Positions 1-64,000 of a DNA stretch of 64,000 nt are shown piece by piece; the first letter of the stretch is position 1, and every line of letters begins with the position of its first letter. Below the pieces are notes generated by a model. That model did not search any database and was not told the DNA's origin. It saw only the letters and a list, made by a program, of their open reading frames with translations. The translations under genes and the position numbers were made by a program. The DNA comes from Kondoa subrosea. Its lineage: Eukaryota. Location: positions 4,129,347 to 4,193,346 of the forward strand of contig BCIN01000001.1 of assembly GCA_039545335.1 (NCBI GenBank), read 5' to 3'.

Positions 1-253
1 AGTTTGTCTGGATGCGGCAGAAGACTAGCATAACATTATCAGATCATCAGCGCGCGGCTTCCATGCCTATCCAAAGCAAAACACTGACTTCTTGAGCTGC
101 CTGCCTCTGAGGACCACCAGAGTATGCAGGGATATTGCGAGGAGTGTAGGCGTTTCTAGCTCCAGCTGTCGGACCATTGAGATTGAATGCACTCGAGCTA
201 TTTGCATTTGCAGGCAGCTGCCCGTTGGCTCTGGATCCTTGAGGTCCTGACAT
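1..253 (-). CDS. 5' part of an unidentified gene running off the window (N/A/G/P-rich N-terminus)
   Basis: ATG at 253, open frame MSGPQGSRANG...RQAAQE, then a GTCAGT donor and a TAG acceptor near 27. Divergent from TSC2. Confidence 0.5.
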
Positions 254-621
254 AGCTTGCTCCTAGCTTATCCTCAAGCAGACTGGGTATAATGCTGTGC
301 TGGATCTAGCCCTATGACTGTTGCAAATCAACCGATGTTGCTTTTCTACGTCGACAGCGCTTGGAAGAGAGATCTCGCTCTTGGAAGTCTGTGATATACT
401 CTGAGTACACGCTTATACCACATCCATCTTGGCTTGTATAACGTGGACCCGAATCTATCCTTTGTCAAATACTGGAGCGCTCTTTCTTTTGAGCTCTGTT
501 GGACCTGCCTCGCTCTGGCTGTGCTCGGTGTCTGATTGCTCTCTGTTGATCATTGGTGAGCTGTTCTATGTCTGAGCCATTGCTGTTGCAATCTCATTGC
601 CTTGTCGTCTTGTCATACAGT

Positions 622-3600
622 ATGGCAGCTGAAGATGAACTCTCACCCAGAGCAACTGCATCGCCTTTACCATCTATCTCTGGGAAAGATCAGAGAAGTC
701 TAACTGGCTTTCTTCAGCGTCTGACTACTTCCGGCCGAACTCGCTCATCATCAACATTGGGCCATGGGCATCCAGAGAACGCACAAGAACGGCTTCAATC
801 CATCTTGAACAGCGCTCCAGCTGGGAGAAGACATTCCGCTTCTTCGGATTTATCCAAGAACGTTCTCGCTGCTGCTTCAAGATCGGTTTCTGGTTTATCT
901 AGTCATTCGCTCGATGCTGCTTACGATACGAAACCTCAAGATGCAATCTCTTTAGACAATGTTTTTCAATCTCTTCAGACTAGTATCAACGAGAAGAGTT
1001 CAGCTTCAAGGAAGATCGAGTTGATCCATCTTTTGAATGAAGCCGTTCGAACACAAGATGAAGGCAATCCAGTCACCATCTGGGTTACTGTTTCTGATCT
1101 CATTAGCGCTTCTGAACCAATCGACGTACGTTTGGCTGCTTTGCAACTACTCGCAACCTGTATCAAAGTATCTCAAGATGCGCCTGCACCTAAATCTGGC
1201 GATCGAATAGTCTTTTATCAAGCCATTAGCAATTATGGAGTGGACTTGAAACAAATGACAGATGTAGAATTGGAAACACTCTGTAAAGCTTTGTTCGAAC
1301 TGTGCAAAGGAGGGAGAAACGTGCATGGATTGGACGATGTGCTGGAATTGCTGTGCAAATGGTCTGGCGAACTCTTCAAGCGGAGACAATTGAAGAGAGA
1401 TCGGATCAAAGAGCATTTCTACAATCAGCCTGCTGGTGTTGGCAAAAAGATGGCCCCTTTGCAAGATCCTTCTTTCAAAACTCCCTTTGTCGTTTCGCCT
1501 ACACCTCTCGAGGTAGAAGAACGAGGCGCTGGCACAAGTTCTCTTTCTCTTATTACCAATATACATAAATTCTCTTGGCCTTACCTCAATGCCGAATCTA
1601 TTTCTTTCGCTACTGCTTACCTCATCGCAGAAGGTTTGGCGACATCGAACGAGCAAGTTGTGTTACTTGTCTTGGAACACATTGACTCCCTAACGGCTTA
1701 CGGCTATGTTCAAACCTCCTATACTGAAAGTGTCGTCCATCTAGTAGCAAGAGTAGTTTCGATCGAAGGTCGAACTTCCGCTATTCAGCTTACCGATGCT
1801 CTCAACAACCCAACTGAACCTTATCTTCGTCCATCTTTACCTGATCTCCCACAAAAAGCAAGACAAGTAATGCATAACCTTCTTCGCTCACCTAACAATC
1901 AAGCACTTCGTTATCTTCGAGCAGCTACTGTTCCACCTTCTAAAAACGATTCAGCAGATATTCAAATCGTTTCTGGTTCCCTTCGTTGTTTAAGACAAGC
2001 TTTGATTGACTATCGACCTGGATCAAGTGGTTCAGATTGGGCTGCCTCTGAATCTTTTCATGCAATGTTATCAATGGGCATCTCTTTCCTTCATGCAAAT
2101 TTGGTAGAAGCTCTGGAATGGGATGCACCAGAAGTAGGTGAAGAAGTTTTAGGAATCCTTTTGGATCGAATAAAGTGGCATCAGGAATCGAAACCTTTGG
2201 CTATGAAGAGCGGCGCAAATACTCCTGCTAGCAAAGATGGTCATGTTGCAACACATGATACTCTGAATGGTGTAAACAAGAGATTAGAGGAGAATGAAAG
2301 TGAAGGCTGGATTGGGTATGACGAGTGGGATATGATCTTGGGTTTGGTCGAGAAATCGCTAAAGTTCTTGTGGACCACGGATGAAGATGCTGTGTCTTGG
2401 TCATTGAATGTCAGCGGAAACGGTAGGTCAATTCTTTTCATCGCTTGCCCCTTCGCTAACAATTTGTTGCAGAGGAGGACACGAACTCAAACTCTTTGCC
2501 ATCGGTATTACTAGCCCTTCAGCAAGTTTTGTCAGCTATAGTTACTGTATACAAAGCTGGCACCTTCTCTGGTCCGCTCGATCGATTCTTTCCTCTTCTC
2601 GCATTACTCGAAACCAATCTATCCGACCTGTCAGCTGTTGCACTCTTGGACTGCTATCACTCAGAAAGCGTCTGTATGCCTTCTAATCCCGATTGGCTCA
2701 CGGATCTGAACGATGTCGCTTCCGCTTTTCTTACTCCTGCACGATCACAGCGACCGAGACCAATAGCCAAGACTCGCGCCATTCAACTTCTAGCAGAAAC
2801 ATACCAGGCAGTGCAAGACTTTGCAGAATATCGAGATGCATTGCTGCAACAAGTCATTCTACCTCTTATCGACAAACTTTTAAATGCTGCCGAGTTCGAT
2901 ATGTCTTCCGCTCCCCAGCTAGTATTGCTCATCAACGATATTATCCGCGACGCTTTATGTACGAATGATGCTCAAGACTCTGGTAACAAGCAGAGCGCGT
3001 GGACTATACATTCGCTGCAGAAAGCTCTCATAGGTCTGGCTTTGACGAAGCCTGCCGCCAGGAAGAACTCGCTACCAAAATCTAATCTTCGTTCTTCCAG
3101 TATACCTACTTCCAAGACAATGCAGCCTCTGTCTGCCGTCTCAAGTACATCTACGCCGAGTAGTGCAACGAACGGTAGATTCAAACTTCCCGCCTACACC
3201 GTCTTGGAACCAGATGCAAGTACCTTTGCAATATCAGCTCTACTCGGCATATTTGGCATGGCTGTTGATGTTGGTTCTCGGTCTTCAGCACTTCACGCTG
3301 TTCAGCTGTTCCGCGATATTCTTGCACTCCTTTCACCTCCCGATGATGAATCAAGTCCATTGTCTCGATTAGCAAGATTTACTATCCTGCAGTGGTATGT
3401 TCGACTAAGAGCTACGCCAAATCATCGAATATACATCGAAAGGGATGTCGACATTTCCGATATTTCTTCTGGACTAAGCAGACCTGGCGCCGTTGCAGAA
3501 GCTACGGAAATCGAAGCGCATCGCCTCGCTGATTCAATTCACCAAGACGAGGCAAATGATAGGAAAAGAGGTCGCACACCAAGACAGTCAGCTGCTTCGC

Positions 3601-6252
3601 CTGACCGGTCTGGACGCTCTTCGCGCAGTGGCAGTCGAACCGGAAGAGCTGCAGAACGAGTCCACATGGCTGAAGAAATCGATACAAATAGCTTGCTTTG
3701 GTGCATTCCTGAATTGCCGGTCTTTAATATGGCAGAAAAAATTGGCGGCCGAGCTGATGGCTTGATCTCTTTTGATCACAATATTAGATGGGAAGAGTCA
3801 GACAACATCAGTGCCGATGAGTCATCAGCCTCAGCTTTCCCTTACTACGACTTAGCCCTAGCAGCTCGCGACGGCAATGCCCCGATCATCCTTCCGGTAT
3901 CAGAATACTTTCAAGTCCTGTTGCGTATCCTTCGAAATACGACAGACTGGGAGATTGCTTCTTATATTCTCTGTCATTTGCCTTTGCAACTCTCTTGCAA
4001 GCATTTCACAGCAGGTCCTCGAGCATCAAGGGAAATCCACGTGCTACGCAAGTTTCTCTGCGAAGGTCTGATACGAGGCAGAGTAGTCGAAAAGCTTCGA
4101 TTGCCGAATAACATCAAACTCGACACCGTTTCTGCCCTTTCTTACCAAACACTCGTCACTCTCATTGCTTACAAAAGTCTCTTTACGAAGTCGCAGCAAG
4201 ATGAAATGGTGGCCACCTTCTGTCATGGCCTGAATCAAAGAGATCTGGCTAAACCTTGCGTGCATGCTCTGACAATTGCCTGTCACGAGATGCCAGCTTC
4301 AACCATGAAGTACATGACGCAATCTCTGCGCAATCTACATAAAGTCATGTCAACTGCTTCCATGGCTGTTCATATCCTCGAGCTTATCGCTTCTGTCGGA
4401 CTAATTCCGGCTCTCTATTCAAACTTTACAGAAACGGATTACTCTGCCGTCTTTGGCATAGCTCTACAGTACATCAGTATTCACAATCAAAATCTTATAG
4501 CAAACAAGCTACCTTCGCCTGATGCAGATCCGGCTGACAAAAAGGAAGATTTGACTTTCGCCTTTTCTCAATATGTTTTTCACTTGGCATTTTATGTCAT
4601 CGATCTTTGGTATATGTCGCTCAAACAAGGTCAACGGCGCCAGTACGTTCCTTTTATCACTAACAAATTGGTGCAAGCCTGTGAAGCCCGCGGGTCACTC
4701 GATGAGCCCAGTGAAGTTTGCCTTGATATGATTGCGCGTTATGCCTACTCAAACATTGATCCTCGACCTCGCAAATCACCTCTTCGCGATCTATTGCAAA
4801 GAGGATCAGGCAAAAGCAGTAAATCTCTGGTTTCTCCTGATGCCCGCAAATCTTGGGTGACAGGCCACTCTATTGTTACGATTACTCTTCTATCTATTGG
4901 CGGCTGGGCTGACATCACGATTCGAAGACCATCAGGAGTTGTCCAAATGGTAATCGAAATCGAAAACTCGCTCAATCCAGGAGGTTTTGCGCACGAAGAC
5001 CTGTTGCACATGCTCATTCAGCGCCGCGATGCCAATCAAAACGATTGGAAGTACTTGGCAAACCAACCAGCACCTAGACATCCTGTCCCAGGCGATCCAG
5101 TTTCTGCAGGAAGCAAGCGATCGCGCGCAAATAGCTTCAGCAATTTTGGCTCTCAAGCAGTTGATGCTTCACTTCGAGCTTCTTCTCAGCTACAGAAACC
5201 CCTTACTTCTTCCATCAGGGCTGTTGCTGGTCAAGCTCCAGATGGACCGCCAAGTGACGCCGAAACCATGGCATTGAACCAAGCCGTCAAACCCAGCTTC
5301 TTCGCTTTGCAATTTTCTTCCCTGCCTGAATTTGGCGAACATGGACCTCCTATACCTATTCCAGACGAGTCAGCATATCAGCGAGCAATCTCTGGCATGG
5401 ATTCGATTCCAGTGCTCGACTTTCACAAGATTGGTGTACTTTACGTCGGTACCGAGGATCATACAGAGCAAGATATACTGGCGAATGCGCACGGCTCAAA
5501 GGAGTATGTCAAGTTCCTCTCAGGTCTCGGTCAACTAGTGGAACTAGCAGACAACAATGATTTCTATGTTGGCGGTCTCGATACAGACAATGATGTCGAC
5601 GGTCGCTGGGCTTACATTTGGTTCAACAACGTATCTCAAATTGTCTATCACGTGGCTACTCTCATGCCGACGGATCTTCAAGCGGATCCTCAATGTACAT
5701 TGAAGAAACGTCACATTGGCAATGACTTCACCAAGATCATCTACAACGATTCCGGTCGTCCTTTTGACCAAGATACATTGCCTGGTCAATTCAACTTTGT
5801 CAATATCGTTATTGAGCCGCAGACTCCAGCAGGCAAAGCCTGGACTGCGTCAGGCATGAAGGGGAACATGGGTTTCTTCAAGGTCTCGATGCAAAGAAGA
5901 AGAGACATGCCTGAAATCGGACCGCTTGGTGTATTCAAAATGGTTTCCGCTGCCTCTTTACCTCAAGTTGTTAGACATTTGGCTTTACACGCAAATGTCT
6001 TTGCTCTAGGTGAGACCGCTTCCAGTCCTCCTTGAGAAAATGCTAATTTTCCTTGAAGTCTTTCTCGAATCTGTCGGTGTGGAAGGCAGCTCAAGCAAAA
6101 GACAGAGATCTGAGTTCATTTCCAATTGGAGGCATCGATTAGCAGCAATAAAGAAACTCAAAGCTCGATTAGTAGCTGATGGCAAGGTACCTCCCAAAGT
6201 TGACGAAGAGGGCAAAGGCTTAAGCGGATTCAACTTTACTACTTGGACTTGA
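622..6252 (+). CDS. TSC2: Tuberin (TSC2) homologue with C-terminal Rap/Rheb-GAP domain
   Basis: ORFs 553-2514, 2496-6035 and 6010-6252 join via two short introns (~2423-2472, ~6010-6056). GAP motifs FHKIGVLYVG, FHVATLMP-like YHVATLMPT, KKRHIGND and GQFNFVNIVI, plus IRRPSG. A 5'UTR intron (556-620) precedes ATG 622. Confidence 0.93.
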
Positions 6253-6581
6253 ACGAGTGCAAATTTAAGTTTTCTCGTTACTCGGGAAGGTGAATCACTT
6301 GTGTTGTCCTTACTTCGGAGCTGATATAGAGTAGAAATCAGCAACCTTCGTATTTAGACAGCAGGATGTATCGATGGACTCCAAAATGTAGCATATATCG
6401 TAGTTGAGAATGTAGTTCAAAAGGTTTACCCATGCACTTTTAGACCTAGTTAGCAGTCTGTGTAAAATATATTTATATCAGCAGCAAGACCCAAAAAAGA
6501 AGATCAATTGTAAAATGCATTTCCCGGCTTCGTTCGCGTGTAAAGAAAGGATGGTTTCCTTTTCATTACAAATACTCCATC

Positions 6582-8442
6582 TCAGCTTGACATTGGCCTA
6601 TGATACTCGTAGTATTGCCTTTCGTGTCCTGCGCGATGTCCAAACTGTTCCGACGGAGGTGTTGAAGGATTGAGGAGATTATGGATCGAAGGTAGACGCA
6701 ACTGAGTTTTCGGCTCTACCGGAATTGGCGGTTGTGATACTTGCCGTTCGAGCTGGGACGAAGGATCTAGAGGAGCTTCTACAGGTGGGTTGAGGATTGA
6801 AGCAAGGGATAAGAGCGTCCGACCGTGTTCCATCGTAGTAGGTGATTGAGACCGACTTATCGAATACCCATCAGCTAAATCTTCGGTTATGGTTATCGCT
6901 CTTGTTGGTTCTGAAGTAGAAGAAGAGACTGAATATCGACTGTCTTCTCGCCTATGATGTCTGGGACGGTCTTCTTCTGTGATGACTGAATCGCTTGATC
7001 TTCTAGATCCCATACCAGCTACTTCTGTACCTGACAAGATGGAATAGTGAGGTCTTGCAGGGGTTATAGAATCTCGTTGAGGTACAGATTGCGGTTGTTG
7101 AGGGAGTTTTGGAGGTTCCAGAAGATGACCGTAATTTTTGCGGAAATCACTTTCGCCTGAAGCTCTTCTGACTGGACGAGGCGTGACCGTTGGTGCATAG
7201 CTCGGATAGCGTCGAGGTTGCTGTTGTTGTGGTGTGCGATGATCGTGCTCAACAGATCGAGAAGGCAATGGCGGCCAGTCTCTCGCGCTCTGTGAGCGGG
7301 ACAGACTGAATTGAGATCCTTGAAACGCTTGATCACGAGAGTCGTAGCGGCCAGTCTGAACTTTGTGAGGTGGGAGATCCCGCTGCGACTCTGGCGATCG
7401 AGGTCTTTTGGGTGTTGACATGGCTGGACCCGCGCTACTTGTGGGACGGGATTCTCCAGTACTATACGTTCATAGCGTCAATTGTAGGCTCAGTTGGGTT
7501 AATACGGTACTTACGTGGGTCGGATCCCTCTCATTCGAATGCCTTGATCGGCGAACGCCTGCGACAGTGGAGTAGAACTTTGTTGACCAGGGAACCGCTG
7601 TATCATATTATCAGTTACTGCGAGGGAAATCACGATCATGTGCAAACCTGAGAATCGTAAACCTGAAAGACATCTGTAAATGTCTTTGTGCAAAGCACTA
7701 CCGAACTCCTACAACATCAATGAGTATACACTCTTGACTCATATAAGATTCGCATACCCTCTGATCTCGTACATGCTCAGCTTGAACCGATACTTCCCCT
7801 CTAGCTTGACACCCAAATCTAGTAACGATGAAGTTCAGCCTCGACCGGGCTAACAGGCTGCAAGAATTACCTGGAAAGACGAAGAAAGCAGCGTACTGGT
7901 TGTTCTGCTGCGGATCTTTGAGATGATACAAGCTGGAAACAGAGCTGCCAATAATACATCTACGTCAGACATAAGTAACTTTGGCCTCTAAAATAGGCTG
8001 ATGACTGACTTGCTATTGTAGCTTTTGCCTTTTCCAGAAGGCATCTTGATCTCTTCTTCTGAATCAGGTTTGCATAATGCAGCAAAGCAGAAAAAATGAG
8101 GTGATTGGATGACTCCTTGATGTGCCGCTTCGCAAGATGTAGCTGAAGTCTTCAAGTCTACTATTCTGAGCCTACAGACTGGAGGTGGATCTATTCGAGC
8201 GTAATTGAAGACAGACCAAAAATCAGTCATTGTCTCGAAACACTCTGAGCACGACTGACCTATAGGTCTACGTTCTTCTATTGTAGAGACTCGAGCATGT
8301 TTGGGTTGCTGTCGCATCTCTAGCTGGTACTCGCTATAACCGAGGCACGAGCGGGATTAGCTTTCCCTTCGAAATCTCGCTTTCAATGCAAAGCTTACAA
8401 TCTACTATCATCCAGCAAACCAGGAAGTACAGATGTAGCCAT
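6582..8442 (-). CDS. Velvet-domain transcription factor (VeA/VosA-like) with disordered PEST-like C-terminus
   Basis: Spliced peptides YQLEMRQQPKHAR...RRPIDPPPVCRLRI, FFCFAALC, YHLKDP...AAFFVFPDLGVKLEGKYRFKL and FPGQQSSTPLSQAFADQGIRMR match the velvet consensus. The final exon is ORF 6582-7421. Confidence 0.88.
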
Positions 8443-9019
8443 ACTTGGTCGTCGTATAACCAGAGTGTCTAAAGTCAAAAGTCCAAGGATAGAGCCAATC
8501 TATCTGCGGCCAAAGGTAAGCTTTCTGCTTCGAGGGTCTTCTGATCTTTGTCTTGAGATGAAAAGTTGGCTGACACAAAGAGAATAGAGAGAGAGAGGGA
8601 GCGATGCGCAGGACAGGGACGGCGAATCTCAGGGCAGAATAAGCTTTTGAACCTTTCTATGACGCCGGCAACTCTTGAGTCTTGCGCTTTTGACTTGGTT
8701 GACAGATCTGGCTTGTTCAATGGTTCTTCCTTATAGATCTGATCTGTCAGCTAGAGTCGCACTATAGTCGGATCATAAGTAGCGCGGAAACAAGTTGAAC
8801 TGATCATCTAAGATGTGGATTTTTTCGGCGACCGTAAATGTCGGCATGGGTATAAGGTAAGCGGGAGTTCGATCAAACCTAAGTGATCGCGTTGATAACG
8901 TAACTTTCTTGGGGGCGATCCTCCTCCTCAGACACAAGTGGAACTCCATCCCATAGCACACGACAGCGTTGGAAAGACTCTTCAGACAAATGCGACCCCC
9001 GATTGTCCGGTTGCCCGCA

Positions 9020-10087
9020 TCACGACGCATCCTCTAATTTCAAGTAGTTTGAAGGCACTATTCCAACTGATCCATCTTGTTTCCTGCTCTGCCACTGTTT
9101 TTGTAAAAGTTGCTAGTTCAGCTTCACCAAGTTCCATGTAAACGCTGCATCAGAACTCACCCATTTCCCTGATTGATCCAATACATCCAAAATCTCCCCT
9201 TTGGCAAAGGATATCTCATTCGGATCGTCCACCGAAGCTTGATAGGCATACAAAGCTCTTGCCCTTGCAACTGGTTGTGATCCAGCATTTGGACTCCCAA
9301 CAGTTCCTCCCATCAAAGGTTCACCTTGACCACCTCCTTGTCTTACAGATCCGTTCATTTGCTGTTGCTGCAAACTTGTAGTTGATTGCAAACTTCCATG
9401 AGAGGCGCGATCCATTTTCCCATTCATTCCATTGTAGGAAGAAGAAGAAGTTTGAATCATTCCTCCTGCTCCAGATGACGATGCATAAGCACCATTGATA
9501 CCTTGAGCTGAAGAAGTTCTTCGAAGTTGACCTGGTGTACCTCTACCTGACCGAGCTCTTTGCATGAGTGAAGGACCATTGGAAAAGGAAGTGATAGTAT
9601 GGAAAAAGCCAGTAGACTCGTCGCAAGTGAAGAAGAAGACCCAGAATATCTGTGTGTAGCATTGAAAGAATCAGATCTTGGCCTTTACCCAATCCCGCGA
9701 ATGAAGTAGACATACGTTCACGAAGCAAAGCAAAAGATAACCAGCTCCTACGGCTTTACTCGCGTTCTCCTTTGTCGCGCTCAGATTCCCATATATCCCA
9801 GCATTTGTTCCCATCACACTGAACACCAATGCAATGGCAGACCAAATACCCAATTGAAACCGATGTACCCCTAATAGTCCACTAGCAACCGTATAAACCA
9901 CAGCAGCAATCAAGAACCATTCCAAGAAAATGGAAAACCAAAGGACTCCAACTGAACTTCCGGTTGTTCGATCATCTTGTGCTGCTTGTACTATGATTTG
10001 ACCAATGAAAGCGACTAAAGTAGCTATGCTGGCTATAGCTATCGAAGCCCCGACAACCAAGTTTGAGAAAAGAAGCCCGAAATCCAT
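9020..10087 (-). CDS. SHO1: Sho1 osmosensor: four TM helices plus C-terminal SH3
   Basis: Hydrophobic N-terminal exon (9671-10087). SH3 motif [52 protein letters not shown], stop at 9020. Confidence 0.92.
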
Positions 10088-10385
10088 TGGCTTTGGCCCG
10101 CTTTCCTCTCTTATACGCGTGTTCTACTTCAGGAAGAGTCAAGGCTCAGGTATAGTTATGAAAGCTAGGTATGGCTTGAGTGTGTGTTCGTTAAAATTCG
10201 TGAAAGTCGTTGATAAATGTGAACAAGCAAGTTATATGAAACGAAGGCTGCGCGAGTCTGAGCGAATGCACAGACAATGTCTCTCTCTTGCATCTCATAC
10301 TATACACGACATTATTCCTATTTGACAAGATTAGAAGAAGCTATGTACAATCACCAGAAGCCTTCATGTCCATACGCGAAGATGT

Positions 10386-11909
10386 TCAACTGTACTGCCT
10401 GTTACCGTACTTCTTGTTTGCAAACTTCGAAGCCGGAACTTCGACAAAGAAAGGAACAAGACCAGTCAAGGTGTTGTCGACAGTCAAAGTCTGTCCTTGA
10501 CTAGCTGTAGTAAGAGCGACCTACGCGAGAAAATGAGCAATCATCAAGCACAAAGAGAGTACAGCATACATATACTTGACCGGCAGCATCAGCGGGAACT
10601 TGAGCAGTCTTAGCCGATGCATCGTAAGAGACAATAGTAGTGTTGAAATCTTTGGTCAAACATCAGCCAGTACGAAGCAATGGGGAACATGACGTACTGT
10701 AGAGGAAAACAGCGTTAACCGTTCCGGAAGGAGCTTTGTAGCTTGAAGCAGGCTGGAGGTAAACGGTGTCGTACGCGTTCAAAGGCTTGCCAGGAGCTCC
10801 CTTATTGGTAATGTTCAAAGCTGGTGGCATAGCTTGCACAGCGTTCAACTTAGGATTGTTTGAGCAGTCGCCAATGAAAGGGGTGACGACACTGTACCCA
10901 AGATTTGGATCAGCCCGGTAGAGATTACTACATGATGACCATAGTTTACGAGTAGGCTTGAGTAGGTGACAGCGAAAGCTATAAGATAACTGTCGGCTAT
11001 CAGCTTCCTTCCTAGATGAAACGGCTTACTTGGAAAGTGGTTGGGAATTCGTCCCGGTGGATCACGCCGTTGAGCCATGAGTTATGTCTAGGCATGTGAT
11101 CAGTCATGTTTTTGTGTGAGAATGACGAGTCGATATACCTAGCTTCGATTTGACCGATAGATGCACCAGTAGTGAGAACAACTTTGTTAGAAACGTATGC
11201 TCCAGCGCCAGCATAGGCAGAAGGACCAAGACCTGAGATCGAGTTCAGCGGAGAAAGACGAGAACATGAAACAGCAATGTACCGTTAACGATACTAAGCG
11301 AAGTAGTCAGTATAGAACAAAATGATAGCAAGTAGACTAACTCAGTGACGTTCAAGAACGCTTGAACACTTGGAATAGGCGGCAGATTGTAGCTGTTGCA
11401 GGCCTAATCGATACTATCAGACCAGAGAAGTGAGCTTTCGATCAAAGATGTGACCTACTGAAACTGGAGTTCCGCCCATCATGCTGATAGTTCTGCGTAA
11501 TTCGCCAATGTGCCCTAGCTCCTGAGAGATGATCTCTTCAAAGCGGTAGTAGGTATCAGCGCTGTAACCTATGTCAGGAGACACATCAAATAGGGTCTAT
11601 TGAAGGAATCAAAGGGACTTGCCAGCAGATGCAAAGTCTTGAGCAGAGAAAGCATTGACACCAGCTTCGTAAACAGTGACTTCAAAGAGTTCGAGAGTCA
11701 AAGCATATTGCAAGATATCTATTCAAGAGCTTGAGTACTCGTACAGCAGATCGAGCACTTCAAGGTTGACCTAGATCGGTTATCCCAGATCCTGAAGCTG
11801 ATGTACCATTCGCATTTACAGGCGACATCTGTCTCGGCTGCAATCGAGCTGGTGCAGCTGAGGTAAAGGAAGCGAGAGCCAGAGAAGCCAGAACAGAGAA
11901 GGTCTTCAT
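10386..11909 (-). CDS. Secreted ferritin-like domain protein (Rds1-like), many short exons
   Basis: Signal peptide MKTFSVLASLALASFTSA, then TDLDILQYALTLELFE, FSAQDF, EIISQELGH, SAYAGAG and SIGQIEAR, typical of fungal Ferritin_2/Rds1 proteins. One GCAAGT (GC-AG) donor near 11622. Confidence 0.82.
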
Positions 11910-12954
11910 TTCTTTGGAGTGGCACAGGGAGGTGGAAGTATGAGAGAAAGAGAGGAGAATGGGGCAAACACAGCAATGCTGTTAAGTGATGATGAAAGCG
12001 TGATTACGTTTTATCGATTCTGATGAACACATCGACTTTCTCCACGCGATACATTGCCGAATGCTATCACTTGCTTGAATTCTAGCCGGATAGGTCCAAG
12101 GAACTTATAAGGCTCACAGCACTAGATCGATTTGCAGGGTTTGCCCAAAAGAGCAGGTCACTGAAAATAGAACGGCGAGGGAAACGCGTAATTAAACTAA
12201 ACTTTGGACACTGGAAAGGGAGATAAGCAGCAGCAGCAGCGGCAGCAGCAGTAATCAGAAGAAACGCATAGTAAGTTGAAACCTATTTGATCGATTTGAA
12301 GTTTCTCGGTTTTCTGGTGCTCGAGGTTGCTCGAGGCGGTCTTGCCTCTGTCGCGTTTGGCTATCAATCGACACAAAGATGCTGCACAAGGCTTCATCTG
12401 GCGCTTTGCTCGGCTTCACGGTTTTGGAGCAACTTGAAGTTCCCTTTTGCGTTCACACTCGAACGTAATTCGTGTAGAGTCAACAGTTTCTGGAAGCGAA
12501 TGCATCTGGTTAACATCCAGTAACCTTGAATAAGTGTCGGACGACATGTTGTGCAAAGGAAGCCTTGTTTCTTTCCGTCATTTTAAGCTTTACGCTTTCG
12601 CTGTATTACTTCCCATGCTTTCACCTTCATTTGCTCCTTCCTCTTGATTTATCCCTCTCAGCCGCTTCTGTAAGTAGTTTCTTGAGCTGCATGAAGCAAG
12701 CAGTTGCTTCGCGAGGGAGACGCTTGATGTAATTTTCTGGCGAATCACTATCTACGAGACAGTTGAGCAAGCTGCGTGTACTGTAACCCAAGCAAGCAGA
12801 CTTACCCATGTTGAGGATTCTTCTTGTTCCGTGTCTTCCGCGCTTCCACCATCTTTCCCCCTTCAAACCTTCCAAGCCAAACTCCAATCTAATCAGCTTT
12901 CCACACTCTTGCCCTATTCCACCTTTTCTACCCTTGAACCATCCCTTAAAACTA

Positions 12955-13215
12955 TAACTCGGATAAGCACTTGTCAAAACAAGGCTTCAATCTAGGGTGT
13001 TGCACAATGTGTGTCGACACACAAGATCATATCAAAGGCCAGCGGGGTTAATAGGCGCGCCCATTGCTTCGTCCAGCGAAGCCGACCATTTGACATGATC
13101 ATAGGCAAACATGCTATAGCTTGGACAAGCACTTTCTAAAACAAGGCTTCAATCCAGGGTCTTGTACCAAAGAGCGTCTCTCCAGATAATCGCACCATCG
13201 GTCGGAGAAGTTAAC
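12955..13215. repeat. Two degenerate tandem copies (about 158 bp apart) of the core motif of repeat X
   Basis: AAGCACTT...AAACAAGGCTTCAATCYAGGGT at ~12965 and ~13127. The same motif occurs at 13524, 14896 and (inverted) ~23680-23715. Confidence 0.75.
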
Positions 13216-13319
13216 AGGCGCACCAAGTAGCTTCTCTCACTCCAACCGCTTGATACGATCATACACGGAAAACCAAGAAGCGCTGTAACCGGTGAAATGT
13301 CCTTCTGTTTAGAAGAAGG

Positions 13320-14570
13320 TAGATAAGCTGTCTGCAACTTAGAAGGGATTCATAATAGTAGGCTTACGAAGTGAAAGAAATCCTCAGTTTGCCAGCTTGC
13401 CCATCTCAAATTCTCCCTATTGCATTTATGCTCAACCTTCCTAGCCAATCACCCCATGTTACTCCCTCGCTTGGATCCATTCTCTTGCACCTTTTCACCG
13501 CCTTGTCCAATTGTATACAGGACAAGCACTTGTTGAAACAAGACTTCAATCCAGGGTATTCGCACAAAAAGGTATCACTACACGTGATGGTTCCGACAGT
13601 CAGGGAAGTTAACAGTCAGGTCCGCAGCTTGACTCCTTGCCGGCAGATCGGAACCATCACATGCTCGTCTCGAAGGGTAAATGGGTATGAGACGATGAGA
13701 AAAGAAAAGAGAGGAAAGAAGAAAAGCTGAGCTTTTGTTGGGTTCACGCCACGCAGGTATCACAACACCGTCAAGAACCACGTCGTGCTTAGGACTGGCT
13801 GGCTGAAGAGGAAGGTAGATGGCGAGAATAAGATTTAAAACTCGACGCGTAATAACGTGTAAATGTAAAGGACACGCGTCATTTAACATGGGGAAGCAGT
13901 GCAAATGGCAGTTCAGATGACCTTGAGCATGATGATACGACCAAGAGATGATTTATTTCGCGCGGATTTCTCTTCGTGATTTGCATTTGTCGCTGATATG
14001 TATGGTTGCTTTCAGCTTGAGAATGACAGATATATTGCCAGCTTGCGGCAATATGATAGAGAAGGTTATAGAGCTGAAGATCGACAGAAACGAGAATGGT
14101 GTCCAGCTCACAGTGGATCTTGATGCATTATGGAAGTGCGTTCATTGACCGACAGCGGCTTCACAGAAGCTGACACATGGAGGACTGATATAGGGGACCG
14201 ATACACTGAGAGAATCGTCAGTCATGCAGCGTTACAGGACTTTATATGCGAGGGAGACGTACTGCAAGGCAACTTTGGCTAGTTTCCAGTAAAGGCCTAG
14301 ATTACGCCAGCCATTGTCTCTCCAGGTCAAAGACGATTTCTACGGAGCATAAGACGTCTGCAGAAGTAAAGCCAGCGAGAACTCACTCGTACGCCTTCAT
14401 TGCTTCACACCGAATTTGTCCAGCTTGCCCTTGACTGTGTGCTCCAGCGGACACGATGGATGGCGACTCAGCATCTGATCCTCTTGTCGTGCATCTTTGC
14501 GCAACATAGATAGAGGTCTTTGACATGTTTGCCGCATTTCAAAGGCTCATAGACGTTCTTGTCCAACACA
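13320..14570. repeat. Inverted segmental duplicate of 22672-23940 (X + Y + CMC4 3' fragment)
   Basis: Long colinear reverse-complement matches, e.g. GCAGCGTTACAGGACTTTATATGCGAGGGAGACGTACTGCAAG at ~14226 vs ~22972-23014, and CGACGCGTAATAACGTGTAAAT at ~13843 vs ~23375. Confidence 0.93.
14397..14570 (-). pseudogene. Truncated, frameshifted copy of CMC4 exon 2
   Basis: Translates CLDKNVYEPLKCGKHVKDLYLCCAKM, then a 2-bp deletion and a 4-bp CCAT duplication relative to 22670-22843. No exon 1. Confidence 0.88.
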
Positions 14571-14584
14571 CAGCCAAGTCCAAC

Positions 14585-15108
14585 TTAGGCCATACCCAGA
14601 AGAAAGACAGTATTACGCGAAAAGCCGCGAAGAGGTTGAGCCAGAGACGATTTGCGTTAGGTGAAGAATGTTGTCTAGAAGAGGATGTATCAGCTGCATG
14701 TATAGAATCTGGAACGATATTGGGCTTACGAAGTGAAAGTAATCCTCAGTTTCCCAAATTCTTCCCGATCTCAACCATCCCAAACTCATCCCACCCTCAA
14801 CCAATCTCAACCTCCTAGCTAACCACCCATATACTCGCTCGCTTGAATCCATCCTCTTGTACCTGTTCACCGCCATGTCCGACTATATACAGGATAAGCA
14901 CTTGTTGAGACAAGACTTCAATCCAGGGTATTTGCACAGAAAGGTATCACTACATGTGATGGTCCCGACAGTCAAGAGAGTTAACAGTCGAGTCCGTAGC
15001 TTGGCTCCTATTTGGCAACTCAGAGCCATCACATGCTCGTCTCGGAAGGTAAATGGGTATGAGACGATGAGAAAAGAAAAGAGGAAAGAGTAAAAAAGCC
15101 AGCTTTTG
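14585..15108. repeat. Additional direct copy of repeat X
   Basis: Matches 13320-13735 directly and 23510-24032 in reverse complement (e.g. GTAAATGGGTATGAGACGATGAGAAA shared by all three). Confidence 0.9.
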
Positions 15109-15524
15109 CATTCATTTGCACCACAGAGAGATCGTAAGGTCGTCAGCCATCTTATCGCTGTTAAAGCTGGCTTCTGGAAATGGGTCAAAGCAAAATTCGA
15201 CCTTCACGCGTAGCATCGGGACAAGTTGAAATAGCGCGTCTTCGATGTAGTAGAGCAAGAAGACAAGGCCATAGAGCAAGGGAGCCGCGAAGAGCTTGTC
15301 AGAATTGTATTGGGAACGTTTTTCGCGATCCACCTTTTGCTAGTTTGGCATGAGATCTGATCGTAGCATTTGAAGTCAAGCGCGTAAGCAATGAAATGCA
15401 TTTTTCATCCAGCAGGAGCTTCAAGTCAAAAACTAAGACACTGGCGATGGACACATGACATGGCAGTCAGCAGAAGATTCAGAACAGATCACAGAGAACT
15501 TTACTAATTGTACAAAAGCGTTTC

Positions 15525-17245
15525 TCACTCTTCACCCAAGAGATCGAAGCCGAAAGAGAAGCCTCCGTCGGATATCTCCTCCTTGTTGTCTTCCGCTTTG
15601 AGTGAAGTCCACAAGTTCGAAGTACCTGTCTTTGTTTCTTGCGCTTCAAGAGCAGCTACGCCTTTCAATCCATCTATGAGAAGGTGATGATTGTGCTTCT
15701 TGAGTATATCGCAGAAATGAGCGAAAAGCGAGCTAGTATCGGTCTTTTCTTCCGAACCGTCCTTGAAACCAGATAGCTGCTCGGGTCCTGGTATTGAGTT
15801 TTAGATGAAGTCAATTTCCGCCACACGTCTGAATACATACGATGCTTCATAAAAGACAAGACGTTTGCCAACTCTTTCCGTGAAACATAATTCTGGGTGA
15901 CAGCTATTGAATCTTCCAGATTGATGACCACTACATAAGTCTCAGCATAGATTGCCCCGGATGGATGAATGCACTGACAATGCCAATACCCGGAAGGCAC
16001 ATGAAAACATTCGCCAGCTCTACAAATACCTTGAAGCATTGTATTTCTGAGTTTTGGATTCTTTGCATTAGGTCCGTATTGAGCTTTAGCTTGCGGGTAA
16101 TAAGACATGAGCCATTCTGTCAACTTCATCAAGCTGCATTCGCAAGTCGAAAGCCATCTGACAGGACTGACCTGCTAACGAGACGGGCGTTTCTACTTGA
16201 GCTTGATCTTCCGATACATATACACCGGGCGGCGTGACATCTGTTGGGAAAGCAATCCATAGTTTGCTGCCTTGAACGACTGCGTTCCAAGCTGAAGTAT
16301 TATTTGGATCTTTATGGAAAGTAGATCCAGATCGTTTTGGTCCAATGATCTACTGCACATATCAGCTCCGGCAATATATAAGACGGAATACTACCATACT
16401 AGCCATCGATAGTCCGGTCTTTGCTCCTCGAACAAAGCAAATAGATCCTCCTTGAACACAACAGGCACTTTGAAATCCTTTCCCAAATTACTCCCATCTT
16501 TCTCACTCTTCTCGACAAAATCGCTTTCAAATAAGTATACCGGCTGATCATCCGTTGGGCAATCTTGGCAATAGTCGATATAGGTCTTCATCGAGCTCAG
16601 TACTGCTTCGGCTCGGTATAGAGTAGCTTCGGGACATATTGTTGGCAAAGTATCGAATGTCCAATGACGACTTGTCAGAGCTGGCCAGTCTTCCATAGCA
16701 TGGGTGAGAATACAAGGCGTATCTGGAAGATCATGGCTTGAATTTAAAGTCCGTGCGTCAATTCTTGGAATTGTTTCGACGAAAGATTTAGCGGAAGAAA
16801 TAGTACAAGGATCGAAAGAAGCTGCTAAGTAGGGTTGATAGAGAACATCAGAGTAGATGGAGGTAGTTGGATGAAAAGTGGTTGGCGAGAGGTTCAAGAA
16901 CATCTTCCTGTAAGTGTCTCGCCATGATCCGCACCAGTCGGTAAGAAGACCTTCAGACCGCTGATCTGTCGTCAACTGTGTGCATGTATTTTATCGTGAT
17001 GCAATTCTCACCTCGAGTAGTCCTTCCTTGAAAATTGTCTCCTCCCTTGCCAATACAAGCACCGCCTTACTTGTAGATTCGATCTTCAAGCAATCTTCAG
17101 GCGAAAGAGAAGAAAAGACATATTGCAGAAGCTCATGCGAGAGCAAAGCGAGACTGCCTAAACCTTTGATCTGACTATTTGCGGCGGCCGACGCAAACAG
17201 TGCATTCCCTGATGGTAGGATAGACAGCGGATTACTTGCGCTCAT
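15525..17245 (-). CDS. F-box + JmjC 2-oxoglutarate/Fe(II) oxygenase (JMJD6-like)
   Basis: [13 protein letters not shown]-box-like start, [44 protein letters not shown] (HxD), HVPSGYWH (third His) and AVTQNYV. Confidence 0.9.
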
Positions 17246-17418
17246 GCCAGATCTTCCTTACGAGACCAAACTGACTTCTGCGTTCGGAGAAGAGATGTCA
17301 TTTTTCTTGTCCAGCGACGGTGACTAAGCAGAAGTCTCAAGTGTTTTCCTTCAATAAGGCCGTGGCTTGATTCAATATGACCATCTGAGGCAGGATATAC
17401 CCTTGAATTGATATCGCG

Positions 17419-20400
17419 ATGAGTTTCTTTGACGATTCGTTCGAAGAGGTTGAGACACCAAGTACTGGTCTTTGGCGCTCCAATGCTCAAGATGCTACTG
17501 TATCCATGGAGGCGGTTGCCGCTGGGATGAGCAGGGGTCAAACGAATGAAGGGCGAAGCAATGACGCAGGGCTAGCAAGGTATATGCACGGGCAAGATAA
17601 TGCTGGTCCACACCAATCTGCTGCTGGTCCCTCATATCAATACAGTCCGGTGCATAACAGACCGATAGCCAATGGTCATAGCAGTACTTCTTCCAAGAAA
17701 GCAAAGTTGGACCACAGCTCGAGCGCAAGTATAGTTCTAGACGATGATTCCGAAACTGATCTACCTTGTTCTCCTGCTCCTCCTCCAATTTATAGAGGTC
17801 CTCCACAAAGTATGAACATTCCCTCACTGCCCACAAACATGTACAACCCTTATCAAGCTCAACCTTCCAGCTCAAGCCAGTCTTATGGCTCTATTCCTGT
17901 CATTTCTGGTGCAAACGCTCGTCTTCCTTCTTCTTATCTTAACGAACCAAAAGAACCAATCAGACCTTCCAAAAAGCGAAAAGCAGATGTAGTGGATCTT
18001 ACCTTATCTTCCGATGACTCCAATGGTCAATCAGCAGCATCAGTCACCTCAGGTAGCGACTCTGATCTTCAAATCACCGGATCTACAGCGCCTGCAATCA
18101 TGATCGACAACAGCCAACAATTCTTGGGTCAGATCAATTCCATCGTCCTCATCCTGCATCCTGTCGCGGAACTCAATATGGAGACAAGAGACAATCAACT
18201 TACTCCTCCTCCTTTAGCTGTCTCTTTTCAACGAATGCCACCTACCCAGATACCGCATCAGAAAGCTAAAGAAACAGTTTACATCATCAGTGCTGAATCT
18301 GGTCAAAGATTTGGGGCGCTTGAAGGTAGAGTGGCCGATGTACTTGGTCCGGTACTAGGCGGGAAACCTTGCATGGATGGCAGAGTGACTATTCGAGGTT
18401 ATGCAATGCGATTAGGCAAGCAGGCAAAACAGGTGCGCAATGCGTACGAGGCATCAGTCTATTCCTGATACCGATGTACCATTGCATACAGCCTACCCTT
18501 CTTCAGCTCATTCTTCTCGTCTTCTCCGTACCGAATTTCATTAAACCGCTTTCGGATCATCTGGCTAAATACTCTCTTTGGCTTGAAGCACCTACTCTCA
18601 ATTACGTTGGTCCAGAAAGGTACAACAATCCTCACAATCCGCAGTTCCGCCAGAACGAGGCCGAGCAACGACGAAAACAGTACATGACCGGTCTGAATGG
18701 AGGGAGCACTTATACGTCTACTTCAGCTCGAGCTAAACCAGGTCAAGCAGAAGAACTGAAAAAGACTCAAATCGAATCAGTTTTCCAGAAAATGTCTTCA
18801 GGCGCTGACATCGAAACTGTTGAACCAGACGAAATCGTCACTACTCAATTATACGCTCATCAAAAACAAGCTTTAGCATTTCTTATCGATCGTGAACGTT
18901 TATTACCTATGCCTGATCCCAAAGCGTCCGAAGACGATTCTTTCGTCGCTTTATGGCAATTGCAGAAAGGTGCTACGCAATCAGTTTGGGTCAACGCAGT
19001 AACTGGCGCTATGGTTCCCTTCTCTCCTCTCAAACCTACTATGCCACCTCAATGTCGTGGATCGATCTTGGCGGACGATATGGGTTTAGGCAAAACAGTC
19101 TGCATCATTTCTCTGGTCGCTTCAACCAGAAAAGAATCAATCCAATTCGCTCAAGCTGGATCGACAGACCTTGGACAAGCAAACGGAAGTATCTCATCCG
19201 GCTTTGACGCTTTGAAAGCTCATCCAATCTCGAACAAGAAACCACTCGAAATGGGTCCAAGCAGTTTATCAGGATTCGAAACTACTATGCCCTTTGGAGC
19301 AAATCTGAATGCCTCTACATCCAAATCAAAGAAGAAGAAAGGACCTGGTAAGAAAGAACTAGCTAGAGAAGAAGCAGAAGCTGCTAGAAAAAGTCGATTG
19401 AGGATCAGAAGCAAAGCTACACTAATCGTCTGCCCTTTGTCGACCGTTCAGAATTGGGAGGCTCAGATCAAAGAACATGTAAAGGGCAATCAATTGAAAG
19501 TTTACATCTACCATGGTCAAGGTCGAACGACGGATTGTCGAGAACTAGCTAAATACGACGTGGTCATTACTACTTTCTCTACTGTTGGTTCGGAGTATTC
19601 CAAACAGTGCAAAGCGGAAGATAAAGCTTCTGCTGAAGCAGAAAGTTCAGCCTCGAGTGACGGAGAAGCGGTAGATTCGACTGCTTCGTCAGCTAATGGC
19701 AAAAAAGCTTCAAAAGCCACCAAGAGGAAGACGATCCCTGGCGAGAACGCTTCGAGTGTGCTGCAGCGAGTAGAATGGTTCCGAATAGTACTCGATGAAG
19801 CACAGTAAGTCTAGTTTGCCCGTTTGGCGAAAATAAGCTAAAAACAAGTACAGTATGATCAAGGAGCATACAACCATCCAGGCCCGTGCTTGTTGCGATC
19901 TCTCGGCGGAGCGAAGAGTCTGCCTATCTGGGACACCACTACAAAACAGCTTGAACGATCTTTTCTCTCTTATGAAATTCCTTCGTTTCGAACCATTCAC
20001 AGATCGTGCCATCTGGACCCAGTACATTGGCGCTCCAGCTAAAAACAATGATACATTGGCAGTATCCCGTCTTCAGCTGTTAGTACGACATGTTGCTTTG
20101 CGTCGAACGAAACAAACCACCGGAAGCGATGGTAAACCTATTCTTAATTTACCGCCCAAGAAGGATCTTCATGTTTACCTCGAATTGGATGAACAAGAGA
20201 AAGCCTTCTACAGCTCTCATCATCACCGCTACAAGTCTGACTTCTTAGCCAATTCTCAAAGCGACACCTTGATGAAGAATTATGCCTCAATCTTACAAGA
20301 ACTTCTTCGGCTGCGGCAGATTTGCGTACACATGGCTTTGGTGCAGGATAGCGAAGATGCAGCAAAGAATGGATGTATCGATGATCCTGTCGCCCTCATT

Positions 20401-21641
20401 GAACAGCATGGTATTAGCAAACCTCGAGCTGTCGCTTTATTCAACTTTTTACGAGATACTGCTGGAGCTCAATGTGGTGAATGTGGATGTGAATTCAATC
20501 AAATCACTGCAGATTCAGTACCAGATATCGATGCTGACGTAGCCGAAGGTCAACCTAAAAGAAAAGGCAAGAAAGCTAAAACCGAATCTTCTTCAGCTCT
20601 CACAGCGGCACAAACGCCAGTTCTTACGCGATGTACTCATATCTATTGTCTTGCCTGCTTTCAGGGCTCAGTCTGTCCTGAATATCCTCGAACCGTCAAG
20701 GCAGAAGATCGAGCTGTTTGCCGACAATGTCAAGCAGAAATCACCCCTGTCACCGATGCAATCGCTCTAGCTGTAGCAGACTTACAAGTTGCACCAGAGT
20801 CGACGATAGTGCTGAACAAGAAGGAGAAGGAGAAGCAAAAGCGAACGGTTCAGCATAGTAGTAAAATCAGGTAGGTGTATCGGTATCGTTGAGACGTTTT
20901 CCCGGTCCTAAACGGTAAATTCTATCAACAGGGTCCTACTGGCTGATCTGCTACCATTCTCGCAAGCCAATCCGTCGACCAAAAATCACGTACCAGGTTT
21001 CGGCGAAGATCCAGCTTCACTTGACTTGACTTCGGAAGAGACAGTCGATATACCAAAGCGAGGAGATGTGGTCAAATCAGTCATCTTCTCGCAATGGACC
21101 AAGCTACTTGATCGGTCCGTTTGGCTCATTACGTACTACGATATTCGCTGACACGCTTCACAGTGTTGCTGATGCTTTGGACGAATGCAATATTCATCAC
21201 GCTCGTCTAGACGGTTCAATGAAGCGCGAAGATCGGAATAAAGCAATGGAAACTTTTGGCGCTGATCCGAAGTGCGAAGTTTTGCTAGTCTCGCTTCGAG
21301 CTGGTGGCATGGGGTAAGTCATTCGGAAAGGCAAGTGAGGACTTACGCTGACGTATTCGACTACCCACAGTCTCAATCTCACAATGGCCTGTCGAGTTTA
21401 CCTGATGGAACCGTTCTGGAATCCTGCTGTTGAAAATCAAGCTACGGATCGAATCCATCGTCTTGGTCAAAAGAGACCAGTTAAGATCACTCGATACATT
21501 GTTAAAGAGTCCATCGAACAGAATATGCTCGAGATTCAGAAACGCAAGACTGATTTGGCGAATCTATCTGTCGGACAAACGTTAACCAAGAAACAGATTG
21601 CTGAAAGAAGGATCAATGATCTCAAGACGTTATTCAAGTAG
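17419..21641 (+). CDS. Rad5/Rad16-family SNF2 helicase with inserted RING finger
   Basis: ILADDMGLGKT, TLIVCPLS, RIVLDEA, CLSGTPLQN, RING cysteines (CGEC...CTHIYCLAC...CRQC), FSQWT, SLRAGG and ENQATDRIHRLGQ across spliced ORFs. Confidence 0.93.
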
Positions 21642-21778
21642 CTTGGTGCTTCGAAAGTATATAGATGTGAATTTTGGGTATCTTTTTCTTGGCCCTTCTG
21701 GATCTTAGATATGTGTTGTATGCTTAACGAATATCAACATGATTGTACAATAGTTCTCCTAATGGAAATTACAGCTTC

Positions 21779-22550
21779 TCAGATAGCGGTCTTCGCATGA
21801 AACGGTTTCCTCTGACTCATCTCTCAGTATGGTCTATCGTTAGGCCAAGAACAGAACTCACAATCGGTTGAAGAAGGGATTGAAGCGTAACCCGACCGTA
21901 CTTGCTAAAGGTGGTGCTAGCCATACACATAAACCTATTCTTATAGGCTGTCGACTTTGTCAGCTCATGACCAGTCAAACAGAATGATGTCTTACAAGCA
22001 GAATCTGTGCAAAGATCAGCAACTTTCAAGCCAGGAGTACTGACGAGCTCACCTTAATGAAAAGATAAGCAGCGACTGCGTTCGCTGTAGTCGCCATAGC
22101 TTTCTCGCTCACGCGTTCCACTTGATCTTGAACCTCTTCACCAGCTTTCGCGTACCCAAACCAACCTTTTCTCTTGCCTACTTTGGCGATATATGTTTCG
22201 GCATCGCTGACCCATACACCTAATTTGCCCTCGGAAGTCTTACAGTAATCGACGATGGATTTACCTATCGATAGATTCGAGTACTGGAAGATGGCGAAGA
22301 GAGCGATCAGAGGAGGAAAGGCAGTCAACTCATGAAGTATCAAGAAAGCTAGAAGTAATACGACAGACACATGAGATACAGAGAAGAAGGGTAGAAGAAG
22401 AAGAAAGAGCTGACATCCGATCAATGTAGCTGGATTGGCATTAGGATGTTTAGCTCTCAGTCGATCCACTTGACGCTGAATGAAAGTAGCTTGCTGTTGA
22501 CGAGGAAAAGTATGCTGTCCTCTGCTTCGCAGCCAGAATGACCTAAGCAT
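21779..22550 (-). CDS. MRX11: Mitochondrial MIOREX component Mrx11-like membrane protein
   Basis: Arg-rich presequence-like N-terminus. AFLILHELTAFPPL, NAVAAYLFIK and PIRIGLCVWLAP match my recollection of the Mrx11/YPL041C family. Confidence 0.72.
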
Positions 22551-22572
22551 TTTTGTTCACAGCTAACGACGA

Positions 22573-22843
22573 ATGGCAGAAGATGAAGATGTCTGTCACC
22601 CGCAAGCATGTGCTCTGCAGTAAGTATGGCGCTCAACAAGAAAGGCTAGAGCTCACAGCAAGCGATAGGTCGTGTCTAAACAAGAATGTGTATGAGCCTT
22701 CGAAATGCGATAAGCATGTCAAGGACCTGTACCTGTGTTGCGCAAAGATGTACAAGACAAGAGGATCGGATGCTGAGTTGCCATCGTGTCCATTGGAGCG
22801 TATAGTGAAGGGCAAGCTGGACAAACTCGGTGTGAAGCAATGA
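22573..22843 (+). CDS. CMC4: Cx9C mitochondrial intermembrane-space protein Cmc4 (MTCP1/p8 family), 2 exons
   Basis: MAEDEDVCHPQACALQ|SCLNKNVYEPSKCDKHVKDLYLCCAKMY...SCP, with a GTAAGT...TAG intron at ~22620-22668. Confidence 0.9.
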
Positions 22844-24032
22844 TGGCCTACGAGTGAGTTCTCGCTAGCTTTACTTCTGCAGACGTCTTATGCTTCGTAG
22901 AAATTTCCTGTGACCTAAAGAGACACTTGCTGGCGTAATCTAGGCCTTTACTGGACACTAGCCAAAGTTGTCTTGCAGTACGTCTCCCTCGCATATAAAG
23001 TCCTGTAACGCTGCGTGACTGACGATACTCTCAGTGTATCTGTTCCCTATACCAGTCCTCCATGTGCCAGCTTCTGTGAAGCCGCTGTCGGTCAATGAAC
23101 GTACTACTATAATGCATCAAGATCAGCTATGAGCTACACACCATTCTCGTTTCTGACGATCTTCAGCTCTATAACCTTCTCTATCATATTGCCGCAAGCT
23201 GGGAATATATCTCTCAGTTCCAAGCTGAAAGCAACCATGCATATCAGCGACAAATGCAAATCGCGAAGAGAAATCAGCTCGAAATAAATCATCTCTCGAT
23301 TGTGTCATCATTCTCAAAGTCATCTGAACTGCTATTCACACTGCTTCCACATGTTAATGACGCGTATTCCTTGAATTTACACGTTATTACGCGTCGAATT
23401 TTAAATCTTATTCTCGCCATCTATCTTCCTCGTCGCCAGCCAGTCCTAAGCACGACGTGGTTCTTGACGGTGTTGTGGTCCCTGTGTGGCGTCGATCGAA
23501 TAAAATCTCAGCTTTCTTTCTTTCCTCTCTTTTCCTTTCTCATCGTCTCATACCCATTTACCCTTCGAGACGAGCATGTGATGGCGCCGATCTGCCAAAT
23601 AGGAGCGAAGCTACGGACTTGACTGTTAACTCTCTTGACTGTCGGTTCCATCACATGTGATTATACCTTTTTGTGCAAATACCTTGGACTGAAGTCTTGT
23701 TTCAACAAGTGCTTGTCCTGTAAATAGTTGTTCGGTATGATTGGTTCAAGATTGGAGGGTCAAGCGAAGGAGTACTTTGGTTGGTCAGCTAGGAGGTGGA
23801 GCATGGGTCGGATTGGGGAGAATTTGGGATTAGTGGGATCGGGCAAATTTTGGGAAGTTGAGGATTTCTTTCACTCCGTAAGCTCAATATTGTTTCAGTT
23901 TGCATGCATCGGACAGCTCATACATCCTCTTCTAGGCAACATTTTTCAGTGGATGGATATAAGCACTACTCTGGCTCCCCCTCTTCGCGACTGTTCACGG
24001 AACACGTTCTTTCTTCTGATGAGTGGCCTAAG
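22672..24032. repeat. Partner copy of the duplicated segment (CMC4 exon 2 + Y + X)
   Basis: Reverse-complement identity to 13320-14570 and 14585-15108. Confidence 0.9.
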
Positions 24033-24537
24033 ATCGAATTGATGTCTGCTAGGCTACAAGAAATTTGAGGCAAGGTGACAGGGACAAGCGCTGCAAGGGG
24101 AAAGCATCAGCAACATACAGATACAGGGATCTGAATGCGTGGTCAGTGTGTCTGCTTTTCGGTCTCAGTATCAATCAGCTCATCCGCTATTCTACAGAAC
24201 AAGGACCTCATAAGAAGCAAGAAGGGATTTCGACCAGAGTAGTATATTGTGTTTCAACGTTTTTGGCTACAAAATGGCATGGCATACTTAGTATTCAGGA
24301 TCTGTATTGCAAAGTAGAAGCGGAATTCTGTCCTAACATCGGATTCTGCTAGTACTCTGCTAGTCTTAAGAGTCCGGATCTACTTCACATCGGCGATCTC
24401 CGAATTCAACCCGCCCTTACACTTCTCACTCGCAAATGCATTCACTTAGTGACGCTATACTTGGGCCGCAGAAGGAGTGCACATTGCTTGTCATGTCACA
24501 GACACTATTCCCGCAGATCTGGGCACGGCGCGGTGTC

Positions 24538-24547
24538 TATATAAAAG
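24538..24547 (+). promoter_or_regulatory. TATA box of the microexon gene
   Basis: TATATAAAAG 165 bp upstream of ATG 24703, followed by a CT-rich tract (24620-24680). Confidence 0.6.
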
Positions 24548-24702
24548 AATATTGTTTTGCTAAGGGAAAGTGACTCTCTCATGCAAAGCCGGGTAGAACA
24601 GCCACCGCAACCGTGCTGCTTCTGTTTCCTCGTCTCCTCTCTTCTCTCTTTTCTCGTCTACATTCGCCTTGACTTTTCTCACATCGAATAACTTACCTGA
24701 CA

Positions 24703-27173
24703 ATGACTTCTATCGTCCATTCACTCGAAAGTACTCAGGGCTCTCAGCCTATTATCTCTTCGCGTCGCACTTATTACGGTAAACTCTCAACGAAACGTAA
24801 GCATACAAACTTTATCTATCTTCAGCTACTTCTGATCCCTTTGGACAGGCCAGGAAAAACGCTTCGAGTCCGATCAGAACAACAACAAGAATAACGCCAC
24901 CGCTGAGAACACCAGTGAGTTGTCCGTCACTGGAGGTAGCAGCAACAACAACAACAACAACAACAACAGCAGCAGCAATGACTTGGGAGACAAGAGTCAG
25001 TTGCACTGTTTTGCATTTTGAGCTCTCGCTAACGTTTCCATTTGATAGGTTATGGCGAAGAATGTTCGGTTGTCTTATCTTATAAGTATGTCTATAGGCT
25101 GACTTGCAGGATAGTCAATCTTTCTGGTGTTTCTCAAGAAGATGATGATCAGTCTGCAAAGACTGATGAATGTGCGTTCCTTGCTTCGCTGTGATGCTCA
25201 AAAGCTGACTCATCTATAGTTTTTAACAACCTCTTTGGTGAGAGATTTTACTTCGCGCATTTGCCCTTATCTGATTACATCTCATCAGATGGCTCCACTC
25301 TCGAAATGACTAGTTCAGCTGCTTCAGTTGATGGTGAGTTTCGCTTTATTGTTCGCTTTCGTGGTCTCATGCCTTTTAACTTCCAGCTGCTACTGCTGCT
25401 TCTTTCCCCAATATCGGTGCAACTGGTGAAGACGATGATTTCGATGCAGGTAAGCTACTCTCTCTATGGTTCGCCGCCATTGTAGCTTATGCCTCCTCTT
25501 GCTTTAGCTGCTGCTACTACTAGTATGTCGCTACTTTTTGCGATCTCTTTATGTACTGATGGCTGCCTCGTTATCTCTAGCTGGTCCTGGTGTCCCTCCT
25601 GGTGCCACTAGTCTAGGTAAGTAATCTGCCTTGGCAGACTTCTTTGGTGTCTGACTTCCATACGTTGTAGCTCCTTCTTCTTCTTCAGAGAAAGTGTATA
25701 ACAGCGATTATGACTCCTCCACTGATGATGGTGAGTGAACTTCTTCTGTTTATATTCTAAGACACTGATCGAGTTGTTGACAGAGGATTTTGGTGAGACT
25801 CTCACAGTAGGATAGATGCTTTTGCTGATAAATATCCAGGCGCACACAATTCTACACGATTTGGTGTTTCTTATTACGCTGAGCCTATGAAGGCTTCCGG
25901 CGAAGGAGGTCGGTCTCTTTTCAGAACAGCTGAAGCATTCGCTCATTTCTTGCCGATCTTCAGATGATGCTGGTAAGGTCTAAAGGTCTACACTCTTTAC
26001 GCTGTCTGAATATTTCGGACAGGCGCACTGGCTAAAGATGTCATCCCTCATGACTCAGCTAACGATATTCATGAGTTGCGCAAAAGTGTGGACAAGATGC
26101 TTGAGTACGTTCATCTGCTGCTCCAATGTTGACGATAAGCTTATGGTCTCTGAAGCATTTCTGAAATCGCCAATGATCCAGAAGGTAGGCAATCCCTTGA
26201 TCTCGAAAACGATTCTAATGTGCCTCTTCACGAACACGAAGATCCGGTTCTTGATTTGACTAATGATGAAGGCATGTTAGTTGCTCGTGATGTTGATGAT
26301 GCGGTTATGGGTGAGTGCAAATCTTCTACCGAAGTATCGTCTTCTTCCTCATACACTGCCCAGCAGATGGACGAACCATATTCAATTACGATCAGCAGAA
26401 TAACGTCAATTCTTTCAACTCGGTTTCAGAAGAGGAACAAGAAGAAGCAGAAGTTAGTACTGCCGCACGTTCTAATGCAGAGGACTCCGACCCTGTCATT
26501 TCTCTTGGCGAGGACGAAATCTGTACGTTGCCTGTGTCTGGTCAAATCAAGTCTGATGACGGAGCTTAGTCGTTGCACTACCTGAAAGATATGCCTATTG
26601 GAGGGCTGTTACCTTCAGTTATAAAGTAGAATTCATTCGTACGTAATTTGCTTCCAGATATACTGAATGGCGGTCCTCAACCTGCTATGTGCTGTCTACA
26701 GCATTACCGAATAACACTGGCCACCCGTTCTTTAATCAAGCTGAACTCAACGCTCTTCCGCTTGGAGCTGTGAAACCAATCACGGAAGCTGAAGCAGAAC
26801 GTCGACATTTTTCGAATCCTGCAGTCTGGATTCGATCTTGTTCATGCTTGCTTGATGGGGAACCTGAATTCTACTGGGGCATCATCAGTCAGTTTCTACC
26901 TTCCGTGATATGTCTCGCAGCTTAAAGTCATTACAGTCGATCCCAACGATCCCGAAGAGAGTAAGTGAGCTCAATCTGCTTCATTACAAGCCAAATCTAG
27001 CCTATCAGAACGGGAAGCAAAGGAAGAAGAGAGAATGGGTCATAATGCTGATGCTCATTACTGGGATAGTAAGTTGCAGCTCTTCTTTCTGGATCCCTTG
27101 CTAATCGAGTCTGCAAGATCACTTTCCAGTTTGCCCTGGTGTGATTGCTATGCGAAAGCTCCGGGGAGTCTGA
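24703..27173 (+). CDS. Orphan acidic, largely disordered protein (~471 aa) encoded by 21 exons, mostly symmetric phase-1 exons
   Basis: Exons 24703-24778, 24849-24995, 25049-25063, 25115-25171, 25220-25237, 25289-25333, 25387-25449, 25508-25522, 25581-25616, 25671-25730, 25784-25792, 25840-25908, 25964-25972, 26023-26104, 26156-26310, 26367-26522, 26570-26638, 26702-26887, 26928-26960, 27009-27068 and 27118-27173, all GT..AG flanked, join into one stop-free 1416-nt frame. Confidence 0.72.
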
Positions 27174-27313
27174 TCTGGAATTCTATGTCGTTCGAGCTCA
27201 AGGACTCTTGCTCTCTTTGTATTGGATCTGCATAGTATTGATTGGTTATTTGATAATATTAGCATCTCTCGTTTTCGGTATGACATTTTCTTGCTCTTGA
27301 CCACGACTTGCGA

Positions 27314-28824
27314 ATGGCAGCAAAAGTGAAAAGATCTGCTCCTTCGATTTCTACTACCGACCATGCAAGCAAGAAGCAAAAGCTAGCAGCTGAGCCTGTT
27401 TCCAAGGGCAAAGAAAAAGCAGTGGAAGAGCAGTCAGAACCAGTTTATGATTCATTTCAGTTAGTAGCAGGATCATATGAACGAATTCTGTATGGTTTAG
27501 AAGGTCGCTTTGCTACGAGCACGTCTACCATAAACTTGAAGCCAATCTTTTCATTTCCTGCACATTTATCATGCATCAAGACTTTAGCTGCTTCTTCAGG
27601 TGGAAACGCAAAGAAAAGTTGGTTAGCTACTGCTTCTACAGATGAGAATATCAAGATTTGGTCTTTACATAGAAGGAAAGAGATGGGTTCTTTAATGGCT
27701 CATGAAGGTGCTGTGACTTGTATGCGAGCAGTAGGCCAAGATGGGAAATATTTGGTTACTGCTTCATCGGATGAAACGCTTCAATTACTTAGAACGAAAG
27801 ATTGGTCGGTTTTGAGAAGCTTTAAAGGTCATAAAGGAAGAGTGAACGATGTTGCTGTGCACCCGAAAGGAAGGATAGCTTTAAGTGTTGGTCAGGATCG
27901 CACATTGAGAATGTGGGATTTGCTTGGTAGCTCTGGTCAGGCAGCTGGAGGTGGAAAGCAAGGTTCAAGCAGTACGAAGCTAGGAGCGGGTGAGCCCATT
28001 TGCTCCTCAGACGCGGGAATGGAGCTGATTATCGACTTATTGACTTCAGAGGGTGATCTCGTGCGATGGAACAGCAAAGGCGATCTCTTCGTTGTGATAT
28101 GCGACCGAGAACTCAGATTGTACAAGACTGTAAGCGAGCCTTTTTTTTGACTGAGAGGCATCTCTGATTCCATTTACAGGATATGACTGTTCTTACTACC
28201 CTCGAATCAAAATTCCGCTTCCACGATGTTCATTTCTTTCAGGTTGAAGGCGTATCGGAAGAATTGATGTGCGTTGCTTGCGAAGATGGGAAAGGACGAA
28301 TCTACGCTATTCCAGCTGAAGCACCTACTTCGGAGTCTCCGTTAAAATGCGTAGCGGAATTAGTAGGGCACTCAAAACGGTTCGTTCTTCTCCTCTACTA
28401 GGTATTTGGACACTGATGATTGCGCAGAATCAAATCCATTCAGTCCCTACTTCTCTCTTCAGCGGATGACAATGCCCAACGTATGATCAGTACTATCTCA
28501 TCAGACGGCTTCATCCATCTATACAACCTATCTACATCTTCTAAAGCTATTGCATCGAATCCAGAAACGCCTGTTCAAGTAGAACCGATAACGAAACATG
28601 ATACTAAAGGATCTAGGCTGATTTGTCTTGCTACTGTTGGCTTCAAGAAAGGACAAGAAAGTGCGGTCGAGGTAGAGGAAGAGAGTGGGAGCGAGTCAGG
28701 TTCAGATGTCAGCGGAAGTGGAGAAGAAGAGGATAGCGATAATGAGGCATCAGAAGAGGAGGAGGATGTCGAGCAAGAAGCAGATGCGATAGAAGGAGAA
28801 GAATGGGGAGGTATTGGCGAATAA
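27314..28824 (+). CDS. MAK11: WD40 60S biogenesis factor Mak11/PAK1IP1
   Basis: VAGSYERILYG, FSFPAHLSCIK, GHKGRVNDVAVHPKGRIALSVGQDRTLRMWDL, GHSKRIKS and an acidic tail. Confidence 0.9.
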
Positions 28825-28875
28825 ATGCTATCATCTTCATAATTCGCTTGTATGACGCTTGCTTTCGAACCAATT

Positions 28876-30399
28876 ATGTCGCACAATCCTTTTGCTCCGC
28901 CAGCACCGCAACCGTTACACGAGGGTAACATCTTGAACCCTTTCAATCCAGATCCTTCGCAGCGCTTTCCCTCACTCGAGCAGCAACAAGCTCAGAATCA
29001 GAATGTACAACCGAATTATGGCTATGCTCAGCCTCAACAGCAGCAGCAATACATGTCTCAAGGTTATCAGCAACAACCTATGCAACAGCAGCAGCAAGTC
29101 CCTGCTTCCTCTGGTTCTGGCTTTCGACCAAGTTCCTCTTTCGGGCAGCAATTGGAATATCAGATGACTGGAGCTTATGGTCCTTCTCAGCAACAGAACA
29201 ATCATGCTTTCCAAGATCTGGATCCTTATTCTAGTCTAGGTCAAACGAATTGGGCTCAACCTAGTCAATCCCAACAGTCGCAATACGGTCAGCAGCAAGG
29301 ACTTATGCCACCTTCTTCTCAGGGTAGTAGTGGTAGTAGTGGGATAAATTATGCTGGAAAGATACATCCTAGAGAAGTAGTCAAGAATAGGAAACAAGAT
29401 CTAGGTTCGTACCCAATCGCCTTTGAAGTCTCGATTATGAGATTCAATCGAATGGACGAACAGAAAGCTGGAATATGTCAAGCTGGAAATCGCTCGATAA
29501 TTCGCTCAAGGATGTTCAGCAAGCTTGGGAAAGAAGGAAACAGCAAGTTCTTAGTGCACTTGATGGACAAGGTCGACGGAGTTTGAGTCATGAAGAGCTG
29601 AATCGGTTCCAGAGCGTGCGTTTTCGTTTCTATCTTCTTCGTTGCGAAGTAGAGAATAAACGACGGATTGCACAGTTATTGAAAGATGCGGAATCGAATT
29701 TGGATTTATTGGTCGCTGCTATGCTACAAATATCGGAAGTGGAACAAGGATACAGGGTGAGATCTTCGACAGTCGTTCCAGTTAGCTGATGCGATGAGTG
29801 CGTTTTTTCACAGCATAGCACAGACGCATCTTCTCGAGCTAGAGTCAGAACTGCCTTAAATGAAAGTCTGCGGTCGATACCAGGTGAGAAACTCACTATT
29901 TCTATATCAGTAGCAGTGCTGATAGCAATGGGTTGGATCTTTTAGACTGGCCGTATGTGGTAATTGCTCGTGTGCGATTCTTTTCTCATACGCGGTTTCT
30001 CCCAACCCATACAGAGAGGATCTCTACACTGGACCAGCTCAACCTCAACCTTCTTCATCTCCTATGCCACAGCTCAATATCTCATCACCACCACCTCAAT
30101 CATTCGGTATGCAATATCAGCAAACAGGCTATCAACAAGCGCAGCAAACAGGCTATGCGCAATCTCAGCAGATGGGTTATCCTCAACAACAGTCAATGAA
30201 TTATCCTCAACAGCAGCAGTCAATGGGCTATCAGCAAACTGGATATCCGAATCAGAATATGATGATGCAACAACAACCTACCGGATATTATCCTCAGCAG
30301 GGACAACAAATGGCGCAGGGCTATCCACAGAGGTGCGCTCCTTTTGACTTTCTCGAATAGACCGAGACTGAATTCACAACCAGTTGGAATCCGATCTAA
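28876..30399 (+). CDS. Gln-rich protein with NPF and xxQxTG motifs flanking a helical core
   Basis: ORFs 28852-29586, 29475-29789 and 30064-30360 join via short introns. NPF x2, LEYQMTG, MQYQQTG, MGYQQTG and MQQQPTG. Confidence 0.75.
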
Positions 30400-30543
30400 C
30401 ATGCTCCTGCGCTGAAGTAGAAGTGAAGGGGAACGATGACCGTGTAGCTGTATCGAGTATGATAATATTTACACTATGTATTGCGATGAAGAAGGGACAA
30501 ATGCTCTACGAAACCTCTCGAATGCCTGCCAGAAAGTCCATAA

Positions 30544-30943
30544 TTATAGCATCAGATCTTCGTGCATCCTTAGTTTCGAGTTCTTTGGTGCTGTACAAGA
30601 TAGTCAAGACATATCTCCATAGAGAGAAGTCTGCGAGAACAAGCGTACCGATCAATGGATGTAATTGAGCCTGTGCGAATCAATCAATATAGGAGATACA
30701 CAGGTAAGAAGTAAACGTACGAGATATGTGATTGCCCACATGACAGTACAACAAGTAATAGTCAAGCAGATCATAGTCCTTATAACCCTGTGCTCGTCAA
30801 CCAAAGTCTTTAAGAAGCGCTCAAACTTCATACAGACTAGGTGAGACGCACGTTTGGTTATCTCCTTTTGGTACTACAGTGAATCCACCTGCTGCAATAC
30901 CAGCCATAACGGCCATTACGATGAGAATTGTCCAGCCTGACAT
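30544..30943 (-). CDS. VMA9: V-ATPase V0 subunit e
   Basis: Spliced MSGWTILIVMAVMAGIAAGGFTVVPKGDNQT...MICLTITCCTVMWAITYL|AQLHPLI|..PKNSKLR matches the subunit e motif WAITYLAQLHPL. Confidence 0.88.
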
Positions 30944-32152
30944 TTGCTTGGATTGTTTGATGAAGGAGTGGGAGAAGGGGAGGTCTGCAAATATGGCAGC
31001 GGAGTATGAGTACTAGTCTCATAGCTATGCTCCATCACTTGCCTGAGGCGAATGCAATCACGGTTTGTGGTCAAGAGCTAGCTTGGACCCATCCAACGAC
31101 GAATGCAAGAAAAAGGCGAATACCAGAGCTAGAGTGATACCCAAAGCAGCGACCACGCTGTCATGGATATATTATGCTATATTGCATGCACGCTAGGATT
31201 TGGACAACGGCAGAACCCTTGAAGGCTGGAATCTGATCCCGTGCAATATTCGTGGTGCCGATGTATCTTGTTCAGCTTGTACTATTCCGCTCGACTCTAG
31301 CAACATCGTTCAAGTAGATTTGGAGAATCCACTTTTGGAACTTTACGTCGAGGGCTCAATCTGACCTAAAGACTCTCGCAAAGCCAGCTTGCTCTACTCC
31401 TCTCGCTCATTACTGTATTCTATCGGTGACAGACGTCAACCTTCGCTTGTGTGATTTCATTGTCACTGAATTGGCCAAATGCTAAGATGGATACCAACTT
31501 AATCCCAGCCCAATGAATGCTCTTATCAGACACAACAATCTTCTCTTGACTAGGAGTGACTAACATTCATAAAGACTGTCAGAAAATAGAAGTGCATCAT
31601 CCGACTAGCCGATATTCGCAAGCGGCACCCAATTCGTACGACAAACAAACGATCTTCAGCTCTATGAACACCAGACAAAAATGTATTTTTTCACGGAGTC
31701 GTATCGCCGGCCGCTTTATCCTTTTTCACTTGGATCAATATTACCGAGAACCGAACTTCGCTCGGAAGACGCTGCAGCTGGAAATATCTGCAGTCAATTG
31801 CACATGGATGTCCAGATCAGCATGTATTTACGTATAGTGACTGTTATGCTACAATCGAGGTATTAATTTTCATCCGAATACAGTTCCCATACTCAAATCT
31901 TTCGTCGTTTTCGGTTGCTCTTATCTGAACTTATGACCTACCCTTCACCTACCTTGTCTGTGTGCACTGTCCTCAGTATGTATATTTCTCGGTCTCGGTC
32001 AACACAAGACGACTTCTGTTCATATATCTGATAACTTCTGTTTAAGCATTCTGTATCCAAGTTCTGGCGAACGGACCCTCATGTTGCACCCTCGATTCGC
32101 TTCAATCTGCTTCTCTTGCTCTACCGTCTCTCTTTTCCTCCGCTCGTTCATC

Positions 32153-34492
32153 ATGCTGTTCCTCTTCTTTCTTGCTGCTGTGCAGCTCGTTTCTGGAGAA
32201 ATGTTCAAAAGTAAGCTCGACTTCAATGCGCTTCAGCCTTACTGATTAGTCACTATGATAGATCAGCCTAGCGTTCTTCTCACTGCTCGGCTGGACCCGG
32301 TGATTAGTCCAATAGGCATCCCATTGCTGCCTTCACGTACGAAGCTGATTATGTAACCTATTGCAGGGCAAAGTCTCAAGTCATGTACACGGTTCGTGGA
32401 TCTCTATCAGTCACTTCAGGTAATTTACGCCATCGATCTTTTGAACAGGAGTCTTCGGCGGATCTGGATTTCTAGGAGCAGGCTTAAACACGTCTTACGA
32501 AGGTATATTCTTAACCCTACTTAGACAAGACAGCAGACTGATGAGCGTGAAATAGAACTACAAGCTTCGGATTGCACTACCAACAGCATTGTACAAGACA
32601 AATCTGCTTATTGGTCGCCTGAATTGTACTTTGCTTGGGCAAATGGAAGTTTTTCGCATGTTAATAGGTAAGCGATATCAATGCACTCGTATACAGAGTC
32701 TGATTCGCTATTTCTAAAGGGAACGCTGATATGGGCATGAATGTATGTATGCACTATTCGCACCGCAATATCATGATTTGACGCGTTCCGTTCTCAGGTC
32801 TATTACTATGCTGTATGTTCACTTGCTTACTTGACTACTTTCTTGGCTGAGTTCTGCCCAGCGTCGATCTGCGAAAGTTCCGGATGAAGAAGTGTGAGTT
32901 GGATGAACATGTGGAAATAACGAGACTGACCTTCCTTACTCATGTCAGTCACGAGTTTCCTCCTGGTGAGTCTTTGGATGACTGAATGCGATTCTCTTCT
33001 GATACTGACCACTGTCTTCAGGATTCCGTATGATTGCTGGAAACAACGCTCTTCGAACTGGAAACGATTTCCAAGCCAGTTCGGTTTCAATTAGTTTCAG
33101 TCCGTTAAGCACGATTTCTTGCGCTCTCAGGTCCTGATTGGCAGTATAATAGGCTGCTATGGGTACAGCGAAGGTCACGCTCTTCCTCAAACAGACAAGT
33201 GCGATCCTTTCTTACGCGCTCAGACTTATTTCCCGGTAAGTTCTGTCCCAAGCACAATTACTTTTCCTAACATCTCTTTCAGTCCTGCTGGGTAAAGCAA
33301 TAAGAAACTACAGATATATTGCATCTGACGGCAGATTCAGGATGGTCACTCATTGGACAGTGATGAGTAAGCCTCATGACTATAGTCAGGCTTCAAGCTG
33401 ATATTTGTCCTTTCAAAAGCCACATGTCACATGTCTCTTTCCCTATCTTCGACGGCACGGGAGATTATCAAGCTGGTTCCGCCGGGGATAGGTGTGTTAC
33501 TCTCATATTCGTCGGAACGAAAGCAAGATTAATCTATTACTTGTAGATGCCCGACCTCTCATCCAAAGCGCCTGGTGACAATCTTCTACGAACGCGTGAG
33601 TGATAATTATAGAATGCAGAGGGGCTGTCTTATTGATCGAAGGACCAAACAGTTTTATCAGATGCAGACAGACACTTTCAGCTGGTATGATCATATGGAT
33701 GAGGCTCTTAACAAGACTGCTCCATGTAAGTCATGTCTCCGTTTGCGTTCTCTTCTGTTTACATTGTCGCAGTTACATTCTCGAACGGAGGTAAGGAGAG
33801 ATTCTGGAAAGCAGGCTATACTCTGGCTAAAGTGCTTACGACGTAGATCCTACTGGCCGAGGGTACCATTCTGATTTCATCAATGGTTGGGATAAAGGCG
33901 TGCTTTCTTCCATCGCCAAAGCGGTAAGCCACATTTCATCTTGCTCAAGTATCCCTCTGACTATATATGATCGTAGTGCCCCGAGAATGGTAACGGGGCG
34001 ACTATTTGCACTCAAGCGCTCCAGGAGTGAATTCTTACTGAGAACTTGTAGCTGTGTAGCTGATTTTGTCATCTCTAGTCAATACTTGACTGTCGACACA
34101 AGCAAGAAAGCCTCATGCAAACCCAAATTACCTGCTGAAGTAGCTAACGAAGCAACTGGAGCCGATGGAATGCCTATCGCTCAACTTCCGTTAGTCGTCT
34201 TTTCGCGACGATTGACCTATCCTGACAATGTTTTCGCAGTGGTAACAATCCAATCACCTGGAATGCCAACGCAAACTTTATGGGCACTCCCAATGGAGCT
34301 CCAGCTGCCTCTCCGTCTGGAGCTAATCAAGTCGCTGCATCTTTGAGCAGTGCAGCTGCAATGCTTCCCGCGACTGGAATTCAGGCTATTGCTTCTCCAA
34401 CTAAGTCTGTCAAGACTTCGACTGTCAAAGCTTCGAGCACTGGACGTCGCCGTCACCCTAAATTCTACCGCCCTTACCGTAAATTTGAGTAG
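32153..34492 (+). CDS. Secreted DUF1996-domain protein, very intron-dense
   Basis: Signal peptide MLFLFFLAAVQLVSG, then ARLDP, SSHVH, VFGGSGF, CTTNSIVQDKSAYWSPELYF, FLRAQTYFP|SCW|DG, CPTSHP, DFINGWDKGVL and an S/T/A-rich tail. Confidence 0.85.
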
Positions 34493-34676
34493 AGTTCTCG
34501 AACTGCGTTCGACTAGGTATCTTCAGGGAAGATTCGTTGTATTAGTAGGGTAGTATCAATCCATGCAGCTGGCACTGTATTTCACATCAATCTTCGAGAC
34601 TCCCTTCTCCGAATCGTCAACGCGTGTTATGACGCTCCGACCCCTTTACTCTCTTGCGACGACCATTGCAGGGCAA

Positions 34677-37600
34677 ATGGCACGTCCAGTAACGCTACCT
34701 CTCACCTTCAAAGACTGCTTCAATTCGTCTGAAGGTCTAGCTAGACTGCACAGCAAGCTTGATGCTAATTTAGAAGAGAATGCCTCACTATTGACCTACT
34801 TCAAGGCCAAAGCTGTGTCCGCTCGTGGTCATTCTCAAGACCTCTTCAACGCTCTACCACAAGCTGAAGCTAGTCAAAGAAGCTGGGAATACGATGGAGG
34901 TGCTTCGACTGAAAGAGCTGTGACTGCTTTGTTCCGTGAAACGCATCAGCAAGCTCAGCTGTACCGCAAAGTGTCGACTAACCTGGAGACGAAGCTTATT
35001 GATCCCTATGAGAATTGGGTTGATAGTCATAAGGATAGGATACTGCAAGCGAGGAAGACGCTCAATGCGGAGTATATACTGCCATTGGAAAAGGGCTTGA
35101 ACGATGTCAAGAAGCACAGAGATACATACGAGAGTACGTTGAGTCGTACAATAGAGCTGACTTCGAGCTCACCCCTATGTTCAGGTAAATGCATCAAGCT
35201 GGAAGAAGAGGAGGACGAAGCGCGACATCATGGCAGCGATACCCGTTCACCACCTGGCTCTTTGCCTGGATCGCCTTTACCTTCTTCAAGTCATTCTACT
35301 CCAGCAAAGACTGTTCTTTCCGCTCTTTCTATTCCCAATTCGCTGCAAGCTTCACCTCATTCACCTAAAGCCATTATGTCACCCGCTCAAGATTCAGCCG
35401 TGGATGAAGATACTGGCAACTCTTCTTTGCAGGAACTCGAACAGCAAGACAATTTACATACGAGTTTGAAGCGGAAACCAACAGTCATGGACCGCTTGAA
35501 AGCTTTAGCTCGAGACCCAAATAATCCGCAGCCTGCTACTATTGAGCCCGTACAAGAAGAAGAGGAAGAGAAGTTAGTAGCTAAAGAAGATGGACCAAAG
35601 ATCATTGAATTAGCTGGTCTATCGAACGGAACAAGAGAATGGTCTTCCCTCTTCAAACAAGCTCACAAAGATTTACCGAAACGGTCTCTCAAAATTCCGA
35701 TTGTTGGTGTGTATTCAGATGTTCATTCTGGCGCTGAACTGGTCGATTACTTTACCGAGCAACTGATTGGGTTGGAAAACGATCGTATCAGGACTGTCGA
35801 GTTCTTGCGACAGCTATGTGAGGATCTGTTATGCTTACGTTTGGTTGGAGAATTGGGTAATGAATTCAGGGACTCGCTAGGTCAGTATCGCTCTTGTCAA
35901 CTTCAGCGTCTGGCTAATAATGGTACCGATGGTGTCAGACTCTTTCTATCAATTCAAAGACGACGCTTTTCACCTCGATACTCTGCACGAACCGAAACCT
36001 GTTCTTCCGCCGCTTCCACCTTCAGAACCAAATTCGCCTTCTTTGTCAAGCGTCTCAGTCATGCCAAGTGCTTCTGCTATGCTCCAACGCTCGAATACTA
36101 TTCTTAGCTCACTTACTTCCTCCTTCACTCCAGCTTCGCCTAGCACTCGACTTCTGAAAGCAAGGCAAGAAGCTCAAAGCGCTTCAATAGCTTACAAAGC
36201 AGTAGTCAAACGAGTTGATCTCCTTCGACTAACAGTTGATCAACAAATCGAACTTTACCTCTCTTTCTTACAACGCGCTTCCCTCGATCGACTCCGATTT
36301 CTCAAAACTACTCTAGCAAGATATACTGCCATTATGGAAGCTGTTCGACCTATTTCACTGGTTAATGTAACGGAAGAAGTGAAGCTATTACAGGAAGCTA
36401 TTAATCCTGAACAAGACGTTCAATCCCTTTGTGAACTGTATCGCGTCACAAATGGGTATAGACCTAAAGCTGTGGTCTTCCAAGATCACTATAACGAGAC
36501 TTTGGATGTACATTTCGGAGTGGAGTTGAACAGATGGATCGAAGCGCATGAAAGCGCAGAGGGAGAAGTAGGTGTACCAGACGTACTGAAAGTTATGCTG
36601 GACTTTTTGAAGGAAGGCTATAGTAAAGTCGAAAACCCTGCAGGTCAGCGTCCTTTCCTAAGCTTCAGTATCATCACTGATGCGTACGATATGGGTTTTG
36701 ACAGACCGAAGAAGAGTTTGGTACCTTGATGTTCCACTTACTGCTTCTCATCGCCTTCGACAAGCTCTCAACGATGCGAAAGTGCCAGGTGGTGTGCCTA
36801 CGAATCTGCTGCGTCAATCGGACCTACCAGTAGTAGCTGCGACCGTCAAGCTGTATTTCCTGGAACTCGAGAACCCACCTTTACCTTATGTACAGTACGA
36901 AGATCTGAAACAACTGTATAAGGACAACGATAAGACTGGGTCGAACGATAAAAAAGTCGATGCTCTGAAAGAGCTCTTGCTCAGAGTACCTAGGATCAAT
37001 CTCCTTGTCATAGATGCCCTCGCCGTTCACCTGAAAGACTTGATGGACAGCACAAGAGGGGATTCAGTCGATGAGGATGAAGTATATTTGACAAAGTTGG
37101 GCTTGAGCGTCGGAAGATGTGAGAGCTCGCATATTGCAAATTGCACCAGGCTGATGATGTTTGCAGGTCTGGTCCGACCAAAGATCGATACACCTGTTAC
37201 TCTGACTGATCGAGCGCCTACATACTTCTCATCGGATCTCGTTCGACTTCGTGATCAGATTCTACCTTCTATAATTGAAGCTCGAGGCCAGAGGGAGAAA
37301 GATCGCTTCAAGCCCAAACGGAAAAGGACTGCACCAGTCGATCAACGACTGAGTCGCAGTCAATTGAATGGCTTGGATACAAATGAGCAACATCGTCTGC
37401 TAGAAGAACAGCAGCAACAGAAAGATCCTCGCCGGTCATCTAGAATTTTAGACAAGCCTGATCTTCCACCTCTTCCCTCCTCTGAATCCCACGAAAGGCA
37501 AGAGCGAGTGACAGAAGCAACTCCTCCTGTGCCTAAAGTACCAGAAGTACCTATAGCGGCTGCAAATGCTGAAGATGCACCATTTGTGCCGCCTGAAGAT

Positions 37601-38149
37601 TCCTCTGAGGATGAGCCGGACTCTTTCGTCGAAGCCGTCTCAACGCCCAATGTCAATAATAGGTCGATCAGTCCTGCTCCGCCGGTCAAAGTTGCTGAAG
37701 AAATCAAACCACCTTCGCCGGATCCTGTCAAATCGAAACCAGTTGATACAATACGGCAACCTGAAGCTATCCGTCAACCTGAATCTATTTCTTATATGCC
37801 GCCTGTATCGAATCGAGCTAGTAGGGTTCGACACGATGCACCTTTTGTCCCGCCTTCAGAAGCTCAAGATCCACCTTTCAGTCCTCCAATTGATGAAGAT
37901 GTACCTCTTGTTGCCCAAGCTAGTCCAGCTTTGGGCCGAAGCGGAACAGCGGAAAAAGTGAACCCTTTGACTAGATCTGGTAGAGTTGCTCGAGGACCTA
38001 GACCAATTTCAATTGGTGAGGCAGCTAGAATACCGTAAGCGGAGGAGTCTTTGAGCGTCGATCCACGCTGATATCTACTGCTACGTTACAGGACTGGGAC
38101 GGTTGCAGCAGCTGCACAACGCTTTGGTGCCTCGCAATCACCTCGCTAA
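34677..38149 (+). CDS. F-BAR + DEP + RhoGAP protein (Rgd2/Rga8-like)
   Basis: LPLTFKDCF N-terminus, coiled-coil F-BAR, SGAELVDYF DEP-like insert, HFGVEL, RRRVWYLDVPL and ATVKLYFLELENP, then a Pro-rich tail. Confidence 0.85.
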
Positions 38150-38316
38150 GTAAAGAGGGAACCGGGGAATGCATGACAATGGACAATGTGGAATATCTGA
38201 ACAATAAATTGATACCAAGGGCAGCAGAGCTCTGGGAGCTAGCAGTAGGGAAGAACGATATTCGGAGTGGTTCCATATTTCTACAAAATCTGAACGAAAA
38301 CATAGGATTCAAGATG

Positions 38317-39674
38317 CTACTGCACTCTTGCATTGACTGGTCCGAGCAGTTCTCTCACATAATTCATCATTTGCAATCGCTATAAACAGTCAGTCAACGA
38401 CATTAATGAAGGTATTAGTAGAACAATAGCTCACGCTATGCGGTCCTCCATTACTGCCTATTCGATCTGACATTCTTGTATCCCTTTCGTTCCCTTGGCC
38501 GCCCGATACCAAACGATAAACACTCTTCCAGCCTTTAGCTCCGTTGCTTTCTGTCAAATAAGGGCAAAACGGTCGATGAGCCAACAAAGGATCAAAAGTC
38601 TTGCGACTGTCTTTCGATGCACCAGACAGCGCGACTTGACGTTGACAAAGATGACATTGCATTACTGGACTTCGAGGTTGTTTCGTATTGGAAGAAGTAG
38701 TAGAGGAAGAAAGAGATGATGTAGTTTGCGAAGGTTGCCAACCCATCAAAGCCAAGAGTAGTGCGAGGTTGGAGAAAGCTGGTTCAGATGGAATATGAGA
38801 TTGATCGACGGGTGTTGTCGAGCGCGATATTATTCGAGCTTGATTTCTAGCAAGAAGGGAAGCTAAACTATTCCGTAAGGGAGAGAAGTCCAGTGAAGCG
38901 AGTTGCTCATTGAAAGGAGGTGTAAGATCAGATAGAGGCAGACCCTGCATTGCTGAGAGGCGATCTGATATTTGGCCGATGAGAATCGAGGAAGAAGTAG
39001 GTAGTTTCATCAGCGTTTCTAGGCTGTTGTTAGCTTTTAAGACCCTACTTACGGATAGAAACACACCTGAACATTGTCGCGTTCGCCATGGACAGCCAGC
39101 CCGATGCTCTTGCACGAATTTGGCTTGGATGTCATCCAATCTATCCCTTGACTTCCAGCTCGCAGCGGCTCCCTCTACTTTCCATACCGCTTTGCAAGCT
39201 TCACAACTGAGCCTTTCTCTCTCTCCTTGCCTCATATTACTCCAGCCATGCCTAGCAGCTGCTAACGCATCGATTGCTCGAGGTTTATCTGAGTAAGTAG
39301 CGATCTTGAAAGTGGCCAGACGTTTTTGCAGCATAGGTAAAGAAGTAGGATCTACTGTAGCTGTATCTGGTCTAGGGAATGTAGGCGTTTTCGATTGCTC
39401 CTGTTCAGCTTCCAGACCTAGAAGTCGCATTATAGCTGGAGTTGACTCTCTGATAGGCTGCCGCCTGTTTATATCTTTAGATGAATACCATGCAGAGAGA
39501 TATAGCTTGCCTTCGCGCTGAAGAACGAGGTTTCGGCTGCTCTTGAGTTGCGTTTGAAGGTAATTTGAGAAGTCCGTCGAGGATATTGACTGTCTCGTCT
39601 ACGCGGCGTAGAGTAAGATGACTATAGCTCTGGGGGATATCCTCCGGGTCGAGATCCATAGCAGACGCAGACAT
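38317..39674 (-). CDS. C3HC zinc-finger protein (NIPA/Pml39/Rsm1-like)
   Basis: LQKRLATFK...AARHGW...CEAC...HRAGCPW, LLLALMGW and CHLCQR...HRPFCPY. Confidence 0.85.
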
Positions 39675-39836
39675 GACTGATTGCGAACAATCATGACATT
39701 TCGAAATTCACTCTAAGACTGCTTAGTTGTGGAAAGGTGCGACTCGCTATAAGGATCGCGTCACTTCATTCAATCGAATCGCTAATCAGTAGCGCTACAA
39801 TATCTGACATGCTTTGAATTGCTGTGTATCTCATAG

Positions 39837-41487
39837 CTACAACTTGCTGTTTTGTTCCTGCTTGATCTCGATGACCAATTTACCGAATTGTGATCCCTTG
39901 TTCATAGTCTCGAACGCCTCCTCAGCAGATTCCAGCCCTTGGAAGACTTGATGAACAATCGGTTTGATCTTGTGTTGATCAATAAATTGAACAGCAGATT
40001 TGAACTCTTCGAATGAACCCATAGTCGATCCTTTTAGATTGTGATTCCGTAAGACGTTGCCCATATTCATTTCGAAGTTTTTTCCAGTTGTTGACCCAAA
40101 ATGAACAAGGTTCCCACCATCTTTGAGCAAGCGAACAATTTGAATTGCTATTGGTCCTCCTCCGGAATCGATGACTGCATCTAGCTGACCGCCTTTCAGC
40201 TGTTCGGCAAGTTGTTTTGGCCAAGCGTCTGTGAAAAGTAGGGTTTAAGCTAAATTCCCTGATCTCAAAATCGACTTACCGTCTTTGTAAATTACACCAC
40301 CTTTGGCACCCATCTTGACCGCTCTATCTATTTTGTCTTGACTTCCGGAAGTTACCCAAGTATTCGCACCTGCATTGATCATGGCGAGTTAGCAGAGCAA
40401 ACACTACAATTAGCGTCATCTGCTGACCTGCTGCCACTGCGTATTGTAGAGCTTGAATAGCTACACCTCCTCCAATACCTGAATCATAGCAGAGTTAAGC
40501 TTGGCATTGTCAGATACGAAAAGTATTGCTGACCTGTGATCAGGACATTCTGCCCCTTCTTGACTTCACCCTTCGTAAACAGAGCCCTGGGCAATTTATG
40601 AGCCCAGAATAGCAATAATCTGCAATACTCACCTATAGGCAGTCAATCCAGCTAAAGGGAAAGCAGCCGCGCTAGCTAAACCATCACTCCCGTTCAAATG
40701 AGCAGGGCATTCAACAACTTGATCTGCTTTCTGAGCAATATATTCCGCGAACGTTCCTCGACCGAATGTAGTCTTCTGACTTCCTAAGATACCGTATGCT
40801 TTGCCTTCGTCTGGTCCAAGAGGGTCGGATTGCCAGTAAGCTCCTGGAGCGATCAGGACTCTGCTCATTTGTTGAGTAGAGCTCATTAGAAGGAAGAAAT
40901 ACTGACGTCTTGCCGTGAAGAGGATGCGAAGAAGGTGCAACGACTTGACCAACACCGTCGGCTCTGTCCCACATTCAGCGAGCGCATTGATAGAGAACTG
41001 GAGCATTACCCCATGATACTAGCTGTTTGACACGATCAGCTTAGCAATAGGAAGGAATTCGCGAGCGAGAGACTTACAGAATTCTATGCCTCCACTGTTC
41101 GAAGTCAATAAGCTCCTGTAATCTTCATCCAGTCTGGAACGTACTAAAGACCTGGACCGAGCTGTTACATCAAGTCTGATCTCTTCCTGCAATACAGGCT
41201 TACCTTGGCGAATGAACAGATCTCTATCGGATCACGTCAGCAGTGCACTGAAGCCAAAGGTCTTCGAGCGGACCTGTGATTCAAAGCTGCAGCTTGCAGT
41301 TTGATCAGCTGCAGCGAATTGTGAGCCTTAGCGCTGCGACTCCATGTGAATGATGACAAACTATTTCTCCATCTTGAAGTTTAGGCGTTTCCACAGTCTT
41401 TACTGAGGCTGGATAATACACTTGACCAGGTTTGCCTTCAGTCTTTTCGCCTAGCACAAACGCTTTCATGCTTTGAGGTGTAGACAT
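39837..41487 (-). CDS. MDR-family NAD(P)-dependent oxidoreductase (zinc-type ADH/quinone reductase-like)
   Basis: KLQAAALNH, GTFAEY, AAAFPLAGLTAYR, VLITGIGGGVA, DAVIDSGGG, LKGSTMGS and QFGKLVI. Confidence 0.9.
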
Positions 41488-41669
41488 GGCTGTTGCTGAC
41501 AAGCCGGGGTAAAGTGAAAGCAGGGACACGAACTCAAGAATACTGCGTGCAGAATAGTGTGCGCGTCTAACTAACTGTACAGCACGACCACGGAAGGTGT
41601 AGTATAGGTATAGACAGTCAATGCCGGCCCCTGTTTCATTACATACGCAATACTTGTCTCGCGCGTCAC

Positions 41670-43173
41670 TCAATCCTGCTGCTCTCCAAAAGATCTGTAG
41701 TTCTCTGATAATTGACCGAGGTTAAACAGCCTCAAAGCTCCTGCAGGATCTAAGTCCAAATGATAGGCCATTGCTCGTCTTTGAAGATCGTCCAGTTCTT
41801 GCAGGAGCGAGCTTCTGAACTCAATACCCTGCTTTCGGCATTGATCTTGCACCTCTTTACACGCAGATCGATATGTGCCGATAAGATGATAGAAGAATTC
41901 GAAAGGCGCGCTTCGGTAATCAGCGGTTGTGATTTTGAGAGTCTTCGCCAATAATTCGAGATTAGGGTAATAATCGAAGCGCTTCAGATTCGGTAGCTTC
42001 TTGCCATCGAAGAGGTACTGCAGATGTTTCGGTCCGTTCATTTCATGTTGAATATTCCAATGCAGGTTGATTCCTTCAATTGATAAGCGTCGGAGACTGG
42101 GACTTAAGTGTGAAAAATCGTTTGACGCAATTTTTATCCCAAAGATATAGAGTACTTCGAGAAGCGGCATGCAACTGAAGAGTGGTGGACGCTGACAACA
42201 CCATGAATCGGATTTGACGAGAGGACAAGCGAGCTGTTTTCGCATCGAAGCCGCAGATCCACAAGATGGGCGCCGCGCAGTGAGAAAAGAGGCACCATCC
42301 ATGATTGCCAGTCCGTATACATGATCAAATCTAATTTTGACAATTGCATAGGTGGTAGATGGTGTATTTCTTGTGAACAAAGATCTTCATCCCAGAAAGT
42401 ACGGTACAATCGGAATGATTGCAGGATTCTTCGCTTGAGAGCACTTTCAGCTTGCCCTTCCAATGTCTTCTTCTTTCGACAAACAACCAATTCATCCCCA
42501 CTTGCAATTTGCACAAAAGTTTCAGTCACATCTTCACTATGCATCCTATTGTCTATCGAAAGATTTTTGAAATTGAGGCATGTAGCCTGACAAGCTGAAA
42601 TAAGGGTTGCAAGACAAGAAGTGCTTGTAGAGAGGAAAGGGCTGGCGAGGTGGAGATTCCGGATCTTCAGTGTTTCGTTCATTGACAACAATACTCGAGC
42701 CATATGTCGCAAAGAAAGACCCGCGACATGTAGTGATACCAGATCAGGCGCCTGACTTATCAACCGCGCCAAAGTTGCAGTCCAGGACGGCGAAGATTCG
42801 TTGCGCAGTTGGAATTCAGGATAGCTGAATTCATCTTGCTCGAAAGTATAGCTGAGCTGACCGCACGAGTTGCCAACTCTCGCAGGAGATGGCGGATACG
42901 CAAAGAGCTCCAACATTGGATGATGTTTGGAAGGTGCGAACAGCTCCAGGGACGAGAGGGAAGGTAAATATACTGCAGAATAGAGGCATCGTCGCCTATG
43001 GACTAATGAGCTAGACTGCAAAGCTAGAGATGACAGGACACGGACGCTACAGGCAAAAGATCCCGGCAGACTGAACTCAATGAACACAACGTCTGCTTGC
43101 GCTCTACGACTGTAGCGTCTCTGCGCAGTGATTCGAGAATGCTCCACTGAACGTCAAATGGCAAATTAAGCAT
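41670..43173 (-). pseudogene. F-box-like/LRR-like protein, paralogue of 45192-46775, with an apparent 1-nt frameshift near 42185
   Basis: MLNLPFDVQWSIL...LCSLSSVCRDLLPVA|RRCLYSAVYL aligns with the paralogue at the same intron position. Homology switches from ORF 42134-43147 to ORF 41670-42380 without a good intron. Confidence 0.6.
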
Positions 43174-43340
43174 CGCAAGAGGTAGTTCGAAACAAGAATA
43201 TTCAGCGAATGTGACGGTACGAGAAGTGACACAGGCTTATATCGTCCATGACCCGTGATGAGGTGCTCTATCAGCAGCATATATACTAACGCCTTGCGAT
43301 TGTAATCGCCTTCATCTACAATCAATCCAATCGCTGCAAG

Positions 43341-44799
43341 TCACCATTTGTCAAGATCCATTACTACACCATACTCTTCAGCTTCCCGCCAAAACCGTTT
43401 AATTACCTCCTCGATGTCAGCAGCTTCTTCAATACCATCAGGTCCCTTATAAGAAAATGGTGCCAATTCGACAACCCCGTTGCATATCACAAAATACGCT
43501 AATTCCGTGCGCCTCACCTGATTGTAAAGTAACAATTTCAATTCAAATCGTAGCAGAGGGTGATTAAGGGAGAGTCCAGTAATTTCCGTATAAAGAGGAA
43601 GATGAAGACTGGCCCGATTATGGGATGATTCGAAGCATTTGAACAGCCGAAGCTGCGGGAAAACAGAAGGAGAGAACAGTGTAGCCCAATCTTGACGGCT
43701 TGCGGTGAATATGCAGCTTTGCATAGTGATGGTCCGTAAGATTGTGCTTGCGGGTAGGCTTGCTAGAGTCGGTACCAATGTAGAGGAGATGGAACCTGTC
43801 AGATCCAACGTGAGGACTGCAAACTTCACCAGGTTTGGAAAATAGTGGCCGTATTGAGAGAGACGGGCGATACTGTGGCTGCCAAGCTCGCCATAACCTG
43901 GATTCGGACGTCTTATACAAAGCTCGAGAGTCGTCGAGAGAGCTGAACAAGATTGTTGTATGAAGGGGGAGTTTTCGCTGCAAACAAGATGCGTTATCCG
44001 AAATCCCATATCCGAAGTCATGCACCGCAAGAAGTCTTGAGGAGTGAGCAACTCCGCGTACTGAAAAGAACCGCCGGTAGACCGTTCGAAATTAATGGTT
44101 TCCAAGACGACTACAACTGACTTGAGACCAAGCTTCGTAAGAACTAGTCTGGACCCACAGTCCGCTCGGACGCTAGTCACATTGGGACACATGTCGAGTA
44201 GCGTCATGAAACAGTAAGCTCTATTCCTCCAGCCCGTTCGTACGTAGAAATATAATTGGGTGAGCGTTAGACAAGGTCGTGATGATGTGCGAAGAAGCCG
44301 TTGAATCGTCAATGGGAAGGCTGGTGTTTGTACATCTTGCTCCCAGTGCCAATTACAATACAGTTCCAAGGAGACCAAGTTGGGGAACAGAGCCACTCTA
44401 GCAGCCAGAGCCTTCAAATTGGCAGCAAAGACAACATCCGACTTCTCCTCTGCGACCCCTTCGTGATTTACACCTAATACGTCATCGGAAGCATCCTTCT
44501 CTGGATAACATCGCCAACCTGCGAAGCGTACAAGTGATGCAAGATACGCATTTCTGCGAAGGGTTTCCAGCTTCTTTCGTTCACGACGGATTGTGAACAT
44601 CATGTTGCTCTCACAGCTCTCATACAGAAAGGCTACTGCTGCATGATAGAGTCTTTCGTTCGCTAAAGAAAGTCGAGCCAAGCTTCTCAAATCCTGGTCC
44701 TCCGCCAATATCTTGCAGATAGGATGCACCAGTTCATTGGGCAACTTGTCCTGTAGTTGGCTCAGTAAGGATACGTCTGCTACAGAGCGAGCTGACCAT
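43341..44799 (-). CDS. F-box-like/LRR-like protein
   Basis: ATG-only first exon (44797-44799), GTCAGC...CAG intron, then DKLPNELVHPICKIL...LARLSLANERLYHAAVAFLY and FPNLVSLEL / CPNVTSV / FPNLVKF repeats. Confidence 0.75.
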
Positions 44800-45191
44800 T
44801 TTGTCTAAGCTCGAGCAGAATTCTGAATTTTGGACTCTTGAAGGCTCTAAATCACGGAAGAAGATCTTGCGCCAATCCCAGAGGTATGCAGTTGTTCCAG
44901 GGTATACGAAGGCTAAGTAGTCTCGAATTTGTAGTCTTGCATCGTCGTTTCAGCTCGAGGGCGGAATCCCCTTAGGACCAAGAGGTCATGCCTATAGCGT
45001 GACGTGTCGCGAGAATGTAATAAGAAGTAATGCAAGGCAAGATACTCCCGCGCTGATCTTACGTTCGCCCGATCTCTATTAGATACACAACACAGTGTTT
45101 AAGCATGACTTCTTGCATTATGGTTGTCGTCAGGTAGCCTTACTTTAAGCACAGACTTCCAGCACTTCTTACCACTTGCGAAACATCTCAC

Positions 45192-46775
45192 TCAATACCA
45201 GTCGTCCTCAAAACCAGGAGGCATCATCTCCTCCATCGATTCGGCAAATCCAATCGGATCCACCATGATCTGCTCATCAATCGCCTCCATATGCAGTTCC
45301 CTAAGTTCTTTGCCTAGATCACTATTCAATCTGATGCCTTCTTTCTCACATTGAGCTTTCAAAGAATCGAATTGATCCAGGTATTCGAAAATCATCAGAT
45401 ACATCCACTCGAAGGGTGTTTCTTTAAAGTGTTCTTTAGTATAGTCCAAGTGACCACGAAGAGAGTAAAGAGCTGGGTGATAGGTGAATTGCTGGAAATT
45501 AGGTAAAGAGCTTTTGTTGAGAAAAGGCATAATGAGCTGCGGTGTATTGAGTACATTTTGGAAATCCCAGTGAAGATCCATGGCTTCCATGCGAAGATGA
45601 CGTAAAGTAGAAGGGAGATACTGAAGATCCGAAGCTGCCATTTTGACCGCGAATAAAGAAAGGTTTTCTAGCTGAGGCATAGCCGACAAAAGTGTTCCAA
45701 GATTGGCAAGCTCTTCCCGCGGTTTTTGAAAACCAAAATCTGGCTCGCTCCATGTGTCTAGCCTGAAGTCCAAAAGGAACTTGCCAAGACGAGCGAATAA
45801 AGGGTTCATCCAACTCGCTTCCCAATCTTCGTAGAATTGTAGATGAAGATTAGTCAGATGCATAGGTGGTAAAATGCGGATCTCAGGAATCAAGAGTTCC
45901 CGAATGTAGGTAATTCGGCGCAAATGGAAAGATTCTGGCATAGAACCGCTCCGGCCGTATTTTACCTGGCTCAATTCGTCCTCAATTTCTGCCACAACTG
46001 CGTCTGAGTGCCAATCATCCATAGCATCCAATTCCTCTTCGGTCATCAATTCCTGTTCGGTGAAGTACTCTTTTACAAGTTCTCCAAGCTGGCTATCGTT
46101 TAGAGAAAAGCTGACCAAGTCAGGGCAAAACTTGCGGACAGCCAAGATAATCCTACCAGCATTAGAGGCGATAGATATTTGGAAAGGGTCAGAGATGTGC
46201 AAATGCCTTATTGCGAGTTGACTGGTCGTTTTCTCGGACAAAGATTGGAAAAGGCGAACGATTGCGGCTTTCGATTGGCCAGCGATATAGAGAGAACCCA
46301 ATTTGGGTAGGCGCATAATTAGATTGCTGAGGGGATCAATCCAATCTGTTTCAATTGCGGGACAGATTTCCACACCTCGGTAGATGAATTGTTTGGCTTC
46401 ACAGTCGTATTTGATTCTCTTGCTGACTAGAATAGGCACACCAGCTCCATCTTGATCATCCACATCGTCGTCCACCCAAGCAGATACCGTCACGGGAGGA
46501 TACACGAAGAGCGACGTAGTCTCAACGTCAGGGTGAGGGGAGAAAGCAGTCAAAGAGAAGAAAGAAGATAAATAAACCTCAGAATAGAGATAGGATTGAC
46601 TGCACGCGGTCATCAGATGCGCCGACCAAAGCATCAAGCTGGCTCACGCTAAGTGTGACAAATCTTTGCAGACGAGGCATAATGCATACAGAGTGCTCTG
46701 TCGCTGTTTTGTGGTGCTGCTTGCGCAGAGGGTATCAAACATTAGCCTCTGGACATCGTAAGGGAGGCTCAACAT
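45192..46775 (-). CDS. F-box-like/LRR-like protein
   Basis: MLSLPYDVQRLMF...LYALCLVCKDLSHLA|QSYLYSEVYL, then LPKLGSLYI, CPDLVSFSL and MPQLENLSL repeats. The start may extend upstream. Confidence 0.75.
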
Positions 46776-47101
46776 GGTTTGAGGACAAGCTACGTGCTTC
46801 TCACAAATACCGCGATAATGTTCATGTCCGGATGCTCCCTCGCCAGCCTAGTAAGCTGAAGCTGTCTTCCTCTGACGCTCCAAATCCCAGAGTCCTCTGT
46901 TTGGCTTGGATTGCTGTATCGTTTTGGACAGGCGCCGAAGTTTCTGGACTTGCTTAAGCTTCAGGCTAGAAGCTGGACACATCGGCACTATGGCAGCAGT
47001 GTATTTGTGTCCCAGTCCGTGAATCTATTTCATAATCTTTGCTGTTCTTCAGCCTACTCGATTCAGCATTTTCTGCAAACGTGCTATTCGATTGTATGAA
47101 T

Positions 47102-47664
47102 CTATATGCCCAGCTTCTTTACGACTCCTTTTGCCGCTCTACTAGCATCCTTGCCTTGTCGCCCAGCATCTACAACTACCGCACCCACATATGCCTCGAG
47201 AGTGGTCGCTCGAGCTGTCTTGCCAGCCTTCCCCTCGACTAGATGCTTATATTTGGCCAATTCACTCAGCCAAGCATTATTGACCCGCTCAGCCAGTTTA
47301 GCTGCTGCGGTTCCTGTCATCTCTGATTGTCGGCTTAGAACACGGCTTTTCGTTGTCACAACCTACCACAGTCTGAGTCTTTCTTATATTGCTGGCTCAG
47401 GATCTCAAGATCTATAGCAGCGTCTCCTACTTGACTGGTGAATTATTGCTGTTTTAAAAGATGGCACAACTCACCGACTAGAGCCAATTTCCTGTTTTCT
47501 GGATAGGTCTTGGCCTCCTTGATCAAATCATCATCCTTGATATCATATCCTAGTACTTCCAATACAGTGCTCTTGGCCTTCGACTGAATGAGACGGTGTT
47601 GAACTTTGGCTAGAACGGGTCTCCACTTGCACCGGTTGATAGCGATTCTATGAAGGTTCTGCAT
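47102..47664 (-). CDS. Small stand-alone RNase III-domain protein (Mini-III-like), 3 exons
   Basis: Spliced NRKLALVG|DAAIDL ... VNNAWLSELA ... ATTLEAYVGAVVVD. No dsRBD. Basic N-terminal extension. Confidence 0.78.
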
Positions 47665-48003
47665 GTCTACTGGTCAAGAACTAGTTTTGTGATCGATTTC
47701 CCAAGAAACGACACCTTCCTCGTGACTTAACAATCTTTTGCTGCGGCCAAATGATTCTACGAGCGGCACGTTTTTGCATCCGATTTCAAGTCCATATTGC
47801 CTCCAATAGCTCTATATCTGGCTCTTCAATATATACCCTGACTACCGCAAACGGATGCTCCCCTCTGCTCTGGCATCCTGCACCGATAATTGGACCCACT
47901 GACCAGGCTAGTCTGGAAATCGCTGACTAGACAAGTACAGCAGATACAGCGGGATGTAGCTGAAGACTAGCTGAAGTAGAATGTATTATGAAGTCATACC
48001 GCT

Positions 48004-49999
48004 TTGTTGTTTTCGAGTTCTTTGTTTGCGCACGGCGACCTATTTTGCGCTTTCCTTTCGCCTGAGCCGTCCTTGCAAGTACACAGCCAAGGCAAATCTC
48101 CCCAATCATCCAAATTTCACTGCTACGCGCTCATCCCGAAGCCAAAACAACAAGAAATCATGCAGAAGCTGAATGTTGCATTTCAACAGGAAGCAGGCGG
48201 ACCTTTCTCCCTTCTCACACTTAAAGGCTTTGATGAGGACGCAAACATTGTCGAAATCAAAGAACTCATTGCAGACAAACTGAAAGAGAATAAATGCATG
48301 CCATCCAATGTCCCCATCAACTCTTTGCAATTGCTCGTTTTGGATCCTCCTCTGGCTCTCAAAGAAGATATCAATAAGTGGACCGCAAAGCAAATCAAGA
48401 ACAAGCGGACTGCTGCTGGTAAAACCGATGAGAGCGCTATCTTGACAGGTGTGCCTTGTTGCAAGCGAGATACGCAGCATCTGATGCCGTGCACAGATCT
48501 CTTTCCTAATGGCGCTGATCGAGTCAAGGTGCAAATGGTCTGCTTCAAACCTCTCGATGGTACAACCGCTGTCGCTTTACCTACTTCTGAGGTTAATATT
48601 GAAGAACCTGCTGCAGGTATGTTGCCATGTGCGCGCTGTAATGCATTTCTGATAATCGAGTAGTGAGCAAAACTAGCGCTCGTCGAAGTAGTCGAAGAAC
48701 AGTACAGGAAGACGACGAAGATATTCCTGTTCCAACTCTCGACAGCATCGATGACATGTTTCCGGATGCCTCGCACTCTGAAGAAGAAGTTAAAGCAGTC
48801 ATTGTCGCGCCGAAGGAACCTCGTACTTCAGGTCGCAACAAGCGCAAAGCCGAACCTGAACCTGAAGAAAAATCTTCAAAGACCAAAGGCAAAAAAGCAA
48901 AGAAGGAGAAAGAGTATAGATTTGGGCAAGCAGCAGATCTCGAATACAAGACGGGAAAGAGATGTCCCTGTGCTTCGGATCTCACAGTCCTTAGTCAGAA
49001 GGAGGAAGCCAAAATCAGGACCGATACCGCAATCAAACATTGGTGGCTTGTCACTCATTTCGAAAAAGAGGAAGATCTTCCTTCTGGAGAGCAGCTTGAC
49101 AATTGGGCATTCATTCCTACATTGCTTGAATTCACTTTGGCTGGTTGTGAAAACTTGAACGATCAGGTAAGCATGTCTTCTCAAGGGTACAACAATAGAT
49201 GCATTGACTCCCTTTGCTGATCAGAAAACTGGTGCTACCGCTTTACCTACATTGGGAAAACACCTTGACTTCTTGCGACTGCTATACGAGAAAGCTCGCA
49301 AACTACAAGCGCTTACTCTCAACTACTTCCAATCCGACATCAGACATCCTTTACCCGATTGCACTCGTCAACTTCAACATTTGACTATTAGACACTCGTC
49401 TATCAATCAGTCTGATCTCGCTCAACTTCTCAAATCTTCAGCTTATTCCATTCGCACTCTCAGTCTCAGTCTTTACCATCCTTACCTTGATGGAGTTGCT
49501 TTGGCTACTATCCTCAAACAACTACCTTACCTGACCGAGCTCTGTTTGGAATGTTTCAAAGAGGAAGATAACGACCGATTCATCAAAACGGGTTGTGCGG
49601 CTATTCTGAAAGATTGTGCAGCTTTAAATCGATTGTCCATCTTATTCTCTGGTAAAACTCACATTCCACCTAGTGTTGCCGAAACTATCTTGAAAGCACC
49701 AAAGAAAGTCAGAGAAAGTTTGACTAGATTGGATTTCACTACTATTGGGTTACAAGGTGCTGGAGCTGGCAATTGGGAGAAGTTGATTGAGGATGAGAAG
49801 AACTTGCCGAATTTGGCGGTCGTCTCTACCCCTTCTTTCAAGTTGAAATCGGCAAAGAAGTTGAAGGCTGCTTGCAGAAAGAGGATGATTGAGATCATTG
49901 AAGCTGAAGTGAGTTTCCCTCCTTTGTATAGCTACTACTTGATGTTCATCAAATCCGTAGGCGTATGAGAACTCTGTTGGGGGACGCTATGTCGGCTGA
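48004..49999 (+). CDS. Protein with Crinkler-header-like (ubiquitin-like) N-terminus, charged linker and LRR-like C-terminus; start uncertain
   Basis: ORFs 48004-48663, 48663-49220 and 49204-49968 join via introns (~48617-48663, ~49167-49224). FDEDANIVEIKELI...PINSLQLLVL...DLFP...KVQMVCFKP, then LQHLTI, LPYLTELCL and LPNLAVV repeats. Confidence 0.65.
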
Positions 50000-50129
50000 A
50001 ACAGGCTATCTTCATCCGTCATGTCTCTCTCATTTTGTAATTCGTATGATAAGGGTATGTAACACTTTGTAATACTTCAAATCATCATGATCTTCTGTCT
50101 CTTCTTCTCTGATGTCGCATTCGAGTGGT

Positions 50130-50780
50130 ATAACACCACTACAGCTGAGAGCGTGAAGAAGAAAGAGAAAATCGCTTTAAGTTTATGATAGGACATGCGA
50201 GAACAGCCTATTTGTACATGAAGCTAACTGATTCTAATGATGCAGAGCCGAACCACAACGGCAGTCCGCTGAACAAGAAATCAGCCTATGAAAAAGCAGA
50301 CAATGGGAAGAGACAAACTTCTGGCTTCTTGATGATGTTCTGAAACTGTATGACAAGCAGCTTTGATTGTCATCGTTCTTTTGTGTTCGTCTATGAGTAT
50401 AACATTGATGGGCTGATGACCAGCAGCCGTTCCGGCAGCCCCAGCGGTGACATAGTATGAATTTCGAAACATCTGTTCTCTTGTATTGTATATACGCGTA
50501 GCTGTCCACCCTTCAGGAGATACAGCTTGAGAAAAGCTATTTGTAGATTTGCGTAGAGGTCTGATCCAAATCTCGTTGTTACTGCCCAAACAGTAGACGA
50601 AATGCGGAATGCAGGCGAGTCGTTGAGCAGCCTATAAGGTAGACAGGATATGAGAAGATCGCTTTCTGACTGAGCACGACACGTACGAATCCTTCCCAGC
50701 CTGATTGTTCGTACTCAACCGCCTGTTTATGGCTTGCAAGAGCGATGTTTAAGCTATAGGGGTGGAAAGACATATGGAGA
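50130..50780 (-). CDS. Possible small multi-exon hypothetical gene
   Basis: ORF pieces 50281-50589 and 50579-50866 with plausible GT/AG sites. No recognisable motif. Confidence 0.25.
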
Positions 50781-50976
50781 AAATAGGTAGCAGAGGTTCT
50801 GACTATAAATAAGAGCAAGGAAGACGGTCGACCAGAAAGACAAGAGAGAGAGAGAGACAAGACCATCCGGACTTATCAAATTCGGGCGATACAAACCTCG
50901 CCGAATGCTTTCCCGTGGATATACAGGCAATGAAGGCAACAGTCATTCAAGCAAAGAACAGATACATGACAGTCGT

Positions 50977-52550
50977 TTACATTTGCTTTACAAAGCTGCT
51001 TACAAATGTCATCAAGATATTTCTCTTCTGGCAAAAGAAGAGCTTACGTAGCATCTATCTGACTGACTTGCGGCAACAGATCAATCAATTTTCTCCTATA
51101 TGTAGTCCCTAACGATTTCTGCAAAGGGTTACCTTCGAGGTAGACCGTTTCTAGATTCTTCAAGCCAGGTAATTGCGAAGCGACTTCAGGTAACGAATCT
51201 AGAAGATTGTTGTTCGCCTGTCAAGCAATCATTCTCACAAAATCAGCTCAGTAGACTTTGAAGTATAGATTCCTGACCCAGAACTCCTCTAATTCGGAAA
51301 GGTGGGAAATGTTTTCCAACTTGTTGATTTTGTTCGCTCCTAGATCAAGCACTCGTAGTTTCTTCTGTCAGATCAGATGGAGATCAAAAGTTATCAGCAC
51401 ATGCTGAGAGCTACTTCCCGTCCGACTGACCAGATTATCTAGACCTGATAGCGATTCAAGCCCGTTATGGCTGAGATAGATCTCTTCCAGATTGGTAAGA
51501 TCGTCCAGATTCTCAATCTTTGTTATTCGATTGCTCTGGATAAGAAGAAGGGCGTAAGATTCTGATCATACGAAAGGAAGAAGCTTTACCTGCAGACTTA
51601 GGATTTTGAGGTTCTTCAAAGTACTCAGATTTTCAAGTTTCGTTATCTTGTTCTTTCCTAACCAAAGTTCCGTCAAATTAACCAGCTTGTCCAGATTCTC
51701 GATCGTCTGTCAAGATGTTCTACAAGTTAGCTAATATCATAGCAAACCGTAGCACCATACTGACCCGGATCTTGTTCCCGCCAAGCTCTAGACTCGTCAA
51801 TGTAGCAGCTAGACCATCTAAATGAGCTATCCTCGATATCTTGTTCTGAATCAAATAAAGTGTAGAGAGGGAAGTTAAAGAATTGAAGAGTTGTTCAGGT
51901 ATATGTTTGATGAGGTTGAAAGAGAAGTCCAGTGTTCTGTATTCTTTTCGATAAGTATGAGTGCTATTACAAGTATGTGAAATGATGTACTTCAGATGAG
52001 ATAAGCCTTGTAGACCTTGGATTCGATCAATCTTGTTATCATAGAAATCAAGATCTTCCAGCAGAGAAAGTTCCTCCAATGGTGCATGAGATGTTTGGCC
52101 ATCTTCTGCTTCCACTAGGAGGGATGAAATGAAATTCTGTCGTAGGCATATTTTCTGTCTTTCCCGTTAGCTCATTGAAGAGGAAAGAGAGTAAGCATAC
52201 CTTCACTGTTGGTGCAAAACGAGACAACTCTAGCCCTTTGAGTGTCTTTATACGAGAATGCGTCAACTCGAGTTCCTACGTAATTTGGTCAGCATGCATG
52301 AAGTCACTCATAGACACATGAGAACAGACATCTGCTGCATCAGGCACATCAGCAAGCAGATCTATCACAGCGCACGCAGCATCAGACAGAGATGCTGGAA
52401 GTAAAGGACTCTATGCAAACCAGATTGCTCTAATTCAGTAGTTTCTTCATTTCCATCTGCCTCTTGCTGCTTGATTCGCTTCTGATCCTCGAAAGCTCTC
52501 TCATCCAGTGTCGGTCCAGCATTGATCTCTTCATCCGACGAGTCTGACAT
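50977..52550 (-). CDS. SDS22: Protein phosphatase 1 regulatory subunit Sds22 (LRR)
   Basis: ELELTHSRI, DLDFYDNKI, LDFSFNLIK, LYLIQNKI, LELGGNKIR, LWLGKNKI, IYLSHNG, VYLEGNPLQ and QIDAT. Confidence 0.92.
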
Positions 52551-52597
52551 TATTTAGCGATTGTTCAAGACGAACCGCCGTGTAGCGCGTTTATACC

Positions 52598-55161
52598 ATG
52601 GCCACACCTCACAGGAGAATACCCAGGACCTCACTGAGTACCCGTGAATCTCATCTGGAGCCTAATTCATCTACCTTGAATCTCTCACCTGTCTTCAGAG
52701 GTTCTAAACGATTTCTCACCTTACGCAAGTCTTCGGCTCCTGAACCTGGTGCTTCACGTAGTAACTATTCTCAGCATCCCAATGTTTCATTTTCCCCTTT
52801 ACCTTCTATACGTCGACCAAATGGTCATGCGAATCCAAATGGAAATGACAGCGAGATGCAAAATCAGGATGAGACTCAGGTAGAAGAAGAAGAGGAGGAA
52901 GAAGAAGAGGAGACGATCATTGATAGGCTCAGATTATCGAGAAACGATGCTATGCAACAACACCTTTATTCGACGGCTAGCTTTTGGGGTAGCAAAGCTT
53001 ATGAAATAACTCGTTTGTTTTCAATCTCTTGCATCAGTGCAATATCAGTCCCTGAAAAGGGTATTCAGGCGACCCAAATGATGCTTTCTGGTTAGCTCAA
53101 ATATATTTCTTAACCCATCAACACGCTCGTGCGGAAAAGATTCTCTCTACACCAAAAGCTGAACCTACTTTCCGTTCAACCAACTCAAAAGGAAAACAAC
53201 CAGAAACGAATGGCTATCATTCTTCTTCAGATCCACCATCTTCTGCTCCTCTTGTTCGCTTAACAGACATTTCTATCGCTTGTCGTTATCTAGCTGCTCA
53301 ATGTATGGTCAGACAAAACAAATGGAGTGAAGCTTTAGATCTATTAGGCGAATCTAATCCTTTCTCAACAACATCAACAAAATCGAAGCAGGATAAATCA
53401 GGTCCAAATACTAAACCTTTTGATGGTGGGATAAAATTCGAAGCTTCCATGTGTCATTTAAGAGGATTGATACATCTTCATATGAATTCTACTCAAAAAG
53501 CAAAAGAATGTTTTCTTGAAGCTTTAAGTTTGGATGTAAAGTGTTATGAAAGTTTCGAAGCTTTGGTTGATGGGAATATGCTTGTTGTGGATGAAGAATG
53601 GGAGTTCATACAAGGGTTGAAATACTCGGAACAACAGAATGAAGAAGATGCAGAGTTCATTAGGATGGCTTATACTGTCAGACTGAAAAAGGTTCGTCCA
53701 ATTGCATACACTAGCTATTACAAGCTTAGCTGTGTTATTTCAATGGACAGTACAAGAATCACAACGAATCTGCGCAATGTCGAAAGAAGCTGATAGATCA
53801 ATATGGCCTTTCAGAAGATCCAGATGTACTATTTGGACTAGCAGACGAACTCTTTACCGGTCTAAGATGGAAAGACTGCTACGCTATCACTTCTTCTATT
53901 CTCACTCTACACGAAGGTCATGCTCCAACCTTACCTATACACCTCGCTTGCATGTATCAATTACCTTCACTTCATTCTGGGTTATTTCTTCTTGCGCATG
54001 AACTGGTAGAGCGAGCACCGGATATGGCTATAAGTTGGTACGCTGTTGGTCTGTGGTATTACGCAAGTAAACGTTGGGACGAATCGCGGCGTTATTTCGG
54101 GTGCGGGATATCTGCCTATTTGCTGTGGATCAGCTAAGAGGCCAAAATTGCACAGGAAAGCAGTACTACTTGATCCTAGATTTGGACCAGCTTGGGTAGC
54201 TTTTGCTCATGCTTACGCGCTCGAAGGCGAACATGAACAATCAATCACAGCCTATTCTACCGCCCAAAGGCATTTTCAAGGGTGAGCTTCAGCTTTGATC
54301 AGGTCACGGCGTCATTTGATGGATGAAACAGAACACATCTTCCATTGCTCTTCATTGGAATGCAACACCTTCAGCTAAACAATTACGCCATTTCTCGAGA
54401 ACACCTGAATGCTGCTTGGGCAATGTGTCAGGTCGATCCTTTGTTGGCAAATGAGATGGGTGTAGCAGCTTATTGGGCTGAAGAGTGAGTCCGCATGAGA
54501 TTCAGCAGCATGAGTAGTTAATTTTCTGTTGCTGACTGACAGACATGAAGACGCGATCAAGTATTTCAGGATAGCTCTTGATCTGGTGCAGAATATACAA
54601 GGTTCCAAATCTTCTTGGACGAATACGTACATCAATCTGGGTCATGCTTTACGCAAAACACAGTTGGTTCAGTCTCCTTTCATCGCCTGCAATGCACTAA
54701 TTTGTCCATGATAGTAAATGGGAAGAGGCTCAAGAAGCTTTCGAAACAGCAATCGACCTCAATCCGGAAGCTGCAGCGGCACATTTAGGCTTAGGCTATG
54801 TTCTGAGCGCATCCGGTCAGAGAGAAGCCGCTATCGAGCGAATACATGAAGTAGGTCTGTTCCTGCGTCGTCAATGCTGAAGGCTGATCTCTGGTAGGGC
54901 CTTTCTCGTTCACCTGCCGATCCACTGGGCGCCGAACTCCTTCGAACAGCAATAGAAGATTCAGCTTCGCATATTAGATATTCAGCTGCAGGCGGCACGA
55001 TGTCTTTCCCAGGTCTGAATCCCGAAATAGCAGCTGCTTTCGACAGAGAAGCGGCTGAAGAAGATCTAGCAGCTATGGCTATTGGGACATCTTTAGGCAG
55101 ACAAGGGGAATTAAGCATGTCTTTGGAGCAGAGCGAAGACATATCAATGGATTTCGCTTGA
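52598..55161 (+). CDS. CDC16: APC/C TPR subunit Cdc16/Cut9 (APC6)
   Basis: DAMQQHLYSTASFWGSK, DAFWLAQ, DGGIKFEASMCHLRG, EALSLDVKCYESF, ISWYAVG, FGPAWVAFAHAYALEGEHEQ and NLGHALRK. Confidence 0.93.
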
Positions 55162-55513
55162 ACGCGTGCAAATGCTTTGTAGTAGCCTTGAGCTGGCTCT
55201 CAGTGCGATTTTAGTGGCCTGGGCGCGCTTTCCGGGTGCATAAGTCGCGTAATTTGGCATTCCAAGTTCTGAACTGCGACATCTGTTTGTCTGCTCTGTT
55301 CTACCAAGTATCTGCAATTTCTCACTTACTCATCAACGACCATTACTGATAGGTCTATTGTCATCTTCTTTGCTTGCTTTAGGACAGCGCTCGTTCCCAC
55401 TCTTTTGGCTGCATCCTCGCGTGGCTCGGGTCTGCGAGATGCTCGGCCCTCTATCTAGCCTGCTCCAAACAATGTGCTCTTGACCTTGTCCCACCTAGGT
55501 TTGTATGTTCGTC

Positions 55514-57621
55514 ATGCTGTCTGCTCGAGTTTCCCGCTTCCCCTCTGTTTCGGTGCGAAGTGCTGTCAAGACACTTGCTGCACGCTCTCTTTTCCGCCGT
55601 AACATCTCGGCTACTGGCTCTCAATATGATAGCCTTATGGGATTCAATAAACTGAACAAGATTCCAGATTGGAGGAATAAGCAAGTCAGCATGAAGGCAT
55701 TGCGTATGCGCAAACAATCTGCTCTAGCAAATTTCTTGTTCGCTTAAATACATGCTCTTTCATTGCAATAGTTGAAGACTTCCGCAATCTTCAAAGTCTG
55801 GAAACAGCTGTTGCAAGTGGTAGCAGCAAACAGAGCGTCGCTAGTCTTGAGTATAGAGTGAGTATATCGACTGGACGTCGTGCGCTGAGATATTGACTAG
55901 CTTGTCCTCAGAATGCCGAAAGGCAGATCTACCAATTGGGCATTGGACAAGGCGCAGAAGATTCTGTTCCGTAAGCATAATACTTTACAACATACAGAGT
56001 AGTATTGATCCCTGCCATTAGATTAAAGGCACTAGCAGATATACTTCCACCCGACAATTCACTCACCTGGCGAACGATCCGCGAAAGAGCTTTCGAAAAG
56101 GCAGTTCAGCGTCTTGAAGGCTTAGACAAGCATACTCGTAGCGTAGTCGAGTTCAAGTAAGTCAGCTCTGTTTAAATTGTATATCGATGTGATCGAGTGT
56201 GCAGTCGATGCTATGCAATTGGTCCAACTTATGCTGAGAAATTCGCTAATGCTGGAGCAAATACAAAGAAGGACCTTTTAGCTGAGATGGAGATGCCAGA
56301 AGACAAGCGCAGGTTCAAGCTGACCAAAGCACAAGTACTCGGAGTTACGTATGCTGTACGTCGCTTCCTGACGTTTCATATCTCCGACGGACCAATAATA
56401 CAGGAAGACATCGAGAAACTAATCCCTCGAGCGTAAGCCAGATCATTTGCTCTGCTGGATTCGACTCATACTTGCTCTTCAGTGAAAGTGACAAATGGCG
56501 TGATGTTCTTCTCAAAGCTGCTAAAGATGCAGATTCCAAGTTTGAAGGCGAGATCCTTGGTTCTTACCGTCGAGGCAACGCTGTAGCTTCCGGTCAGCAA
56601 TATTCTTCTCGTATTTTGCAATTACTGACTGTGTCCGCCAGATGTGGACTTGATCGTCAGACATCCTGACTTGAAACGTATTTCACTTTTAGTAATGCGC
56701 TTCTGTGTTATCACTCATACTAAACATGAACAGGCGCAACATCAGACGAAGAATTCAGGGAGAAGATGATCCAGATTGTAACTGAGATGGAGAAGAAATG
56801 TGAAGTTCTTGGCGTTCTAGCTGATGGCAAGAAAGTTTTCAGAGGTATACATCGGCGGCAAGTTCACTCATACTAGCTGACCTCATCTGTCATCAGCTTT
56901 GGTCAGATTCCGCAACGATAAGAGCGCTGTTGCCCGTCGTTTGGACATCAGTATTGCTCCAGCTGAAACTTACTACTATAAGCTGCTTGTACGTTGTCTT
57001 TGTCTGTTTGTGTTTGTTCTGACAGACTTGTCAGGGTTCTTCTGGAGATGATGTATGTCATCGATCCAGCTTCGGCGGAACACTATTGACAAAGAACTAT
57101 TGCAGCGTCTAATGAAGATCATGCGTGAAAGAGCCAAAGACCTTGGGTCAGTCTTTCCTCTAATTTTCATATCCTATTACTTATTCCTCATCCACAGCCT
57201 ATTCCTCAACGAAGAAGGACTCGGCAAACGAATTCCTGGTAAAGGTACAGCTTTCATCTTTGATCCTGAAGATTTTCGTCCTGTCAGTTCTGAGAAGTAA
57301 GCAATCGTTACTTAATCTTTCGTTGAAATGAAATGATGAAGGTGCAGGGAAATCTTTGCTATGTAAGCAAGCTGCGAATAAAGTATACGTGAGCTCGAAG
57401 CTGATCCTCAATCTCTGCAGCTTGAAGATGCCTTATGTGAGCATCCTGCTAAAAGAAGAGCTGATGCAAGCCTGATCCGAGTGTACAGCTGGCTCCTACT
57501 GAGAGAAAGTGAGTTTTGTCAGAGGCAATACAAATAGTCCGAGCTGATTCCTTGATTCAGCTATCGTGATTATTCGAAGAAGGTTAATTTCAAAAAGGTG
57601 TACGAAGAAGTTAAAGCCTAG
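55514..57621 (+). CDS. Family X DNA polymerase (Pol beta/lambda-like), no BRCT domain, many introns
   Basis: CYAIGPTYAEKF (HhH), LTKAQVLGVTY, EDIEKLIPR, ILGSYRRGNAVAS|DVDLIV (two catalytic Asp), RRLDI (third Asp), MRERAKDLG|LFLNEEGL and LAPTER. Confidence 0.85.
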
Positions 57622-59491
57622 TAGTGTTTGTGTTGTCGCGTACTCTTGTAATATCCTGTATTGTGCACCCTTCCTTGCCAATCGACCAATATATTTCCAC
57701 ACGAAATTGCAGTCTTGGCCCGATAATCAAGTTGATAAAGCCATGGAGTAAAGATCAGATAATGTGACTATAGCTGTCTCATAGAAACAGCGATACAAAT
57801 GCTATCAAAAGGAGAAGGGATTCGTAAAGAGTTTAGGAGCATCACTCGAATTCGATGGGTATAGTATCCAGGTACGTATACAACACAAAGCAGAAGACAA
57901 CCTCGAGGTACGGTCCAAGCTCGCAAGGTCGACACACGGAAGAGCAAGATCTGGGTATGAGACAAGCAAGATCTGGGTATATGAGAAGTGTGTTTGCGAA
58001 GTTGACGTCGGATTATCGAAAGGAAGTAGAGCCAAAGTTTCCAAAGAACATACAGATGCCGATGCATTGCACACCAAACTCTTGCTGTTCCACGTTCACC
58101 AATCTATCGCCCTTTGTATCATTTTTTGAAGTATTATAATTTCGTCCTATCGCTTGCATATCCATCCTTTTCATGATATTCAATTGAGAAGCCGAGATTA
58201 GTGTATGATTGAGAGATAGAATCGATGATTGAGAAAGCGAGAGCTGGGTGCAGATGCCAGAGAATCGAAAAGTGATGCGATGGAAAAGGTTATCTCAGAC
58301 GACTGTGATTCATGCCACCAGGCTCAGCATCGTATTGAGCAAGCCTAGCGTCTCTTCACTCACCGAGCTTCACGTTCTCCTTCGAGCAAAGCCAAAATAT
58401 CATCCTCCTTCACTGGTCCTTTCACATTTCTAATAATTGTTCTGCTCTGGTCATCCATGAATTCAACTCGGACTTGAGTAACACCTCCACGAGATCCAGT
58501 TCGGCCTAAGATCTTGATGACTAGAGCGGGTCTTGAAGTGAGCTGTGTTTAAAGAATCTGTTAAATTGGGAGAAATTTACCTTTCGCAAGTTTGACTGGG
58601 GCTTTTGAGGAATCCATGCTGTATTGTAATTGAAGATCAGCTGCTACTCAGGGCGTGTGCACAGGGAAAGGGCGTACGTTTCTTGGGCTGTTCAAGACTT
58701 GGGAGAAATCCTCTGCAGCAAGCATCGGGCCGGCACATCCGGTCCCAGTATGTTCTTCGCGAAAGGCTCTTCTCTCTCTTTTCTCTTAAGACCAAAGTTC
58801 GCAATCTCCCTACAGGCACCTACCAGCGTACTGAGTCTTTCTCACTCTTTGCAGCTTCGTCAGGATCATTTTATATGTAACTTTCGTATTTGTCTTGACA
58901 GTGAGTTCTTCCTCCTCGCGCTCATACTCCTACACTGGGCTGACCAATTCGCTTCACAGACTCAACGTTGCCATATCCTAAGCGTCTCAAGATGATATAT
59001 ACGACTGCCATCTTTACCAGCGAGAACTTTATGCTTTTCCCATGATGTTGCGCAAGCACACTCTATGGTAGAGCCTCGATGACCTGGCCTCGTTTCTTTG
59101 CCTTGTTGTTTTTGCTTCTTTTGAAGCGAAAACCTTGCCCATGGCCTGACAATGTCTGCTGAAGAAGTTTTTATCTTCGGATAGCCTTGTTCAGTTCAGC
59201 GTTGACGGTTTGCGAAGACGATGGTCTGATGGTAGTTGAATCTGAAGGCGTCCTTTCACAATTAAAGATCTTGTAATCTAGGGATGTGTAGCTTCATGTC
59301 GATGCAATAATATCAAGGTTCCCCTTGCTTGCACACCGCTTCGATGTCCTTTCTTGCTTTATCTGTGTTGGCTGTCTGTGTCGTGCTGTTCTTTCGCTTA
59401 TCTATGCGAAAGAAGCACGATTTGAAACTCCCTGTGATCTTTCGTCCATCGACTAGCCTTTCGATCAGCTTCTAAGATCTATTGCAAAGCT

Positions 59492-61246
59492 CTATATTTG
59501 TAAATCTCTTCTTGTCTGCACCTGATGCGTCCGCATGTACTCTTTGACATCCTGCAAAGGCACTTCTTTCCGATGGAAGATACCCGCTGCTAATGCTGCT
59601 TCGACGTCTGTTCTCATAAACACCTCTTCGAAGTCTTGGGGTTTTCCTGCTCCCGAACTTGCTATGACCGGTATCGATACTGATGATTTGACCAGTTGCA
59701 CCAAGCGAAGGTCGAAACCAGCTTTTGACCCATCTCTATCCACTGAGTTGAGAAGTATTTCGCCTGCTCCTAGAGCTTCTACTCCTTGACAGAGTTGAAC
59801 TACATCCATATCCCTGACTTCTCTTCCCCCGCTGACTGTACATTGATACCAGCAGAATCGTTCGCCATTCGGACCTTCTTCTTTCTTGCCTAGATCGTTG
59901 GCCAGATCCACCACGCAAGCTTGATGTTTCGCATCGACTTCCTCTTTTGTTTTCGCGTACACTCTTTTCGGATCAACAGAAACGACTACCGCTTGATTCC
60001 CATATCGATCAGCAATCATTTCAATCCCAGTCTTGCCCGACATCTTCCCGCCATTGGCTAACATTTCTTCTACTGCAAAAACAGCATCACTTCCAATAGA
60101 CACTTTATCCGCTCCAGCTCTGAAATAAGCACTTGCGACTTCCAAAGCTGAATGTTTCGTTCCATCCGGATCAACAGTATCTTTGATCCCACCACCAATA
60201 GTAAGAGGAACGAAAACAGTTTCAGCAGATTTTGCAACAACTTCCAACATGGGTTGATCTTGTAAAGCAGAAGAACGAAAAGAAGTAATGTTAAGGAAAG
60301 CGATTTCATCTGCTCCTTCTGAGTAATACCTTTTTGCTAAATCTACTGGTTTGCCTAAATTTCTTACTGCTCCTGATGTTGAAGTTTCTCGAACATCGTA
60401 TTGATCGCCTTTGGTCACTACTAGATCTCCAGCATCGTTTGTTCTAACATCCAAACATGCGACCACGCGTTTTGTTAGACCATTGGCTTTGAGTTGATTG
60501 CGACGAGAAGAGATAGGAATTGAATGAGTAAGAATTTCTGAAATGACGCCTGTTTGGGATAGCCAAGCATGTAAAACGTTGAGACCTGCTTGACCTGATT
60601 TCTCTGGGTGAAATTGAGTAGCAAAGACGTTTCCCTTTTGTATACTTGATATAAAAGTCTCATCTCCGTATTCTGTTGCAGTCAAAGTCCATTCCGCTAG
60701 AGATTCGTCGAAAGGGATTTGATAAGAATGAACGAAATAGTATGAAGTGCCATCCATAAAACCATAACGAACAGCTTCATCTATTTCACTTGATTCGCCA
60801 GAAGCTTTCAAAGGTATAGCACCATTCCAACCAATATGAGGAACGGATTTGGATTTTGTGCTGAACTTCTTGCATTTGACTGGTATGATGCCTAGACCTG
60901 GTTCATCTGATTCTTCGGAACCTTCGCAAAGCGTTTGAATACCAATGCAAATGCCCATGTAAGGTTTGCCTGATGCAATGTATCGTTTTAAAGGTTGCGC
61001 ATAGCCTTTATCTCGAAGTGCTTTCATTGCAGATCCAAAGGCGCCTACACCAGGGAAGATGATCTTCTACAAAACGAGACCTAGCAGACTCAGAACAAGG
61101 AATACAAAGAGTCATAGCAGGAAGCGAACATCAGCTTGCTCTATGTCTTCTGGTTTCTCTACATATTTGAATTCGAAGCCCAGCTTAGTGATCGTATTAG
61201 CCAAAGAGCGAATGTTGCCGGCGCCATAGTCCAGCAAATAGAGCAT
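59492..61246 (-). CDS. HIS7: Imidazole glycerol phosphate synthase, HisH-HisF fusion
   Basis: LLDYGAGNIRSL|IIFPGVGAFG, GICIG, QFHPEKSG, GLTKRVVACLDV, GADKVSIGSDAV and AALAAGIFHR. Confidence 0.97.
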
Positions 61247-61416
61247 TGTAGCAATGACAGATTATTATATGCCGACTTTAAGTCTCAATTCCCCCAGAAT
61301 AAGACTGCTCTTTTATACCGAGTGGTAGATGACTAGATATAGAGGAATCAAGGTATAAGGCTCGCTCTGGTAATGACTTCGCAGCTTTTTGGTACTGGAT
61401 GTTGTATGTCAAGAGC

Positions 61417-61423
61417 GAGTCAT
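61417..61423 (-). promoter_or_regulatory. Possible Gcn4/Cpc1 (cross-pathway control) site upstream of HIS7
   Basis: ATGACTC on the minus strand ~170 bp upstream of the HIS7 ATG. Short motif that could be chance. Confidence 0.3.
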
Positions 61424-61690
61424 CGAATTCGCAAGTTCACTAGAGCGCAGCGGTTGTGACTAGTGACAATCTAGTACTCCCACGACAACAGACTGCTTTG
61501 CGAACATATGACTGAATTATGACGCGAATCTGCACAACGCAAGTCTATGATGATGAAGTTCAAGAAAATGTCTAGATTGGAAAGAGGCGAGTACAAAGAT
61601 CTACAAGGCCGTATCTGCCACGAAGAAGTAATCAGCAATAGGCATTACACATTATAGCTTTGACTCACCGAAAGAAGCGAAGAAGAATGT

Positions 61691-63611
61691 TTAACTCCAA
61701 ATCACATAAGGATAGCAATCGCATCCGGACCAAGTGTCCGCAGATCCTTGCGAGCAGACTCTTCTACCAGGCTGCCTACAAGAGCTACCCTTTGAAGCAC
61801 AGTCGCGCAACTGCGTTCCGCAAGTATTATCTCGATCCATATTAACGCATTGAGAGCCTTGCGCAGTTTGACCCTATTAGGCATCGTTAGTGGATTGCTC
61901 ATATCTCAAGAATTCTTGAAGGCATACCGCTTGTGTACAGACTGTGGCCTTGGGATTGCAATGACCACCTACCGAGAGAGAGATAAGCCAAAGTTTTGAA
62001 GCTGAGAGAAAAGCATGGACATACTTTGCGCGTCGTAGTCGAAGCCATCATTACAAGTAGCAGAGCAGATACAGTTCAATCGAGCCTTCTTGTCTGTCAA
62101 TTCCGAGCAGATCTGTTTTGTGTCCGCTGCAATACAAAGTACATCCTCAACGTTGTCCAATTTCTGGCAAGGAGTTTCACTTCTGCCACAAGTATCGATA
62201 GAGCTAGCATCAACGCAACTAGGATCTGAACTTGATTTGGGTCGATAGCCAGAATTCTAGACAAGCTGTTGGTATAATAGAGAGCAACTGTCGGAGAACT
62301 CACCTCGTCACAGACCTGCAGATTTCCGTTAGATGGATTCAAGTCCTGATATGGAATCCTTGACTTACGCATTGATTCTGGTTATTTGGGACCGAATGCT
62401 CAGGACAAGTCTTGACGCAAGGACTATCAGAGCGAGTAGGATCTTGTCTAGCAAAGCCATCTTTGCATTTCTTGCTGCAGACACAACTATCTCTCTGGCT
62501 TGCATCAGTCAGGCTTGAACAGTCGCCGTTCAGATCTGTAGAGGTAGCACATGTTGCGTCTGCGTTGGTATCGATTGTGGTACAGGCTGTATGATCTTGA
62601 CCACAGAAATCAGAGGTAGTGATGTCTCTGCATTTCGTGCCATCGTAAGCTTGACCCTTGTGCAAGACCTTAGCCAAATGCAAAAGCTGGATCGTCATTG
62701 ACTCACGTCGTTACATTGCCTTGGATCTGGCGCAACGGTAAGTACTTTAGCGGGACATTGCTGCTTGATTTGCGCGTCTGTCGTTTTAGTGGCCCACTGA
62801 GAACAGGGTTTCCCGATTTGATCTTGTGTTACGCTAGCGTTCTCCCAATCGATTAGAATCATGTTCACTGAGTCATCTGAGCCAGCGGCTGCTCTCAATT
62901 TGGCCATGGCAGCTTTAGAAAGATTGAGATCTGTTGGTCCGTAATTTGGATCGGTGAACTGGTCACAATTAGCTTACAGATGTTGGCAAATCAGATTGAC
63001 CTACAGCATCAGCAACAGATAACTGTATAAGCAATTAGCAGTGCTCCATTAGCGTTCTATGGCGGCTGCATAAACGCACTGTTAATATTGCATTTGCTTG
63101 TCCTTTCAAGTAAATAGTGACATATGCACCACACCACCTAATACAGCATCACTCAATTCGGCCAACCCATCTGCAAAGGAAAGATTACTCACTCTGTTGA
63201 AATCTCCACGGAGCTCCGAATCAGATCATCCAGAAGCAATCCTAGAACTTACTTGGTCCACCGAAGTAGGGGGAGTGAGACTACGGCCGGGCGCAGTCCA
63301 TAGCGATGCAGCTATACCAACCCCTGAAGAAAGGTCAGCGAAAGGAAACAGCAGGAAGTTTTCTTTACCTACATAAAGCGTCCTCGGAATTGAAGCATCC
63401 GCATTTGCCAACTCTGTGATGAAGGTATATGCAATATGAGCATGATTGACGACGTGTCAAGGAGAGCTTACGAATTGCAATCCGTCGTGGTCCAGATTGC
63501 TTTTCCCGTATTTCTTGCAGCCGCTTGCCGAGGCTCAAAAGCTGATTTAGCGAGAGTAGTGCTGACGAGTAGCAAGAAGTAAAGATTGTAAGATACCATA
63601 TTGGTAAGCAT
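61691..63611 (-). CDS. Secreted cysteine-rich protein, multi-exon
   Basis: Signal peptide MLTNMVSYNLYFLLLVSTTLA. Cys-rich exons such as CRDITTSDFCGQDHTAC, CVCSKKCKDG and QCVNMDRDNTCGTQLRDC. Stop at 61691. Confidence 0.65.
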
Positions 63612-64000
63612 GGTAAGAAGAGTCACGATACAGAGCTTCAGAAGAGTTAGATCTTAAACAAAGGGAAATGGTAGGCTTCAAGCTAAACTCCCATCAAGAA
63701 GAAGCAGAAGAATAGAGTCCGAACAGCCAGCACAGTTGCATCTTCGAACCTCCAGACAGATACTTTACCAAGGTGAAATCGAAACCGTCGGAGTAAGTTC
63801 TGATGCGAGTTGATGCGAGTCCAGTAATCATCGTCAGTGAAGAATACCACAGCAGAAAGATCATATTAAGACAGCAGCGGAGCAAAGCAGAGCAGCTAAC
63901 CGCCAGATTGGTCGTCCCAAGAGAAGAAGACGTCGAAATAATGGTCTTCTAGCAAGAGCCATGGCATATGGAGCTCCATGGAGATGTGCCTCCAGTTGGC

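Follow-up and report, generated by a model that had tools for sequence, protein, structure and literature searches.

The locus holds a genuine protein-coding gene on the forward strand at 24703..27173, with promoter elements upstream and the gene MAK11 downstream, whose ATG lies at 27314. Coordinates refer to the window, by which is meant the whole 64-kb stretch of DNA that was analysed. The TATA box attributed to the gene by the original prediction was located as TATATAAAAG at 24538-24547 (+), 156 nt upstream of the ATG. A TATA box followed by a CT-rich tract in front of the ATG is the typical geometry of a fungal core promoter and 5' UTR, and the conclusion that the gene is of fungal type with its own promoter is supported. 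The neighbouring genes were nearest to those of Basidiomycota, and the genome has no close annotated relative.

The predicted open frame of 21 exons and 471 codons was reproduced exactly, from the ATG at 24703 to the stop at 27171-27173. A placement search was made with the predicted exon sizes and GT..AG introns of 40-140 nt, which gave 35 solutions. Exons 2-13 (147, 15, 57, 18, 45, 63, 15, 36, 60, 9, 69 and 9 nt) were placed at 24849-25972 in all 10 solutions listed of the 35, and the donor of exon 1 was the sole variable. The sizes given for five later exons (156, 69, 186, 33 and 60 nt) were the same in the rebuilt model. The features are as follows.

24616..24659, + strand: pyrimidine (CT)-rich tract of 44 nt, 91% C+T, between the TATA box and the ATG
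24703..27173, + strand: coding span from ATG to TGA, with a CDS of 1416-1425 nt in 19-21 predicted exons
24703..24778, + strand: exon 1, 76 nt with donor GTAAAC, but more likely 94 nt, ending at 24796 before the donor GTAAGC at 24797; phase 1 both ways
24849..24995, + strand: exon 2, 147 nt, containing an (AAC)n poly-Asn tract at 24944-24967
25049..25063, + strand: exon 3, micro-exon of 15 nt with the weakest donor of the gene, GTTCGG
25115..25171, + strand: exon 4, 57 nt, phase 1-1
25220..25237, + strand: exon 5, micro-exon of 18 nt
25289..25333, + strand: exon 6, 45 nt, phase 1-1
25387..25449, + strand: exon 7, 63 nt, phase 1-1, encoding an acidic-aromatic motif
25508..25522, + strand: exon 8, micro-exon of 15 nt, donor GTATGT
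25581..25616, + strand: exon 9, 36 nt, phase 1-1
25671..25730, + strand: exon 10, 60 nt, phase 1-1
25784..25792, + strand: exon 11, micro-exon of 9 nt
25840..25908, + strand: exon 12, 69 nt, weak donor GTCGGT
25964..25972, + strand: exon 13, micro-exon of 9 nt
26023..26104, + strand: exon 14, 82 nt, the sole exon entered in phase 1 and left in phase 2
26156..26310, + strand: exon 15, 155 nt, phase 2 to 1
26367..26522, + strand: exon 16, 156 nt, donor GTACGT
26570..26638, + strand: exon 17, 69 nt, where the hydrophobic/aromatic C-terminal part begins
26702..26887, + strand: exon 18, 186 nt, the longest exon, used as the query for homology searches
26928..26960, + strand: exon 19, 33 nt after a 40-nt intron; alternatively starting at 26937 (24 nt after a 49-nt intron), in frame
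27009..27068, + strand: exon 20, 60 nt
27118..27173, + strand: exon 21, ending with the TGA stop, AAG acceptor; an alternative CAG acceptor moves the start to 27130, in frame

In this 21-exon model, all 20 introns are 40-70 nt long and 19 of them are in phase 1, as had been predicted, the exception being intron 14 (phase 2). Among the 19 internal exons, 17 are frame-symmetric and a multiple of 3 in length, and the run that they form is exceptional. Exons of at most 36 nt make up 135 of the 1416 coding nucleotides, and those of at most 81 nt make up 690.

The codon-usage score of the spliced CDS was +185.1 bits in the proposed frame, and -102.3 and -452.4 bits in the other two. The proposed frame scored best in 18 of the 21 exons. 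The introns had negative codon scores in every frame, and were richer in T than the exons (35% versus 27%). The region was also modelled with a threader, a dynamic-programming model of signals and codons with hand-set generic signals, a penalty for each intron and no training on this gene. It returned the same ATG and stop, with a plus-strand score of 196.9 bits, compared with 9.9 ± 4.3 bits (maximum 21.9) for 60 dinucleotide shuffles. The best minus-strand score was 17.7 bits, inside the shuffle range, and a minus-strand gene was rejected. A fusion of the gene with MAK11 made by the threader was regarded as an artefact, because MAK11 homologues begin at 27314. A non-coding RNA host gene was likewise rejected, since no Rfam match with E <= 1 was obtained for 24000-27600 and the introns are not long enough to hold snoRNAs.

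The splicing signals were compared with those of 1544 decoys. A consensus-like donor was present in 16 of the 20 introns (3.9% of decoys), a strict CTRAY branch motif in 11 (7.8%), a loose branch motif in 18 (27%) and a YAG acceptor in 17 (42.5%); donor, branch and acceptor signals occurred jointly in 8 of the 20 introns, versus 0.45% of decoys. By donor, by a CTRAY-like branch 3-30 nt before YAG and by length (about 45-70 nt for the class), the introns fit the fungal class of U2-type spliceosomal introns.

The acidic N-terminus described in the original prediction was found to span ~345 aa, with a net charge of -49 and low hydropathy. The last ~125 residues are more hydrophobic and carry the Trp, Cys and His residues that had been noted for the C-terminus; this part probably folds. 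The whole protein has a net charge of -54, and a basic cluster is located near the N-terminus. A signal peptide had been said to be absent, and a hydropathy check agreed: the first 30 residues had a mean hydropathy of -0.43 and contained no hydrophobic stretch. Five acidic-aromatic motifs were found, at residues 84, 103, 140, 182 and 340. Acidic histone-binding proteins carry runs of Asp/Glu followed by Phe or Tyr (DEF/Y-type motifs) in a disordered acidic region. From composition and this motif class we infer that the product may be an acidic nuclear protein that binds basic ones in the manner of histone chaperones.

Homology was searched mainly with single exons. Exons 15-18 gave no match in Pfam, and exon 18 gave none in a word-based search of longer proteins, no usable one in the ESM Atlas and a best E of 0.067 among PDB sequences. 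A phmmer search of exon 18 against 1.84 billion representatives returned one match (E = 1.4e-4), which was judged spurious, with 26 residues summed over near-identical WD40 repeats. No paralogue was found in the 64-kb window. When the spliced protein was compared by tblastn with four metagenome loci picked via MAK11, the best E was 0.93, and at the best MAK11 locus among them the upstream gene differs. The exon-level searches found no homologue, but the label of orphan given to the gene is unproven, because single-exon searches are weak and the nearest named relatives of MAK11 are only 45-50% identical.

The bias of the introns to phase 1 is genuine and not due to chance. Intron phases were compared within the window. 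The baseline was formed by 134 introns in the 19 other predicted genes, with phases of 51/42/41 (42/134 in phase 1); these introns are predictions, with a homologue check for MAK11 only, in which 2 of 3 introns were supported. The gene stood far above this baseline, with P = 3.8e-9 for the 21-exon model (19/20) and 6.6e-7 for the threader model (16/18). The longest same-phase run in the other genes was 6 introns. The intron density was 14 per kb of CDS in the gene and 3.96 per kb across the rest of the window. Exons of at most 36 nt accounted for 39 of the 153 predicted exons elsewhere, and in a Pol X-like predicted gene at 56287-57621, 603 nt are interrupted by 12 introns of mixed phase, which indicates that small exons alone do not force a uniform phase. 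Micro-exons are ordinary in this window, and dense introns occur in other predicted genes as well, but the phases there are mixed.

One possible, though unlikely, source of the uniform phase is an old serial duplication of a phase 1-1 exon with its intron in the N-terminal half, of the kind known from tropoelastin or from an LRR gene of the window, the copies of which would since have diverged while the phase was inherited. The five acidic-aromatic motifs recur along the N-terminus, and same-phase runs in the window coincide with repeat proteins, with six successive phase-0 introns in this LRR (SDS22-like) gene and four phase-2 introns in a TPR gene. Human disordered proteins tend to consist of symmetric exons, which are often products of internal tandem duplication (PMC3632108). 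On the other hand, a search of the gene for tandem repeats turned up none of a period longer than 9 nt. The best pair score among the exon-plus-intron units 2-13 was 22, versus 21.0 ± 1.9 for shuffles, and the self-similarity of the protein was 42, versus 36.8 ± 3.5 (maximum 46). On these results a recent duplication was rejected. The exon lengths are irregular, from 9 to 69 nt, and the C-terminal part, which is not repetitive, has five more phase-1 introns; both points also speak against the older event.

The predicted model is not unique, with 18-20 introns of which 16-19 are in phase 1. The best path of the threader had 18 introns (16 in phase 1) and matched 12 of the 20 introns of the 21-exon model exactly. 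Introns 3-14 were the same in both models. Exon 17 was dropped because intron 17 has no consensus branch motif. At exon 1, the GTAAGC donor at 24797 outscored GTAAAC at 24779, giving a 94-nt exon with phase 1 retained. At the other end, the acceptor of exon 19 may be 26927 (40-nt intron) or 26936 (49 nt), and that of exon 21 may be 27117 (AAG) or 27129 (CAG); a restricted enumeration yielded 164 open-frame threadings of the last three exons.

This multiplicity, and the preference of the threader for 18 introns, could mean that the micro-exon chain is partly over-segmented, some micro-exons being unused or some "introns" being coding, with a count inflated by the demand for an open frame. The symmetric micro-exons cannot be checked by frame, as skipping exon 3, 5, 8, 11 or 13 also leaves the frame open. 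Introns 3 and 12 have weak donors, and introns 3 and 5, of 51 nt each, contain no in-frame stop, so that intron 3 could be read through. Against this, all five micro-exons were kept by the threader in spite of its penalty on introns, the introns flanking them each have their own branch-like motif and acceptor, and at least 16 phase-1 introns were present in every alternative model examined. We consider a modelling artefact improbable.

Another explanation is regulated combinatorial exon skipping, similar to that of micro-exon genes (MEGs) or tropoelastin, by which many in-frame isoforms would vary the number and spacing of the acidic motifs. With 17 of 19 internal exons symmetric, any of these could be dropped without a frameshift. 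A uniform phase needs a cause, and neither composition nor duplication supplied one. In-frame alternative sites exist. The GTGAGT donor predicted ahead of the poly-Asn tract was found at 24915, where its use would drop 81 nt, and the predicted NAGNAG acceptor was found as CAGCAG at 26361-26366 (+), at intron 15, offering an in-frame choice of 3 nt; the acceptor at 27129 and the donors at 24779 and 24797 are further cases. As described for tropoelastin, genes with all introns in phase 1 can use cassette splicing (10.1101/2024.12.03.626628). However, alternative sites near the junctions were in frame in only 2 of 8 cases and were not enriched in this respect. Exon skipping is the rarest class of fungal splicing: two studies give 61% intron retention and ~3% skipped exons for fungal alternative splicing (PMC3925392), and 0.5% exon skipping in long reads of Coprinopsis (PMC12230235). 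Introns of ~50 nt should be removed individually, and with good scores for 18 of the 20 donors, few exons look like candidates for skipping. No signal peptide is visible by hydropathy, and neither a gene family nor a paralogue was found in the window. Regulated skipping therefore appears doubtful, with odds that we put rather low.

The original prediction carried the caveat that GNN codons favour phase 1, and composition was tested as a sole cause. Asp, Glu, Ala and Gly codons begin with G, and introns that prefer sites after G would fall in phase 1. G was indeed enriched at codon position 1 (187 of 319 G's, 59%), and 9 of the 20 exons followed by an intron end in G. The remaining 11 end in another base (A 6, T 3, C 2), AG| was found at only 3 of the 20 junctions and |G at only 4, and the acidic tail of MAK11 is encoded in a single exon with no introns. 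Even if every intron were placed after G, the probability of at least 19 of 20 in phase 1 would be 5e-4, which makes composition insufficient and, as the whole explanation, very improbable.

A multiplication in the gene of introner-like mobile introns with phase-specific insertion would suit the very high, local intron density (14 vs 3.96 per kb) but is hardly credible, and a recent burst is largely refuted, since no repeat families were found, the exon junctions have no common target motif, and the introns are no more alike than those of other genes (mean local alignment score of 11.9 within the gene, 11.7 to 103 others and 11.7 among the others).

The reading that we prefer is that of a single-copy gene of an intron-rich fungus, with a TATA/CT-box promoter and 18-20 short introns. 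Each intron of 40-70 nt would probably be recognised singly, by intron definition, and the main product would be one protein of ~470 aa made by constitutive splicing. The uniformity of phase 1 would then most likely reflect which introns could persist among very small exons. Because the exons are frame-symmetric, joining a donor to the next-but-one acceptor would delete a few residues of the disordered region and keep the frame. Such an architecture would be error-tolerant and might yield at most minor in-frame variants, rather than acting as a regulated generator of diversity. The mixed phases of the intron-dense Pol X-like gene speak against this cause. Taken together, a constitutively spliced gene, whose symmetric exons tolerate splicing errors and whose product is a nuclear acidic binder, is given about even chances; the mode of splicing, the selective cause and the function are parts that we infer.

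The 16-19 introns of nearly one phase, for which neither duplication nor composition supplies a cause, form a clean natural case. The gene makes it possible to ask whether selection can favour phase symmetry in an intron-definition genome, and whether for error tolerance or for in-frame variation. Should its splicing prove constitutive and the pattern be repeated across the genome, it would be a modest curiosity of a lineage rich in introns. For annotation, the gene is a warning as well: genes of this kind escape callers based on ORFs and many ab initio callers, and therefore appear as 'gene deserts' or orphans.

Introns of fungal genes normally occur in mixed phases, and both exon shuffling and cassette splicing are seen as traits of animals. 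No account of a long chain of same-phase micro-exons in a fungal gene was found in the open-access literature searched. In Cryptococcus neoformans, as here, introns are short and many per gene, and exons can be very small; the values reported are 5.7 introns per gene, a smallest exon of 1 bp and one gene with 42 introns (PMC3990503). The present gene differs from ordinary intron-rich basidiomycete genes by its near-uniform phase, which is mixed in the other genes of the window, and by 14 versus about 4 introns per kb. Among fungal genes, Trichoderma Xlr2 has a micro-exon whose inclusion alters the protein, but this is one regulated micro-exon in a transcription factor and not a symmetric chain, and the sequences are unrelated.

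The schistosome micro-exon genes, to which the architecture had been likened, resemble the gene in having a chain of very small, symmetric, multiple-of-3 exons flanked by terminal exons of larger size; they are confined to particular lineages and difficult to annotate automatically (10.1101/2023.06.21.545858, PMC4350168). In the present gene, exons of at most 36 nt supply only 135 of the 1416 coding nucleotides. The likeness failed for the long introns, and neither a signal peptide nor a gene family was found. Schistosome MEG introns measure 0.1-5 kb, compared with 40-70 nt here; their products are secreted via an N-terminal signal peptide, whereas the N-terminus here is hydrophilic; and they form multi-gene families with proven exon-skipping isoforms, whereas the present gene is single copy in the 64-kb window. 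In human proteins, disorder goes with phase symmetry, above all in 1-1 exons and in symmetric exons that follow one another; this statistical trend of an exon-definition genome is ascribed to exon shuffling and tandem duplication (Schad et al. 2013, PMC3632108). The present gene is fungal, with duplication undetected, and is far more extreme for one gene.

Vertebrate tropoelastin (ELN) is described as having all splice sites in phase 1:1, a largely disordered low-complexity protein and cassette-like in-frame removal of exons (10.1101/2024.12.03.626628). All of its borders are of this phase, compared with 19/20 here or 16/18 by the threader. Its introns are long, its alternative splicing is documented, and its sequence is unrelated to the present gene. 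The repetition of modules that is a trait of tropoelastin was not detectable here above shuffles, at either the DNA or the protein level. There is a small chance that the gene might be a first fungal counterpart of these animal all-phase-1 cassette genes, in which selection would keep the phase so that exons can be dropped or combined in frame. If so, exon choice would tune the number and spacing of acidic-aromatic binding motifs in a disordered protein of the nucleus, despite an intron-definition system nearly devoid of exon skipping.

The gene at 24703–27173 on the forward strand, originally predicted to comprise 21 exons encoding 471 aa, contained no long ORF, its longest stop-to-stop frame being 143 aa. 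When GT..AG introns were searched with the predicted exon sizes as input, exons 2–13 were placed at 24849–25972 in the 10 listed of 35 solutions, in which the exon-1 donor alone varied. The full model was reproduced, with 21 exons, 471 codons and introns of 40–70 nt. As had been claimed, 19 of the 20 introns were in phase 1, intron 14 being in phase 2. The TATA box, internal GTGAGT donor, poly-Asn tract and CAGCAG acceptor were all found where the original prediction had placed them, and a pyrimidine tract was observed between the TATA box and the ATG.

Sequence elements of the gene at 24703–27173
24538–24547, TATA box
24616–24659, pyrimidine tract, 44 nt, 91% pyrimidine
24915, internal GTGAGT donor
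24944–24967, poly-Asn (AAC)n tract
26361–26366, CAGCAG acceptor

Because GT and AG are common, and the last three exons alone could be threaded in 164 ways with an open frame, tests independent of the open frame were applied. Codon log-odds were trained on 12 long ORFs from other parts of the window; with these, the spliced coding sequence scored +185.1 bits in frame versus –102.3 and –452.4 bits in the other frames, and the proposed frame was the best-scoring one in 18 of 21 exons. The concatenated introns had a negative codon score in all frames, and T content was 35% in introns versus 27% in exons. A dynamic-programming threader, not trained on this gene, in which generic fungal splice scores were set by hand and each intron was penalised, returned a model of 196.9 bits with identical ATG and stop. 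The score of the minus strand was 17.7, and that of 60 dinucleotide-preserving shuffles was 9.9 ± 4.3 (maximum 21.9, at most six introns). The splice signals were compared with those of decoys from long ORFs.

Splice signals in the 20 introns and in 1544 decoys (GT..AG spans of 40–70 nt from long ORFs)
Consensus-like donor: 16/20 introns, 3.9% of decoys
Strict CTRAY branch motif: 11/20 introns, 7.8% of decoys
Loose branch motif: 18/20 introns, 27% of decoys
YAG acceptor: 17/20 introns, 42.5% of decoys
All three signals: 8/20 introns, 0.45% of decoys

The length of 13 of the 20 introns was not a multiple of three, retention of 11 introduced an in-frame stop, and read-through was possible for introns 3 and 5 only (51 nt each). 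The codon usage, threader, splice-signal and retention tests thus demonstrated that both the gene and the majority of its introns are real.

The threader and the original prediction shared exactly 12 of the 20 introns (introns 3–14). For intron 1, the threader favoured a better donor, GTAAGC at 24797, which gave a 94-nt exon 1 and retained phase 1. It took the 24915 donor because poly-Asn codons score low, and its path through exons 16–20 differed because intron 17 has no consensus branch motif. In-frame alternative starts were found for exons 19 (26937) and 21 (27130), the donors of introns 3 and 12 were weak, and introns 14 and 20 had AAG acceptors. Over the alternative models there were 18–20 introns, 16–19 of them in phase 1. 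A 28-nt inverted repeat (79% complementary) was also observed, in which 26761–26788, inside exon 18, pairs with 26900–26927, the 3' part of the predicted 40-nt intron 18; it could affect the choice between acceptors 26927 and 26936.

The neighbours were ordinary fungal genes, encoding tuberin/TSC2, an SNF2 helicase, a FLILHELTA-family protein, MAK11/PAK1IP1, a RhoGAP, a NuBaID protein and HIS7.

Genes of the window compared with the gene at 24703–27173
568–6252, forward strand, tuberin/TSC2 (domains: DUF3384, Tuberin, Rap_GAP); CDS of 5.6 kb predicted to hold only about 2 introns
27314–28830, forward strand, MAK11/PAK1IP1 WD40 gene (MAK11), directly downstream; ATG at 27314, 140 nt past the preceding stop
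56287–57621, forward strand, predicted gene, presumably DNA polymerase X-like (Pol X-like) by its motifs; 12 introns in 603 nt (19.9 per kb), 13 exons of 14–110 nt, mixed phases

Intron density in the window was very uneven, being 14 per kb in the gene under study, 3.96 per kb CDS on average in the others and 0.36 per kb CDS in predicted TSC2; it varied about 40-fold between genes. Outside the gene, 39 of 153 predicted exons were ≤36 nt. These values indicate that micro-exons and dense short introns are a trait of the genome. Micro-exon chains are not unique to this gene, as the Pol X-like gene has one too; what is special is the uniform phase together with the density.

The best named relatives of MAK11 were from Agaricomycetes and Mixia (45–50% identity), and 60–81% was reached by unnamed metagenome fragments only, which places the source fungus closest to Basidiomycota, with no near annotated relative. 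Its own proteome was absent from the protein collections searched. A predicted 60-nt in-frame 'intron' of MAK11 (27990–28049) matched about 18 residues extra relative to homologues, and the segment may represent an intron or, alternatively, an insertion. Two Mycena/Favolaschia homologues (P0023, P0048) carry the source name 'glycosyltransferase family 39 protein', probably because genes have fused or because an erroneous annotation was carried over.

In the 19 other threader-predicted genes, 134 introns had phases 0/1/2 of 51/42/41, and the longest same-phase run was six; for the seven introns bridging long ORFs, the phases were 4/2/1. The baseline introns are predictions, and in MAK11 homologues backed two of three, the third being ambiguous. 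At the window phase-1 fraction of 42/134, the probability was calculated to be 3.8 × 10⁻⁹ for at least 19 of 20 and 6.6 × 10⁻⁷ for at least 16 of 18. It had been cautioned that GNN codons favour phase 1, and codon position 1 holds 187 of 319 G's. But this caveat was insufficient: only nine exons ended in G (A 6, T 3, C 2), AG preceded the junction in three only and G followed it in four only. Even with every intron placed after a G, the probability of at least 19 of 20 was 5 × 10⁻⁴, and the acidic tail of MAK11 was confined to one exon. Composition does not account for the phase bias, which is confirmed and statistically robust.

Single exons gave no match in Pfam or in a word-based search of longer proteins. 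No usable match was obtained in the ESM Atlas, nothing significant among PDB sequences, no paralogue within the 64-kb window and no orthologue by synteny via MAK11 in metagenome contigs. The sole match of exon 18 in exhaustive phmmer searches, a WD40 protein, was an artefact with a score summed over repeats. The 'orphan' label given originally is unproven, since the nearest relatives lie far off and, in libraries such as these, about 45 bits are required of a 61-aa query. The preferred variant of the protein, of 474 aa, had a net charge of –54 (–49 in residues 1–345), was rich in Ser, Glu, Asp, Ala and Asn, and contained five acidic-aromatic motifs and a basic cluster near the N-terminus, with no hydrophobic leader. 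The C-terminal ∼125 aa were more hydrophobic and held the Trp, Cys and most His residues. From this composition the protein might, with low confidence, be a nuclear acidic binder of basic proteins.

We favour constitutive splicing, with the uniform phase hypothesized to be an error-tolerant architecture. With exons of 9–69 nt and introns of ∼50 nt, joining a donor to the next-but-one acceptor would still remove a normal-sized intron, and where exons are symmetric the mis-joining would remove no more than a handful of residues from a disordered region. Error tolerance is unlikely to be a complete explanation, given that the Pol X-like gene is of mixed phase. Ancient duplication is a possible source of the uniformity; same-phase runs in the window coincided with repeat proteins, in an LRR and a TPR gene.

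Predicted repeat-protein genes with same-phase runs
50234–52550, reverse strand, LRR protein, which we take to be SDS22-like from its repeat sequence; 11 introns, six consecutive in phase 0; exons of 75, 372, 135, 87 and 87 nt
53952–55161, forward strand, TPR-like protein; five introns, the first four in phase 2

The combinatorial splicing proposed originally is unproven and a priori unlikely. Alternative-splicing events in 23 fungi were reported as 61% intron retention, 23% alternative 3', 13% alternative 5' and 3% skipped exons, with intron definition proposed for fungi (PMC3925392), and exon skipping was reported at 0.5% in Coprinopsis long reads (PMC12230235). Near the splice sites of the gene, two of eight alternative sites were in frame, which is the chance expectation. 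Together these are priors against regulated cassette splicing. Recent duplication or an introner burst was excluded, since no tandem repeats beyond triplets and short CT units and no repeat families were found, the introns (local alignment, splice signals stripped) were not more alike than unrelated ones (mean score 11.9 within the gene, 11.7 against 103 other introns and 11.7 of the latter with one another), the best pair of exon+intron units 2–13 scored 22 versus 21.0 ± 1.9 for shuffles, and self-similarity of the N-terminal 345 aa was 42 versus 36.8 ± 3.5 (maximum 46) for its shuffles.

The open-access literature searched yielded no account of a same-phase chain of micro-exons in a fungus. 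A functional fungal micro-exon is reported in Trichoderma Xlr2 (PMC11121469). Cryptococcus, reported to have 5.7 introns per gene and exons as small as 1 bp, resembles this genome in its dense introns and micro-exons (PMC3990503). Schistosome micro-exon genes are described as having similarly small symmetric exons in multiples of three (10.1101/2023.06.21.545858, PMC4350168), but those genes are further defined by long introns, a signal peptide, a gene family and shown isoforms, whereas the introns here are 40–70 nt and neither a hydrophobic leader nor a paralogue within the window was found. Another resemblance is to tropoelastin, whose splice sites are reported to be all phase 1:1 (here nearly all introns are in phase 1), permitting cassette splicing (10.1101/2024.12.03.626628), whereas the present gene is without recognisable repeated modules. 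It agrees with the link reported in humans between protein disorder and symmetric exons (PMC3632108).
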